Shown here one piece after another: positions 1 to 64,000 of a DNA stretch of 64,000 nt. How positions within the stretch are numbered: position 1 is the first letter of the stretch; every line of letters begins with the position of its first letter. The stretch is from the NCBI GenBank assembly GCA_951406725.2, contig OX597815.1, positions 56,296,001 to 56,360,000 of the forward strand, given 5' to 3'. The position numbers were made by a program, and so were the translations under genes. The stretch comes from Octopus vulgaris (lineage: Eukaryota). The notes under the pieces were generated by a model. That model had not been told where the DNA came from, ran no database searches, and worked only from the letters and a program-made list of their open reading frames with translations.

Positions 1-337
1 CCAGCGAACTGTACGTATCAGACATTCTTTTACGTGCACCTCGTCTGGCCTCATATACTGTATTAAATGCAAACTATGCGGGATGCTGTATGTAGGACAG
101 ACGGGACGCCGGTTGTCTGACCGATTCGCCGAACATCTGAGGGACGTTCGCCTACGTTCTTTTTCTCCCGTCACACGCCACTTCCGCTCGGCCAGCCATT
201 CCCCTGATGACATCTCTGTGTTTGGTCTCGCCCCACACACCGGTCGTCCACTATCTAGGCTCCACTTGGAGCAACGCTACATCTTCACCCTACAAACAAC
301 TACCCCACACGGACTCAACACAGACCCCTCCGCTTAG
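1..337 (+). mobile_element. Penelope-like element, C-terminal GIY-YIG endonuclease (ORF open past the window start)
   Basis: Frame 2 reads FTCTSSGLIYCIKCKLCGMLYVGQTGRRLSDRFAEH...H...LEQRYIFTLQTTTPHGLN, the PLE GIY-YIG pattern with a CxxC insert. Confidence 0.9.
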
Positions 338-339
338 GG

Positions 340-3030
340 ATTTTTTTTCGAAAAAACACCCCTCCCCACATACCTACTTCCAACACACCTACCTCCAACA
401 CACCACACACACACAACCTACTTACTCACTTGTACGCACACATACTTCTACACCTATACATACCCACGCGCACACACACACGCCCGTTCACACACACACA
501 CACATACGCATACACATCTACGTACATACATACATACATACATACATACACACATACATACATACGCACATACATACACACATACACACACACACACATT
601 GTACATACATACTTTACATACATACATACACACACACACATGCACACATACACGCATGCACATACACATACATACATACATACCTACACACGCACACGTT
701 TACACGAATGCACGCACACATACATATATTTGCATCCTGGCGCACCCCCTTTCTTTTGGGTTTAGGGGTTGATGGATCTTCGGTTCTCGTGGTGTGGGTG
801 TCCGGGGGTCCGCGCGCGCGCGCTTCGACACGGGCCTGGGGTCGGGTCGGCTCCATATGTGTGCGTTGTTTTGTTTGTGTGTTGTGTGTGGGAGCTTGCT
901 TCGTGTGTGTGTGTGTGTGTACATACATACACACACACATGCATGCATGCACGTGCGCGCACCTACATACCTACATACATACACGCACACACACTTACAC
1001 ATATACATACATACACACACACACATACACACATACATACATACACACACACATACATACATACACCCATGCACATACACATATACACACATACTTACAT
1101 ACTCTCATACGGACACACATACACACAGACATACACACACACACACATACATACACACACACATACTTACACACACACTCGCCTGCACGCGCACACACAT
1201 GCATGACATACACCCATACACTCACTCACACACACACATACACACACACCCACATATACACGCACACGCACACATACACACACACGCACCTACACTCCCA
1301 CATACTTACATACGCACCTACATACACACGCACACGCATACATACACACACACACGCATACATACACACACACACACACGCATACATACATACATTACAT
1401 ACGTACACACACACACATACATTCATACCTTCACTCATACAGACATACATACACACACACACACAAACATACACAGACACACACCCATACATACATACAC
1501 ACATACATACACCTATACACTCACGCCTACACACATACACACACACATACATAGACACACACATACACACACATATACGCACATACACATATACTTACAC
1601 ACATGCACACACACACACACACATACACATACATACGCACATGCATACACACACATACACGCATGCACGCATACATACATACATACATACGCACACACGC
1701 ACACGCATGCACACATACATACATACACACACACATACATACATACACACACACACACTTCCACACATACATACACACACACACATACACACACACATAC
1801 ATACATACATACACTCATACACATACACACACACATACTTACATACTCATACGGACACACATACACACAGGCATACACACATACACACTCACACATACAT
1901 ACACACACACACATACTTACATACACACTCGCATGCACGCGCACACACATGCACACACACACACTTCTACACATACATACATATACACACACACACACAT
2001 ACATAGATACATACATACACCCATACACACACATATACACACACACATACTTACATACACTCATACGGACACACATACACACAGACACACAGACATACAC
2101 ACATACACACTCACACATACATACACACACACATACTTACACACACACTCGCATGCACGCGCACACACATGCATGCGCGCGCTCGCGCACGCATACATAC
2201 ATGCATGCACGCACGCCTGTGGGTTCTGGCTATATCTTGGGTTCGTATCTGGGGCCGGCGCGTTCTGGGTTTCTCTTACGCCTGTCACCGCGGGAGTATT
2301 TTTCCATCATTCCTTCAGTTGCGAATTGTTTCCTTGCATGCATATATATACACACACATAAACATATAAACACACATATAATACCCCTACTTTTTGTACA
2401 CACACGCACATACATACATACATTCACTCCCACGCACTCACACACACACATTTACATATATATACACAATACACTTACACACACTTACACACGTACAAAC
2501 ACACACGAATTCACATGCACACCGGCACATACACACACGCAACATATACCTCCACGCGCACGCACACATACACATACGTACACACATATAAGCACTGACA
2601 CACACATACATACGCACACCAAAACATGCGCACACACACGCACGCATACATACATACATGCACACAATTATACATATACGCACACACACACACCCACACA
2701 TACACTCAGTTAAGCACAGTTACTCGCCATACACACAAAAAACGCACACGTACACACACATACTACAACAAAACACACACACGGGACGTACACACGCACG
2801 CACACATTCCCCTTCTTCCTCCTTTTGCTTCTGACCTGTGACTCGCTACGACCACTAGACTTCGCCCAACATACACACACATACACACACACGCACGCAC
2901 TAATAAACACACACACCTGTCATCTCGCAGACCGTTACTACTGCTGCTTGCCACTAGCCGTCGCCCAACATATACATACATACACACACACGCATACACT
3001 CACACGTACACCTTCTTCATCTCACACACT
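340..3030. repeat. Compound (CA)n/(TACA)n microsatellite tract, probably the expanded 3' UTR of the PLE
   Basis: Directly visible; source of all the HT/YI/VC-rich ORFs. Confidence 0.95.
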
Positions 3031-3182
3031 GTGTCTTACCTTCCTTCTTTTTCCGCTCTCCTGTCTTTGAAAACCTGTACCCACTTGTCTACCACTTCCG
3101 CCTCTCAGTATGTTTACCTCGTGAAGACCACTCGCGTTTTTTTCCCTCTGTCCTCCCACCTCGGGATCTTTCTTTCTCTTAT

Positions 3183-3217
3183 GTTTCCGACGAAGAGCTC
3201 CGCTCGAAACGTCATAC
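3183..3217 (+). ncRNA. Minimal hammerhead-like motif (CCGACGA core variant) in the PLE 3' pseudo-LTR
   Basis: gttt-CCGACGA-a-gagc-tcc-gctc-GAAA-cg-TC-atac; downstream of the GIY-YIG ORF and followed by (TA)n from about 3314. Confidence 0.55.
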
Positions 3218-3309
3218 CCTCCTTCTTCCCGTTTTTCCTGAGCGCCTAATAATACTTTAATTGTTCCACCTCTTTGCGTTGTTGTCTTTTTTGTTTTCTT
3301 GTTGGATTA

Positions 3310-3372
<63 letters not shown>

Positions 3373-3417
3373 CAGCGTACATACACTTTGGTCTCTGTAT
3401 GTATATATATATATATA

Positions 3418-3795
3418 TACTCTTTTACTTGTTTCAGTCATTTGACTGCAGCCATGCTGGAGCACCGCCTTTAGTCGAGTAAGTTGACCCCAGGACTTAT
3501 TCTATCGATCTTTTTTACTAAACCGCCAAGTTACAGGAACGTAAACACACCAACGTCGGTTGTCAAGTGATGTTGGGGGACAGACACACAAACATATACA
3601 CACACATACATATGCATATATATACATATACAACGGGCTCCTTCCAGTTTCGTCTACCAAATCCATTCACAAGGCTTTGGTCAGCCCGAAGCTATAGTAG
3701 AAGACACTTGCCCAAGGTGTCACGCAGTGGGACTGAACCCGGGACCATGTCGTTGATAAACAAGCTGCCTACCCCCCCAGCCACTCCTGTGCCTA
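3418..3795 (-). mobile_element. tRNA-derived CORE-type SINE
   Basis: Minus strand has a tRNA-like head with B box GGTTCAGTCCC, a CORE-like GACACCTTGGGCAAGTGTCTT, an internal microsatellite and the tail ...GACTGAAACAAGTAAAAGAGTA; second copy at 13366-13715. Confidence 0.8.
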
Positions 3796-3859
3796 GGTAC
3801 AACTGAAGAAGGGGAATATTCTTTATGTTGTATGTCTCGATTCTCTGTTTTTTAATGAC

Positions 3860-5797
3860 ATAAAGTCACACAAGTTAGAAATCATAGCCATAAGTGAGAC
3901 CAGACTCCATAATCCACAGGCACTAAAGTCCATATTTGGCGGACAGTTTAACATTTATTTTTCTCCCTGTCTGCCGAGAATGGACGGTAGTGGTACCGCG
4001 GTACTTTTTCGCAAGAGTCTGGATATCGAAGTAAAGACAATATTCGTAGACCCGGATGGTAGACTGGTCGTCCTAGATGTCGACGGCAGCAATGGCTGCG
4101 CTTTTCGACTCGTATCAGTCTACGCACCGCCTTTAACAGGTCGGCCGGATTTCTTTCGACGTCTAGAAGTATTCCTAGGAACGTCTCGTCTTTTACTTTT
4201 AGTGGGGGATTGGAATGCTACCTTGGACACGCATGTAGACTACGTGAGTAGAGATTGGAATAGACGGTGATGCAAATGCTTCAGAGACCTGCTCAAACGC
4301 TTTCAACTGTCTGACAGGTACCGACTCGACCACCTGAATGCGCCAAAGTGGACATGGAGCAACCGCATTGGGTCGTCGAGATCGTTTCTAGATAGGATAC
4401 TGTACAGGACAGTAGATAGAGATAGCGTAGGGTGTCCATAATTCCACATAGTCGGCAACACGGATCACAAACTTGTGACGTGTACGCTAGACTTAGGTAA
4501 GACACATAGGCAGGGTCCCGGGTACTGGAAACTAAACGCGTCTTTCCCATCGAGACAGGTTTTCAGGGACCCGATTAGACGAGATAACGAGTAGGGTTGT
4601 CACTCTCTCCCGGCAATGGGCCGAGAGGAAGCTGTCGGGCGGAGGTGGCGAACACATACATCGCGTCCGTAATCTGCTACCGCCTGATCGTCGTGCCTTG
4701 TCCTGACCCTACCATCACCAAACTAGAACGCATTCTCTTCCGCTTCTTTGGGAAAGGATGCGTTCCGATGATCAGGCGATCCATTTGCTGCCAACACCCG
4801 TTAAAAGGAGGGCTGGGCATGCCGTGGTTGATGATGCGCAGACACACGCTAAGACTGTGACATCTCCGGCTCTACGTTGACGACGGTGAACAGGTGTGGT
4901 CGCCGTTTGTGAAGCCGCTTTCCCGCAGCTCGATTCCATGACCGAACTGCAGTCGTGGATCAAAAAGAGGCCGAGGAAGGGCGGATGGCACCGCAAGTGT
5001 CGCGTTGCTCTCAAGCAACTATGCCGTCCCGGGTCGACCAAAGCATTCTATAGGGGATTAGTGGAGGGGAGGTACGATGACGATCTCCTGTCCGAGATGT
5101 GGTCAGAACGACGAAACCATCCTGCACACACTCGTAACAGTGTCCAACAATTTCCGACCTGTGGGTCTATGTCAAACGACTGCTATCACGTGTGGGACGA
5201 GTCGGTTTATCAACCGAGTCTATCGTAAATATTGTCGTGCCTCCTTCCTTGAAACGGGAAGGAAGAGCCATTTTCATCGTTCTTGTGGCTATGGCGAAAG
5301 AAAATTATATTGGACGTGTCTGAAAGGTCTAGAGATGAGAGTTGAGAGGGAAGCTTTGTCTAGTGAAAGTTTCAAATAAAGAAAGGTGAATGTAGCAAGG
5401 ATGACACGTGTGAATGACGGAGCCAGCTTGAGCATAATCCTATGAACCAGAATAAAAAAAAACGAAGGAAAAATAGAGCCACTTACTGTAATGTGTTTTC
5501 TTTTTGCATGAAACTATTGCCCAAGGTTCCCGTGGTCTTTTCTGTAGGCTTTTCTTTCCACGGACAAACCTAATCTGTTTTTCCCTTTTACATTAACATT
5601 TCTGTGATACACGATCCCTATTGATCGGCCCCACTTTTCTTTTCACGTTCCCTTTTGATCGGAATTCGCCCCCCCTTTTTTATTCTTCTTTTCATGATTC
5701 CTTTTGATTGGAATTCACCCCTCCTTTTTTCCCCTTCTCTTCTTCCCAAAAAGAAAAGCTCTACTTCTATGTTTAGCTCTGCGTGGCCAATAAGGAA
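3860..5797 (+). mobile_element. Internally deleted L1/Tx1-clade LINE (APE endonuclease joined to the C-terminal zinc knuckle; RT core missing)
   Basis: IIAISETR, GTAVLF, DPDGRLVVLD, VSVYAPP, VGDWNA, DHKLV, GPGYWKLN, then KGGLGMP and CPRCGQNDETILH; ends at (TCTA)n. Confidence 0.8.
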
Positions 5798-6060
5798 ATC
5801 TATCTGTCTGACTATCTATCTGTCAATCTATCTACCCACCTATCTTTCTATCTATCTATCTCCATTGTCATGGAACCCCACCCCCAAAAATAAAAAAAAG
5901 TGTTCTCCTCTTCTAAACAAAACACCTGATATAAATGAACAAGCTGCTTGTAAATTCATAAAATTCTATTTGACAAGTTTGAGAAACGAACGATAGCGCT
6001 CATAATAATCAATAAATAAAAAGATTTTTTCCAAAATCCTGGTGACCTTTTCTCTCTCTT

Positions 6061-6093
<33 letters not shown>

Positions 6094-6179
6094 GTAGGTC
6101 CCGGGTTGATTCGGGGTTAACCACAGTAAGTAAGGTACTCAATACATAGCAGAGTAAAATTAATTTATTATATAGAAGG

Positions 6180-6230
6180 AGCTTCTACAGGACTAGTACT
6201 GTTTCATTCAAGAGAAATCTTCAGGAAGCT
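6180..6230 (-). ncRNA. Type I hammerhead ribozyme (inverted copy of 7033-7083)
   Basis: Reverse complement of the 7033-7083 motif. Confidence 0.8.
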
Positions 6231-6613
6231 ATTTAACAAGAATTGTATTAGCATTTATACATTTAGGCAGGTTTAAAGGAGTGGTGGTGGGGGACTTTTT
6301 GGGGGTAGGCATAGCGCAAAATATCAAACTTGGGGGAGTGGTCAAGGAGTCAGTGGTAAGTTAGATGAAAGAATAGATAAATAAAAAAATAAAATAAAAA
6401 ATAAAAAAATAAAAAAATAAAAAAATAAAAAAATAAAAAAATAAAATAAAAAAATAAAAAAAATAAAAAAATTAAAAAATAAAAAGTATATATAAAAAAT
6501 ATATATATAAAAAAATATATATATAAAAAAAGGGGGGATAGAGTTATAGGTAAATAAGGAGATTCTCACTTATACCTATACACATATGTATACGTATCTA
6601 CACACATATATAT

Positions 6614-6662
<49 letters not shown>

Positions 6663-7032
6663 TATATACACACATACATACATATCTACATACACACATA
6701 CATACACCCGCCCACATATACAAATTTATACACATGCACATGCATATACCTGTCTACACATACACACACGTATATATGCATACACTCACTCCCATGCATG
6801 CACGCATACACACATGTATATATATACCCACGACCACACATACATATATACACAGAAAAATATATATTCATACGCACATACACTCATGCACACACAACTA
6901 ACTTACCACTGACTCCTTGACCACTCCCCCAAGGTTGATATTTTGCGCTATGCCTACCCCCAAAAAAGTCCCCCACCACCACTCCTTTAAACCTGCCTAA
7001 ATGTATAAATGCTAATACAATTCTTGTTAAAT

Positions 7033-7083
7033 AGCTTCCTGAAGATTTCTCTTGAATGAAACAGTACTAGTCCTGTAGAAGCT
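7033..7083 (+). ncRNA. Type I hammerhead ribozyme
   Basis: agcttc-CTGAAGA-t.ttc.tctt.gaa.t-GAAA-cag-tactagtc-ctg-TA-gaagct: full core and three stems; loop III contains the palindrome ACTAGT. Confidence 0.8.
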
Positions 7084-7970
7084 CCTTCTATATAATAAAT
7101 ATATATATATATATATATATATACACAATTGCAGCGTGGAAGGTGTTTATAAGCCATTTAAGAAACACAAAAGCCGTTCGATTCACTTCAACATTTAAGT
7201 TTAATTTGTCAAAATATTTTCGTCGCTAAAATCCGCGACCTGTTCACTGACAAAAATCCGTGCTGCATCTGAGAAAGTTAGTTCGTCATATATATGTACG
7301 TATGTATGTGTGTATGTATGCATACATGTGTGTATGTATGTATGTATGCATGTATGTATGTATGTATATATGTATGTGTGTGTATATGCACGCACATACA
7401 CACTATAAACATAAAGCTATAAACCTGTAGCGATGGATAGATGTAGAGTGACCACTCATCACAATAATAGCAAATTTCAACTACCACCCCCCACCGAAGC
7501 CTGGAAGTGATTTATGACCCTTACTCCCAAAACTATACCCTAAAACCTATTATCAGATATTTATCTCTATATCACAGAACTTTTGTTTTACTATTGTGCG
7601 TATGTATGTATGTATGTGCGTATGTATGTATGTATGTATGTATGTATGTATGTATGTATGTATGTATGTATGTATGTATGTATGTATGTATGTATGTATG
7701 TATGTATGTACATACGTACGCATGTGTGTATGTATGTATACGCGCACGTATGCATGTGCCCATGTATGTGTGTGCGTATGTACGTGTGTATGCCCATACG
7801 TAGGTATGTATGTATGTTTGTACTCATGTGCTACGTATGTATGTGAGTGTCTAGGAGAATGGGCAGACGTGTCTGTGAGAGTGTGTACATGTGTATGTGT
7901 ATGTGAACGTGTAGACTAACCCTCTAAACACCCCAGTAAACGATTACCCGTCCTAGATACTGAGCTATGG

Positions 7971-8936
7971 ATGGAAGATGCTATGGTTAATGGAACCATT
8001 AAACCCTGTATACTCCACTCACACTATCAGAAACCGATGGCTAATCCACTAGTAATCCGTAGTGACTCAGCTATGTCGGATACTGCCAAACTCAACATCC
8101 TAGTGACAGACTTAATTAGAGTAATGAGGAATGTATCACCACTATGCCAACCACAAGAACGACAACAACACATCCAGCACTACATATTCCGAATGCAACG
8201 CTCCGGATACACACAAGACAATAGAGTCAGGATGTACAAAAGAGCGAAAGCTAGATTCGAACGCATTCTAAGGAACGACGAAAACGGTATATGCCCCCTA
8301 TACCGCAACAAGTTCTGGAATAGGTTAGAGAGGGACACCAACAAAAGGATGAGAAACGTTACTTGGTACGATAACAGGAGATTTCACGGAGTAATGTTCG
8401 TTGACGCCACACCTAAGAACGAGCTAGGTAAGGCATTCAAGAAAATCCTGCGCACTACGGGCCTAAAAATTAAAGTTGTAGAAAAGACAGGTAGGACAAT
8501 CAAATCGGCATTATGCAGATCATATCCATTTGATAGAATCACCTGTCAAAGTAATTGTGCAGTATGTTCGACAAATCCACATGTAAATTACAGAACCAAG
8601 GGCACTGTATACCAGATTAAGTGCCAGGAGGGAGCTTGCGCGACTAACCCAGAGTCATACATAGGTGAGACTTCTAGAAGCATCAATGATAGGTTCAAAG
8701 AACACCTGGACAACTACATTGAAAGGAAGCCAAACTCCATCTTCTACCAACATGCTGTAGACTGCCACAAAGGATCCTTAGGGAAACTTAAGTTGAACAT
8801 CCTATCAACACATCCCACCGATGCAATGTTGAGACAGGTCACAGAAGCTGTTTGTATACAAGAATACAAACCTACTCTCAACCGAAAGTCCGAATGGAGT
8901 CACATCCAGATCCCATTCAGAAGGACTATTCTATAA
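7971..8936 (+). CDS. PLE polyprotein fragment: RT thumb/linker and GIY-YIG endonuclease
   Basis: Upstream in-frame RLPVLDTELW; HYQKP; GTVYQIKC...YIGETSRSINDRFKEH...H...H; EAVCIQEYKPTLN. Confidence 0.9.
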   Translation: MEDAMVNGTIKPCILHSHYQKPMANPLVIRSDSAMSDTAKLNILVTDLIRVMRNVSPLCQPQERQQHIQHYIFRMQRSGYTQDNRVRMYKRAKARFERILRNDENGICPLYRNKFWNRLERDTNKRMRNVTWYDNRRFHGVMFVDATPKNELGKAFKKILRTTGLKIKVVEKTGRTIKSALCRSYPFDRITCQSNCAVCSTNPHVNYRTKGTVYQIKCQEGACATNPESYIGETSRSINDRFKEHLDNYIERKPNSIFYQHAVDCHKGSLGKLKLNILSTHPTDAMLRQVTEAVCIQEYKPTLNRKSEWSHIQIPFRRTIL

Positions 8937-9919
8937 CCACCCCTCTCTCTCTCTCTCTCTCGTTTACTTGTAGTCCTTACATACAGGTTGCAATGCGTAT
9001 GTGCAGTTATATATAACCGTATGAGCGTACGTTGTTTGATACGTACTGTTGCACTTAGGCGTTGTATCCATTCACAGTTAGACGGTGATGAGAGGAACAA
9101 ACACACACCCACACATATATATATATATGTGTGTGCGTCTATACAAACATATATGTGAATATGTATACAACCTTCAACAAAGTAACAGTCATGTACACAA
9201 CTTGGACGGACACATGCCAGTACACGGACATACGTTCACATACACATACACATGTACACACTCTCACAGACACGTCTGCTCATTCTCCTAGACACTCACA
9301 TACATACGTAGCACATGAGTACAAACATACATACATACCTACGTATGGGCATACACACGTACATACGCACACACATACATGGGCACATGCATACGTGCGC
9401 GTATACATACATACGCACATGCGTACATACATACATACATACATACATACATACATACATACATACATACATACATACATACATACATACATACATACAT
9501 ACATACATACATACATACATACATACATACATACATACATACGCACAATAGTAAAACAAAAGTTCTGTGATATAGAGATAAATATCTGATAATAGGTTTT
9601 AGGGTATAGTTTTGGGAGTAAAGGTCATAAATCACTTCCAGGCTTCGGCGGGGCGGTAGTTGAAATTTGCTATTATTGTGATGAGTGGTCACTCTACATC
9701 TATCCATCGCTACAGGTTTATAGCTTTATGTTTATAGTGTGTATGTGCGTGCATATACACACACATACATACATGCATACATACATACATACATACATAC
9801 ATACATACATACATACATACATACATACATACATACACATATGTATGCATACATACACACATACATACGTACATATATATGACGAACTAACTGTTACTTT
9901 CTCAGATGCAGCACGTATT

Positions 9920-9969
9920 TTTGTCAGTGAACAGGTCGCGGATTTTAGCGACGAAAATATTTTGACAAA
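9920..9969 (+). ncRNA. Hammerhead-architecture motif with non-canonical core GTGAACAG (inverted copy at 7205-7254)
   Basis: tttgtca-GTGAACAG-gtcgc-ggatttta-gcgac-GAAA-atat-TT-tgacaaa. Confidence 0.55.
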
Positions 9970-10275
9970 TTAAACTTAAATGTTGAAGTGAATCGAACGG
10001 CTTTTGTGTGTTTCTTAAATGGCTTATAAACACCTTCCACGCTGCAATTGTTTTCGTTTCAGCACACGTTCTCAGATCAAATTACTTGCTATGCGAGTAC
10101 ATCTATATATATATATATATATATATATAAATATATCTGTATTATATTATATAAATTATATATCTGTATTATATATATATATATTGGCAGTATATTGGAT
10201 ATATATTATCCCATGGTGGGTTGAATTTTCAACCCCTATCTCATTTTATAATATATATATATATATATATACACA

Positions 10276-10522
10276 CAAAATTTAGAGGAATGACCACTAA
10301 AGTAGACATCCGATATGTTAAACATAGACGTCAAATCGCCATTATCCCGAAGAATGTGTTCTAAAGAGAAATCTCCGCAAAAAACCAAAATGCAAAAATA
10401 AGCAAGACAAATGAAAATACATTTTGATTTTTTGCTGAGATTTTTCCTTGTAATAATGGCGATTTGACGTCTATGTTTAGCATATTGGATGTCCACTTTA
10501 GTGGTCATTCCTCTAAATTTTG
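10276..10522. repeat. Hairpin/MITE-like element with about 70-bp inverted arms
   Basis: 10276-10346 pairs with 10453-10522; follows (TA)n. Confidence 0.75.
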
Positions 10523-10661
10523 CATGTAACACAATTTTTGATCGTCGGATTTTTTTAATATGCTAAGCCACTGGTTTTAATTGCTTAATATCAATTTCTA
10601 CCCTTATTATTTTATATATATATATATATACATATTCATATATATATATATATATATATAT

Positions 10662-11534
10662 ATAAATGAAAGAATGGAGTCGAAGATGTTAACAAAATTC
10701 CTTTACCCTCGACACATGTTTCGAAGACAGCATGTTTTCATTCCAAAGGAATAAAGGGTGCATTATGCAATCTTCTCATCAGGAAAGAAAGGGAGCCTCT
10801 CTCGACAACAAGACAAACAAAAATTTCGATGATTGCCTACATGGTAAACAAAGCGATAATGAGTGTTTTTTTTAAAAACCGTTAAAAGAATTGACGTCAA
10901 AAATAGGTAGGGAACAGTATGTTTGCTGTATGTATGATAACGATAGTCACTGTGGTTTGAACAATTAGCTTTACGTCCACCCCACTGCTATAGAAAAATT
11001 CTTTCCTAAGCCTTCGAACATTCTTTCAATCAACGTACCCTTCCCTCTCCACTTGTTCCCTACCTATTATTCCTTTATACCTTCTCTTCCTACTATCTTT
11101 CTTTGACGTCTGTCTCTCTCTCACACACACACAATCACACACACAGACACAAATGCAGTTATCCACACACACATACACACACACAAACACACGCACTCAT
11201 TAACACAAGAACACACCCACACATTTCCATACATACAGCAAACATACTGTTCCCTACCTATTATTACTTTATCCCTTCTCTTCCTACTATCTATTTTTGA
11301 CGTCAATTCTTCTAACGGTTTTTTTTTTAAAACACTCATTATCGCTTTGTTTACCATGTAGGCAATCATCGAAATTTTTGTTTGTCTTGTTGTCGAGAGA
11401 GGCTCCCTTTCTTTCCTGATGAGAAGATTGCATAATGCACCCTTTATTCCTTTGGAATGAAAACATGCTGTCTTCGAAACATGTGTCGAGAGTAAAGGAA
11501 TTTTGTTAATATTCGACTCCATTCTATCATTTAT
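10662..11534. mobile_element. Non-autonomous fold-back PLE-type element (arms about 10662-10936 and 11228-11534)
   Basis: Inverted arms, an internal direct partial repeat (11054-11110 similar to 11248-11303), one HHR per arm; preceded by (TA)n. Confidence 0.8.
11411..11492 (+). ncRNA. Minimal type I hammerhead with long loop II (inverted copy at 10706-10787)
   Basis: ctttc-CTGATGA-gaaga-[43 nt]-tcttc-GAAA-catgtg-TC-gagag. Confidence 0.8.
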
Positions 11535-13365
11535 TCATATACAACACACAAATTTCTACACATGAACCCGGAGTTTCTACCCTTGACAGGTCGCTTCAAC
11601 CGTGTTTTCTGACGTGAATCTGCTACCCAGGTTTCGGTTAAACGAATTTCCCATGCTGACGATAAACATAGGATAATTCTTGGTTTTATCTGATTGTACT
11701 ATGATACCTTCCATATTTCGCATTTCTTTAAGTTTAATAGCTAAATGTCTTAAATATTCATTATGCCTATTTAGGTAGTTATGAAAACCTTATTTCTTTT
11801 TATGTTATTTATTTCTTGTGGATATAATTTAATAGTATTAGAGTATAATTTACTATATTATTATATGTTATATTAATATATTGGAACAATTTTAAACTTA
11901 GATACTTCTTAATACATAAATGATTATATATTATTTTATTAAGACCTATTAGTTATAGTAATATAAATTAATTTAATATTATATGTATATTTTATGTAAT
12001 AATTATTTGGAAGTTAATTTATAGTAAACAGTCATTTATTGTTCTTTTGTTATTCTATTTTCCTTTAATTCATGAAGCTTAAATATTTTTCGTCTTTTTC
12101 ATTAATAAATATTTTTCATCATTTTCCTTGATAATTTTATTCTATTTTTTACACGTCTTCACGGGTTTAATTTCTTATAAACGCTAAGACCTACATTTTT
12201 ACGTTTAAAATTCAGTTATATTATTTTCCTCAACAAGCTAAGTAAAGTTTTTTATTTAACAATATTATTTAACTTTTGAATTGTATTAAGTTTGATTATT
12301 ATTATTGTTACTATTATTGTTGTTAAAATATTAATTTTGTATATAATTTCTTGATAATGATTAGTTATGATATGTATATCTATTTATTTATTTATTATGC
12401 TGTATTATTATTTTTATAGTGTGATTTAACATATAATTTAATTTGAGAATTCGTTTTGTAAGACAATAGATTATTTAATAGTTAGGTGGTCTATTCATTA
12501 TGTAGTATTACATTTAAGTAAATTAGTTTTATATTAATTGATATTTTGGTCAACTATATTATTGAGTAAAATATTAAAGCTATAGATACTACATATATAT
12601 CAATAATATAGTTATTTTATCTAATAGGTGTGCTTATATTTGAATCATTTCCTATTTTTAATTCCATATTTTTAATGCTTGTACTAGCATTATGTATATT
12701 ACTTAACATTAAGGTTTTCAATATAAATTACTTAATGAGTCTAAGATTTTATTTAGATGTTTATTAAATGAATAAATTAATTAATCAATAATTTAATTTA
12801 ATGTATATAGTTTAAATTATAGTATTTAGTTTTCACTTAATGTATATTTTGTATCTTATATATTTATATATTTGTTTTAAATATTTTAATTAATTGTATC
12901 TTATTTTTTAAACAAGAATATATTTGTTAAGATATTTCGTATTTTACAAGATTATTTACATATATTTATTAATTTATCTAATTAATTATTTATTATTGCT
13001 GTTATCTTTAATCTGAAGAGTGGCTATATTTATATTGAAGTTATTTTACTACTGCTACTATTATTTTTACTATTATCATTTCTTAAATATAACCATGAAA
13101 CACATGTCATTATTCTACCAAATATATACGTTTTATTTATTATTTTTCACATTATTTAATCATTGTTATATGTTGTATCTTATATTTAATCTTTCTATAA
13201 TATGTCATTTTTCTAAATGGTATAATTTAATTTTTCCATATTGAATTGATAAAAGGTGTTTTTTTTCTAATTTATATATATATATTATATTTTGTTAAAT
13301 TTGATTTAGTATTTCTAAATTGAATTTTTCCCAGTAAGTTTGGAATAATATTCCCTCATATTATT

Positions 13366-13715
13366 CTTTTATTTGTTTCGGTCATTTGACTGCGGCCTTG
13401 CTGGAGCACCTCCTTTAGTTGAGCAAATCACCCCTAGGACTTATTCTTTGTAAGCCTAGTACTTATTCTATCAGTCTCTTTTGCCAAACCACTTAGTCAC
13501 GGGGCCATAAACACAGCAGCATCAGATGTCAAGTGATGTTGGTGGGACACAGACACACAAACATATACATACATATATATGCACAGGACTTCTTTCAGTT
13601 TCCGTCTACCAAATCCACTCACAAGGCCCGAGGCTATAGTAGAAGGCACTTGCCCAAGGTGCCATACAGTAGGACTGAACTCGGTCAGTAAGCAAGCTAC
13701 TTACCACACCACCAC
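13366..13715 (-). mobile_element. tRNA-derived CORE-type SINE (same family as 3418-3795)
   Basis: Colinear similarity to 3418-3795. Confidence 0.8.
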
Positions 13716-13778
13716 TCTTACATCTACATCTATATATATACATATAAACAAGAAAAAAGCAACAAAAATGGATTAATA

Positions 13779-13868
13779 TTTCGGTACAATTGTTTCGTAC
13801 GAAGACCACCTTTATTAAGGCTGCAAATATTGCAGCAAATACAAGTGACCCGTACTCATCAGCCGAAA
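13779..13868 (-). ncRNA. Minimal type I hammerhead with extended helix II
   Basis: Minus strand: tttcgg-CTGATGA-gtacg-[insert with gctgcaatatttgcagc hairpin]-cgtac-GAAA-caattg-TA-ccgaaa. Confidence 0.85.
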
Positions 13869-14500
13869 AAACATCTGAGTTCTCAAAACATCTAAGCGGG
13901 TGAGGCTACACGCCTGAAACATCAGGGATAGTTCTATAAAAATCAGATTTAGATAATAAACGGACTTCCAAAGTTCTTTAATGTTGCACAGTCATATAAC
14001 AGGCTTTAAAAAAGTATTTTAAAAAACCTCTTAGTTTCACAGAAATTGAAAATGTAAATCCATCCATAATAATGAAGTAGGTTTGAATTCTGGAGATATG
14101 AGGAGAGATTTCATACTCACAGACGATGTATTTATCCATAATTAGTCCATAATAAAGTGGGTTTCCTGATGTATGATGGTATGCTGGTTGCATTTCTGAT
14201 CATTTCTCAAAACTGCTATGTTAGAATTAGTTGAAGGAAATTTAGTGGAGCGTAGAGACAATCACTCACATAGGGTATAATGGGGTAACTGAGAGGAAAT
14301 GGGGTTGTAAATATCCAACTACGCAGAATAGTTTATTTCAGTGGAGACAAACTGACTGGGTCAGAATTTGTAAGAATCTAAGAGTTTTACCTACTTCTTT
14401 TCTAGTCTTTTGCATGATGAGCTGCACTGTATGCTCTCATATGATTTAGGGTATATGAAAGATGACTTGGTAGTGAAGCAGCTGACTACACTAGGCTAAC
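13869..14500 (-). mobile_element. Highly degraded PLE 3' end upstream of the HHR
   Basis: Frameshifted remnants resembling CSSC...VGKT and SLLIS..FKPT of a PLE GIY-YIG domain. Confidence 0.4.
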
Positions 14501-14621
14501 CTCTTAATTATTATTGTAAGTTTCAATTTTGTGAAGGCTGGCAGGTTTCCTTTGCTAAAACTAATTTTCAAATGTATGTAATTATTGTTAATATGAAAAG
14601 CATATTTTCTTCTTTTTTCAG

Positions 14622-14706
14622 ATGCTTTACTTCTCAGTGTATAACTACTTTTTAGCAGTAGTTCTTTATCTCATCACAACCAAATGCAGCACTACGTTTG
14701 CCCCAG
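14622..14706 (+). CDS. i-type (destabilase-family) lysozyme, coding exon 1 (signal peptide)
   Basis: ttttcag|ATG...MLYFSVYNYFLAVVLYLITTKCSTTFAP G|gtatcc; FAPG matches the mature N-terminus of bivalve i-type lysozymes. Confidence 0.85.
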
Positions 14707-15493
14707 GTATCCGATATCTTTTATTTATTTATTTATATATTTTCTATAAATAAGAACATAATACATCAGTAGGTTATTAATGCATGAAATACAAAAATGT
14801 AAAGAAAGAAAATCAATTAGAGCATAAGTAATCGATTTCAAAATAATAGGTTTGACAGAATTAGTGGGATAAAAGACTATGTGAATAAGAATAGTATAGT
14901 AAAATATGATGCTTGAAAAAGAGGAATATTCTATGTCCCAAAACATATCAAGTGTATTTCTGTATTCCTGTAAGAGTGTTTTGAATATATATTTGCTCAT
15001 GAGTGAAGACAAAATTATGACAAGGTATTAAAGGATATCAATGAAACTTAATAAATTATATGTAGTCTACAAAATTTGATGATCTTTAATTCTATGTATC
15101 AAGAGTTTCCCTAAACTGAGTTTTTTCTACAGCTGTTTGACAGATTAAGCAATGAGAATTGTATTCTCAGCACATTCATCTTCTCTACTGCTAGTTATTA
15201 TTCTTCCTCATTTCTCATTACTTTCTCCAATTACTTATTGTTAGAACCCAATATCATTAACCAGTACCATCTACCATACATCTTCATTGCAATCCATTAT
15301 TCTCTCCTCTATCACTTATTTTAAAATCTCCATCTCTCAGTCTCCACTGTCTCTTCCACAGCACTCACCTTCTCATCACATTCTTCTTCCCACCACACTG
15401 TTCATGCTGTTCCTTTTAAATCTTCTTATCAACAATCATCCTGTAACTATCCATTGTACTCTTTACCACTTCCCTTTATGACTTTCCCACTCT

Positions 15494-15529
<36 letters not shown>

Positions 15530-15659
15530 GATAAGGAAGACAATGATAATGATGATGATAACAATAATAATAATGTTTACAATGCAAAAATTGTGTGGTT
15601 TTAAATTAATTATTAGTTTATCTATTCAGAACCTTTATGATATCTTTTATCTCTTCCAG

Positions 15660-15697
15660 GAATTGTACCTGTAAGATGTTTGCAGTGCCTCTGTGAT
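15660..15697 (+). CDS. i-type lysozyme coding exon 2
   Basis: ttccag|GA ATT...IVPVRCLQCLCD|gtaagt; phases are compatible. Confidence 0.9.
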
Positions 15698-15989
15698 GTA
15701 AGTTTGTCCTTTTTATTTTAATTATTTATTATTAGTATTCTATCTCATGTTAAGTACAGAATATAAAATAGTACGCAATATGCAATGGCAGATGGAGGCA
15801 AATATAGTCATTATATGAGGAGGAATGTGTGTGTGTGTGTGCGTGTGCATGTGTGTGTGTGTGTGTGTGTGTGAGTGTGTGTGTGTTTTTTTGAGTGTCT
15901 AAATTACACAAAAATGAAAATAACACTGTCATCTCATTTTAACAGATATATTTAAGAAAATTACATAAAAATATCTTGAAATACTAAAG

Positions 15990-16765
15990 AGTAAATTTGT
16001 TTAATGAAATAATGAAATCACCATTGGCTTCAACCATGGTCTCCAGATGATTTCAAAATCTCCTGCAACTCTTCTGGGTGGTTTCCTTGTTTAAGTTGGT
16101 GAATGTTGCCATAATACTTGCCTTCAGTTCATCTTTGGTGTTACAATGAGTTTTGTTGGTCTCTCACTCAACTGTGACCCATGCATATTAATCAAGGGGG
16201 GTTGCAGTGTGGGTAGTTAGGTGGCCAGATATTAGGGATGATGTGGTTGCAGAAATTGTCTGACTGCTGTGACTGGGTTCTCCTGTTTGTGTGGCATGGT
16301 GCAGAGTCCTGTTGCCAGACATAGGGTCTTCCTGCAGCCACCCTCTTGACCCACGACAGCACTACTTCCTTCAGGCACTTGATATAGGCCACCGTGTTGA
16401 GTCTGGGTCATGTGGGAAGATGAATGGAGGCATAATGTCACCATCACTAGTGATCACTCCAAACACCATGATGTTAATTGGATATTTGATTTTCATCTCT
16501 ATCGGTACATGTCCTCAGATTGCACTGTCCCCCAGATTGACACCCAAGTACTCTGAAATGTTCATATTGGAGCTTCTGGTGCAAATGCCAAGGGGTACAG
16601 CATGTTGTTTCCAAATTTCTGGCCAGGTGAATTGCATCATGGTGCTGTTTTTCTCACAGACAGTGCCCAACTGACCATACTATACTGTGCAGTCAACAAA
16701 ACCAAAAACAATATGAGCAAAATTAAAAATATAAAATGGTGACAATTTGCTCATTTCACCCTGCA
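15990..16765 (-). mobile_element. Degraded Tc1/mariner transposon
   Basis: YVWQQDSAPCH and WPPNYPHCNP motifs of the DDE catalytic region, with frameshifts. Confidence 0.75.
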
Positions 16766-16768
16766 TAT

Positions 16769-16995
16769 ACTTTACTGACTCTTTGTAAACGTATCTTTAC
16801 TGCAAATATTGGGTTCTGCTTATAACAATTACATATGAGAACCAGAAGTTAAAGGTGAAAGGTTTAGATAATAAGTACTCACAGTAAATATGTGTGGTAA
16901 AAGAAAATCCATGAAAATCATTTCCCTTTATCAAATTTTACTGATAATTACATGTTAGTTACTAGCATTTTTGTTGCATGATGCCATAGTATGCT

Positions 16996-17039
<44 letters not shown>

Positions 17040-17269
17040 AGCATACTATGGCATCATGCAACAAAAATGCCAGTAACTAACATGTAATTATAAGTAAAAT
17101 TTGATAAAGGAAATGATTTTCATGGATTTTCTTTCTCTTACCACACATATTTACTGTGAGTACTTATTTTCTAAACCTTTCACCTTTAACTTCTGGTTCT
17201 CGTATGTAATTGTTATAAGCAGAACCCAATATTTGCAGTAAAGATACGTTTACACAGAGTCAGTAAAGT
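16769..17269. repeat. About 230-bp-arm palindrome centred on (TA)n
   Basis: 16769-16999 is the near-identical reverse complement of 17035-17269. Confidence 0.9.
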
Positions 17270-17752
17270 TTAAGCAATCATTAATAACAAAAGTGATAAT
17301 TTGTCAGTCTCAAAATGTAGTGGTGGTGGTGGTCGTCGCCATCGTCTGTGTGTGTGCACATGCATGTGTGTATGTGTGTGTGTGCATGTGCATGTATGCA
17401 CAGACATATGCCATAGTAATGTCTATAGTCATGTGAGTAGTGTGCACCTGAGAGTAAGTATACATATTTTTGCATCTGTGTAAGTGCTTTGTGACTTGTT
17501 TGTATGTTTGTAGTCATGAAGATAAGTGAATATTGATCTGTGTGTTTTTTCAGTGTAGGCCATGGCTATCAGAAAAACAGAATCCTTAAAAAATATATAT
17601 ATATATATATATATCTTTATTGATTACCCTTGAGAGATAAGAGATCTAGGTTCACAGGAATGTTCAGGCACCTCTCTGCAATTATAAACTAAATTCATAG
17701 TACAAGTCAAATTATGGAGATATTTGAAATTCAGATACAGTGTAGGTCATAT

Positions 17753-19182
17753 CATCATCATCATCATCATAGTTTAACGTCCGCTTTCCATGCTAGCATG
17801 GGTTGGACGATTTGACTGCGGTCTGGCGAACCAGATGGCTACACCAGACTCCAATCTGATCTGGCAGAGTTTCTACAGCTGGATGCCCTTCCTAATGCCA
17901 ACCACTCCGAGAGTGTAGCAGGTGCTTTTACATGCCACCAGCATGAGGGCCAGTCAGGCGGTATTGGCAACAGCCATGCTCAAATGGTGCTTTTTATGTG
18001 TCACCTGTACAGGCGCCAGTCCAGTGGCACTGACAACGACCTCGCTCGAATGTTTTTTCATATGCCAACAGCACAAGTACCAGTAAGGCGATGCAGGTAA
18101 CGATCACACTCGAATGGTGTTTTTTATGTACCACCAGCATGGAGGCCAGCTTGTTGCTCTGGCAATGATCATGCACATATGGTATTCTTAGTGCTCCAGC
18201 TTGTTGCTCTGGCAACGATCACGCCAGTCATCAAATTTGATTTTGATTTCAATTTCACTTGCCTCAACATGTCTTCACAAGCAGAGTTTAGTGTCCAATG
18301 AAGGAAAGGTGCACATAAGTGGGCTGGTTACACCCTTGGCATAGGCCACAAGGTTATGGTCTCACTTGAGCTTGCTGAGTCTTCTCAAGCACAGCATATT
18401 TCCAAAGGTCTCAGTCACTAGTCATCGCCTCGGTGAGGTCCAATGTTTGAAGGTCATGCTTCACCACCTCATCCCAGGTCTTCCTGGGTTTACCTCTTCC
18501 ACAGATTCCCTCAACCGCTAATGTGTGGCACTTTTTCACACAGCTATCCACATCCATTCTCGCCATATGGCCATACCAGCTCAGTCGTCTCCCTGGCATA
18601 CCACATCTGATGCTTCTTAGGTCCAACTTTTCTTTCAAGTTACTAACAGTCTGTCAAGTATGCACACTGACATTACACATCCATCAGAGCATACTGGCAT
18701 CATTCCTTGCGAGCTTTCACATGTCCTCAGCACTCACAGCCCATGTTTCACTGCCGTGTAGCATGGCTGTTCATACACATGCATCATACAGTCTGCCTTT
18801 TACTCTGAGCGAAAGGCCCTTTGTCACCAGCAGAGGTAAGAGCTCTCTGAACTTTGCCCAAGCTATACTTATTCTAGCAGCTACACTTTCAGCGCACCCT
18901 CCCCTGCTATTGACTTGGTCACCTAGGTAATGGAAGCTATCAACTACTTCTAGTTTTTCTCCCTGGAATGTGGCGGAAGTTGTTCTCTCCACTTTTTCAG
19001 TGTTTATTGCTCCTGAGCATCTGCCACATACAAAAACTATCTTCCCATTTAGCCTCCCTTTGATATTGCTGCACCTCTTATGTGTCCATAGAGTTTCTAC
19101 CTACACCTTTTCTACAGATCAAGCAGGGCCATCTACCTGAAGGGATTTGTGGTTTGCCTGCCTTCCTACTTAATAGGACTTT
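17753..19182 (-). mobile_element. 5'-truncated RTE-clade LINE with 8-bp target site duplication (TSD) GGTCATAT
   Basis: Homologous to the 3' part of 30417-34021; (GAT)n tail; GGTCATAT at 17745-17752 and 19183-19190. Confidence 0.9.
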
Positions 19183-19489
19183 GGTCATATAAAATTGTTA
19201 TTCAGTAGATACTGAAACAGAGAATTCTGTGACTATTAAACTTTTTTTTTTTAATTTTTAATTCATTTTTCTATGCACAGATATATATGTTTACATATTG
19301 TTTTTACAGATGTATTTTGTTTATCCCAGTGTTAATCATTCAACACAGCAATTTCAGTTCTTATATTGAGCCATGTTACAAAGATTATGTCAGTAATACA
19401 TTCCCACTTTTTGCTCATCATTTTCACATCTATCAGAAGAGTTTAAACTGGTTGTCAGTAGGAAAATTTGCATCTTTATAACCTAATTT

Positions 19490-20275
19490 TCATGGATGAA
19501 TCAGTCAAAGAATTAGAGTAGAAACCTCACACATAGAAGCAAAGCTTGGAATCAAGAGGTTTTAAAGTACATCTTGCAAAGACAAAAGTTGCTGTACTCA
19601 ATGCAGAAATATGTAGGTAGAAATGACATACACTACACCAAAAGTAAACTATGGGTACACAAGTGATGCAATACAATAACATGCTGGAATTTGTATGTAG
19701 CAAATGTGCAGGAGTAGTTGGCATAAAATGAAATCTTTAAAATACTCAAAAGATTCTCAAGAAATACTTGATAGTGTCTGTAACCTAAGAAACCTAATAA
19801 GCAGTGGAAAAAGTTCAGAAAGCTATTACAAATGAAGGTTAAATTCCATAATACTTACAAACAAATTGCTATGTTGTGTATCAGAGAAACATGAGTACTA
19901 AATACAGAAAGTGTATGGCGACTAGAACGCTGTATTGGATGTGTAATATACGTATAAATGTCAGAGCATGGAATGAACCAGTAGAAAAACTGGGTATAAG
20001 CATGATCATATGTGGTGTGCAAAGGAGAAACCTGAGCTGGTGTACCTCTGTGATTCATATGGAGAATGACAACTGGATAAAGAAGTGCCAGACAATCCTA
20101 AAGGAAGGAACATGTGGCTGGAGATGACCAATGAAGTAAGATGCAATTGAAAGTTGATCTTAAGAGCTAGAACCTCATAAAGGATAGGATAAAAAAACTA
20201 CAGCAAATAGCTGTGTTAGAATAGACTCATCCAATCTATGTTAACACAAAAAAAAAAACGAATATAAAGTGATGC
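19490..20275 (+). mobile_element. Old degraded RTE fragment
   Basis: Remnants KSLESRG.KV.LAKTKV, LYWMCN, DNWIKKCQT..EGTCG. Confidence 0.6.
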
Positions 20276-20913
20276 TCAGTATATGACCTGTATTTTAAAA
20301 TCCATTATTCAAGTACATAACCAATGTATAGCTCTGATATACATATATTTTTTCCATTCTCTTCACAACTCATCTTTATTTACTATTCACTGAAGAGACT
20401 TAATATTTTCTGTTACTATCCTTGTCTCAACGTTTTTTGTCCTTAGTCATCTATCATGTTCACATGACACCTCTGAATTGAACAATATTGTTAGGTGGAT
20501 GAGGCTGGAATGTTTGCATTATCATATTTCTGTATTTCCTCAACATTACAATTCTTAAGCACGCTTACCTACCTCTCCTTGTGGTCAAAATTGTTAGATT
20601 TACTACTATCTCCCTTAATTGTTCTGTCTTCTATTCCAGGCAGTGTGAAGATCCTTTGAGAAGCATATGTTGGTGTTAATTTTTTGATTTCTATTGAACC
20701 TTCTACTTGTGCTTCTAAAAGAAATGATGTACTTAATCTTCATTTGTTAATAAAAGGGGATAAAGTGGTGGTATTCACCACTCCCTTTAAAAATATGAAT
20801 CAGTTGATATGCAGGATTAATAAATCAAAGAATTATGCATTATCAATGTATCTGTAATGAGAGCAGGATTTAAAATGCATTATTTTCCATTCTTTTGTGG
20901 TTTTACTGTATGT

Positions 20914-20953
<40 letters not shown>

Positions 20954-21156
20954 ATCATGACTGTAGTTGTAAGTGAATGTCATTCATTTCCAATATTCTG
21001 CAAAACCATGTCTGGCCAAGGGGGAATATTATCTGGCTTGGAATCAGGCAAGGGTTGGTGACAAGAAGGGCATCAAGCTGTAGAAAATCTGCCTCAATTA
21101 CTTTTGTCCGATCCATGCAAGCATGAAAAGGGGACATTAAAACAATACATACATAT

Positions 21157-21478
21157 TACAGTTCTATATTTCAGAGATAAGGAATTATGGACATTATTTA
21201 CATTATTTACATTTGACTGATATTTGTCCTCATCTTGTTTATTGTTAACACAATGTTTTGGCTGATATACTCTCCAGCCTTCTTCAGGTGTCTTGGGGAA
21301 ATTTCGAACCTGAGTTCTCATTCCTATTCTCAACCTTAGGAATGAGAACCCAGGTTTGAAATTTCCCCAAGACACCTGAAGAAGGCTGGAGAGTATATCA
21401 GCTGAAACATTGTGTTAACAATAAACAAGATGAGGATAAATATCCATCAAATATAAATAATGTAAATAATGTAAATAA
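21157..21478. mobile_element. Fold-back HHR element (same family as 39760-40150), ending about 20 bp before lysozyme exon 3
   Basis: Inverted arms about 21192-21325 and 21336-21478; + arm HHR at 21371-21416: gacac-CTGAAGA-a-ggctg..cagct-GAAA-ca-TT-gtgtt. Confidence 0.85.
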
Positions 21479-21499
21479 AATACATATATATTTTTTTAG

Positions 21500-21611
21500 A
21501 TTGAAACCAGCTGCAAGCCTGCAGATTGCTATGGGGGTGATGGCCCAATTACATGTGGATATTTTCACATATCAAAAGCTTTTTATGATGCATGTGGGTC
21601 TCCAGAAAACA
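21500..21611 (+). CDS. i-type lysozyme coding exon 3
   Basis: tttttag|IETSCKPADCYGGDGPITCGYFHISKAFYDACGSPEN A|gtgagt. Confidence 0.9.
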
Positions 21612-22354
21612 GTGAGTAATTTTTTTTTTTTTTTTGAGAAAATAGAATCATTATCATCTTAAATTATCAACTACTTCTGCCAGTGCCCAAATGAAAATAT
21701 TAATACACCCAAGTTATCTCTAATGAGAATGTAGGCCTATACCAAAGTCCTTAACTCAAAATATTTGTACATTCAATGCAAATAATTTCAGATAGTGCCA
21801 CTTTTCTTTTAATAGGGACTATACATTTTCTCTTAAATATAACATGTCTCTCCAGACTTACATAGTATATCACCAAATATTTTAGTGTCAACAATCACTT
21901 TAACATACTTGTTTTCTCAAATCCAAAATTGACATCCTTAGTAACTGAAAATCACTTTGTATGAAGCTATGTTTGTGAATTATTTGGCACAGACAATTGA
22001 CAATGTTTCTTTTACAATATATAGCAAAGAAAATAAAATTATTTACTGTGGAGTGTTCATTTTTTCTGACATACAGAACATTGAGTTTCTAAGCCATGCC
22101 ATAACCTACTCTATTTTTTTTTGGGGGGGGGGGGCAAATATTCAATGGAAATGGTTGGTTTCTACAAATTAATATTTGTTATTTCAGTGATTTGATAAAT
22201 TGTCCTTCAACACAAATGAAAAGATAGCTGTGTAATTAAGAAGTTTACTTCACAATTATGTAGTTCAGTCCTACTACACAGCAAATACCTTCACCCTGAA
22301 CTTTGAGCTGACCAATACTTTAAGTGGAATTTGGTGGATGGAAACCAATGAATA

Positions 22355-22397
<43 letters not shown>

Positions 22398-22404
<7 letters not shown>

Positions 22405-23293
22405 AAAAAAGAAGTTTGAAAACGCCACTATATTAGATAAATTTTTATTTTCTTATGAATTTTACATGTTTCGGTTCTTGAAAAAACGAACCTTATCAAA
22501 AATATTATAAAAAGTGCAATAGAAAAGTTCATAGTTGTTTCTTACTGGTCTCAATAGAATCCATGTGGTGGTGTTTTGTCGGTAGTTGGTATAATCGCTA
22601 TATTATAGTTGCGTGTAGTAAAGAAGTTCATTATTCTTTCTTGCTGGTATCAAAAGGAACCGTCCTTGTGTTCCAGTGGAATGGTGGCAGCAGTAGTGAT
22701 TGTTGGTCGTAACCCCAACCACCACCACGGTTACTACTACTACGACCAACAATCACTACTGCTGCCACTATTCCACTGGAACACAAGGACGGTTTCTTTT
22801 GATACCAGCAAGAAAGAATAATGAACTTCTTTACTACACGCAACTATAATATAGCGATTATACCAACTTCCGACAAAACACCACCACATGGATTCTATTG
22901 AGACCAGTAAGAAACAACTATGAACTTTTCTATTGCACTTTTTATAATATTTTTGGTAAGGTTCGTTTTTTCAAGAACCGAAACATGTAAAATTCATAAG
23001 AAAATAAAAATTTATCTAATAATGTTCGTCCTTCGAGATCGAAGATGACCACTGACATCATCTGGTGGAACTGCCGCTATGAGACCGGAGGTGGCTGGTG
23101 AGGCCAATCCGGGCAAGGAAGCCCCTCCCACAGGTGGGGCAGAAGTGGGTAGGGGGCGTGCTACTGGTGCAGGCGGCTCTGGCTTTCCGCATCTGGCGTT
23201 TCTGCTCTGCTGACCGAAATTTATCTAATACAGTGGCGTTTTCAAACTTCTTTTTTACAAATATATACCCACTCATATACGATCTACTCTTAT

Positions 23294-23300
<7 letters not shown>
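22398..23300. mobile_element. Fold-back PLE-type element with a degenerate HHR per arm (22459-22503 on -, 22949-22993 on +)
   Basis: Arms 22398-22711 and 22741-23263; attt-TTGATAA/TTGGTAA-ggttc..gaacc-GAAA-catg-TA-aaat; (TA)n on both sides. Confidence 0.8.
23022..23216 (-). mobile_element. Short 3' fragment of a second RTE LINE family with a C2H2 finger and a 14-bp TSD
   Basis: HFCPTCGRGFLARIGLTSHLRSH; TSD AAATTTATCTAATA at 23008-23021 and 23217-23230. Confidence 0.9.
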
Positions 23301-23336
<36 letters not shown>

Positions 23337-24422
23337 TTTAATTGAAAAAAAAATTCTGTTTTACAGAAAAAGGGTTCTACAAAATGTTCAAACTTTAATT
23401 TTTTTTTAAAGAAAATTGTTATTTTATAGAAAAAGGTTTAATAAAATGTTGAGCCTTCAAAAGTTAGAAACTAGAATCGAAAAAAAAAAAAAAAATTTAA
23501 TTGGCATTTTGTTGCATCTTTTGAAATGCTTATCTCATTAGCAAACACATTTTATTTTTAAAGGGAGTGGTGAATACCACCACTTTATCCCCTTTTATTA
23601 ACAAATGAAGATTAAGTACATTATTTCTTTTAGAAGCACAAGTAGAAGCATTTAATGGGGATTAAGGATGGAAGGAGACAAATAATGGAATGGAGAGAAA
23701 GGAAAAAGGAGGAGAGAAGTAACATGAAACAAAGGTAGGTCCAGGAAGAAGAAGAATGAGCTATTCCAAGAGGAAAGCAGGAATGAGGGAATGAAGAAGA
23801 GAAAAGGAAAACGAGGAAGAAGACAGAAAAGGAGAAGAAGAAGAGAGAGAGAAGAAGCATGAAAGAGAGATAGGTTTGGGAAGAAGGATGATGTCCCAGA
23901 TAAAGAGAGAAGATTGAAAAATGGAATGGAGGAGAGAAAAGGGAAAGAAACAGGATGAAGAATTTATTATCAAAACTATTATTTTTTCAAAAGGTGCAAC
24001 AAAATGCCAATTAAATTTTTTTATTTTTCCAATTCTAGTTTCTAACTTTTGAAGACTCAACATTTTATTAAACCTTTTTCTGTAAAACAACAATTTTTTT
24101 TTTAGAAAAATTTGATGTCTGAACATTTTGTTGAACCCCTTTTCTGTAAAATGGAAATTTTTTCCATTTAAATTTCTTGTTTTTTAAGATTACGTTACAT
24201 CATTTATTATTTAGATTATCATTCAAGTACCATTGCCATCTTACTTTGTACATAAAATATATCCGATTATTTAGCCCTAGACCACTTCTGAGTTAGCAGA
24301 CCTTTGATCAAAGATGTTTCAGCTTAACCAGCCATTCTGTATTTCTGATATAGTACATTTAAAAATACATCATCAAATGTGTCTTTTCTAAGAGACAGCA
24401 GGAAGTACTTTGAGAGCAGTAT

Positions 24423-24783
24423 CGATCTATTGCATTTCAATCTATTTTGGATTTAGGGTGAGAGTTAGGGTTAGGGTTAGGGTTAGGGGTGGGCGAAGGG
24501 TATCTTTTTTTCTTCACAAATGTAAATAAACCCAATCTGTTTCTTAAAGGAGGGACATATTCATTATGCACAGAATGTTATTTACCTAAATGGACACCAG
24601 CGATTGGTTAAAATTGCCAAAATTCTTGAAATTAAAGACGAAATATGTTACAACATATAGAATTTTCTCAATAAAGCCAAGAAAAAATGTTTTATAAACA
24701 CATTCTACTAGTATACGAAGTTTAAAAGTGTTTAGTTAACTAGAAATTGTGTTGAAAAGTGCCGTTCAAAAGGAAAAGATCCC
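24423..24783. mobile_element. MITE-like element containing interstitial TTAGGG repeats
   Basis: Imperfect terminal inverted repeats GATCT...AGATC; (TTAGGG)4 at 24465-24488. Confidence 0.5.
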
Positions 24784-25989
24784 TTATATGAAAATAAAGG
24801 TTATAATGCAATGGATATTTTAACATAAAATATTTGCAATTTTAGCCAAATTTAAGAAAATTAAGGGAAATTGAAAAAATTGAAAAAATCGATATTTCTA
24901 ATGCACAGCAAGGTTGTGAAATTATTATAGTCAAGGCTCATTTGAGCTTGACCCAACATTTTGTTGGGTCAAGCACTAAATGTGTTTGACCAATATATAT
25001 ATATATATATATATAGTAATAATGAGAACTTTTGGATGGAAATTCATAAATATTTTAATGCATTGCTGTGTACGTTTCCCCAAAGCACATGTTTTTTAGT
25101 GGCTGCATTGCCCATCCATAGGACACTACAGATATGATTTTCAATATCCACGGAGCCATTATTACATGTATTTGCTTCTTCAAGCAAAAATTACATTAGC
25201 GTTCTAGTTGTACTGAATGTTTAACTAAGGGATATTTACCAATTTACACAATCAGAAAGTTCTGTGAGGTTTATGGGTGATACCTGTGAATCTTATATAT
25301 TTTGTCTTAGATTGATATATAGAAACAATACGGGAGGGAGAATATAGGCAGCATTTTGCTTTGTATCTAGATTCGTGCAAGTAGGTGTGTTCAGATAGGA
25401 AAAAGAAAAGAGAGAAAGAATAAATAAGAGAAGGAAAAGAAGACAATAATGTTTTTATTTTAGTGTATATGTGTTGTGAGGTGGGGAGTGATTTAACCTC
25501 AACCTCAGCAGGCTGCTACATTAATGATTTTACAAGCTGTAATAACAAGGGAGCAAATTTTTTGTATAGATGTTATCAATTCAGGATTTCTGCTTCAGTG
25601 CCAGTTAAGGTGGAGAATAATATTATGTTGGTATCATTAAGTATTTCACAGCGTCACCTACTGTACTGTCAAATATTGTTCCTTAAAGGGGCATGTTATT
25701 TGTTAGTGATGCTACTATTTGTTCATTGATGGTGTTAGTTTTTCTGTAGAGCCAATATATTCATCTAGTATTATTTTCCTTGTATGTCCAATTACATAAT
25801 AATAAGCATTTACAGCACGGCTTATGCCAGAGTTCTTGATGTTTATGCTAAAATTTCCTTGTAGTAAATCCTATGCTGTATGTAAGGTCATTTTTCTTTA
25901 CTTCATTTGGTTTGATGTTTGGTTTGATGTTTAGTGTTTCTTTGTTTCATAATGCTTTGTTCCAGCCTGAAGAAAGATTTCTTTTTATT

Positions 25990-26730
25990 TATATCTAGAC
26001 AATACAACCACTCCAGAGTGTCTATTAATTACATCTTCCTTGGAGATAATAATTTCCAGTGTTTCCTCCAGACATAGTTTGGCGTTTTTTAACATAGACC
26101 ACTTAGTTGTGTGTTCCACTTTATTTCATTTTAATCTCCAGAGGTTAACTAAGGAAGAGCAGTGACTTTTATTTTTATCCGAAAATGACACAAGATGATT
26201 TCTCAGACAGCTTTTCATCATGTCCAATGTCCAACCAATGTACACATATTTTAGTGCACTTGCCTTCACTTCATATTTATAAATCACACTCCTCATGCAG
26301 TTGTTTTCAAATTTGCATTCGTTTCTCTGTCTGTGGTTACATGTTGCTATGTTGTTTTTAGTTTTGTTTTCATGTTCCACATCATCACTTATATTGTGCA
26401 GATTGGGGTTTAACTGTGTGTTTTGCTTATTATTGGAGTTATTATTGCCACTTTTTGTCTTTCTTCTACTGTTATGGTCTCATTGTCTCAGGTTTGAACT
26501 TCACTGTTAATGATGTATTATTTGGACCCACGTTTGTTTTTATAGAGTATTTACTATTTATCTTCTTATCCATTCTCTTGCTGCTTATTCTATTTTGATC
26601 TACCATTTTTCTGTTTCCACATTCTAGCTTTTTGTTATTTAATTTATATATATGATATTCTAGTATATGTGATGTTGCATACACTAATTTCATGCTATGC
26701 CTGTTGAAGATTTTATGCTGTCATCCTCTG
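25990..26730 (-). mobile_element. Degraded PLE linker and GIY-YIG fragment
   Basis: KLVYATS...CNHRQRNECKFENNC..SVIYKYEV...YVYIGWT...NHLVSF. Confidence 0.75.
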
Positions 26731-26734
26731 ATGT

Positions 26735-28100
26735 AAATATTAAGGTGACTCTTAATCTTCCTACTTTGTAAGACAGTACCCCACTTAATATTGACTATTC
26801 TAAATCATATTTAGTTTTGTTGTCCCTAAGGTACCAAATTAGCTTAATAAAGTGATGCTGAGCTTTATTTATTTATAAGCCTAAACAATGAGAGATGGTT
26901 ATAAAAACAAAGTTTGAAAGCCGTTGTGCAACATCCTAAGTAGTTATAAACATTATTATCTGTAACGACTGAACATTTATGCACTGTTCTTCTCAAGGCA
27001 TTGTTTATTTAATGGACATTTATTCTAATCTCTACAATTACAATTATTTTTGCTTTATCATTACTTTTATTGTTAAGATTCTTCTTCTTATTATTATTAT
27101 TATCATTATTATTATTAATAATAATCCTGTAGTTATTGTTTCTGTTGTTATTGTTGTTGTAATTCTTCTTACCATTGTTGATGCTGTAGCTCCTGCTCCT
27201 GTTGTTATTATACCTTTTGTTATTCCTATTTTGTATATTATTAATCTTATCATTTTTAGCTTCAGCTTTTCCTTTTATAATTTCTACCAGCATCACCAAT
27301 GTCTGTATCCCTAATATTTCTCTTACTGTTATAACTTTCATTACCATGCTTATCATCATCATTTATTGCAGGCTTCAGTACATTTGGTGTTATTAGTATT
27401 TTTATTATTATCATTCACATGTTAAGTATTGCTAATATTTCTGTTTATGCTGTTTTTATAGTTAGTATCACTATTCTTATTATTATTGTTATTTCACTTC
27501 TTATTGTCATTGTTGCTATTAATATTATTATTGATATCATTATTTTTATTATCTTTAGTCTCATTATTGCTATTGCTGTCCTTAACATCATTCTTAATCA
27601 ATGTGTGCTTATTATTTGTATCGCTACCATTACCATTACTATCATTGTTATTTTTACAATTATCATTATTTTCATTATTATCATCATCATCATTACTATC
27701 GCTTATATCCTTTATATTGTTATTGTTAACATTATTTTTCCAAACATCATAGTTAGGCTTTTTATTTCTGCTTGAGTCTGTTCAACTATTGTGAGATGTT
27801 ATTACTTGAACCAGGTTCTTAGTTGTGGTGTACACAATCTTTACTGAGTGCTTGTTAAACGATCTCCCATATCAGCTCAATGGAGAGAAATACTTCTCAA
27901 AGGTCATGAAGAATTTCCTCAAGATGTTTGTTTGAATTTGGACCCCAAAAGGGACATTGTACCAGACTACTAGTTTGGATTTATCTTTCATATTCTTATA
28001 GTAAGCATATTCCACACTATTCTTCTTCCCTATATTGTCTAGTTTTGGTCTGCTCCCATCAATTGAGTAATTGAGTAAACAGAACCATAAATGCACCTAA
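26735..28100 (-). mobile_element. Second degraded PLE fragment with an Asn-rich low-complexity linker
   Basis: VWYNVPFG..TNILRKF..KYF, FNKHSVKIVYTTTKNL, then a (AAT)n-like tract, then CPLNKQCL..VHKCSV..YLGCC..NH..IWYLRD. Confidence 0.7.
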
Positions 28101-28399
28101 AATGCATATCAGTACCAGTTGTAAGTCTATAATGCAGAAATTATTTATGCCCATTATTTATGCCATTTCTTATATATCACTCAGTGAAAATGGATTTAGT
28201 AAGTCAGAATTACCAGGAGTTCTGTACCAATTAAAAAAACCTTTTGTTAGTCTGGTGTATTTGTATTAGCAGAGAACTAAAGAAATATTTTGCCTGGATT
28301 GATAATAATATTCTTTACACACACGCATGCACATGCATGCATGCATGCACACATGCACGCAAGCTCGCACGCATGCACACACACACACACACACACAGG

Positions 28400-28990
28400 G
28401 CATTCAGGATAAAATTGACGATTTTTACGTCTCCTTTTTACAGAAACAGCTTGGTGTATTTATGAACAGTAAATAGCATTGGAGAGCATAAAGGTTAAAG
28501 TTGTAGTTGAGAAAACGTTAACTGACATGGAGGACCAGAAACTATTTGAATATTAGAAAACAGTTACCTGTATCATGATGATTTGAGCCAGGTGTTAAAA
28601 ATGCTGACATTATGACTGATGCTCAATGCTCTGTGAACAAAAGTTTGTAAGATATGATATGGACATCTGTAATGGAGACTACAAAGCTGTGACAAGCAGG
28701 AGGGGCACAACAGGTGTTCTGACTGTGTCTATACAGCAGAATTCATCCAACAGCTGATGAACAGGGCTTTGGCTCTATTCAAACAGCTATATGAAGCTGT
28801 TGGAGATCATAGTCAAACCTGTCATGAGATGGTTGCTGCTGGAAGGCCATGTGTGGCAGCAGGATTCAGTTTATTGGAATACCTCTGGAAAGAGTCAGGA
28901 GTGGTTGACAAAGAATCGCTATGGCTTCAGCCCCAATTTCTGGCCTCTCTTCTGAGACTGTGGCACACCTTTTGCCCCTTATAATATATT
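28400..28990 (+). mobile_element. Deleted/degraded mariner-like element related to 15990-16765
   Basis: Similar VAAGRP.V.QQDS and FWP remnants. Confidence 0.5.
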
Positions 28991-29564
28991 TTTTATGTGC
29001 CCATATGAGCCTTAAACATTTTTTAATTATTTGCTGATTCATGTTTTCGAGTTTTCTTGTTTTCAAATTGATTGTCTTGTATATGATTGTTTTCTTGTTA
29101 ATGTTTCCTAAAATGTGATGCAGTGTGTTTAAGTTTATTGTGTTCCCCTCCTTAGATAAAAGGTGCCTTGTTTCCATTAACTGTTGATGTGTAAAAGAAA
29201 CAATTTGTTTTCTTTGCCTCAAAACTGAAGCAAAGTTACTATTCATGTTGTTGCTGTTGGTGTTGGTAGTGGTGGTAGTAGATTTAGTCATTTTCTAAGT
29301 GAAAATGACAAAAAAAAAAAATGCCAAAGAAAATTTAAAGTTTTGAAAATTCACCCTCAAGGGGTGAATTTCCCATTAAAAGATTTGCTTAGGTCAAAGC
29401 AGATATTAAACATATCTTTGACAAAAAATGTTTAAAAACAAACAGTTCTTCATATACAAATAAATCAAACTTATAAGGAGCTAATTTGTTAACAATCTAT
29501 TCACATACATACTATGGGTAAATAGGTAAGTATGTATGTAGGTAGGTCGGTAGGTAGATGGATG

Positions 29565-29565
<1 letters not shown>

Positions 29566-29647
<82 letters not shown>
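29566..29647. repeat. (GATA)n microsatellite
   Basis: Directly visible. Confidence 0.95.
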
Positions 29648-29799
29648 CTGCAGATTTACCCTTACTTCATGTCCTTAATCACCTTATCTACTATGCAGCT
29701 GTCAACTTGAATTGCTGGTCCTACTGTAGGGTCAGCACAAATTAACCCCTCTTTAGCTCATTCATTCCTCCCATTTAACAGCCTGGCATTTCCTATTTC

Positions 29800-32700
29800 A
29801 TTAAGTTTTTATTTCGAACCTCGCTCTGCCATAGAGAATTCTCCCTTGTGGCATCTCCCCTCTCTCTCTCTCTTTCTCCCCCTTCGATCTACCATCTAAC
29901 TCACCAATCGTACCCCCCCCCCAATCCCTAATCTCTATATAAACCAGCGTTTGCTCTGTTTCTGCCCCTACTCGATTCTCATTGCTTCGGATGATAAACT
30001 CGGATTTCAGAAATGTGCAGCTAAGATATTTTGACTCTAACCTAGTTCATTACTGTTATGCGTTGATCTGTATTATTTATCTCTCTATCTTCTCCCTCCC
30101 TATATTTTTGATCTCTCTCTCTTGTAAACATGATGCCGCTAGCTTCCTATTTGTCTTTAGACGATGCATTTTCTATATTTCCTCCTTTATTTCAGGGTTG
30201 TCCTTTCTTCCCAAATTCCCTAAAAATTTTGGCATTTGCTCCTTTCGCGGTACGCCCGCCCTCCCACCCCCTCCACCAAAACCGGAAGTTAGTACCTCTG
30301 TCTACTTGTGCATACCCCCTCCCACAAACACTCACCCACACCCCTATTGTAGGGCTTATTCGATCATATAGCGCAAAAACTGTAGTGTATGAAGGTTTGT
30401 AGTCTAGTGTTCCTTTATGAAATCTGCCAATCGCAAGTCTTCTTTTCAGGTACATGACACTTCTGTCCCTCATCCCAGGGTCCCACAGGCCCACACCTCC
30501 CACACCCTCAGAGTTGGCACACTCAATGTTGGCACATTGAAAGGTAGGTCTGGTGAGATTGTCGAGCTGCTTGAACGGAGACGTGTGGATTTGTGCTGCA
30601 TCCAAGAAGTAAGGTGGAGAGGAGGCTCCGCTAGGTTCCTCACAGGCAAAGAATACAGGTACAAGATTTTCTGGGCAGGGAACACTGACGGGGTCAGGGG
30701 CCTGGGAATACTTCTTGCAGAGAAATGGGTTGATAAGGTAGTCGAGGTAGTCAGAGTATGTGGCAGAATACTTAAGATTAGATTAGTGCTTTATCATAGG
30801 TCGGCAACCATTATCTCGGCATACGCCCCTCAGCCGGGGCTACCAGAAGGCCAGAATGACCAATTCTATGACACCCTATTACAGACTACCTCGTTGACAA
30901 ATGACAGTGACCTTCTCTTCGTGGCAGGTGACTTCAATGGACATGTTGGACGGCATGTCGGGGGCTTCCATGGCATACACGGGGGCTACAGTTTTGGTTC
31001 TCGCAATGAGGAGGGAACCAGGCTGCTGGAGTTCTGCGATGCAAATGACCTTATGATTTGCAATACCAACTTCAGGAAACCCACCTCTCACCTAGTCACC
31101 TACCATTCTGGCAGACACTAGCCAGATCGACTACATCCTCGCCAGAAAGAGGGAAAGAGGGCTACTTATAAATGCCAAAACATTTCCAGGCGAGGAATGT
31201 ACTCCTCAACATAGATTAGTAGTTAGCGACTTCAGGATCAGGGCCAAATGGCTGCCCAGAAGAAGACCAGCTCGGAGGAGAAGGGTCTGGAAACTTAAAG
31301 ATCCTGCAAATGGACGGAGATTTAGAGAAGTCCTACTCAAAGCTTTCGACGAAATAGAAGGGGATATAGCATCACATAATGTGGAAGCCAATTGGAGGTT
31401 TCTACGGGACAATCTGCTGAGAGCCACTGACCAGATCTGTGGATGGAGCAAAGTCCCATCTCGTCCCAGGGTAATGTGGTGGTGGAACAATGTTGTAGAC
31501 AGGGCTATTAGAGACAAGAGACAGGCTTGGAAGGACTGGTGGAATGGCAGTAGTAGGGAATTGTATCAGAATGCGAAAAGAGAAGCTAGGAGACAGGTAT
31601 ATTTAGCCAGAGGGGAAGCAGATAAGAAAAATATTTGCCAATGTTCTGTGTCGTGAGGACCAAAGACTTGAGGTATTTCGTATAGCAAGACAGTGTGTGA
31701 GAGAGAATCATGACGTGGTAGGAGAAAAATGTGTTCGCATGGATGATGGTTCACTTGCGCTAAATGAGGAAGCAAAGAGAGAGGTTTGGAGATGCCACTA
31801 TGAAAGGTTGCTCAACAAAGAGAATGAATGGGATAAAGAGAGTCTGCCGAATGTCGATCCAACAGAGGGACCAGCTATCCGAGTTGACAGTTCCATGGTA
31901 GTTAAGGCAATTAGAAGCATGAAGACAGGGAAAGCCCCAGGCCCATCAGGAATTACTGCTGAGATGCTCAAAATATCTGGCAGTGTCGGCTATAGCCTAG
32001 TCACCCGTATAGTTAACCAGGTGATACACGAAGGAGTCATACCCAATGACTGGTGTAGTAGCATAATAGTCAACTGCTACAAAGGTAAAGGTGACACCCT
32101 AGATACAAGTAATTACAGAGGTATCAAACTGTTGGATCAGGTAATGAAGGTTACGGAAAGGGTCATAGCCCAACTGATTAGAGAGAGAGTCAACCTGGAC
32201 GAGATGCAGTTTGGTTTCGTGCCAGGGAAAAGCACCACCGATGCCATATTTCTGGTGAGACAGCTGCAGGAGAAATACCTAGCCAAAGATAAAACTCTGT
32301 ATCTGGCTTGCGTTGACTTGGAGAAAGCCTTTGACAGGGTCCCCCGTTCCCTTATCTGGTGGTCAATGAGGAAACTAGGGATAGATGAATGGTTAGTGAG
32401 AGCTGTGCGTGCCATGTACAGGGACGCTGTTAGTAAGGTGAGGGTTGACAACGAGTACAGTGAAGAATTCCGGGTGGAGGTTGGAGTCCACCAAGGCTCA
32501 GTCCTCAGCCCCCTCCTATTTATCATAGTCCTCCAGGCAATAACGGAGGAATTCAAGACAGGATGCCCCTGGGAGCTCCTCTATATTGATGACCTTGCTC
32601 TAATTGCTGAATCACTATCAGAACTGGAAGAGAAGTTTCAGGTGTGGAAGCAAGGATAAGAATTGAACGGCCTTAGAGTCAATCTAGCTAAAACCAAAGT

Positions 32701-34021
32701 CTTAATAAGTAGGAAGGTAGACAAATCTCAAACGCCTTCAGGTAGATGGCCCTGCTTGATCTGTAGAAAAGGCGTAGGTAGGAACTCTATAAGATGCACC
32801 AAGTGTAAGCTATGGACACATAAGAGGTGCAGCAATGTCAAAGGAAGGCTAACTAGGAATATAGTTTTTGTATGTGGCAGATGCTCTGGTGTAATAAACA
32901 CTGAAAATGTGCAGAGACCGTCATTCCAGGGAGAAAAACTAGAAATAGTTGATAGTTTCCGTTACCTAGGTGATCAAGTCAGTAGTGGGGGTGGGTGTGC
33001 CGAAAGTGTAACTGCTAGAGTAAGAAAAGCCTTACCTCTGCTGGTGACAAAAGGCCTCTTGCTCAGAGTAAAAGGCAGACTGTATGACGCATGTGTACGA
33101 ACAGCCATGCTACATGGCAGTGAAACATGGGCCGTGACTGCTGAGGATATGCGTAAGATCACAAGAAACGAAGCCAGTATGCTCCGATGGATGTGTAATG
33201 TCAGTGTTCATACCCGACAGAGTGCCTTGAGAGAAAAGTTGAACCTAAGAAGCATCAGATGTGGTGTGCAAGAGAGACGTTTGCGCTAGTATGGACACGT
33301 GGTAAGAATGGATGAAGATAGTTGTGTGAAAAAGTGCCACACCCTAGCGGTTGAGGGAACCTGTGGAAGAGGTAGACCCAGGAAAGCCTGGGAGGAGGTG
33401 GTGAAACACGACCTTTGCTCTTTAGGTCTCACCAAGGAAATGACCAGAGACCGAGACCTTTGGAAGTATGCTGTGCGTGAGTAGACCCGGCAGGACAAGT
33501 GAGGCCATAACCCGTGGCCCCTACCTGGGACGTAGTCAGTCCACCTGTGCATACCTTCCTTCTTGGGACTTATAACTCTACTTGTGAAGACCTGTTGAGG
33601 CAAGTGAAAATCAAAATCGAAATCGATCCACATCAATGGAATTTGTAGTTTGTGGTACCAGTGCTGGTGGCACATAAGAGAACCTTCCGAACGTGGCCGT
33701 AGCCAGCACCGCATCGACTGGCCTCCATGCTGGTGGCACATAACAAACACCATCCGATCGTGGCTGTGCCCGCCTCGCCTAACCTCCGTGCCGGTGGCAC
33801 ATAAAAAACACCATCCGAGCATGGCCGTTCGCCAGCCTCATCTGGCACCTGTGTCGGTGGCACATAAAAAGCACCCACTACACTCACAGAGTGGTTGGCA
33901 TCCAGGTGTAGAAACACCGCCAGATCTGACTGGCCTGGTGCAGCTTTCGGGTTTCCCAGATTCCAGTTGAACCGTCCAACCCATGCTAGCATGGAAAGCG
34001 GACGTTAAACGATGATGATGA
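29800..34021 (+). mobile_element. Near full-length RTE-clade LINE (APE + RT + PHD finger), inactivated by stops and frameshifts; coding region 30417-33484
   Basis: LRVGTLNV, CIQEVRW, AYAPQ, GDFNGHVG, KAPGPSGI, QFGFVPG, DLEKAFDRV, GVHQGSVLSPLLF, YIDD, FRYLG, RGRPRK; (GAT)n tail; 5' boundary approximate. Confidence 0.95.
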
Positions 34022-34043
34022 TATATATATATATATATATATA

Positions 34044-35308
34044 TCAGGCTGAGTAAGCAATGTTTTGAAACATGAAATTCATCACAATATATTTCAACAA
34101 TGCAAAAATTTTATTCATCAAAGTACCATTACAATCATCACATTTTTGCCAAGTTACAAGTTTGTTTATTCTGATAACATAACAATCTGGAGTTCTGGAG
34201 CTGATAAACTCTTTGAATGCACTTTCAGCATCGGTTTGATTTTTTAATTCCTTCTCTCTCAGGAACCCATCAAGGTGCTTGAAAAAGTGGTAGTCAGTAG
34301 GAGAAAGTTCTGGGGGATAAGCTGGATGGGGAAGAACTTTGTAGCCAAGTTCACTCAACTTCTGGAGCATCATTAGTGACATGCATGGTTGAGCATCCAT
34401 AAGAATGATTGGCCCTCTTCTATTGACCAGTCTGGGATGGAAGAGTAGCAGTTTTTTGTTCATTTTGGCAATTTCATGGCAATATGTTTCTGCAGTAATG
34501 GTTTTTCCAGGTTTTAAGAAGTTATAGTGGATGAGTCCAGCAGTACACCACCAAACAATCACAATAACCATTTTTCTGAAGAGCTCAGGTTTAGGGAAGG
34601 TTTTCGGTGCTTCATTTTGGTCCAAGCATTGCGAAGAACATTTTTTATTATTGTACAGAATCTACTTTTCATTGCAAATTACAATACGGTTGAGAAATGG
34701 ATTGGTCTAGTTACATAGAAGTGACAAGTAAATTTCATATCTGTGCATTTTCTGATTTTCGTTCAAATTATATGGTACACATTTGTTGTGCTTTTTTGAT
34801 TTTCCAATCACATACAAATGATTGCAAGCAGTTTTCTGGCCAACTTGAAGTTCTTTTGCCAGTTCTCGAGTTGTTTTACATGGTACTTTCTCAATGACGG
34901 TCTTTGATTGACTGTCATTGATGACAGATGGGCGTCCACTACACTCACAAACTTCAAGGCTCAGGTCTCCACTGTGAAATCGTTTAAACCATTTTCGAAC
35001 TGACCACTTACTGGTCGTTTCCTCACCAAACATTTCATTGATATCGCAAGCAGTTTCAGCTGCTTTACATCCACTTTTGAAGTTGAATAGCAAAACTGCT
35101 TAAATATCGCACTTTGACAGTTCCATTTCAGATGATTGTAACAACAGTGGAAACTGTATCAATGTTAATTTATTGATGCATTTGGGCAAGTCTATGTCTA
35201 TATTATCAGACAATTGCAAAAAAATGTTTAAGAAAAATTTAAAACTCTACAAAAATCCATACAAATTCTTCATGGTTCAAAACGTTGCTTACTTTTTACT
35301 CAACTTGA
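34044..35308 (-). mobile_element. Mariner transposon, degraded, with terminal inverted repeats and TA flanks
   Basis: HTH VRKWFKRF..GD...SGRP; HPAYPPELSPTDYHFF; ends TCAGGCTGAGTAA / TTACTCAACTTGA. Confidence 0.9.
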
Positions 35309-36039
35309 TATCTATATTGTAATGGAGAAAGCTGCTTATTAATTAGGTATGTAACAATTACTAAAAGTATTAGAAGAAAGCAATATTAAAAGCTTGACCA
35401 TTTGGAAATATTTTTACAAATTCATCTTCTAAGAAATTGCCTAAAATTTTGATTTATGAAGCTTATTGAATTTTTTAAACTCCAAATTCTCGCAAATTTA
35501 ATATTCATTGCATTCACTGCATTCAGTTCTTCATAAAATTAAATATTCATTGCATTCACAGCAGAGTAGATTTTAATGTTTAATAATAAACACTATTAAT
35601 TTGTTGCAGGCAACATTTTATGTTTTTATTTGCAACAGTCTCTCATTCTCACTTGCCTCTATTTTCATTAATAATATTTTAATAATAGCTATATAACTTT
35701 GATACAAGACACAATTTCAAGAATATTATCAGTTTCCGGAGTTTGTTAAATGAAAATTTTTGATAAAATGAAAATTCTGTAATATACCGGTATAATTTTT
35801 GTTTTTTAAATGAACTGATTTTGTTGATATGGCTACAAATAACTATGTGATCGCTGCTATTTCTAGCACACTAAACACGATAGTTTTTTGATAGCTTTCA
35901 TTTATAAATAAAGCACAATGGCAGTGAGAAAGACAGGCAACTGAATCAGATGAAACCAGGGCAAAGCAACTGAAGCAGATGCCTGAATATGCACAGAGAT
36001 GTAGACATGATTCTGTTTCTGCTACACATGACTGACTGG

Positions 36040-36340
36040 TTAGGTTATCTTGAGAGGATAATATTCTACTTCAAAATAATGGTGTTAGATCACAAATTGT
36101 TGATGTAACACTAAAGAGATCCTTTCTTTGCGATCATGTGGAAGTAGTGGAGTTGACAACTAATCTAAGACTTCTTACAGAAGGTCATTCTGATGAAAGA
36201 GAGTTTGCTAGTTACCTTCCTGATGTAGGAAATGGTAACATTTCTGTTGAACAAAGTTTAGGTGAATTCAAAATCAAACTACCCAATAACCCTTGCCTTT
36301 CAGATCTATGTGGTTTTGTATATACTGACCTCAAAAGCAG
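36040..36340 (+). mobile_element. Helitron RepHel PIF1-helicase fragment
   Basis: HVEVVELTTNLRL..EREFASYL.DVGNG..KIKLP..LCGFVY. Confidence 0.65.
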
Positions 36341-37172
36341 CAAAGGGGTAGGTAGCAGTGATGAATCCAGCAATGGATCAAGTTTGCCACCCAAAAAGAC
36401 AAGATGAGTTCCCACGTTTTCCAAGTATCAAATTTCACTTACAAACTTTTGGTTGATTTGAGGCTATACAAAAGTATTGTCTCTTCTCTCTGTCTTTTCA
36501 GTTGCTATTTTAGTGGTGTCTACTTCTTGGAAATGGTTGATCTTATGTCATATCCACCCCCAATTCACTTGTCTCTTTTCTTCTTGTCATCTATATTGTG
36601 TCTACTTCCTGACCCTGCTCTGTCACTACTGCTAATTCTTCAGGAAGTATCTCTCTGCACATGTTTTTCTTGCAGCTAGTGCAGCTACATTAATTTTACT
36701 GATTTCAGAGGCCAGCAAAAACCACTGGAAGAGCCGCTTCCACCAGTTGAAACCAAACAAAAAATATAACTTTATTTCTCAGTTTGCCTTATCTTATAAA
36801 TAAGTAGTTATCTTATAATGAGTTTTCTGAGTGTGCAATGTGTTTAAGAAGTGTGGAATATTTGGCTTGGTGATTGATAAATGCTTTTTCATTTCTTCTG
36901 AAAATGAAATATCAAAGAAATTTCTGTAAAAAATAGTTCTCACAAAGTAATTTATAGTGTCTAAGTTACAATTTCCTGAGAGATAGGAGTGGGAGATAAG
37001 ATTGACAAGAACATGGCAATGTTGGATGCCAACACCTACAGAACAACTCACACTAATATGATCCATAATAGTTCCAGATATTTTACACATTGTAATAAAC
37101 CTATTCTAGAGAAATTACAAAAGTAAAATAGAAAAGAGATAATACTGATATTTTTCATGTTATATTTTTCAG

Positions 37173-37366
37173 GTTGGCAGCAATGTGCAAAAGATAAATA
37201 TTGTTCTTCCAAGTGCATCCACAATTACATGAATAAATATATTTACAAATGTTTTGAACCAAATTGCCTTAACTTTGCTCGGTTACACCATGGCGGTCCA
37301 TCAGGTTGTTCTAATCCAAACACGTTACTATTTGCTCTGAGGGTAAATAAATGTTCAGAGAGTTAA
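37173..37366 (+). CDS. i-type lysozyme coding exon 4 (joined CDS 429 nt, 142 aa)
   Basis: ttttcag|GT WQQCAKDKYCSSKCIHNYMNKY...CLNFARLHHGGPSGC...stop; AATAAA at 37365 and 37582. Confidence 0.92.
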
Positions 37367-38269
37367 TAAAAAGAAATTTCAGTATAATTAAAACCAAATA
37401 AATACATTCAATTAAACAAATGACATCCTGATCTTGTGAAAATTTCACTTAAAGAAAAATTTTGTAATTTTGCTGATTTATATGAAATCAACTAACAGGT
37501 CTTCCAGGTAAAGAAATTTGAAGCCCCAAATTAGAAAGAAACTGCATATTATCTATGAAAAGCAAAAATATATAATGATTCAATAAAATGCTAATCTCTC
37601 AAATCAAGACTGACAGGTTGGTATTACATTGTATAATGCTGTGCTGTATTATTGATAGTGATGCTTAAATTAACTTTGATTATCTTTAGAAATCCAGTAT
37701 GTATGCAGTTCAGGTCTGCCGACTATCTTAGTCTACTTGGCAGAAAATTAGGTAGTAGAATAACCTAGTTATAAGATGGCCTTTCAAAAAGAAAAGGAAA
37801 ATAGTAACAAAAGAAAACCTAAAATGTTTGTTTGTCTATGCTGATGCATTCAGTTATGGCTTTCTAAAGAATCCTGTAAATATATTTTTGCACAAGTTTT
37901 CTTTACCCAAGTGTGTAACTAAATATGTGGCTGGCAATCCAAATTCAATTAGTAGTGCAATATAGTATTCCTGGTAAAGCTATTTTATATTTAAAGAGTC
38001 AACATAATTCAAAATAGGAAACCTGATGTTGTGAGCATTGATGCAAGCATGGCTGTTTTGAGAAACTTTGCAGGTGAAATTTGGCAGATGGATATTGTAT
38101 GGAAGCCCAATCAAGGGATGCATCTATTTTTATATAGTAGATTTAATCTATTATCTGGGTTTAACAATGTAAGCTGTTCCTTGGACGCTCTTAGCAGTGT
38201 CCACTGTATTGCATGTTCTTAATTGAAATTTTCATCTAAGGATAACTTCTTCCCTTACTCACACCAGTC

Positions 38270-38490
38270 ATTGAAACGTTAGCATGCCAGGCAAAATGCT
38301 TAGTGGTATTTCGTCTGCCGCTACATTCTGAGTTCAAATTCCGCCGATGTCGACTTTGCCTTTCATCCTTTCGGGGTCGATTAAATAAGTACCAGTTACG
38401 CACTGGGGTTGATATAATCGACTTAATCCGTTTGTCTGTCCTTGTTTGTCCCCTCTGTGTTTATCCCTTTGTGGGTAGTAAAGAAATATA
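38270..38490 (+). mobile_element. Deu/Nin-domain SINE; further copies at about 41870-41975, 59555-59735 and 62238-62450
   Basis: GAGTTCAAATTCCGCC..GACTTTGCCTTTCATCCTTTCGGGGTCGAT..AAGTACCAG. Confidence 0.75.
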
Positions 38491-39355
38491 TCATCAGTGA
38501 GGTCATTTCACTTCAGACTAAGTAGAAAAAAATTCCAAAGAAGATGAAATACAAACAAGTAGTTGATAAACTTGCAGTACTTCATCCAAATCCTTCAGTT
38601 GGCCAGACAATTTTCTCAGAAATAACATCATCATCATTTAGCATCCATATTCCATGCAGGCATGAGTTGGATGGTTTGATAGGGTCCAACATCTGAGAGC
38701 TGCATTGGTCTCCAACATCTGTTTTGGTAAGGTTTCTACAACTAGCTGCCTTTCCTAATACTATCTACATTACGGAGTGTATGAGGCACTTTTTCACGGT
38801 ATAAATGCTAGTGAGGTCACCAAGTAACTCACAAGACAAAACCCCTACACAGAGTGGGGATGCAATATTGAGGGAGGCTCTTTATGCTAGGTGTAGAGAG
38901 GCTAAAGTAGGAAAGAGGGACAGGAACAGTATCTTGCTGTAGAGGAGATACATGGCTACCCTAGGCAGAAATGGAGAAAAGATGGCAGAAATTAGGTATC
39001 AGGGCATATCTTCAAGGTACAAGAAGTTGGATAGAGAGAGAATACAATCAGAGAATTAAAGATGGTTGAATTGATAGGTAGGTTTGCAAGAATGTGAAAG
39101 AAGAGTGTCAGACAGTAGAAATGAGGATAAAAGTGAAAGCAGTGAATGGTGAACATGAATGGAGGCATGGGCAATGATGAGTTTCAATTTGAGGGAATGT
39201 AAGGAAAATAGGAGAAAGGTGATAAAAAAAATAGAGATGGGAGTCAGTAAGTCTCTGAAACCAACCAAGAAGAAAAAATCCACTTAGAACTAGAAAATAC
39301 TGCTTGAGGGAGAAAAATATTTAATATTGAATTTAAAACATTTTCTTATGTGAGA

Positions 39356-39738
39356 CTAGCAGTATCCCCCGGCGTTGCTTGGGTTTGTAAGGGAAATAAC
39401 TATATAAGCATTTTTAGAGATGTAAAGTATAATAGCCATCTCAATATGGCTAACCACAAAGGGGGGTGTTACTGTAGCTTTTTACGTTCTGAGATTTAAT
39501 AATACATTTTTAGAGAGTTACTTCCCTTATATAATAGCAAAAAATGCCTTAAAAATGGGAAAAAATGATGGTAAATTGTTTTTTAAATCGTAGACTCATG
39601 CTAATACCCAGAAGGGCTCGATATGAATCACGACTATAAGATACCCGCTTTTGGTTACACTGCACCGCAAAATGTGGGAGTAGTTAGGAATCTAAATCGT
39701 AGGAGACAGACACACAACTTCACTTTTATATATAAAGA
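39356..39738 (-). mobile_element. Non-autonomous Helitron
   Basis: Minus strand runs A|TCTTTATATATAAAA ... GC-rich subterminal hairpin (39368-39383) ... CTAG|T. Confidence 0.8.
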
Positions 39739-39759
39739 TGAAGAGACATTGTTATTATT

Positions 39760-40150
39760 TATATTATTTACATTTGATGGATATTTGTCCTTATCTTGTT
39801 TGTTGTTAACACTTTTCAGCTGATATACCCTCCAGCCATCATCAGGTGTCTTGGGGAAATTTCGAACCTGGGTTCTTATTCCGTGGGCATATGGTGTAAT
39901 GGTTAAGAGTGTGGGCTACTAGCCCCATGATTCCAAGTTCGATTCCAAGCAGTGGCTTGAATAAAAATAATAATAACATCGAAAAATACCTTAGGAATGA
40001 GAACCCAGGTTTGAAATTTCCCTAAAACACCTGATGAAGGCTGGAGGGTATATCAGCCAAAACGTTGTGTTAACAACAAAGATAAGGACAAATATCTGTC
40101 AAATGTAAATAATGTACATAATTCCTCATCTCTTAAATATAGAACTGTAT
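39760..40150 (+). mobile_element. tRNA-headed SINE with HHR-containing body, preceded by an inverted copy of the body
   Basis: A box TGGTGTAATGG 39892-39902; B box AGTTCGATTCC 39936-39946; HHR at 40026-40071 (CTGATGA core); arms 39760-39882 and 39994-40113. Confidence 0.8.
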
Positions 40151-40649
40151 TATTATTATTGAGTAGCTTAAGTATATCTCTGGTATGAAGGCAGATGATA
40201 GAATCCTTTTATCAGTATTCAGATAGTTACCTTATGCATTCATTATGCAGTCCAAAAATCTCAAACTTCAAGCCAATAAGCAGTTTATTGAGAGTGATTT
40301 GACTGTTATGTTGAACATATTGAGTAAAGTAGTAAAAAACTTATCTGATCACTGCAACCATACTTTACATGGTGGAACAAGTAAAGATAGTATAACAAAA
40401 TAATTAAATAGTATGTTCACTGAGTTCCAAACTTGGAATTGCTCAGTTTGAATGCTTGAAATTAGCTTTTCTATTCTATACTCATTGTAGAATGACCGTA
40501 TGAAAGGAGAGGTGATAAATGAATGACTCCTTTAAACACCACACGGTCACCTTACAATAAAAGCCAAAATATGGATAAATGAATTTAAGTGCCAGAATGA
40601 ATAAGGAGAAGACGACACAACAGGAGAATGTTTAGAGAAAGTTTTAGAT

Positions 40650-40915
40650 GTTAGCAGAGTGTGTGTCTGTGAGTGCAACATAAGTACATAGATAATAATA
40701 ATAATAGACAGGCAGTCATGCATACAATAATGTGTGTGTGCTAGCAGAGTGTGTGTCTGTGTATGCGCGTCATAAGTACATATATAATAAGACAGGCCAT
40801 CAAGCATACAATAATGTGTATGAGTGTTAGCTGAGTGTGTCTGTGTGTTCGGCATAAGTACATAAGAACAACAATAATAGCAGACAAGCCGTCAAGTATA
40901 CATAATGTGTATATG
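40650..40915. repeat. Three tandem units of about 88 bp
   Basis: Unit begins (g)ttagcagagtgtgtgtctgtg...cataagtacata. Confidence 0.8.
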
Positions 40916-42099
40916 TGTACAAACAAGGGTGTATGTGTGTGAGATAAAATACAGAGCATAGAAATGAGTCTATCAGGATGCTAGATGAATGTTCAGACAT
41001 AAGATAGAGATAAATACCAGTTCGTAGTAAGTTACACAATAGTTAGTTCTGTACAAGAAGTTGAGGCTACAAATTGCAGAGCCGGTTGAAACTCATGTTG
41101 AGTAAGTGGTTGTGACTTCTATGCTGTGCCGGGTTACTTGATACAGGAAATTCTCGCAGGTAGAGCTTGCTGTTAACCATGGTGAAATATTCACAAACAG
41201 CGTGAAGTTAAACCTAGGTGAATAGCTGTGGTGTCATTGAGATGAAGGCGATGGTGGTGGAGATGACATTAGATTGCTGGTGATGTTAAGATGAAGGCAA
41301 CGTAGGTGGAGGTCCTGAAATACTGCTAGTGTTGTCTGTTGCTGGAACTGGCTGAGTCGCTCTGTGGTCAGTGACTAGACCTCAGAAGATCTAGAGCCAA
41401 AGACAATAATACGGTTTGTTGATCAAGCTTTATAGAGAATAGTAGGCTCCAGAAGAGAATTTAGAAGACTGTGTCATGGGATCTTATCAGAAGGTTCCGA
41501 TTGGTTGGGTTGCACATTGGTGCGAAATAAAGTAAGAGACAAACTGCACCAAAACCAACCAATCAGAGTAGTGGACACAACAGGGCCCAAGCGGCCAAAG
41601 GTTAACTGTTATCTGCTACGTCTGTATTTATGTTATATATGTCAGAGAGAGAGGATTTCACTAAGGGTCTACTACATCATCTTCAGATAATCACATAAAA
41701 GCAAAGAGTAAATGATTTCTATTAACTATTCCATCAAGTATGCAATGTAAATATATCTGCTTTTAGAATCCAAAAGTAGTAGAAAAGAAATTGATAAAAA
41801 CAGAAAAAGTACTTCAGTTCTTGCTGAAGTAAAAATTATTTTTCATCCTTTCAATGTCTTGAGTGGAATTGTTAGAGTATGAAGCAATAATGCATTGTGT
41901 TATTTGTTCTGGCTATCTGCAGTCTGAGCTCAATAGCCACTGAAGTCAACTTTACCTTTCATGGTCGTGGAGAAATGGAAAAATAGAATTGTTTGAGCGT
42001 CAGACAGTAATGCCTTGTACTATCTGTTCCTATAATCAGTTTCAGAATCATTTATAATAATTTGTTTCCTTTATGTAATCATTCTCTATCCTAGCAACA

Positions 42100-43100
42100 A
42101 GAGCCAAATACCCTAAAATTTTCTACTGTAGCCTCAAGAACTTTGATGAAAATAATGTATGATAACAACAATTTTGACTGGTTCAAGAATCTCAAGTAAA
42201 TTTGTCTGCCTATGTAATTTATCCATCTTTTAGATTAGATCTCCCATCAAAAGTTCTTTCTATCCCACATTCTATCACTTACAGATTGCTTATGTCTCTC
42301 ACACTCACCCTTCTGTATATTAAAAATAAACTCGCTTCCATTCTTAAAATACACATTATCTACAAATGAGATCACCTTTCATTCCTTTTCAACTTTCTAC
42401 ATATAAGCATCATCTATTTGTATTTGAGGGACTTTATACCAAACTTGAACTTTTTCCATCAGCAAAGAACAACATTCTGCTGTGCCAATTCAGTCCCTTT
42501 TAATTGTATCAAGACACAACCATTACACACATCAAAGAAAGAATCATACAGCACTACATCCACCCTATTCACAAACATGATTAAAACCTTTAAAATCACT
42601 AGTAATGTTAACTTCACAGATTCTCCGTTTCATATCTAAAACTGCAGCCACATAACTCAGTTTCATATCTAAAACTGCATCTTACATAACTGCAGCCACA
42701 TATCTAAAACAGTATCTCAGTGATGAAGCATCATTTTGTGGTTCAATAATACTCCAGCACTCTTCAGTTGCTGACCTTCTATAAAGTACAGGTATGATGT
42801 ACATTAGACTACTGCTACACACACATGCTAGACTGCATAGATTAGCTCTGATGCTGGTTGGCAAACATTCACTCGTGCAGCACATCATGACCATTTACTC
42901 ACAGACATTTTGCTTTCTACCTGTCTTGTCGAATGTTATGGTTTCTGTTTTCTGAACTACCAAGCTGCATACCAATTCCACCCAATGCACCTGTCTCTCT
43001 TCCACACAAACCTTGCACTCATCATATTGTCTAATTCATCCTATCCCTCTTAAATCCTTTCTCTACACTTAACCACTAGCATTAATCTACAGATGTTCAA
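42100..43100 (+). mobile_element. Very degraded CR1/L2-like LINE remnant
   Basis: Fragmentary LLTFYKVQV..TLDYC motif only. Confidence 0.35.
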
Positions 43101-45149
43101 TCTGAACACAAATTATATCTGACCACACAGTCATGAGCACTCAATAATAATTTTCAAAAATAGAAAGTAATTCCAAATATTTTTTCTGAAAATGTTTTTT
43201 TTTTCCAGTACTTGTTATTTACGATAATAACAAATTTCACATAATCCATAAATGGTTTTTACTTTAATATAAGGCACAATAATCAAAACAGGTAATTACA
43301 TTAAATTATTGATGTCATACAAGATAATCAGTGAATTTATTTAATATTATGTTTAAGCCAGTCCTTAGGTTCATGAATTACAATTCATATAACTGAGGAC
43401 TAGGGTGCTTCAGTAGGGTTATCTCATTACATTCACCATGATTTATTGACTCATTACTGCAAAAGATGAGGTGCTGGTTTAAAATTTGAACACAAAAGTG
43501 AAATTTAGTATTTTCTAAATATATTTTGATATAAAGAAAAATCTAATTACCTGCTAGATAATTTTAAAGTTAAAAATCAGTTTATATTGTTTTATTATAT
43601 ATGAATTATGAAATACTGTTTTATAATTTTGCTTATCATCTAAGATATTGCAAGGTATTATGGAATGAAGTTAAATTGTTGCTTTACATGGAAATGGATT
43701 CATGTGGAGAAAGTTATCAACTCAGCTAACTGCCTTTCTTAGCAGAAAGCTTTATCTTAATTTCATCAGATAGTGATTACAAGTCATTTGGCAAATTAGG
43801 TAGACCTTGTGTCACAACCCACTTCACCATCTTTGTGTTGCATCCCTACTGATTTCTAGTAAAGTCATCCCTGTACAATTGTTAACAACAGCAAAATACA
43901 CCACTAGGACAATAAGACATTAATTGAAGAAAGACTTAATCTTGTCAAAAAAATGGCTAACAGAAAAAAAAAGAGTTTCATAATAAGACATCCAGGATCA
44001 TCTGCAATTTTATAGGTATCATAAAAGTTGAATTAAGAAGAACTAACTTAAAGTCATGTTCACTAACAAAACATTCATTAACAATTTGCATTTAATGTAC
44101 CTTTCATTTGCTGCCCATCAAACTCAAAGTACAATCCCAGGTATACACTAGCAAGAGTTAAGCAATGTCCATTTCTCAAGTGAAAAAGCTAGTATTTGTC
44201 TCACAGTACAATTATAAACTCTAAAACCCACCTGGACACTTTGAAGAAGTTACTTACTCATATGACCATCCATAACTGCACTATATTCTAACAAATAGTG
44301 CACTGTGAAATTCTGAACAATATATGAAAGACTGGCTTAGATTTGATATTACATTATTATATAAAAGGTTATCATCAACTAACTTTGAACTGGTTAGAAA
44401 ATACATGGATCATAAAAAAAAAAGAAAATTGCAGGTATCAATATTGGTTTAAGTGATGATACTGCAATTTTGGACAAAAGAAATAACTCCAGATTACTAC
44501 TAAAAATTTAATTGAAAGTATTCTGACTGTAATGAAGATGTATTAAAAGTAAAGGAGTATCACACCAAGTATTGAAATGTATAATATTGATATTTGTATT
44601 TTTGCAAATTTTCAAATTATCTACTTAGTCAATTATAAAATACACTCACTGTTCCCTATTTTTTTTATCTACATCATTAATAATAGTACTGTAGGCATTA
44701 CTAGACAATGTTTTTCTGTTGCTGAACTTAGAGATCCAGATTTTATACCTAGCATGCGTTTGCAATATTTTATTGCTTCAAATATCATCTGAACATTTTC
44801 ATGTTGCTCATATCATTTCCAATTTGTGTTTTTAACAGTATTTGAAAATTACTTGAAATGCATAATCTATTAATACTCAAATATAAAATTTTAAATTAAT
44901 ATTTTTAAAAAAGTAAAACATAAAGAGAACTAAAATTAGGTTCAACAATACTTTTGATGAAAGAAAATAAATGCAACTGGTATCATTATATCCTTGTTAA
45001 AACCCACAAACTGGTTGTTTTGTGTTTACTTTTGATAGTAGGCAGTAGTTTTATAATACAGTAATGATATCAAATACCAGTGATTTTATTAGTTTTCCTT
45101 CAGTAGTTTTAAGACAGTAGTATTTTATAAGAGTATAAATTTAATTCAG

Positions 45150-45242
45150 TCAGATTTCAGAAAGACGTTTCTGAAGATCATTAATTTTCAAATCTTTCAG
45201 ATGATTTAAATATTCTAAACGTTGAATCTTTTCTTGTAGAAT
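45150..45242 (-). CDS. SPEF1: SPEF1/CLAMP-like protein, last coding exon
   Basis: ttttcag|ILQEKIQRLEYLNHLKDLKINDLQKRLSEI*, matching the SPEF1 C-terminal coiled coil; minus-strand AATAAA at 45085-45090. Confidence 0.88.
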   Translation of the reverse strand: MLQEKIQRLEYLNHLKDLKINDLQKRLSEI

Positions 45243-45796
45243 CTGAAAATACAAAAAAAAATAGTTTATACCAGATTGAAATCTGTTTAATAGCTTTTGG
45301 TATGCATCCCAAATAATGAAAGTGCCTTTATACAATTATTTTGCTCATGGAAGGATTTAATTCCGGTGCCACATTTTTGTTTATGCATACGGGCATCAGC
45401 AATCATAGACCTTCACCTCCTCCTGTCTATCAAATAACTTAGCACAATGAACCTATAAAACCCAAATTAACCATTGTTTTACTGCTGCTGATAGCAGAGA
45501 ATTATACTTCTCCATGGTGTCTGTTACTATATTCAGATAAACTGCAGCTATATTTTATTATACTGGTATGAAAAATCAAACAACCCACTTATGAATCTAT
45601 ATATTGATGAATTTCTATACACAAATTTAAATGCTTTCATAAAATTGGTCTAATTTTTCTGGAACTATTGAACTATTTGGAACTAGAGCTAAGTATTTTA
45701 CAGATTCACCTAAAAATAATATAGATAATTAAGGAGTTTCTCAAAACTACAGCAAAAGATAAGTGATTCAGAATGATGCTGTCATATATATATTTC

Positions 45797-48700
45797 ATCA
45801 TCATAATCATCATCATTTAGCGTCCGCTTTCCATGCTAGCATGGGTTGGACGGTTCAACTGGGGTCTGGGAAGCCAGAAGGCTGCACCAGGCCCAGTCTG
45901 ATCTGACAATGTTTCTACAGCTGGATGCCCTTCCTAACGCCAACCACTCCATGAGTGTAGTGGGTGCTTTTTATGTGCCACCGGCACAGGTGCCACACGG
46001 GGCTGGCAAACGGCCATGGACGGATGGTGCTTTTTACATGCCACCGGCATGGGGGCCAGGCGAGGCTGGCAACAGCCACGATCGGATGGTGCTTTTTACG
46101 TGCCACCGGCACGGAGGCCAGTCAGGGCGGCGCTGGCAATGGCCACGATCGGATGGTTCGCTTACGTGCCACGGGCACTGGTATCACAGCTGCAATTTCC
46201 ATTGATGTTGATCAACTTTGTTTTGGTTCTGATTTCTGATTTTTTGATTTCCACTTGCCTCAACGGGTCTTCACAAGTGGAGTTTTGTGTCCCAAGAAGG
46301 AAAGGTTAAGCTTAAGTCGATTGGCTACATCCCAGGTAGAGGCTACGGGTTATGGTCTCACTAGTCCTGCTGGGTCTTCTCACGCACAGCATACTTCCAT
46401 AGGTCTCGGTCTCTAGTCATTTCCTTGGTGAGACCTAAAGTTCGAAGGTCGTGCTTCACCACCTCGTCCCAGATTTTCCTGGGTCTACCTCTTCCACAGG
46501 TTCCCTCAACTGCTAGGGTGTGGCACTTTTTCACACAACACTCTTCAGCTATTCTCATCACATGACCATACCAGCGCAAATGTCTCTCTTGCACACCACA
46601 ACTGATGCTTCTTAGGTCCAACTTTTCTCTCAAGGTACTTACACTCTGTCGAGTATGAACACTGACATTACACATCCATCGGAGGATACTGGCTTCATTT
46701 CTTGCGAGCTTACGCATATCCTCAACAGTCATGGCCCATGTTTCGCTACCATGTAGCATGGCTGTTTGTACACATACATCGTACAGTCTGCCTTTTACTC
46801 TGAGCGAGAGGCCTTTTGTCACCAGGCTATTCTTACTCTAGCAGTTACACTTTCAGCACACCCACCCCCGCTACTGACTTGGTCACCTAGGTAACGGAAG
46901 CTATCAACTACTTCTAGTTTTTCTCCCTGGAATGTGGCGGAAGACGGTCTCTGCACATTTTCAGTGTTTATTGCTCCTTTGACATTGCTGCACCTCTTAT
47001 GTGTCCATAGCTTACACTTGGTGCATCTTATAGAGTTTCTACCTACACCTTTTCTACAGATTGAGCAGGGCCATCTACCTGAAGGCATTCATGATTGGTC
47101 TACCTTCCTTCTTATTAGAACTTTGGTTTTGGCTAGGTTGATCTAAGGCCCTTCAATTCTAATCCTTGCTTCCACACCTGAAACTTCTCCTCCAGTTCTG
47201 ATAGTGACTCAGCAATTAGAGCAAGGTCATCAGCATAGAGGAGCTCCCAGGGGGCATCCTGTCTTGAATTCCTCTGTTATTGCTGGAGGACTATGATAAA
47301 TAGGAGGGGACTGAGGACTGAACCTTGGTGGACCCCAACCTCTACCCGGAATTCTTCACTGTAATCATTGCCAACACTCACCTTACTAGCAGCATCTCTG
47401 TACATGGCTCGCACAGCTCTCACTAACCATTCATGTATCCCTAGTTTCCTCATTGACCACCAGATAAGGGATCGGGGGACCCTGTCGAAGGCTTTCTCCA
47501 TGTCAACAAAAGCCAGGTACAGGGGCTTATCTTTGGCTAGGTATTTCTCCTGCAGCTGTCTTACCAGGAATATAGCATCAGTAGTACTTTTCCCTGGCAC
47601 GAACCCAAACTGCATTTCATCTAAGCTAGCTCTCTCTCTAATTAGTTGGGCTATAACCCTCTCTGTAACCTTCATTATCTGATCCAGTAGCTTGATACCC
47701 CTGTAGTCATTTGTATCTAGGGCGTCAACTTTACCTTTGCAGCAGTTGACTATTATGCTACTACACCAGTCGTTGGGAATGACTCCTTCGTGTATCACCT
47801 GGTTAACTATACGGGTGACTAGGCTATAGCCGACACTGCCAGATATTTTGAGCATCTCTGCAGTAATTCCTGATGGGCCTGGAGCTTTCCCTGTCTTCAT
47901 GCTTCTAATTGCCTTAACTACTAAGGAACTGTCAACTCGGATTGCTGGTCCCTCTGTTGGGTCAACATTCGGCAGACTCTCTTTATCCCATTCATTTTCT
48001 TTATTCAGCAAACTTTCATAGTGGCGTCTCCAAACCACTCTCTTTGCATCCTCATTTAGCGCAAGTGAACCATCATCCTTGCGAACACATTTCTCTCCTA
48101 CCACATCACAATTCTCTCTCACACACTGTCTTGTAACATGAAATACCTCAAGTCTTTGGTCCTCACGGCGCAGAACATTGGCAAATTTTTTCTTATCTGC
48201 TTCCCCTCTGGCTAAATACACCTGCCTCCTAGCTTCCCTTCTGGCAGTCTGATACACTTCCCTGCTACCACCGTTCTTCCAGTCCTTCCAAGCCTGTTTC
48301 TTTTGTCTAATAGCCCTGTCAACAATATTGTTCCACCACCACGTTATTTTGGGTCTTGAGGGGACTTTGCACCAACCACAGATCTGGTCAGTGGCTCTCA
48401 GCAGGTTGTCCTTTAGAGACCTCCAGTTGTCTTATACCCCATGTGAAGCTATACCTGCTTCTATTTCGTTAAAGGCTTCAAGTAATATGTCTCTAAATCT
48501 CTGTCCATTCGCAAGATCTTTAAGCTTCCAGACCCTTCTTCTCCATGTTGGTCGTCTTCTAGTTGTCCTCTTAGTTCTGATTCTAAAGTCACTAACTACC
48601 AGTCTATGTTGTGGGGTACATTCTTCGCCTGGGAAGGTTTTGGCATTTATAAGCAGCCATCTTTCCCTTTTTCTGGCAAGGATGTAGTCGATTTGGCTAG

Positions 48701-50665
48701 TATGTCAGCCTGATCAGTAGGTGACCAGGTGGCTTGTAGGTTTCCTGAAGTTAGTGTTGCAAACCATAAGACTATTCGCATCACAGAACTCCAGCAGCCT
48801 GGTTCCCTCCTCGTTGCGGGAACCATAACCATAGCCTCCATGTACGCCATGGAAGCCCCCAGCATGTCGTCCAACATGCCCATTGAAGTCACCAGCCACA
48901 AAGAGAAGGTCCCTGTTGTTTGTCAGTGAGGTGGTCTGCAGTAGGGTGTCATAGAATCGGTCTTTCTGTCCATTGGGTAGCCCTGGCTGAGGGGCGTAGG
49001 CCGATATAATGGTTGCTAAACCATGATGAAGCACTAATCTAATCTTAAGTATTCTGTCGCATACTCTGACTACCTCGATTACCTTATTTACCCATTTTTC
49101 GGCGATAAGTATACCCCCCCCCCCCCGACCCCGTCAGTGTTCCCAGCCAAGAAAATCTTGTACCTGTGTTCTTTGCCTGTGAGGAACCTAGCAGAACCTC
49201 CTCTCCACCTCACTTCTTGAATGCAGCATATATCAACACACCTCTGTTCAAGCAACTCAACGATCTCGCCAGACCTGCCTTTCAGTGCGCCAATGTTGAG
49301 GGTGCCAACCCTGAGGGTGTGGGAGGTATTGGCCCTAGTAGCTTCATGAACCTGAAAAAAAACTCGCGTTTGGCAGGATTCATAGACAAACAATAGACTT
49401 AAGTTCAAACCGCGTACACTACACTATCATATTTTGCAATGTATGACCACTACCTTTTATGGAAGGGGGCGGGGGTGGCATAAGACTTTGAAGTGTACAT
49501 GGGAGACAACAAAGGATGAGAAAATTTAGGACTTCCTGTAACAGTGGAGGGGGTGGGAGGACGGGTGCACCGCGAAAACTAGCAGACATGAAGGGGCGCC
49601 TCTCATTTCTTGGAAAAGGAATATATATTAGGAGGTACAAAATACCTAAATTTGAGAGAGAGATATTTTGCAGGTTTATGGGAGATGCGTGAGCTAAATT
49701 TATCTTAGACATTGATAAGTAAGAGGAACAATAAAATTATATATATATTTATTCTATATTTAACGAGACGTGAGGCTGATCGATAATTGAGAGGAACTAT
49801 AGAATTATATATATATTTAACACGAGACGTGAGGCTGGAATTTATCTGAGACATTGATAATTGAGAGGAACTATAGAATTATATATATTTAACACGAGAC
49901 GTGAGGCTGAGATCTGAGATCTGAGATCTGAGATCTGAGACATCGATAATTGAGAGGAACTATAGAATTATATATATATTTAACACAAGGTGTGAGGCTG
50001 GAATTTATCTGAGACATCGATAATTGAGAGGAACTATAGAATTATATATATATATTTAACATAGAATTATATATATATTTATTCTATATTTAACGAGACG
50101 TGAGGCTGATCGATAATTGAGAGGAACTATAGAATTATATATATATTTAACATGAGACGTGAGGCTGAAATTTATCTGAGACATCAATAATTGAGAGGAA
50201 CTATAGAATTATATATATATATATTTAACATAGAATTATATATATATTTAACATAGAATTATATATATATTTAACATAGAATTATATATATATTTAACAT
50301 GAGACGTGAGGCTGAAATTTATCTGAGACATCGATAATTGAGAGGAACTATAGAATTATATATATATTCAACACGAGGCGTGAGGCTGAAATAGAGAGAA
50401 TCAAAGTCAAACAGAATAGAGATAACTAAAGGTCAATCAATTGCGCAGAAATATTACTGGTAGGTATGGGATGAATTAAAGAAGAATATTGCTTAACTGT
50501 GATTCATCTTTCCATTCATAGTTGACAGCAACAGTTTGAATCAAAAAATGGGGATGCTATGATACGGGCGTTAGTTTATATAGGATGGTGGTGAAGGAAA
50601 GTGGGAAGTCCTGTCGAGTGGCGATCGAAAGAGATAGAAAGACAAGCAGTGTGAAGAGATGGAGA
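45797..50665 (-). mobile_element. Near full-length RTE LINE (same family as 29800-34021), disrupted, in the last SPEF1 intron
   Basis: ORF pieces 46361-49408 with APE, RT (YADD) and a partly deleted PHD; (GAT)n tail; 5' boundary approximate. Confidence 0.93.
49735..50390. repeat. Minisatellite of about 60-75-bp units in the RTE 5' region
   Basis: Repeated gataattgagaggaactatagaatt(at)n..gagacgtgaggctg. Confidence 0.9.
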
Positions 50666-50669
50666 TAGA

Positions 50670-50705
<36 letters not shown>

Positions 50706-51744
50706 CACATCATGTTTCTTTTTGTTAACATTTTAAATCAGCACTTTTCTATGCTGCTACAGATTGAATAAATGAATAAATTTTCTACACAGCTTATTAC
50801 CAATCATCTCCATCTCTTGTGATCTCTTCTATTAGACCAAATGTTAGGAATCTGACCTCATCACTTCTTCCTGTTAGGAGAATCACTAACAGCAAATAGT
50901 TTTTTTTATCCAACTTTCATCATTCATTTACATCTATGTACAGTTGTATTTACTCATCTGCTTTCACAGCATATTTATGCTCAAACTATTTATAAATTAT
51001 CACTAACTTTAACATATCCCAATGGATCTTCTAAAAATTACCTTACTATTAAATAAAAGTAGAACATTAATTTAAATGCAGAACCGTCTGTTTGATTAAT
51101 TAATTAAAAGGAATTTGAAGGGTTTATCCTACATAGGCTACTTTATTTTTCCTTTCTTTCAAGGTCAATAAAATAACTATTGATAAACTGCAGAAATGAA
51201 TAGTTAGATTCTATATTTGATAATGTAAGAGACTATCTGGTTTCAAAAATTATTTTCTTCATCTATTTCTATTGATAGCCTGAATGAGCTTTTTTTAAAG
51301 TGCCTGGAATTTTAGAACAAAATACCTACCTCTACAGTTGATTGTATTCAACTACTTCCAACATTATTCTGTGTAGTTAAAAGAATTTATTTCTTGAATG
51401 CTCTTACATATGAGGTCTTCTTCTTTGTTAAACTAACTGATGTTCCAAGTTACAGTAGAATATAATGCATCTAGTGAGTAATTAATAATACATATAATAC
51501 TGACCACTCATAATTGAAGTAGGTATGAATATTAAAAACAGCAAAATGATGTGGTTTGCCCAGAAATATAATACAATGCTCGTCACCTTAAGCTTCCAAT
51601 TATTCCACTAATTAAAGCTAAAATTGTACAACAAAGGTATGACTGAAATATGAAGTTGCTACGGCTACTCTTAAGATTAATCTTGTCAGGATACAAATGA
51701 CAACAAAATAATGTAATCTGTAATAAGGAATATGAAATCCAGAC

Positions 51745-51847
51745 CTTAATAGTTTCATCTTTTGCCAGAGACTCTTTGTGTTTTCCTTCCAGTTGTGAAA
51801 TACTAATGGGATCATTCTTGAATGCAAAAGGTTTCTGGATAGCCTGA
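51745..51847 (-). CDS. SPEF1: SPEF1-like internal exon (103 nt)
   Basis: tttatag|T QAIQKPF...EGKHKESLAKDETIK|gtctgg. Confidence 0.85.
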
Positions 51848-52785
51848 CTATAAAGACAGAAAAAAAAGTGATTCAATTTAAAACCTACCAAGCATTATCA
51901 GATTATAAGATATTAAAAGGAAATTGTAATAAATCAGAATTTTATAACTCTATGCTTGAATGATGACTAGAATAGCAACTCTTTATTTCAGACAAGTAAA
52001 ATTAAGCTAAGTTTGAGAAACTTCTTTTTTTTTTTAATTATACACTTAGAAAGGAAAGCTAAAAGAATATTTGAAGTTTGATCCTGCATTAGCTATTATA
52101 CAAAAATTTCCATAATACACCATATTAATTTACTGTTCTGTATAATATATTACTACAGAGAATATACAGATCTGCTAATCAAAGTATCACATTTCCGGAT
52201 TTCATTAAACTCCAGTGAAGTCAGAACATATATAATCTCTCAGTTAGATAAGATAACATTTGGCAATATATGCTTAATACACAGGGTACCATGTGTACAA
52301 TGCATAGAAATCAAGATGCTTTAATTATCAAACCCATAATTTCAATAGGTTTTAATGACACAATTATTTCACAGCTTGGCAAGAAATACATTCTTATATG
52401 AAATTAATTCTTTTGTTTATGGTACATACTCTTGTTCTTTAGTTTCAGTCATTGTACTGTGGCTAAGCTGGGACCCTTGAAGGGTTTAGTCGAACAAATT
52501 GATCACAGCAATTTAATTTTTCAAGTTTGGCACTTTTATTGACTCAGTAAGTTACAGGGACATAAGCAAATTAAATAATCAAAATGCAAGTCAAACCCAT
52601 GTTTAAAAAAAATTTAAAGATTTTTCAGGATTATGAAAAGAATTATTTAAAAGGTTCTTGTATTTTGCTGATTTAAAATTTTTTTCAAGTCTTAAAACTT
52701 GTATTTAAGATGTAAGTGTGATATAAGGGAAATAATTCTTTAAAATTTAAAAGGGAAATAATTTTACATTAGCTTAGTCACTCAC

Positions 52786-52828
52786 CTTTTCACTGTCTTT
52801 TTATTTCTACGGTATAAAAATGGTTCAC
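52786..52828 (-). CDS. SPEF1: SPEF1-like internal exon (43 nt)
   Basis: acacag|GT EPFLYRRNKKTVK AG|gtgagt; links phase 1 to phase 2 exactly. Confidence 0.75.
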
Positions 52829-55800
52829 CTGTGTATATATAAATATACAAGATGTAAAAATATAAGAGAACATAAATAATTGTCAGGAAAGGTTAGACTA
52901 TGAATTCTTTAAACTACACAGAATTTTGCTGTATGTAGTTGAATGCAATCAACTGTGGAGGTAGGTATTTTGTTCTAAAATTCCAGCCACTTTAAAAAAG
53001 CTCATTCAGGCTATCATTAGAAATAGATGAAGAAAATTATGAAGAAACTAATGCAGAATATTTGTGTATAAAAATCCACCAATAGTTAGCAGGGATCCAT
53101 ATGTGAAAACCTGAAGTAAAATTAAGCAAGTCTTTACAAATTCATTTGGAAAACAACCTTCACCATGCAAGCTAAGTACTCTCTAACATTTTGCCAACCT
53201 AAGCAAGAAATACTTTAAATTCTGTCAAATAAATTATACATCTAAACGGATAAGCTCTTGATATTATGAGTATAATTTTCTGTGTAGTTAACATTTTAGA
53301 GCTTATATTTATTACAATATTTATTTCAACACAACATTTTGATTAGTTCAATTTGAAGTCATTAACAAGTATCCTATTCATGGCTATCTACATCGCAATT
53401 TAAGCTAGAAACTTCATTTTTAAACTGAAGGTAGTAATGTACTTATCCACTATCCTGCACCTACATAAATACCTCGATACAGAAATCTAAGATTAGCAGA
53501 TCAAATCAAATCAAATATGAAGCAATTTTGTAGTAATTTAATCAATGGATTTGAAAGTAAGATTAAATGAAGTACAGTGTGTAATTACAAAGATACTATC
53601 TTACAAGTCCTATATTAAAAAAAAAACAGTAGTTTCTTTTACAGGCCATCCCAAACAAGATATGAATTAGATTATTGGGTAAAAATAGAAATGTCCAATA
53701 TTGTGAAAAGATGTATTTCAAAGCTAATTACACTACTTATAACATATTGTAGTATTAAAATAATATAACCAGTTTATATGATGTAGTAATGTATGAAGAG
53801 AAATGAATAACATATCAAGCATTTTAAAATAAAGTGTATTACAAATAAAATTTACATGAAATAATTTTATTTGTTAAAAAATTCAAAGAATACTTATGCA
53901 CTACGTGTATTTCCAGGTAGTCAAGAGTTCCATTTTCTAAGATAATGCTTCTTATTTTTAAACAAAGAGGATGAAACAAATACATGGAATGTTGATAAAC
54001 TCTTGGCAAATCAGTCTACATCAATTTTAATTCCAGTTTAACCATATCATTTCATTTATTTTTTATCTCATGGAATTTCTGATGACAATCAACCAGTAGA
54101 GGAACCACAATCAATAACATGGGCTCTGCTAGGGTACCTTGTCTTTGGATGCTCTACATGAAGACAGTCTTCAGCAATAGGACATAAGGAGCTCTGAATA
54201 GAAGTAATGTCTTGATAGCTAAGACTGCTTCATAATTGATAGGATGGACAGATATTATTAGTCCATGTCCATCCACATTTCATGTGATATTCTAAGAGCC
54301 TATACCCTGGTAAAGTACTTCAGCTGGTAAGTAAAAGCTTGAGAGGAATGGTGTTAACATGGCATCATTAACCAAATGACTTCCTTGATGAATTCACCAG
54401 CCAGGGCAGAAAAAGTTCTCACACTGAACTGTAACAACCTCATGTTCATGACAAAGACAAGTAACTTAATTGGAAATAATCTGCTGGGTTTACATCTAGA
54501 GAAGGATGAGATTTACCAGGTTTATATGCTGTATGATGAACAAACCAAGAAATAAAAGAACCTTATACTAGGCCAGTCACAGCTTGGTTTAACAATCATG
54601 CCATTTATCTTTTGCCAATTGGATGTAATGACCCAACAAGAAAATTTTGTGACAGTGAGTACATCAAAATTATCACAGTTAATATAAGAACATAAATGGA
54701 AAACTAAAAGAACACTTATGTAAGATAGAAAGTTACATGTGGCACCCTCCTTTGGGTTCTGTGAAACCTGATAGAAGAACACTCAGAAAATATGTACTCA
54801 ACTTTAGTGGAGAACAATCATAAAAATGGTAAGGTCACTAGTCAACAAGTCCATCTGTACTGGAATGTCAACCATTATCATGTAGGGCTGTGATCCACAA
54901 CTTATGAGCCAAACCCACATCACAGTGGCACAGGTTTACACACAAGAGAATATGATGATAAACATATTGAAGAAATCTACAAATAATTTCAAGAGATCAT
55001 CAAAGAAGACAAACAATAAAGGCATACAATTCATACAAAGTGTCTGGAGTGAAAAAAGTGGGAAGGAATGCATAGGATGAATGGGGGATGATTTCATCAC
55101 TTCCTACTGACTCACCCCTATGTATCTTCAACCACCTCCACCCTATTCCTATTTTTACCTACTCATTATCCACCCTTAATCTTCCTTTCTCTCAACTTTA
55201 CCCCATTGTCTTATTATTATTCTGCTACTCTTCACTCTTTCTACACTGCCAGTCATCACCTCCTTTTCCTTGTCTTCTTTCCAACTCTTATTTACCATCA
55301 ACCACACCTCTAGCCTTGTTCACTATATACTATATCCAACTCTATCCTCATCTCGTCATCTTTTATTCACCCCATACATTCTTGAAACTTCTACTCACCC
55401 ACCCTTCTTGATCTTGTGTCCTCACACTGTCTCCTACTCACCTTCTTGTACCTTGAAGACACTCTGACACCTCATTGCCACTATCTTTATCTCCTCCAGC
55501 TCCACTCCAATTACTCCTATCTACCTTTATATATTGCCTTAACAGCAAAAAACTTGTTCCTTTTCCTTCTATCATACTTTAACTTCTCAACATGTAGCAT
55601 AAAGTCACCTCCTTTTCTACTAAGGGGACTCCTTAGGCTTTGAGTTACATGATAATCATATTGGTGCTGGTACCATCATAAAAGCACCCACTACACTATA
55701 ATGTGGTTGGCATTAAGAAAGATATCCAGCCATCGGAGTACAATGCAGCCCTGTGACTCATCATATCCTGTCAAATTGTCCAACCTATGTCAGCACGGAG

Positions 55801-55849
55801 GAGACAAATGTTGAATGATGATGATGATGATAACTTGGGGGAAACTTTG

Positions 55850-57880
55850 CACCACTAGAATGCCATGAAGACCTTGAGATTGTTGTGATGATAGAGACAT
55901 TAAAAGAGATTACGGATAAAAGTGGCTGTAAATTTCAATCATGGGTCATGAACATGATATTGGACATGTATGACAAAAAGAGGAAGCTAAAGAATGATAA
56001 AAACACAAAAAGAACAAAATATAAGATCAAAATTAGTGGAAAGGAAAGCAAAGGCACTACCCCAGTATGGCTGCAAGCCTTTCACTGAAACCTGTAAAAA
56101 GCATAGACAGATGAACAATGTGAAGATATTGAAGACAGGCTTCCCCACAGCACAAGGAAGTTATTCCACCTGGTAAAAGACCTCACAAAATAAAACAAAC
56201 CAAAAGTAAACACCATCAAAAAACAAAAATGGAAAAAACTTCACTGAGTAAAAGATAATGGGAAAGGTGAACAGAATAGTGTTCAAATAGGTAAAATGCA
56301 CACAAATCTTCCAATGAGACTGATAACTCAGTCATGTGAGAAGTTAAAGCCAATGTAAGATTGCTGGTAATGTATAGAGAAAAAGCCACAATAGATCTCC
56401 TTATGACCATCTACAATACAATTTGGAAGACAGTGAATGGCTAATAAATAACTTATGATACTTTAAACTCAGGTGTTGATAATAAGGCTTCACAGAAAAG
56501 TAAACATCAACTATGCTAGAATCATAGTACAGTTAATTGTACAATGCTACTGATTATACAATCATACAATCAGCAAGATCAGCCATGCAAACAAAGTTAG
56601 TAATCAGAGTCAGCCTGAATAGACTGAGACCTTAAGAACAAAACATCATAGCCAAGGAACAAGCAAGCTTCCATAATGACAAAAGCACTTCATATCAGCA
56701 TCCTCTGTGAGAAATACTTCCAACACTAAAGTGAATTATACCATAATTTCATAAACTTCAAGAAGGGATTTGACAGAGACTGGAATGATGATGGACCACA
56801 ATGCAGAAATTCAATATGAAGTATAAACTGACTTGTACTAACCAAGGACTTTATGCCAATACAATCAGTGCAGTACTCACACAAGAACCATCAGAAAATG
56901 GTTCTCATACCACTGAAGGAGACCATCAGGGATGTTTCTTCTCCTCCATTCTCTGTAACATATTCCTGGAGTGTATCATGAATAATGGTCTCAGAAGACT
57001 GTGAGCATAGTCAGCATCAGAGGGAAGAACATCACAAGATTTGCAGATGACACTGATGGATAGCAAGAAGAGAGGAGGAATTAATTAAATTAGTGAACCA
57101 CTTTAATAGTGCTTCCACACAGTTTAAAGTGGAAATCAGTGCTGAAGAAACCAGATTAGTGGCAAATGTCTACAGTGTCATCATAACAAACATCTCAGTA
57201 AAGGACTGAAACTTGAGATAGCATAGTATCTCAAATACCTGGGGGTAATTAGTAATAAAAAAGGATCAAACCCTGAATTCCTCAACAAAAATACACAGAA
57301 AATGACCATATTAACCAAACTGAAGCTAATCTAGAAATACAAATATCCCTACATTCAGGATTGCTGTAACATAAAATTCTAATTTGCAAAACATATTTTC
57401 TGTGGATTTCCATGTTCAATGATTCTTATATAACAAGACAATGGAAAATAGGTTTTATGCAATGGAATTTTACATTTTGGCAAAATTTTCAGGAATACAA
57501 TGTTTCCATAAGACAGGAAATGCCTGTACAGAGAAAGACAGACGCACTGAAAATGGGATGCTACTGCAACAAATATCTCATACTTGGAATATACAAAACC
57601 ATCCAGCATTAAATTAGACTCCATGATGGCTTTCTCATAACAGTAAAGAAAAGAAAAAGAAAGAAAAAAACTGAGCTGATATGCCCACATAAGAATATCT
57701 GATGGCCTTACAAAGACCATTCTTCAAGGAACCTTGGAAGGAGAAAACAGGAAGAGAGGAGATTGGAAAAAGGTATATGGACATCATCAAGGAATGGACA
57801 GAAAAATGATTAGCAGAGAACTAAGTTTGTGTATACCATCAAGATAGATGTACAGTATATCATGACTGTGCCCTTTTGAC
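55850..57880 (+). mobile_element. Old degraded RTE/BovB-like LINE
   Basis: EQASF, HQGC.FS..L.NIFLE, RFADDT, KYLG, KTILQGTLEG. Confidence 0.7.
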
Positions 57881-58076
57881 TCCATTAAAAGTTTAGGGCC
57901 AATGCTAAACCTGTAAAATTAATGATTACTGGTAGTAATACAGATTAAACAGCTTTCAGAAGTAAATAAATATTCACAATAACTTATGATACTAACACCT
58001 AAGACTCAATTTACGAGCAAATTTCATAAAATTTTAGACAGAAATAAATTTTTATGAATGCTTTTGATAAACTCAC

Positions 58077-58339
58077 ATGTACTTTGGTCAGCTTCAGGTT
58101 GATCACAATTTTGTGGTAATTGATTTTGAAATTCCTGTTCTGGAGGGTCTAACAGAGGAACTGTTTTTTGGTCAAGATTAAACTTCAAGTAGCTAGTGTG
58201 AGCCCATTCCTTATTATTAAAAGTTTCTAATCGTGAACGCAAAAAAAGTAATACTTTTTCAATAGCATATGGCTTGCAATATGCAACAGCACAAATGACC
58301 TCATCTGAAAGTTCGAATTTCATCTTGGAAAAGACTCGC
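58077..58339 (-). CDS. SPEF1: SPEF1-like exon, C-terminal part of the CH domain; N-terminal exons not found in the window
   Basis: ataacag|G RVFSKMKFELSDEVICAVAYCKPYAIEKVLLFLRSRLE...|gtgagt, resembling SPEF1 KVLKRLNFSVPDDVMRKIAQCAPGVVELVLIPLRQRLE. Confidence 0.88.
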
Positions 58340-59744
58340 CTGTTATAAAAATAACAAAGTAAAATATAAATTGAAAATATTTTGGAATGCATCATTCTCA
58401 AAGTAAGAGGAAAATATTTTCTTTCTATGACAACTTTCAAGAGCTATTGGTTAAATGTCTAATCTATTATTGATAGAATTAACATAAACAAACATAAATT
58501 GGCTGTGAAAACTAGTAATTAAACATCTAAAAAAACTTTTATTTTAGTAACTTAATGAAAGATATTTAACATTTGTAATGAATTCCGTTTTTTTTTATTA
58601 TCAGATCTAAAAATTCTAGAAATTTAATCATGTGAAATTATAAGTAAGCAGTATTTTTAGGTGCCAATTTGTTGAAAATTTTAATTCATTATAAAAATTT
58701 ACAGTATCAAAAGCATTTTCTACATTTCCAAAACCAAACTTAATAAAGTTGTCTCCCTAAAATAAACAGACTATTTGTGTAGAATCTACAAGTGAATTTC
58801 AACAACTACAATATTATCCTACTCACTGCAATAGTGGCAACATCACAGATAAATTAAAGAGAATAATAATTACTATTATCACTATGAAAGTTATGAATTT
58901 TTCTCTTACAAGCTCTAGAAATTATGCTGATTCACTTTTTTCTCTAACTTTACACTGAAGAAATTTAAAGGTGCTGAATATATGGTGAACTATTTATCTG
59001 TTTGATTTCTTTTACAAACAGAAAAGGTGGTATATGATACTACCACACTCATTATGACAATGAAGATTTTACAGAAGAATTTTATGTCAGAGAGACAAAT
59101 TAAGTTAAGAAAACAGCAACAAGCATTTTAATGGTCATTTTTTCCCTGCGAAAACAGGAGTTAACCTAGCAGGTCCCATGATTATCTTTCCCATTTTACC
59201 CTATCCTCTACATTCTCCTCACCAACTCCCTTACATTTCTTCCTCCATCATTTTTAACCATGCCTTTCTTTGTTTTCTCCTTTCTCTACTCCACCCATCC
59301 AGTTACTTTCATTCTTCCTCAACTTGTGACCCAGCCATCTCATCCCATCTCTCTTTACACCTGCCACAAATGGGCTTATGATGTTTCATCCATGCTGCTA
59401 TTGTAGCTGGTGAAGTTAATGAATGAAAATATGTTTCTTGGCTGCATGGAGAAGCAACTGAACAAATCCTCATGACAAACTAAGAGACTAAAAATTATCA
59501 TCATCATCATTATTATTATTATCATCATTATTATTACTATTATCATTATTAAAATGGTGAGCTGGTAGAACTAATAGCACACTAGATAAAGTGTTGAGTG
59601 ACATTTCATTCTGAGTTCAAGTTCTGCCAAGGTCAACTTAGCTGTACGTCCTTTCAGGGTCAATAAAATAAGCACCAGTCAAGTACTGGAATCAATGTAA
59701 TTGACCAGGCCTTGTGCCTATAGTAGAAAGAATAATTATTATCC

Positions 59745-62200
59745 CACATGGACATTCAGAACAAATTTTATCTTCCAATAGATTCCATATTTTAAGTGAA
59801 GATTTTGAGAAAAGCCCAAAGAGTAGTAAGAAATCTAATGAAAGTAAGACTCTGAAAACCATTTGCCCAAGAAAATCCATCACACTAGAGAATAAGTCTG
59901 TCATAAATTTATCTAAACTAAAAATTTTGCCCGACAATGTCTCAGTCTTGGAGCTTGAACTGAGTTTCTGCCCAAGTACTAAAAAAACTGGTAACAAGGA
60001 GTCAGAAAAGTCCATCCTGAACTTTATCTGGTTACCAATTGGGATTCTTTTCAATCCAATTATGCCAGATTTGATTATCATCATTTTTATTTTCAGTAAG
60101 CCTATGCTTACTGAAAATAAAAATGATGATAATCAAATCTGGTAACCAGATAAAGTTCAGGATGGACATTCACAAGTACTATTGGAATTTCTTGAATCTT
60201 GTCAGATAGGCATTAGAGAAAGCCTTGAAACAAGTGGAAAGAAGTCCTGGAATAACCTCACAAATTCTCAATGTTACACAATTCGACGTCTAACTAATAA
60301 CAATTCTATTGTTATTAAAATGGCAGATGCACTATCATAATTATGGACAAAAGTGAGTATATTTTGGCTTGCAAAGAAGTTTTAAATGACAAAACTTCAT
60401 ATGAAGAATTACCTGCCAATCCAAACTCCAATTACAGAGAGGTACTTGACAAAATAATTCTGGAAATGGTGGAAAACAATTTCATTAATAAGGCCGAATC
60501 CAGGATTTGGGTCAGAAAGAACACCTGTATTTTATGGTCTCCCTAAAATACACAAAAAGTTCGAAAGATTTTTTCCAATGCCCTCAATTTGCAGCAGATA
60601 TGAATGTTGGATAGTCAAGATTTTGGAATGACTGGATGGTTTTCTACTCCCTGTCACAAAAAGATCAAAGTTCCTATATTCAGGATACTTTTGATTTTGT
60701 GGATAAAATCAACAACTTTTTTAAGCACCGAGGCTGTGTTGAGAACTGTTTTTTGGTAACTATGGCTGTTTCTTCCTTATATCCCAGTATTGAGCACAAT
60801 AACAGAGTAGAAGCATGCATGGATGTCTTCAAATAGCGGTTAAGCAAAAGTATTCCATCAAATTTTCTCTGTAGGTTATTGAAGTTTGTGTTACAAAGTA
60901 ACACAATGAAGTTTGGGCAAAGATTTTATCACCAGTTCGAGGGGTTGTGCCATGGGTAGCCCCATTACAGTTAATTTTGCTAATGTCTTCATGACGAAAT
61001 TCATGACACAGTTACTGAAGACATTCAAATCCTTTCATGGTCATGAACCAATACTCTGGTTACGGTTCATTGATGACATCTTTTTTGTCTAGGAAGGATC
61101 ACGGGATAGTTTAATTGCGGTTACAGTGAATCATAATTAAAGGAAATAGCAAATGAATTAGCTAAGATTAGCAAAGATAGTCAAACCTTCATGCATAATT
61201 TTAGCAAACACAATACAATAGATGACAGAATTCCTTTAGTGATTAACTGGCACTGAAATTTTGCTGTTATTTCAAAAGTGTTGCATGAAAGTTACCAGCA
61301 TGTGGCGAAAAAATATAATTTCAAACAGATATTTCCTCAGCTGCCTTTTGTAACCTTTAGACGGAATAAGAATATACAAAAATTATTGACCTCTATTTCT
61401 GACTCCAAGAAAACGAACATTGGAGTCTTTGCACACTGTACCTTGAAAAACAGCCACAAGAGAGGTAAGCCCTGTTCATTGCACAACAACATGAGTCAAG
61501 TGAATTCCATCAGGAATCATAACAGAAATGTTATGGTATATACAGAAGGTGGGACATGTAGAGATTCCCATCTGGTGTATGCGGCAGAATGCGCGAAACA
61601 CAACTTGATTCATGTTAGTTGTACAACAGAACAATTAAACAAAAAGATTTAATGGGCACAGATATGACGTAAGGTACAATAACAGTAGTTCGACAGAACT
61701 TGCCGAACATTTTACATGAAACGGCTGCAATTTTGAAAAAGACTTGAACGTGCATATTCTCAGAAAATATTCTGATTCTGCTACACTTTTACTTCTTAAA
61801 ATGCATGAGAAGAATATGTTTGCAGGTTATTAACATCACACCCTGGAGGAATGAATAAAATGACAGGAGAATATCATCAAATTTATACAAAACTGTTTGA
61901 TTAAATATTCTTTTTCCTTTTATTTTCTTCTTTCCTTTTTTTTGTTTTTTTTCTTTTCACCTGTTATAAACTTGAAACTGAAAGACTGATGATGTTATTC
62001 CATCAACATGTGGATGCTGGTTGCTATCGTTCATATTTTAAATTTAAATTTCTATAATTTTGAATTTTTATCACTTCTTATTTTGAACTCGACAAAGACA
62101 GGTTTCCTGTCAAAATATTGTTCAACCAATAAAATATCTATTGCAATCACATCATGCTCTTCGTCTTGTCTGTTTACCTTTCTGAAGAGTTACATCAATC
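59745..62200 (+). mobile_element. Degraded Penelope-like element (RT and GIY-YIG)
   Basis: VINLSK..LSFCP, IMDKSEYI, FYGLPKIHKK, SYIQDTFDF, VSSLYPSI, AMGSP, WLRFIDDIF, HLVYAAEC; CTGATGA remnant at 61986. Confidence 0.85.
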
Positions 62201-63280
62201 CTTTTAAAATATTATTATTATTATTATCATCATTAAGAAGGTGGCAAATACACAATATTGTTACCACACCAGACAAAATGCTTAGCAATATTTCTTCCAG
62301 CCTTACATTCTGATTCAAATGCCACCAGGGTTGACTTTGCCTTTCTTCCTTTCAGGGTCAATGAAATAAGTACCAGTTATTGGATCAATAAAATCAACTA
62401 GCCCTTTCCCCTAAAAGTTTAGTCCTTGTACCTATAGAAGAAGAGACCTATTATTATTATCACTAGCATACCCGTGTTGGTAAAAATGTCGACAATTTTA
62501 TTAAAGATAGAAAACAGCACAACACAATAGGGAAAACCACCAATCAGCAATCTAGCAAATATATGTACATACACAGAATTGAAGCACTTGAAGAATCAGA
62601 TATGATTGTAATCTCTCAGTTGAAAACATTACCCATATGAAGATCTTTCAGTTACCATGTACTTTACTCACAAGGCTTTGGTCAGCTCTATGATATAGTA
62701 GAAGACTATATAGATATATATATATACATATATACATAAACACACACACATGTGTGTGTGTGTGTGTATACACACACAAATACATACAGACAGACAGAAG
62801 ATGAGGAGTTTAGGTTAAGGTAGCTCAAACTAATAGGTGTGCATTCTGAGTGCTCCAAAAGATAAGCCACAAAAATCCCAATTCGAACAGGGGATGGAGT
62901 TGTGGTAACACAAATGCCCTCTTCGGAAAAAAGTTGACAATCAGTTGCTAACATCTATTGCCTTTTTTCTATTCTCTCTACCAATATTGTATTACTGTTA
63001 TTGCTAATTCAACTCTCTTAGATTGAATTAAATGAATTTAAATGCCATAGTCCTGCATTGATGACTTGTTTTCTTCACTACTTTAATTTATATATACATA
63101 TAGAGGTTATGAGAGGTAATGGTGTCAATAAGACCCAAAGGTGTCAGGTAATGTTGAGTAAGTGCTATGGACAGACTATAGTTAAGCTCCAGGTTCGGTG
63201 ATTATGCGAGTGAGGAGTCCAATGTAGGTCATATATCAGCATGTGTATATATTAAAAAATTTTCAGAATGAGATAAAAAT

Positions 63281-63484
63281 TCAAGGCTGTGAAATATTTT
63301 AGAACATTTATAAAAAAGGTCTTACAGCTGTTTCCAGGATATTTTACATATCCCTTCATCGGAGACGGAATATTTTATATATCCCTTCACAGTCTCCGAT
63401 GAAGGGATATATAAAATGTCCTGGAAACAACACCTTCTAAGACCTTCTATTTATAAATGTTCTAACATCTTTCACAGCCTTGGA
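63281..63484. mobile_element. Short fold-back element with a CCGATGA-core HHR per arm (63319-63366 on -, 63392-63443 on +)
   Basis: Minus strand: gtct-CCGATGA-a-gggatat-gtaaa-atatcct-g-GAAA-cagctg-TA-agac. Confidence 0.8.
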
Positions 63485-64000
63485 TTTTTATTTCATTCTG
63501 AAAAATTTTATACACACACATATATACATACATATATACAACCCCCCCCTATATATATATATATATATATAATCAAAATAAGCAACAAGAATATCTTCAG
63601 TAATTTGGTACGATCGTTTCATGCTACATCATTTTATTAAACATTGTAAGTATTACAACAGTTTTAAAATGTTGAGCAATCATCAGACATTTATAGAGGT
63701 TTTCCATCAATACATATACTTATTTTCATGTTAATTGATAACATTATAAAGAGGGTAGATATATAGACAGAGATGTTCATTTGAATGTTAAGAACATTAA
63801 GGTATTAGAATTTATCTTCTGACTAAAGAATATTCTTAAGTTATTTTGAACAGCTAGAAAGTGAGGAGGGATATTCTGTTGAATGGAGACAAAAGAGATA
63901 TTCTATTTATAGAATTAGGTAGGGGTGAAATAAATGTCAGAAGTTATTCCTAAAGAAATTAAAGTGGAAAGGGGATTATATTGTCTTAGATGCTGTTTAC

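Follow-up and report, generated by a model that had tools for sequence, protein, structure and literature searches.

The 64,000-nt stretch of Octopus vulgaris DNA that we analyzed (the window) opens inside a Penelope-like element (PLE) on the plus strand. Positions 2 to 337 encode the 3' end of its open reading frame (ORF), a GIY-YIG endonuclease (Pfam E 2e-4, just below the curated cut-off) with its stop codon at 335–337. A C/A-rich 3' untranslated region (UTR), recognized by composition and laid out in the same way in full-length copies, runs from 338 to 720 and leads into a fold-back. Arm 1 (721–920), which pairs with arm 2, is an inverted copy of it with A>G changes. Arm 2 (2157–2352) is the original segment, also with A>G changes, and is homologous to the A-rich segment of a related, unedited family described below. 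Between them lies a C/A-rich spacer with 4% G (921–2156), the predicted loop. A putative minimal hammerhead-like motif follows at 3183–3217, where a pattern search finds a CCGA core instead of CUGA, as in most family loci with a tail. All these features are on the plus strand. Homology to the element ends at 3314, where a (TA)n tract (3314–3371, no strand assigned), the likely insertion target, abuts its 3' end. The window copy is 5'-truncated, starting 267 nt before the window, while paralogues continue into the reverse transcriptase (RT). Two further Penelope-like fragments lie nearby, one with GIY-YIG at 7920–8936 (+) of the window and one with RT at 3829–4569 (-) of locus L011. Elsewhere in the window there are broken frames at 30408–33289 (+), 46361–48431 (-), 34044–34661 (-), and 3797–4270 (+), which resemble RTE-type LINEs, a mariner-type transposase, and an endonuclease fragment.

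The full copy at locus L089 has a single frame of 883 aa, with RVT_1 at residues 366–552 (E 1e-3) and GIY-YIG at 788–824 (E 0.01), both matches being below the Pfam cut-offs. In this translation we identified by eye a CX4CxxC linker before the endonuclease and a CCHH motif within it. A CX2-5CxxC linker and a CCHH motif in these positions define the Neptune/Nematis clade in the available text of PMC8557442. The traits of the element fit a C-terminal EN+ PLE of the Neptune/Nematis type as described in the accessible parts of PMC8557442 and PMC4209133, with which it shares the order of RT then GIY-YIG, the CX4CxxC linker, tandem copies, a microsatellite target, and a putative minimal hammerhead-like motif in the tail. 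It differs from these PLEs, as they are presented there, in two respects. Its inverted segment lies within the 3' UTR and is inherited, where theirs are inverted 5'-truncated copies beside the insertion, and the core of its hammerhead-like motif is CCGA. CCGA is found in the unedited family as well as in all subfamilies seen, and the canonical CUGA in a few copies. No hammerhead appeared among 70 Rfam matches at E up to 5, which were microsatellite-driven miRNA/snoRNA matches only, none at gathering score. Three copies are arranged in tandem on C10 with a 6.17-kb period, and head-to-tail full-length young copies with a period of ~6.2 kb were seen at G000:C10:97.81–97.82 Mb and G000:C16:15.98–15.99 Mb. 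At locus L057, an unrelated insertion of ~690 nt, resembling a LINE 3' end by eye, occupies the upstream UTR ~270–960 nt downstream of the endonuclease.

Arm 1 holds the patch that an initial annotation had singled out as ~170 nt poor in A within an A-rich tract. This description is accurate, as positions 750–920 contain 8 A, 29 C, 70 G, and 64 T (171 nt), and no other 170-nt stretch of the 64-kb window has 17 A or fewer. The patch is also, as had been stated, on the sense strand of the enclosing PLE, in its 3' UTR. It had been proposed that reading G as A restores ordinary local sequence. This fails, because T is doubled (37% versus 15–18%) and C halved (17% versus 36–39%) relative to the flanks (38–42% A, 5–9% G), so that a G-to-A reversal cannot recover the flanking composition; high T and low C are due to the inversion. 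Half of the remaining A do follow a G (4/8), but this matches the expectation from the G share of the patch (p 0.43).

We found that the G-rich form is common in the genome. A DNA search of the octopus's own genome located 29 other places with 72–93% identity, two of which hold the patch in part only, and G is the majority letter among these 29 paralogues at 68 of the 70 columns where the window has G. Among 29 loci chosen by their endonuclease, 25 have the patch. Patterns accepting either G or A, with all other letters exact, returned G at 132/133 and 110/110 sites; the unedited family was missed by these patterns because its copy of the segment lies on the other arm. With one mismatch allowed, there were 375 matches, versus 4 for a reversed control, and the 100 of these 375 that were listed had G at 793/800 sites. 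In total, the G-rich form is present at about 370 places. It was also found in contigs of four sequencing runs from four studies under three organism labels (the kind of run being guessed or unknown, and one run being perhaps the source of the assembly), including a contig identical to window 792–891. Since contigs of four public studies carry the G form, polishing of the assembly with edited RNA reads, one of two explanations initially offered, is very unlikely. These findings show that the patch is neither unique to the window copy nor an assembly artefact.

When reverse-complemented, the patch aligns to another A-poor island of the element, with which it forms an inverted repeat of ~190 bp in the 3' UTR. 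Over 190 columns, the window arms (721–920 and 2157–2352) form 111 Watson–Crick, 44 G·U, and 4 A·C pairs and 31 other combinations. Under a scoring that treats G·U and A·C alike, the pairing score is 95.5, whereas none of 500 shuffles exceeded 52.5. In the predicted fold of 701–2400, the 5' part of arm 1 pairs with arm 2 and its GT-rich 3' part with the spacer, and the exact structure of the window copy is uncertain. A local hairpin inside the patch alone was rejected, because the z of -3.8 for the window copy falls to a mean of -0.85 over 26 copies. The spacer contains repeated G-bearing C/A motifs (window ~935–960, 1176–1206, and 1926–1955) that resemble arm 2 in its edited 5' part and look like internal duplications after editing or a local edited hairpin beside arm 1.

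Subfamilies of the fold-back lineage form a ladder, O-O2-W1-W2-M-Y, with O basal and Y youngest. Pairing of the consensus arms (Watson–Crick/G·U/A·C/other) is 119/48/4/12 in O, 114/50/7/17 in O2, 123/44/3/20 in W1, 116/44/4/27 in W2, 102–111/30–31/4–8/19–21 in M, and 112–116/19–21/5–6/30–31 in Y, and the best duplex of all subfamilies is that of the basal O. Copies of Y are 0.2% from their ORF consensus, and the lineage reaches young, intact copies.

Since a G·U pair can arise from either A>G or C>T, an outgroup was needed to establish direction. A motif barring G at seven arm-2 G·U sites matched two places, both of which proved to be copies of this element, sharing its ORF end, UTR, and tail. 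A DNA search with these two unedited copies gave 40 scored matches of 116 candidates, from which 30 loci were fetched. The A-rich segment is present in 30/30 loci of this unedited family, and arm 1 is absent in 18/18 relatives that reach the ORF end; 16 of the 18 have no G+T-rich island, and two have T-rich expansions only, with no inverted copy. In a tree of tails, the unedited copies and a short-tail family fall outside the O-O2-W1-W2-M-Y ladder. When inverted, the unedited segment has 44–53 A in the columns that contain 8 A in the patch. No fold-back copy with an unedited arm 1 was found. Judged by copy-to-consensus distance, the unedited family is not clearly older (7.7% versus 3.5%, and 2.7% versus 3.1% for its short tail copies). 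Tail-only copies of this family (L184–L213, ~1500–1790 in element orientation) are ~290 nt long, flanked by (TA)n, and start near one point; they number 2437 candidates and may represent a non-autonomous derivative. No longer copies of the short-tail family turned up in a pattern search for them. Two unedited copies, L214 and L215 (G000:C2:193.50 and 193.53 Mb), are 98.7% alike including their flanks and lie 32 kb apart, a local segmental duplication.

We determined the spectrum of change on the sense strand by comparing the unedited consensus (30 loci) with subfamily O. In arm 2, A>G affected 15/43 sites, with 2/30 for G>A, 5/55 for T>C, and 0/32 for C>T. In arm 1, it affected 28/48, with 2/41 for T>C, 1/31 for G>A, 1/25 for C>T, and 6/48 for A>T. 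When both arms were pooled, A>G reached 43/91 (47%), versus 7/96 for T>C (p 3e-10), 3/61 for G>A, and 1/57 for C>T, and it was 38/83 without the 30-nt search motif. The bias was also seen against single unedited copies, since each of 24/30 gave 32–37 A>G of ~67 A, with a median of 4 for T>C and 1 for C>T; the other six were left out because of anchor or length failure. Beyond the arms, A>G affected 0/92 sites immediately after arm 2, 2/93 at the end of the ORF, and 6/72 in the tail, next to 8/47 for G>A in the tail. A>G is thus confined to the duplex region, on the sense strand of both arms. Furthermore, in each arm the T facing an A lost from the other arm is retained, and the relative has the same A/T state. 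Together, these two observations set the direction as A to G whatever the relative ages of the families. Conversion of 40–50% of A is given as the end point for long perfect duplexes under ADAR in the available text of PMC11019741, and the 47% seen here falls within this benchmark.

The comparison with the unedited family also accounts for the three motifs that had been put forward as A read as G. Of the 70 G in the patch, 27–35 correspond to A when the patch is aligned with the inverted unedited relative (3 relatives tested). The G of the CG repeat (812–820) align to A in 3/3 copies, as had been predicted, and the G run (804–808) is derived from A in part only. The GT repeat consists mostly of true G stemming from the inversion, not of edited A.

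Avoidance of an A with a 5' G, the strongest mark of ADAR, is seen as a trend that does not reach significance. Such an A was converted in 2/7 cases, versus 41/74 for other A (p 0.17), and in 3/6 in W1. In six single relatives, 1–2 of the 6–7 A with a 5' G were converted. Tests with inferred contexts had given no 5'-G depletion (4/9, 10/14, and 11/16) and were replaced by those with true contexts. By 5' neighbor, conversion ranks A>U>C>G and not U>A>C>G. For the 3' neighbor, conversion was 5/6 before G, 17/22 before C, 8/16 before A, and 13/37 before U (p 0.007), an order that fits human ADAR1 as reported in the accessible portion of PMC11019741; invertebrate hyper-editing is described in the available text of PMC5625713 as favoring a downstream A. 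As for ongoing editing, none of 71 young copies, chosen by endonuclease similarity, has an A>G cluster. In these copies A>G is the rarest transition, and C>T is commoner (1.0 versus 0.4 per 1000 sites). In contigs from three runs, which we guess to be RNA, A>G did not go beyond DNA variation, a weak comparison as it covered contigs only.

The arms kept changing after the founding of the lineage. From O to Y2, in an alignment that is noisy between O and Y, A>G in the arms was 13/53 and G>A 2/122, with 6/122 for A>G in the ORF end. Later changes turned G·U into G-C at 14/48 pairs and A-U into A·C at 3/49 (p 0.003), and 5–6 A-U pairs became G-C through changes on both sides. Within O itself, two further A>G occurred at A-U pairs, each common to 10/30 copies. 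Along the ladder, the number of other mismatches grew from 12 to 30. Compared across the subfamilies, these later changes suggest further editing, selection for pairing, or both.

Our preferred explanation, to which we give a probability of about 85%, is that the patch represents an arm of an inverted duplication and that the A-to-G changes of both arms were likely made by ADAR on a folded transcript, then fixed by reverse transcription into the founder of all later subfamilies. The inverted duplication and the spectrum of change are established by alignment of the copies; that the enzyme was ADAR, that the RNA was folded, and that there was a single burst is what we infer from them. The starting point is the relative family, in which the segment occurs once, A-rich and with no inverted copy. 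A reversed copy of some 200 nt of it then arose in the upstream UTR, with template switching at short self-complementary TA motifs as the probable cause; TA palindromes are found at both junctions of the duplication. The transcript is predicted to fold into a duplex of ~190 bp with a loop of about 1–1.2 kb, in which ADAR would have deaminated about half of the A on both strands, as the spectrum suggests. The RT of the element would then have read inosine as G, and the product would have entered the germ line and remained active. In the subfamily consensuses, later masters gained further A>G and turned many G·U into G-C by T>C, while mismatches grew too. The idea of a hyper-edited RNA fixed in genomic DNA, as formulated in the initial annotation, is therefore supported by the sense-strand A-to-G bias against the unedited relative, but the event did not happen in this copy. 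A G-rich sequence common to paralogues and an origin as an inverted C/A-rich piece had both been regarded as arguments against editing. We found both, since all 29 paralogues of the first search share the G-rich form wherever they hold the patch, and the patch is arm 2 copied in inverse orientation. Neither refutes editing, because the inversion supplied the duplex on which editing acted, and the resulting molecule became the ancestor. A lack of A-to-G bias among the mismatches, which had also been named as an argument against it, is not what the pooled counts show.

Other explanations were weighed against this one. That a single hyper-edited transcript was inserted at the window locus, or that RNA reads were used in polishing, has the composition of the patch in its favor and nothing else. 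We give it almost no credence, since it is at odds with the G majority in the 29 paralogues, with the G returned by the G-or-A patterns and their one-mismatch matches, and with the G form in contigs of four studies. Equally negligible is the notion that the patch is merely an inverted C/A-rich piece with no editing involved, for although the inversion is real and accounts for the high T and low C, the inverted unedited segment is rich in A where the patch is nearly devoid of it. A functional duplex kept by selection, in which ordinary mutation was at work with G·U tolerated and A·C purged, is a more substantial alternative that we nevertheless find quite improbable. It draws support from the later pair changes, in which G·U gave G-C far more often than A-U gave A·C and a few A-U pairs became G-C on both sides. 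However, under it C>T should have been as frequent as A>G, and tolerance of G·U does not explain the pattern because C>T gives G·U equally and is commoner in young copies, yet is almost absent from the arms. In addition, the share of G among purines is 12/29 where the C/A part of arm 2 is paired, versus 7.5% in the spacer, which is unpaired (p 7e-7). Outside the arms, the lineage has diverged too little from the unedited family to account for 47% per A, and the growth of other mismatches along the ladder also runs against selection. For the origin of the G·U pairs, this alternative is largely refuted, although selection may have shaped their later fate.

Another strand-specific process in the fold-back is also unlikely, whether the RT misincorporated nucleotides as it unwound the duplex or an intermediate (a DNA:RNA or cDNA hairpin) was deaminated. 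It is favored by a neighbor pattern that is not a clean ADAR motif. Against RT error, A>G is the rarest transition in the 71 young copies, all of which passed through the same RT, and we know of no RT error mode giving ~50% A>G on both arms. In favor of deamination of an intermediate, ADARs can edit DNA in DNA:RNA hybrids in vitro according to the available text of PMC12925331.

If ADAR on a folded transcript was indeed at the origin of the lineage, the consequences would reach beyond this element. RNA editing is normally erased each generation. Here, one genome offers a before-and-after pair, consisting of an A-bearing parent family and a descendant lineage seemingly founded by a hyper-edited RNA. 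This would be a route for ADAR to rewrite inherited DNA and steer transposon evolution, and the lineage would preserve, like a fossil record, the activity of ADAR in the germ line and its site preference. It would also imply that the RT of the element copies through a long edited duplex. As a caution for similar studies, a G common to paralogues does not rule out editing. Far more tentatively, and with considerable doubt, we suggest that ADAR might act as a heritable, structure-targeted mutagen. The burst might have made a perfect and probably harmful fold-back tolerated, and later edits and T>C might have ratcheted A-U to G·U to G-C, with the edited lineage, not the parent, still active.

We compared these findings with known systems. 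A literature search, in which subscription journals were outside the scope, gave no retrotransposon lineage founded by ADAR-edited RNA among the matches listed. The closest parallel is in avian retroviruses, where ADAR-type A>G hyper-editing is described for the U3 of Rous-associated virus and an inverted repeat of avian leukosis virus in the accessible part of PMC12925331. There too, nearly 50% of A in an inverted repeat of a retroelement RNA read as G, which is attributed to ADAR. The octopus case differs in that the element is a non-viral PLE, the change is in the inherited genome, where it founded hundreds of copies, and an unedited relative resides in the same genome. LTR retrotransposons edited by APOBEC likewise have deaminase scars in genomic copies, seen as strand-biased mismatches against relatives, and these scars are sense-strand G>A, vertebrate-specific, and reported to be absent from 19 invertebrates, as given in the available text of PMC4866542. 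Here, the change is A>G, limited to the duplex, and common to a whole lineage. At the RNA level, Penelope repeats and fold-backs are ADAR substrates as well; hyper-editing of repeats, including a lizard Penelope, was found in a survey where octopus had the highest hyper-editing signal (accessible portion of PMC5625713). The edits described there are in RNA only, whereas those reported here are in DNA. What the octopus case adds is the unedited parent family, the traceable ladder of descendants, and the later compensation.
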